NCBI GenBank assembly: GCA_016840425.1 | Contig: JAEOSI010000113.1 | Coordinates: 1 to 7,402, forward strand | DNA length: 7,402 bases | Direction of reading: 5' to 3' | Source: Candidatus Wukongarchaeum yapensis | Lineage (GTDB): Archaea > Asgardarchaeota > Wukongarchaeia > Wukongarchaeales > Wukongarchaeaceae | Shown: piece by piece, positions 1-7,402 of the stretch | Layout: each line of letters opens with the position of its first letter | Numbering within the stretch: position 1 is the stretch's first letter | The notes under the pieces: model-generated | The model's input: only the letters and a program-made list of their open reading frames with translations | What the model was told of the DNA's origin: nothing | Database searches by the model: none | Position numbers and translations under genes: made by a program

Positions 1-17
1 TTAAAATTTTTGAGAGA

Positions 18-22
18 GGAGG
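18..22 (+). promoter_or_regulatory. Shine-Dalgarno site of the giant TrmB-like gene
   Basis: GGAGG ends 4 nt before the ATG at 27. Confidence 0.7.
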
Positions 23-26
23 AAAG

Positions 27-3000
27 ATGTCGATAACTGAACCTTTAAAGAAAATAGGATTAGAAGAGCTTCAAGTAGGAGCTTATAACGTTCTTATAGC
101 TCTTGGGGCAAAAACAGCAGAGGAAGTAGCTTTACACTTAAAAAAAGATCTTAGCGAGATTACTGAGGCGCTTGACGAACTTGTGGAAAAGGGGTTCGTT
201 AAAAAAATAGCGGGAAAAGTGGACCTTTACATTGCCCTTGCACCAAGTATTGTTCTTACAGCCGAAGCTGAAAAAAAGCTCGAAGAGGAACTTAAAGGGA
301 TCTCGGGGGACGTAGAAGATATTTGGAAAAACGCTAAAGTTTCTTTGGATACCGTGACTAACAACCTTATCGATTCCTTAAATCAGAAGATGTTAGAGCT
401 CATGAATGCTATCGAAACTCCTATCAAAGAAATTTCTGGACAGTTTGGGGCAATTTTCACAAAGTTTAGCACGGACTTAAGAACGAACTCAAACAACGCA
501 GGAGAACTGATTACAAAAGAGGCTGCTGAGAAATACGCGGATCTTGAAGCTCATTTTTCCTCATTGAGGGATGACATAGAAAACACGATGAAAGAACAAT
601 TAGAGGTTCTTGAAAAAAGTGCAAGAGATGTTTCGCAAGCAATAATAGACGCATTAAATGGGTTTAAAGAAGGAAGAACTAGCCTAATACAAGACTACTT
701 TAATCATGTTAAAGAGGGGATAGAGAAGGCATTAAACAACCTTAGTGAGAGCGTCCAAAACAGTCTAACGAGCGTAGAATCCTTATCGGAAGAGATAAAG
801 AACAGATTAAAGGCTCAACAAGACGAAATGAAGGCAGGAATAGAAACCACATCGTTAAGTTGGGTGGATAAACGTAAAACAACCCTTGACAGTTTGCTGG
901 GTCGGGTAACGAAAATATTGGAAGATTTTAATTCTTCTGCCAAGTTAGAACTTGAAAAACTTGTAAATTCTTCCCTAGATTTTGAGAAAGAGGTTAAAAG
1001 TTCCTTAGAAGGAGCTCAAGAAAGCTTTAACATGGGACTGGAAGAGGAGATAGAGAAGGGAAAAAATTCGTTAATAGAGGCGAAAGAAGAAGTAAATAGC
1101 AAACTTCAAGATGCTGTTCAAAATCTTCAAGAAAACGTCTCGAAAAAAGGGGAAGAAACAAGGCAAGTTATAGAAGACTCTTCAGCTGGTTGGAACGCTA
1201 TAATAGATGAACATAAAAACATCTTACAAATATTAGGAGGAAAAGTCTCGGAGTATGAGGGTTTAGAACAAGGGAGGATGAAGGATATTAAAGGTGAAGT
1301 AACCGGTTTTGTCGAAGATAGCGCTCAAAAAACGAGGGAAATTTTGGAAGATGTTCGAGAAAAAGCGGATCAAATCAACGCTTTGTTAAGACAGGAATTG
1401 GTGCAAACACTAAACATAATCTTTGGTAACATGGTCAATGAAAATAAGGCCAAAGTGGAGGCTTCCTCTTCGAAAATTGAGGAAAAGAAGCAAGAATCTT
1501 TAGACCGTATAAAAGATATCTGTGGAAAGGCAATTAAAGAGATAACAGATCTAAAAGAAAAAAACTTAGGGATAGTGGGACAGCAAAACGAAAAAATTTC
1601 CAGTGAAGTAGATGTAAACGCACAAAATATAGAAAATGCTATAGAAAAGACGTTGCAATCGCTTTTATCAAAAATACAAACTACTGTTAGTGAAACCGAA
1701 AACATTACCAAAAACACGATTAATACCACTATGAAGGAAACAGAGGAAAGCATAACGCAAAGTACAAACAAAATCCAGGAAATGATACAAAAAGAGACCA
1801 GCGATCTTGCATCCAAAAACGAAGAAAGTAAAGGGATGATAGCTTCAGAATTTTCAATCTTAAAAGAATCGATGAAAAAGTTTCAAGAAGAGGATTTAAA
1901 ACAGAAGATGAATGAGGGGCTAAAAGCGCATCTACAATCGATAAACGAGACTACAAAGAACCATGAAAATTCCTTGTTAAAAACGATAAAAGAAGTAACA
2001 ACGAATATTGAGAAAGAAGCAGCTAAGCTTAAAGCCGATATACCGCCAAGCCTCGAACTTTTATTAACTGATCAAATGGACGCTATAACTCAGTTTGATT
2101 TAACGTTATTCAGAGAACTTACAAACTTTCAAAAAGTTATAGAGGAACTTCAGCCAGTTTTCGATGAAAAAATGGCGAAAAAAGCTTTTGGCAAAGAACG
2201 TGCTCCAGAAATATATCAACTAATTCAAGGGTTAAACATTGCTGCTAGAAGAGAAGAGATGAAAAACCTTGTAAACAAACATAAAACGGATTTCAAGGAA
2301 AAGGTTAGTTCGTTTCTTGACAAGTTAAGTAGAAGTTTGACAGATCAGGAGAAGACTGCTCAAAAAATGAACGAGGAAGAGTCCCGAAAAATAGCGAAAA
2401 TTTTCTCAGAGCTGCGGGAAAATAGCGGTGAAATAGTTAATAATAGTGAAAGAGAGGTTTTAGAAAGTGCGGGTAATCTAATTAATGACCTCATTCTCAG
2501 CGTAGAAAATGGGCATGAAGAACTCACATCGGCGTTAGAGGGAAGTAAGGAGGCTCAGATAAAGATTTTGAACGATGCTAACCAGCAAGGGATAGAGACA
2601 TTGACAGGGGTTAAAAATAAGATTGTCGATGTTTTCCAAAGCGGTCTTAAAGATGCTGATAGCCTACAAAACGCCGTTATAGAAAATGCTGAGAAGTCTT
2701 GTGAGGAGATGAAACAGGAAACTGGTGGGTTAATATCGTCCTCATCAGGCAACATGAAGACGATTTTAGAATCTACGAAAAGTGATTTAGAAGGGGTTAT
2801 AGAGGCGATAATGGGAAATTTGAAGAAAGATGTTGAGGATTTAGAGGCAAATAGCGGAGAAACAGCGACTCTTACTGCAGAAAGTCTAAATAAAATGTTG
2901 AAGGAGTTTGAGGGGGGAAGTTTTGAGTGGCTGCAAAGTATTCAAGAGACCATAACAGAAACGATGGACCAAAAACTTGGAACTGGAGAAACAGGAGGAT

Positions 3001-4631
3001 CTGAAATAGCTACAAATGGAGGAGAGAAAGGGGAAATAGAGGCAGAAGTATCGCTTGAGGAGGATCTTAGAACGCTTATTGATGGAATGGTTTCTGAAGG
3101 TGTAAACAGTTTAATAGAGAAGAAAAATGAAGGAATCAAGAAAGTTGAAGATATAGTTAAAGAAACAGAAAACAAAAACAGGGATTTGACTCAAGCTCTT
3201 AAAACAGGGGTAGAAGATGCAGAAAACAGGCTTATAGAAGTTCGCACCCATCTGGAAAAAGCCAAAAAAGCGATGGAAGAGCTTGAAATTAGAATTAAGG
3301 AAACAGTCGACCTTGAAAAAGGAAGAATGGAGCAATTAGTAAATACGATAGGCGGCTTTATAGATAAAACTAGTGAAGAAGTCTTTCTAAAAATTGAGGG
3401 GATAAAACAGTCAATAAACCAAGTTATTGAAAACATTAAGACAAATGTAGACGAGATGGAAGAAAAAGTACGCGAATTCAGCACCGTTACTGAAACCCTA
3501 GAAAAAGAAAAAATAGGATTGATGGAGCAAGGGCGACAAGAGATAGGGGAGGTGCTCAAAGAACCAGAAGACAAAATTACAGACCTTTTAAACAAGATTA
3601 GAGAGATCATTGACACGAAGGAAGGAGAAATTAGAAACCTTGTAAGTTCAGACATCGAAACCGTTAAAGGTGCAATAAAAGACGGTGAAAAAATCTTGAA
3701 GGATCCCTTAGAAGCCCAAGAAGGAAAAATTAGTGAGATAACGGAAAAACACTTAGCAGAGCTTGAAAGAACGACAGAAAATTTCACATCTCGTGCAGAT
3801 GTCGTTTCTATGGAACCTGTGCGAAGAATAAAGGATCAAGCGATAAATTCCCTTGCAGAAATAACAAGCCTCATCTCGAAACATTCACTAACCCTTAAAG
3901 AAACCCTTTATAGTTCAGCTGAGAATATCAGAAAAACACTAGAAGATTACACAACCAGCGCTGAAACAACAATAGGAAATGTTAAAAATAATGCAGAAAA
4001 CGAGCTTAAAACAAGCCATAATAACATTAAACAAGATGTAGAAACTTTAGAAAACTCGATAACTAAGGATATGCAACAAACAAACGTAGCAGTTACACAA
4101 CAAATGTCAAAGAAATTACAAGAGGTACCGCTAAAAATCCAAGAAGCATTAGGGGCTACAAAGAGTACGACAGAATTTCTTAAAGAAATCCAAAACATAG
4201 CAGTAAAAATAGAACCTTTACCCATAGAGCAAACATACAGAATAGCAGGAAAAGATGCACCGATAAACGTGATAAAAGGCATGATGGCGCGAACTAAAAG
4301 CACGATCACTATTCTCATACCAGAAATAAAGGCATTACCTTTAGAACTTATCGAGGATGTAAGCGCAAGAAAAAGGGTGCACATACTTTCAAACATACAA
4401 CCAGAAGACATGGAGTACGCCCAAAAAATAAAAAAAGAACGACCAAGCATTCAAATCAGGACAAATCCTGCCTTGGAAATCATAGGAGCAACAAGGGACT
4501 CAGAAGAAATCGCAATAGGCTCAATTAACACACCAGAAAAAATAGAACTCATAACAACCACAAACGAAGAACTCGTAAAATTCCTATACGAACTAATAAC
4601 ATCAACCCACGCAAAATCTCGACCAATATAA
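27..4631 (+). CDS. Giant TrmB-like protein: N-terminal winged HTH (aa ~5-76), ~1300-aa hendecad helical/coiled-coil rod (aa ~85-1395), C-terminal TrmB effector-binding/PLD-like domain (aa ~1399-1534)
   Basis: 4.6-kb open frame with GGAGG at 18-22 before the ATG. The N-terminus LKKIGLEELQVGAYNVLIALGAKTAEEVA...LDELVEKGFV...LYIALAP follows the recalled TrmB HTH pattern (LxxLGLsxxEaxvYxaLlxxGxxTaxEia...LxxLxxKGlV...YxAvxP). The middle is E/K/S/T/N-rich with hydrophobic residues every 11 positions. The C-terminus (TYRIAGKDAPINVIKGMMARTKSTITILIP...RVHIL...ATRDSEEIAIG) has the alternating alpha/beta pattern of TrmB C-terminal domains. No Walker A/B motif, signal peptide or TM helix was seen. Domain calls are by eye, not HMM. 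Confidence 0.85.
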   Translation: MSITEPLKKIGLEELQVGAYNVLIALGAKTAEEVALHLKKDLSEITEALDELVEKGFVKKIAGKVDLYIALAPSIVLTAEAEKKLEEELKGISGDVEDIWKNAKVSLDTVTNNLIDSLNQKMLELMNAIETPIKEISGQFGAIFTKFSTDLRTNSNNAGELITKEAAEKYADLEAHFSSLRDDIENTMKEQLEVLEKSARDVSQAIIDALNGFKEGRTSLIQDYFNHVKEGIEKALNNLSESVQNSLTSVESLSEEIKNRLKAQQDEMKAGIETTSLSWVDKRKTTLDSLLGRVTKILEDFNSSAKLELEKLVNSSLDFEKEVKSSLEGAQESFNMGLEEEIEKGKNSLIEAKEEVNSKLQDAVQNLQENVSKKGEETRQVIEDSSAGWNAIIDEHKNILQILGGKVSEYEGLEQGRMKDIKGEVTGFVEDSAQKTREILEDVREKADQINALLRQELVQTLNIIFGNMVNENKAKVEASSSKIEEKKQESLDRIKDICGKAIKEITDLKEKNLGIVGQQNEKISSEVDVNAQNIENAIEKTLQSLLSKIQTTVSETENITKNTINTTMKETEESITQSTNKIQEMIQKETSDLASKNEESKGMIASEFSILKESMKKFQEEDLKQKMNEGLKAHLQSINETTKNHENSLLKTIKEVTTNIEKEAAKLKADIPPSLELLLTDQMDAITQFDLTLFRELTNFQKVIEELQPVFDEKMAKKAFGKERAPEIYQLIQGLNIAARREEMKNLVNKHKTDFKEKVSSFLDKLSRSLTDQEKTAQKMNEEESRKIAKIFSELRENSGEIVNNSEREVLESAGNLINDLILSVENGHEELTSALEGSKEAQIKILNDANQQGIETLTGVKNKIVDVFQSGLKDADSLQNAVIENAEKSCEEMKQETGGLISSSSGNMKTILESTKSDLEGVIEAIMGNLKKDVEDLEANSGETATLTAESLNKMLKEFEGGSFEWLQSIQETITETMDQKLGTGETGGSEIATNGGEKGEIEAEVSLEEDLRTLIDGMVSEGVNSLIEKKNEGIKKVEDIVKETENKNRDLTQALKTGVEDAENRLIEVRTHLEKAKKAMEELEIRIKETVDLEKGRMEQLVNTIGGFIDKTSEEVFLKIEGIKQSINQVIENIKTNVDEMEEKVREFSTVTETLEKEKIGLMEQGRQEIGEVLKEPEDKITDLLNKIREIIDTKEGEIRNLVSSDIETVKGAIKDGEKILKDPLEAQEGKISEITEKHLAELERTTENFTSRADVVSMEPVRRIKDQAINSLAEITSLISKHSLTLKETLYSSAENIRKTLEDYTTSAETTIGNVKNNAENELKTSHNNIKQDVETLENSITKDMQQTNVAVTQQMSKKLQEVPLKIQEALGATKSTTEFLKEIQNIAVKIEPLPIEQTYRIAGKDAPINVIKGMMARTKSTITILIPEIKALPLELIEDVSARKRVHILSNIQPEDMEYAQKIKKERPSIQIRTNPALEIIGATRDSEEIAIGSINTPEKIELITTTNEELVKFLYELITSTHAKSRPI

Positions 4632-4681
4632 CCATCTTAACACAATTCAAGTATCTCTTAACTTTTCAACCATTCCTTCCA

Positions 4682-4687
4682 TTTTTT
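4682..4687 (+). terminator. Putative archaeal oligo-U terminator after the giant gene
   Basis: T6 tract in a pyrimidine-rich stretch (cttttcaaccattccttccattttttc), about 50 nt after the stop, in a convergent intergenic gap. Confidence 0.4.
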
Positions 4688-4707
4688 CAATTAAACAACC
4701 TTTATGA

Positions 4708-5295
4708 TTAGAAACCAGTTATACCGCGTCTTATCATGCTTACAGCTATTGCTGCTAATAACAAGCCTAGAACTCGTGAAGCAGCATTGATACCGCTACT
4801 ACCGATTTTTCGAATTACTAGGTCACTGTATTTTAATATTAACCATGCGATTACTCCATTTGCTATAGCAGCAAGAGCAGTTATGAAAGGGCCGTAGTCA
4901 TAAGTTAAAATTATGCTCATCGTTATAGTTCCAGGCCCAGCAAGAAGGGGGGTTCCTAAGGGCACTACAGCGAGCTCTTCTTTTTTTACCGTATAAGAGC
5001 GGACAACATTTTTGCCAGTAGTGAAATCTAGGGCAAGTATTAACAATATAAGGCCCCCGGCAACAAAGAAATCTTCAGTTTTTATGTGAAAAAATTCGAG
5101 TATATATTTTCCTAAAAAGATGAAAACTAAAACAATGGACCCAGCAACTATGGCGCTTTTTTTCGCGATTTCTCTTCGTTCCAAGGGCGATGAACCGTCT
5201 GTTAAGGATAAAAATATAGGAACAGTACCTATGGCGTTGAGCATAACAAATAGATTCAAAAAAGCAAGGGAAAAATCTCCTGAAAAAGAAGACAA
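4708..5295 (-). CDS. marC: MarC family (UPF0056) integral membrane protein, copy A; putative small neutral amino-acid transporter
   Basis: 195 aa with about 6 hydrophobic segments. MarC motifs FVMLNAIGTVPIFLSLT, ERREIAKK, AGGLILL, AVVPLGTPLLAGPGTIT and RVLGLLLAAIAVSMI. TTG start with GAAGGTGG at 5308-5301. Confidence 0.92.
   Translation of the reverse strand: MSSFSGDFSLAFLNLFVMLNAIGTVPIFLSLTDGSSPLERREIAKKSAIVAGSIVLVFIFLGKYILEFFHIKTEDFFVAGGLILLILALDFTTGKNVVRSYTVKKEELAVVPLGTPLLAGPGTITMSIILTYDYGPFITALAAIANGVIAWLILKYSDLVIRKIGSSGINAASRVLGLLLAAIAVSMIRRGITGF
4921..4973. repeat. 53-nt exact repeat shared by the two marC genes (copy 1; copy 2 at 5661-5713)
   Basis: cgttatagttccaggcccagcaagaaggggggttcctaagggcactacagcga is identical at offset 740. 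A second block, 4723-4760 vs 5463-5500, is 37/38 identical at the same offset. Confidence 0.95.
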
Positions 5296-5300
5296 CTAGA

Positions 5301-5308
5301 CCACCTTC
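5301..5308 (-). promoter_or_regulatory. Shine-Dalgarno site of marC copy A
   Basis: The minus strand reads GAAGGTGG, 5 nt before the TTG start. Confidence 0.65.
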
Positions 5309-5311
5309 AAA

Positions 5312-5370
5312 TAATAGGAAAAAATTAGATTATTAAATTCTTATTTTAATAGGAAAAATATTAATATTTT
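5312..5370. repeat. 12-nt direct repeat TAATAGGAAAAA (5312-5323, 5347-5358) with an overlapping perfect 16-bp palindrome AAAATATTAATATTTT (5355-5370)
   Basis: Read directly from the sequence. It lies in the 149-nt gap between the two marC genes, upstream of copy A. Function is not established. Confidence 0.6.
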
Positions 5371-5444
5371 GGATTGAAATTTGTTTGATTTTGGTTAAAA
5401 AGTTTTTTAAACATTTTTACGGGAATTGAACGTTTTTTCGGCTT

Positions 5445-6035
5445 TTATGTAATGCCTGTTAAACCGCGTCTTATCATGCTTACAGCTATGGCTGCTAATA
5501 TAACGCCGAGTACTCTTGAGGTTGCTTTTATACCGTTATAGCCGATTTTTCGAGCTATTAAGCTGCTTTGTCTTAAAATTAGCCACGCAACTATCACGTT
5601 TGTTATGGCGGCAAGGGCGGTTACGAGGACGCCGAAGTCGAAGGTTAAAAGGATTACCAACGTTATAGTTCCAGGCCCAGCAAGAAGGGGGGTTCCTAAG
5701 GGCACTACAGCGATTTGTTCTCTTTCTGCTTGTTGAGAGCGAATAATTTCTCCTCCTGTGGTTATATCGAGGGCAATTATTAACAGTAGAAGACCCCCTG
5801 CAATGAAGAAGTCTTCAGCTTCTAAGAAGAAAAAGTCGAGTATAAATTGCCCAAAAAAGGTAAAGATCACAGCTATGATTCCTGCAACTATAGCGCTTTT
5901 TCTAGCGATTTCTTTTCGTTCTTTAGGTGAAAAATCGCTTGTTAAGCTTAAAAATATAGGTACAATACCTATGGCATCGATCATAACAAATAAAATCAAA
6001 AAAGTTTGGATGAAATCTTTTAAGAAAGAAAACAA
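5445..6035 (-). CDS. marC: MarC family (UPF0056) integral membrane protein, copy B
   Basis: 196 aa with the same MarC motifs. It aligns without gaps to copy A at about 126/195 (~65%) identity by hand count. TTG start with AAGGTGG at 6048-6042. Confidence 0.92.
   Translation of the reverse strand: MFSFLKDFIQTFLILFVMIDAIGIVPIFLSLTSDFSPKERKEIARKSAIVAGIIAVIFTFFGQFILDFFFLEAEDFFIAGGLLLLIIALDITTGGEIIRSQQAEREQIAVVPLGTPLLAGPGTITLVILLTFDFGVLVTALAAITNVIVAWLILRQSSLIARKIGYNGIKATSRVLGVILAAIAVSMIRRGLTGIT
5661..5713. repeat. 53-nt exact repeat shared by the two marC genes (copy 2; copy 1 at 4921-4973)
   Basis: Direct base-by-base comparison. Confidence 0.95.
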
Positions 6036-6041
6036 TTCAGG

Positions 6042-6048
6042 CCACCTT
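6042..6048 (-). promoter_or_regulatory. Shine-Dalgarno site of marC copy B
   Basis: The minus strand reads AAGGTGG, 6 nt before the TTG start. Confidence 0.65.
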
Positions 6049-6088
6049 ATTGGTGCGAAAAGCGGTCATTAATTTTTTATTTTAGGAA

Positions 6089-6098
6089 TATTTAAAGA
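6089..6098. promoter_or_regulatory. Candidate TATA box in the divergent marC-B / hisA-like intergenic region
   Basis: TTTAAATA on the minus strand (6096-6089) overlaps TTTAAAGA on the plus strand (6091-6098), at plausible distances from both starts. No convincing BRE. Confidence 0.4.
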
Positions 6099-6129
6099 TG
6101 GTTTATTAGATATTTGGTAGGTTAGAATT

Positions 6130-6861
6130 ATGCGCGTGATTCCGGTTATGGACTTGTTAAGCGGTGTAGTTGTTCATGCAAAGAAAGGAGAAAGAGAAAA
6201 TTATAAGCCTGTTAATTCTGTTTTGACTCCTTCAAAAGATCCTTTAGTAATAGGGGATGTTTTTAAGAAGATTTTTGGATTTAAAGAGGTTTATATAGCG
6301 GATTTAGACGCAATCCAAAGTTCATGGGCTGTAAACAATTTTTCGATTCTTGAAAAACTTTCTCTATTAGACATGGCGTTAATGCTTGATTGTGGTATAG
6401 ATTCCCCTGAAAAGGCTAAATCAACGCTAGCTTTTGGAGTAAACAAGATAGTTATTGGCACTGAAACCCTTTCTTCGCTAAAGCAATATAAAGAAATTGT
6501 TGAAGGGGTCGGGGAAGAAAAAGTGGTTCTAAGCCTTGATTTAAAGGATGGAAAGCTTTTAGGCGAAGTTTCTAAAGAGGTAGAAGAAGATCCTTTAAAG
6601 CTTCTAAAAAAAGTGTCAAAAATTGGGGCAAAAGAGATCATAATTTTAGAGCTATCCAAGGTCGGAACAGGTAGGGGGATTCCTGAAAAAATCATTAAAA
6701 AAGTTTTGAAATCTACTACTCTTCCCATAATCATAGGAGGAGGAGTGAAAGACATAGGGAACATAAAAAAAGCAAGAGAACTTGGAGCAAAAGGTGTGCT
6801 TATAGCTACCGCACTACACACAGGAAAAATAAAACCAAAAGACCTGAAAACAATTATCTAA
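6130..6861 (+). CDS. HisA/HisF-related TIM-barrel protein (TIGR00734/MJ0703-like, associated with H4MPT/methanofuran C1 gene sets); probably not the histidine-pathway HisA
   Basis: 243 aa. The N-terminus MRVIPVMDLLSGVVVHAKKGERENYKP and the motifs YIADLDAI, LDCG, VIGTETL, LSLDLKDG, LSKVGTGRG, IIGGGV and LIATALH fit the HisA-fold subfamily with the 'VVHAxxGxRxxYxP' signature. No other his genes are adjacent. Confidence 0.85.
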   Translation: MRVIPVMDLLSGVVVHAKKGERENYKPVNSVLTPSKDPLVIGDVFKKIFGFKEVYIADLDAIQSSWAVNNFSILEKLSLLDMALMLDCGIDSPEKAKSTLAFGVNKIVIGTETLSSLKQYKEIVEGVGEEKVVLSLDLKDGKLLGEVSKEVEEDPLKLLKKVSKIGAKEIIILELSKVGTGRGIPEKIIKKVLKSTTLPIIIGGGVKDIGNIKKARELGAKGVLIATALHTGKIKPKDLKTII

Positions 6862-6871
6862 AAAATCTCGT

Positions 6872-6877
6872 TTTTTA
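6872..6877 (+). terminator. Putative oligo-U terminator after the hisA-like gene
   Basis: T6 tract begins 11 nt after the stop codon. Confidence 0.4.
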
Positions 6878-6887
6878 TTAAAATTGG

Positions 6888-6895
6888 TTTATAAG
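6888..6895 (+). promoter_or_regulatory. Candidate TATA box for the zinc-finger gene
   Basis: TTTATAAG lies about 48 nt upstream of the ATG at 6943. It directly abuts the ORF-track start at 6898, which argues against that start. Confidence 0.4.
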
Positions 6896-6942
6896 ATATG
6901 TTTAGCTTTATTGAAGATACGATGAAAAGTCGAGGCGCTAAT

Positions 6943-7119
6943 ATGGAAGTAATAGAGAGAAAAATTGAAAAAGAATTTCATATCTGCGATAATTGCGGAT
7001 ATGACAAAGGATTTCATGTTTCCTTCGTTAAACAGGGAGATAATTTCGAAATAGTACTCATATGTCCTGAATGTGGGCAAAGATATAAGATAAAATGGAA
7101 AATTAAACTTGAACAGTAA
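6943..7119 (+). CDS. Small 4-Cys zinc-finger/ribbon protein (CxxC...CPxCG), 58 aa, function unknown
   Basis: MEVIERKIEKEFHICDNCGYDKGFHVSFVKQGDNFEIVLICPECGQRYKIKWKIKLEQ. The start at 6943 is preferred because GAGG lies at 6932-6935 and the TATA-like box leaves no room for 6898. The ATG at 6922 is an alternative. Confidence 0.75.
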   Translation: MEVIERKIEKEFHICDNCGYDKGFHVSFVKQGDNFEIVLICPECGQRYKIKWKIKLEQ

Positions 7120-7124
7120 AGAGG

Positions 7125-7402
7125 TTATGTGGCACGGATTTGTAGGATATCGCCATCTTTTAAAATATACTCTGTTCCTACCTGTTTTTTTAGAACCTTA
7201 TCTTCCTCTCTGAAGAGGAGAGCGGATTTAAACTGTTTTAAAAAATCCTTATGTATTCTTTTAGCAGCATCAGCTACCGTTGAACCATGAAACAACACGA
7301 GGGGTCTTTTCGAAACTTCGCCTTGCTGGTTTTTCGTATATACGCGGATCATTTGAAGGATTTGAAACGCTTCTTCACCGATTTTATCAATACCTTCCCC
7401 TG
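7125..7402 (-). CDS. C-terminal part (end of G domain plus TGS domain) of a DRG/Obg-family GTPase; 5' part lies beyond the window
   Basis: The frame is open to the window edge: GEGIDKIGEEAFQILQMIRVYTK...PLVLFHGSTVADAAKRIHKDFLKQFK...VG...LKDGDILQI. IRVYTK, GSTVxD, IHKDF and LxDGDI are DRG-type TGS motifs. The ORF-track start at 7352 is an internal Met. Confidence 0.88.
   Translation of the reverse strand, partial: GEGIDKIGEEAFQILQMIRVYTKNQQGEVSKRPLVLFHGSTVADAAKRIHKDFLKQFKSALLFREEDKVLKKQVGTEYILKDGDILQIRAT

Follow-up and report, generated by a model that had tools for sequence, protein, structure and literature searches.

A giant hendecad-rod protein of Asgard archaea with TrmB-derived end domains and arms that may pair antiparallel

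A gene of Candidatus Wukongarchaeum yapensis (27..4631, forward strand, stop codon included) encodes a 1534-aa protein in which a TrmB-type winged helix and a TrmB-type C-terminal domain are separated by a long helical rod with hendecad periodicity. On balance, we favour the view that this protein is a derivative of TrmB/TrmBL2 whose rod consists of two antiparallel arms, likely paired within one chain over ~95 nm, and that it acts as a scaffold or tether controlled by an NTPase. Structural statements made here rest on sequence statistics and on AF2 models.

Results

The gene and its family

The window (the whole stretch of DNA analyzed, 7,402 nucleotides) contains the gene as an open, uninterrupted reading frame, and the identical 1534-aa protein is carried by two public contigs. 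An independent DNA run covered nt 1-1909 and 1963-4391 with no more than 10 differences, and contigs found in an RNA library lie inside the reading frame. The gene is present in independent assemblies, and orthologues share its architecture, whereas a first-pass annotation of this DNA had kept an assembly chimera in view. The gene is followed on the reverse strand by a convergent neighbour (4708..5295; PF01914, 158 bits) and its tandem copy (5445..6035; PF01914, 157 bits), both encoding MarC/NAAT family membrane proteins; the MarC/NAAT neighbour at 4708..5295 is outside the rod-protein system. All features of the rod gene described below are given on the forward strand.

Database records describe members of the rod family just as "helix-turn-helix domain-containing" or "hypothetical" proteins, and the names of these records place the family in Heimdall-, Hod- and Freyarchaeota. 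Its members are among the largest proteins of their genomes. No description of the family or of its operon was found in the literature on TrmB, archaeal hendecads, Asgard apolipoprotein-like proteins or long coiled-coil proteins.

End domains related to TrmB and TrmBL2

The N-terminus forms a TrmB-type winged helix-turn-helix (aa 7-73; 45..245) that passes the PF01978 cut-off of 25.6 bits with a score of 47.3, and Pfam TrmB was matched by 46 of 48 N-termini of the family. A profile of the family N-termini retrieved TrmBL2 (5bpd) at E 3.5e-16 and TrmB (3qph) at E 5.6e-16, and its alignment reaches TrmBL2 residue ~103, within the dimerisation helix. The counterparts of TrmB Tyr50 and Asp51 in the 1534-aa protein are Thr46 and Glu47, within a domain whose recognition helix reads LSEITEALDELVEK, and the DNA-reading Tyr equivalent to TrmB Tyr50 was found in none of the 48 family members (0/48). 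The Lys and Arg residues of the wing are retained. The net charge of the winged helix is -4 in this protein, with a family median of -1, and that of the whole protein is approximately -87. Sequence-specific DNA reading by the head has probably been lost; with a winged-helix net charge of just -4 and the wing Lys in place, some DNA binding may persist.

The C-terminal domain (aa 1395-1534; 4209..4628) was modelled by AF2 with a pLDDT of 91.4 as a PLD-fold domain of the TrmBL2/TrmB type that lacks the HKD motif. Foldseek searches with this model returned TrmBL2 (5bpd, E 7.5e-10) and TrmB (2f5t, E 2.8e-8, rmsd 2.9), and the best structural matches among the Swiss-Prot AFDB models were again TrmBL2 and TrmB. 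When the model of a 714-aa orthologue was compared by VIA-align, TrmB (2f5t) was matched with a Z of 15.2 and an rmsd of 2.1, and TrmBL2 with a Z of 14. The match to the TrmB family is weak at the sequence-profile level (E 0.098), and Pfam and NCBIfam scans of the C-domain alone gave nothing. An alignment of 70 C-domain sequences revealed invariant or near-invariant R, P, N, R, E and E residues, with neither the His nor the Lys of the PLD catalytic HxK(x)4D motif conserved. The structural matches span TrmB residues 110-241 only; the second TrmB subdomain, the sugar-binding beta-barrel, is missing.

The earlier claim that both ends derive from TrmB is thus supported at the N-terminus by the PF01978 score (47 bits) and the TrmBL2 profile match, and at the C-terminus by the models. 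What had been called a sensor fold is a TrmB-type domain, although not a sugar sensor, with the TrmBL2-type subdomain alone being present. The alignment of the C-domain model begins at TrmBL2 residue 92; together with the reach of the N-terminal profile to residue ~103, this places the rod as an insertion inside the TrmB dimerisation helix, which is present after the winged helix and split by ~1300 aa. The first-pass annotation derived the rod from this linker helix by amplification. The insertion within the helix agrees with our alignments; recent amplification was abandoned because the gene has no DNA tandem repeats and a BLASTP self-comparison of the protein detected no internal repeats.

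Hendecad periodicity of the rod

Periodicity was determined by Fourier analysis of Kyte-Doolittle hydrophobicity in comparison with 200 shuffles. Across aa 85-1390 the peak is at 3.65 with a power of 382, whereas the maxima of the shuffles averaged 58 and never exceeded 109. The hydrophobic period is 3.66 in aa 85-402 and in aa 756-990, and 3.69 in aa 403-755; the peak is at 3.62 with drifting phase in aa 990-1290 and at 3.64, barely above the shuffles, in aa 1290-1395. In no segment does power at 3.5 rise appreciably above zero, and the peaks of 3.65-3.67 accord with the earlier expectation of 3.67 instead of 3.5. Phase analysis also recovered the repeats that had been counted earlier: the phase is constant over aa 88-385 (~27 hendecads, for ~28 unbroken repeats read from Leu85), jumps by about +100 degrees, which equals one residue, between aa 385 and 407 (a one-residue slip had been placed near aa 403), and is constant again over aa 759-990 (21 hendecads, for ~21 repeats from Phe756) and over aa 1287-1365, at the restart noted from aa 1290. 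Among long members of the family, 64 of 65 peak at 3.65-3.68.

In the first block of 28 repeats, hydrophobic residues occupy position a in 86%, h in 71% and e in 57% of the cases, while the core positions of aa 756-986 are a, d, e and h. The hydrophobic stripe, made of Leu, Ile, Val and Phe, is narrow (a/e/h, with d or i filled partly). By its periodicity and core positions, the rod belongs to the hendecad (11/3) class. Its net charge is -82 and its Pro content 0.7%.

The rod is divided into an N-arm (aa 85-711; 279..2159), an amphipathic hendecad helix with a period of 3.66-3.69, an a, e, h core and the one-residue slip near aa 395-405, and a C-arm (aa 728-1394; 2208..4208), a hendecad helix with a period of ~3.6 over aa 1034-1160. 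Only two windows of the rod are rich in Pro and Gly: a Gly-rich break of the N-arm at aa 404-425 (1236..1301), ~310 residues before the turn, and a Gly-rich break of the C-arm at aa 985-1012 (2979..3062), ~270 residues after it. The second roughly mirrors the first. Mirrored Gly/Pro "elbows" (aa ~410 and ~992) were rejected as a rule of the family, being absent from the other 15 orthologues.

A conserved midpoint and arms of equal length

Jackhmmer searches and alignments identified a conserved module of ~95 aa (aa 666-760; 2022..2306), the candidate apex, composed of a Pro kink, a helix, a loop and a return helix. It was found in all class I members (E 1e-34 to 1e-9) at 0.467-0.498 of the rod, its turn falls at 0.48-0.50 in 16 orthologues, and the deepest hendecad break of the 1534-aa protein (aa 737) falls within it. 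The probable turn, PVFDEKMAKKAFGKERAP, comprises aa 712-727 (2160..2207), with the amplitude minimum at aa 720; indels cluster here in the apex alignment, a Gly-Lys pair is conserved, and Pro residues lie near the turn. For eight members, the deepest periodicity break falls at 0.49-0.50 of the rod length, and prolines are most frequent at 0.45-0.50.

With the conserved Gly-Lys column taken as the turn, the lengths of the N-arm and C-arm follow each other closely (r = 0.996, slope 0.99, median difference 14 aa; n = 16, arms of 236-795 aa), a correlation that overstates the number of independent events, as these orthologues are related by kinship. The same range confirms that this is a family of variable rod length, as had been anticipated. 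Taken together, the midpoint module and the length-tracking arms indicate that the two halves of the rod pair antiparallel.

The full-length AF2 model, made for the 714-aa orthologue, has long helices on either side of a 6-residue turn (loop aa 317-322) with breaks at aa 216-223 and 411-421 mirrored around it; its pTM is 0.36, and a monomer model folds back regardless. In several structural matches of this model, the wing (aa 62-71) was aligned jointly with the C-domain, and none of the matches aligned winged helix and C-domain together in the native TrmBL2 arrangement. Mirror symmetry of the helix irregularities is weakly positive close to the midpoint for all 15 proteins scanned, the midpoint being the best centre in none. 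The predicted complex of aa 1-260 with aa 1215-1534 scored 0.29, for a mark of 0.34. Short database hits (150-570 aa) were discarded as candidate short-rod intermediates; they are fragments without a winged helix, from records marked "partial".

Operon partners

The first-pass annotation dealt with the gene alone and missed the conserved partners of its operon, whose genes are found beyond the window. The conserved order is a STAND-like P-loop NTPase (gene 1), a nearly proline-free hendecad protein (gene 2) and, last, the rod gene. This operon was observed on contigs with an identical or 89%-identical rod protein and for three further members, and in other Asgard genomes its genes are located upstream of nine out of nine class I orthologues. 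The NTPases of these operons are all orthologues and retain Walker A and B; they appear to combine the P-loop domain with a winged helix and a TPR-like tail. One orthologue matched AAA_16 with 43.9 bits against a cut-off of 32.6; others, including the copy beside the rod gene's close relative, scored below the cut-off, as did the MarR-like and TPR/SNAP-like matches of gene 1 for theirs. Gene 2 proteins have a hydrophobic periodicity peak at 3.66-3.67 and match ApoLp-III, Perilipin and Apolipoprotein; their length (~440-500 or ~770 aa) is unrelated to that of the giant protein (1180-1816 aa). Neither a membrane segment nor a lipid anchor was detected in the three operon proteins. Small GTPase genes are located near two of the operons and are not conserved elsewhere.

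PADLOC was consulted for defence systems. The candidate Zorya ZorA, which has a MotA/ExbB-like membrane domain before its long helical tail, was rejected, since only the tail was matched (profile positions ~230-750) and a hydrophobic segment is absent (maximum 19-aa Kyte-Doolittle mean 1.49). No defence system was assigned because the PADLOC similarities were confined to this ZorA tail and weak LmuB/Leo resemblance, all in helical parts.

Discussion

Comparison with known systems

TrmBL2 (PF0496 / TK0471; PDB 5bpd, 5bqt, 5box), a nucleoid-associated TrmB-family protein of Thermococcales, has in common with the Asgard protein a winged helix, an amphipathic helix and a single PLD-fold C-domain, and neither has the sugar-binding subdomain. 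However, TrmBL2 is a protein of 264 aa with a dimerisation helix of ~35 residues, where the Asgard protein has ~1300 residues and a midpoint turn; the latter also lacks Tyr50, is strongly acidic and shares its operon with an NTPase and a further rod protein. TrmB itself (P. furiosus / T. litoralis; PDB 3qph, 2f5t) shares the winged helix and the first effector-binding subdomain, whereas its second subdomain, with six of the seven sugar-binding residues, and Tyr50/Asp51 are lacking in the Asgard protein, whose rod is 40 times longer.

The likeness to SMC, Rad50 and MukB is one of layout alone, namely N- and C-terminal domains joined by length-matched arms of 50-100 nm, predicted to be antiparallel in the Asgard protein, and a conserved apex module, with no homology. 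Unlike SMC, the Asgard protein has hendecad instead of heptad arms, a head composed of a winged helix and a PLD-fold domain, and a separately encoded NTPase. The Walker A pattern is absent from it, neither a Walker A/B head nor an SMC hinge fold was detected, and Pfam and NCBIfam scans gave no SMC or ABC family, in line with the first-pass warning that an SMC annotation would be wrong. Streptomyces Scy/FilP, tetrabrachion and the peripheral stalk of the A/V-ATPase share the 11/3 periodicity, the a/d/e/h core and nearly straight rods; these are, however, parallel and without a midpoint turn, and no sequence relationship between them and the Asgard rod was found. The 11-mer amphipathic periodicity is also common to Apolipoprotein A1/A4/E (PF01442), for which the match reflects shared periodicity, with kinship not demonstrated; in contrast to these, the Asgard protein is a cytoplasmic archaeal protein with a narrow stripe, scarce Pro and no signal peptide.

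Proposed arrangement

In the arrangement that we favour, ~1300 residues of hendecad helix would have taken the place of the short dimerisation helix linking winged helix and PLD-fold C-domain. The N-arm would pair antiparallel with the C-arm, most likely within one chain, to give a two-stranded arm of ~95 nm with a free apex and a base at which winged helix and C-domain are reunited as a TrmBL2-like head. Such a layout would be SMC-like with the ATPase in trans, and assembly or conformation may be controlled by the NTPase of the same operon along with the second rod protein. Because the Tyr50 equivalent is absent and the sugar-binding subdomain is missing, the protein does not appear to be a classical regulator, and we infer a structural role for it, as a long-arm scaffold or tether and not as a transcription factor that senses sugar. 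A wider and rather speculative proposal, which we think improbable as a whole, is that the three genes form a previously unknown long-arm machine, limited by record names to Heimdall-, Hod- and Freyarchaeota. In it, a STAND-type NTPase in trans would switch assembly of the ~95 nm fold-back arm, borne by a regulator-derived head, with a single-helix partner of ~65-115 nm, yielding a cytoskeletal or tethering scaffold that joins chromatin, membrane or vesicle-like structures.

Alternative arrangements

The arms could also pair between chains, in an extended antiparallel homodimer of two ~195 nm chains, where each N-arm lies against the C-arm of the opposite chain. The midpoint module would then sit on the dyad and each end would unite a winged helix with the C-domain of the partner, as in a stretched, domain-swapped TrmB dimer. 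Such a homodimer predicts the same conserved midpoint and equal-arm rule, and it gains from the antiparallel dimerisation helices of TrmB (Phe81/Ile91', Phe84/Leu88'), whose dimer has been called a domain swap (PMC4158304). A continuous-rod dyad, however, needs no loop with a conserved Gly, nearby Pro residues and length-variable indels, all of which are found at the midpoint, where AF2 models a 6-residue turn, and proximity favours intrachain pairing. The known long prokaryotic arms with meeting N- and C-terminal domains (SMC, Rad50, MukB) all fold back, which also counts against the homodimer, and we regard it as unlikely. The first-pass annotation had instead envisaged a fully extended rod of ~195 nm; read as a parallel hendecad coiled coil of two or four chains, it would keep all winged helices at one end and all C-domains at the opposite one, and would serve as a filament, a ruler or a tether between chromosome and membrane. 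Periodicity resembling that of Scy- or tetrabrachion-type rods speaks for it, as does the oligomerisation of TrmB-family proteins via the helix after the winged helix (PMC4877046). It nevertheless leaves the midpoint turn module, and halves that stay equal over a threefold length range, without a reason, and the lack of a membrane segment and lipid anchor in the three operon proteins also counts against it. The fully extended 195 nm geometry was not supported: the conserved midpoint turn and matched arms indicate antiparallel halves, most likely a ~95 nm hairpin, and a parallel rod seems very unlikely to us.

Two further alternatives concern what the protein binds. An apolipoprotein- or perilipin-like coat, with 11-mer helices lying flat on a membrane, vesicle or lipid droplet, is suggested by the PF01442 match of 94 bits (cut-off 90, nine stretches) and by the lipid-protein matches that extend to gene 2, yet this score arises by adding up weak periodic matches. 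The hydrophobic face of lipid-binding helices covers roughly a half-cylinder, whereas the narrow three-position stripe of the rod (a, e, h) is the pattern of a coiled-coil core; the strongly negative charge and scarce Pro of the rod, its lack of Pro-punctuated 22-mers and the equal-arm rule, which a lipid surface does not explain, also make such a coat highly improbable. A DNA-anchored chromatin protein, the head of which would bind DNA non-specifically as TrmBL2 does while the arms reach out from the nucleoid or bridge it, is a possibility of greater weight, although we doubt it. TrmBL2, the tetramers of which coat DNA (PMC4877046), is the closest solved relative at both ends, and the basic wing residues are retained. 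Against this stand the DNA-reading Tyr missing in 48 of 48 members, the recognition helix given above, and the charge of the family winged helices (median -1) and of the whole protein. Our preference remains with the TrmB/TrmBL2-derived protein whose arms fold back within one chain.

Implications

Asgard archaea, the nearest known prokaryotic kin of eukaryotes, have a cell architecture that is largely unexplained. If the fold-back arrangement is true, the SMC-like layout of head, matched arms and apex would have been invented independently, built from a chromatin or regulator protein, with hendecads and with the ATPase in trans. The family would then offer a clean example of a transcription-factor fold turned into a structural element, and Heimdallarchaeia would have a scaffold or tether candidate that can be tested. 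Other giant helical proteins can be examined by the equal-arm rule as well, which needs nothing more than their sequences.

Hendecad periodicity and nature of the rod

The giant gene (27..4631, + strand), which is preceded by 26 nt of contig sequence, is one very long open frame encoding a protein of 1534 aa (P0001). Fourier analysis of hydrophobicity over aa 85-1390 gave a peak at 3.65 residues with a power of 382, against a maximum of 109 among 200 shuffles; aa 85-402 and aa 756-990 each peaked at 3.66, with essentially zero power at 3.5. Local phase tracking revealed an unbroken register from ~aa 88 to 385 (27 hendecads), a phase shift of ~ +100 degrees, equal to one residue, near aa 395-405, and two further unbroken runs at aa 759-990 and aa 1287-1365. 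The first-pass annotation, which had expected a periodicity of 3.67, not 3.5, and had described hendecad runs with a one-residue slip near aa 403 and no ATPase motif, was correct in every detail that could be checked; no Walker A motif was found in P0001. In the first 28 repeats, position a was hydrophobic in 86%, h in 71% and e in 57%, and in the second hendecad block the core also included d.

The hydrophobic stripe of the rod consists of three positions (h, a and e), is ~100 degrees wide, and is made of Leu, Ile, Val and Phe, with the flanking d or i partly hydrophobic; the rod contains 0.7% Pro and has a net charge of -82. Judged from sequence, this pattern is that of a two-stranded hendecad core and not of a lipid-binding face. 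In view of the narrow stripe, low proline content and charge, the score of P0001 against Pfam Apolipoprotein (94 bits, cut-off 90, from nine weak stretches) was read as shared periodicity. PADLOC ZorA profiles matched aa 148-660 of P0001 and the proteins of gene 2, a neighboring hendecad gene, with E-values down to 1e-17 to 1e-20, the matches being confined to the ZorA tail part; long helical tails of unrelated systems cross-match strongly and could produce false defence-system calls. Amplification of the TrmB linker helix had been proposed; growth of the rod by recent amplification found no support, as neither DNA tandem repeats in the giant gene nor internal protein repeats in a BLASTP self-comparison of P0001 were detected.

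TrmB-derived end domains

Both termini go back to TrmB. Residues 7-73 of P0001 matched Pfam TrmB with 47 bits (cut-off 25.6), and a profile built from 48 family N-termini matched TrmBL2 (5bpd; E 3.5e-16) and TrmB (3qph; 5.6e-16), the alignment extending into the dimerisation helix up to TrmBL2 residue ~103. The last ~140 residues (C-domain) had no match among Pfam and NCBIfam models; a confident AF2 model (pLDDT 91.4), based on an alignment of 70 homologues, had as its top structural matches TrmBL2 (E 7.5e-10) and the TrmB effector domain (E 2.8e-8, rmsd 2.9). As in TrmBL2, the match is confined to the first subdomain, and the TrmB sugar-binding barrel is missing. PLD-fold nucleases and FAM83 proteins followed among the structural matches; as the C-domain alignment contains no conserved His or Lys, a PLD enzyme was rejected. 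The C-domain model aligns to TrmBL2 from residue 92, overlapping the N-terminal profile, which places the rod inside the TrmB dimerisation helix, the linker position suggested earlier.

In TrmB-family proteins, DNA is read by the recognition-helix residues Tyr50 and Asp51 (PMC4158304). The equivalents in P0001 are Thr46 and Glu47 (recognition helix LSEITEALDELVEK), none of the 48 family members has Tyr at the Tyr50-equivalent column, and the median net charge of their winged helices is -1. Therefore, sequence-specific DNA reading by the head has probably been lost. TrmBL2 forms tetramers that coat DNA (PMC4877046), and the head may bind DNA non-specifically in this manner.

A family in Asgard archaea

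An assembly chimera or a protein without homologues, considered at the outset, is contradicted by a real family of the same architecture in independent assemblies. A C-domain search of 1.84 billion representative proteins returned 92 clusters, in nearly all of which the domain occupies the very end of proteins of 700-1800 aa, and 36 of 41 related genomes encode it, each time terminally in open frames of 600-2000 aa. The hendecad peak lies at 3.65-3.68 in 64 of 65 long members, and a Pfam TrmB N-terminus is present in 46/48 members. Shorter hits, tried as short-rod members, were rejected as fragments. Members are recorded as 'helix-turn-helix domain-containing' or 'hypothetical' proteins of Hod-, Heimdall-, Frey-, Hel- and Sigynarchaeota; ESM Atlas neighbours are archaeal, mainly Promethearchaeota. 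A protein identical to P0001 occurs on two other public contigs, and nt 1-1909 and 1963-4391 are also represented, with no more than 10 differences, in an independent sediment run. Four contigs of one metatranscriptome library lie inside the giant ORF (98-99% identity); as such libraries can contain DNA, this hints at expression only weakly. Neither the family nor its operon was described in any paper found by full-text literature searches.

The genome holding P0001 also encodes an 812-aa paralogue (contig C227, 1370-3715, - strand; 34% identity) that combines a TrmB winged helix and a hendecad rod with a C-domain of the same type, lacking both the upstream operon and a clear apex module (see below). 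In a ~900-aa subfamily (P0063, P0064, P0076, P0090, P0092) the deepest break and the prolines lie at ~0.19 of the rod, not 0.5, which suggests a different rod topology.

A midpoint turn between matched arms

The deepest hendecad break in P0001 is at aa 737, 0.50 of the rod, and seven more members, with rods of 536-1311 aa, have it at 0.49-0.50; the family-wide proline maximum is at 0.45-0.50. The ~95 residues flanking the break (aa 666-760) are conserved as a module, found by iterative search in every close orthologue (E 1e-34 to 1e-9) at 0.467-0.498 of the rod. In the alignment, this apex module runs from a Pro kink through a helix and a loop to a return helix, with a conserved Gly-Lys in the loop, where indels cluster. 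When the turn was placed at the Gly-Lys column in 16 full-length orthologues, N-arm and C-arm lengths were correlated with r = 0.996 and a slope of 0.99 (median difference 14 residues), while arms ranged ~threefold, from 236 to 795 residues. In the AF2 secondary structure of a 714-aa orthologue, long helices are separated by a loop of six residues where the turn is predicted, and additional helix breaks are mirrored about that loop.

Keeping the halves equal over a threefold range needs matched insertions and deletions, as expected if N-arm positions pair with mirrored C-arm positions. Based on sequence and models, the arms likely pair antiparallel. An extended antiparallel homodimer of two giant chains would predict the same midpoint and equal arms, and the dimerisation helices of TrmB itself pair antiparallel (PMC4158304); however, we consider it unlikely, because the midpoint is a helix-breaking loop of variable length, which favors an intramolecular hairpin. 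We therefore lean towards pairing within one chain, in which a ~95 nm arm would reunite the head. Folded in this way, the arm of P0001 would measure ~94-100 nm by calculation, and not the 195 nm proposed for a fully extended rod.

Genomic neighborhood and operon partners

Downstream of the giant gene lie two convergent, tandem MarC/NAAT genes (4708-6035, - strand), a HisA/HisF-related TIM-barrel gene (6130-6861, + strand; TIGR00734-like, below cut-off) and the C-terminal TGS part of a YchF-related GTPase gene (7125-7400, - strand); none looks functionally linked to the giant. Contigs of one sediment run skip 740-774 nt at the MarC pair (4686->5461, 4920->5661) and the contig of an 89%-identical relative has one MarC gene, so MarC copy number differs between strains. 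One RNA-library contig maps to 6522-6660, within the HisA/HisF-related gene. Upstream of 1029-1040-aa paralogues in two genomes (loci L055 and L059; G034, G003), open frames start HisH-, HisA- and HisF-like by eye; their resemblance to the HisA/F-like neighbour in the window may be coincidence.

Where longer contigs carry the identical giant or the 89%-identical one, two same-strand genes lie upstream. The product of gene 1 is a P-loop NTPase (AAA_16/ATPase_2/nSTAND type) of ~560-590 aa, whose winged-helix and TPR/SNAP-like matches stayed below threshold; gene 2 encodes an almost proline-free hendecad protein of 408-778 aa (peak 3.66-3.67). The tightly packed trio also occurs at three other divergent members; the upstream arrangement was found in 9/9 close orthologues from other Asgard genomes and was absent beside nine more distant paralogues. 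Gene-1 NTPases are full-length orthologues of one another and retain Walker A and B, whereas gene-2 proteins diverge fast, with lengths unrelated to that of the giant. Membrane segments are missing from all three operon proteins. Of 301 sampled Asgard genomes, 64 contain the apex module, the hallmark of this operon-linked class; they cluster in certain families (26/29, 10/11, 6/6, 5/5), whereas searches of others found none (0/76, 0/68). Candidatus Heimdallarchaeum aukensis and H. endolithica are among the named carriers.

The ~770-aa gene-2 proteins (L045 5687-7999; L050-L052) have 0-1 proline and a hendecad phase without a deep break, and each could form one uninterrupted helix of ~114 nm. 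Owing to periodicity, one such protein exceeds the Pfam cut-offs of Apolipoprotein, ApoLp-III, Baculo_PEP_C and ATG17_like. Small GTPase genes (Arf/Ras/Roc-like, with one longin-like match) adjoin the operon on one Freyarchaeota contig and lie near it on another (L045 1589-3708, L042 16500-17225), and were not seen at the other loci.

Under the mechanism we propose, fold-back of the ~95 nm arm would reunite the TrmBL2-type end domains as a head, and the NTPase would switch assembly of the giant together with the gene-2 rod. Tentatively, the giant may serve these archaea as a scaffold or tether, a structural role in which it would assemble with the gene-2 rod under control of the NTPase.
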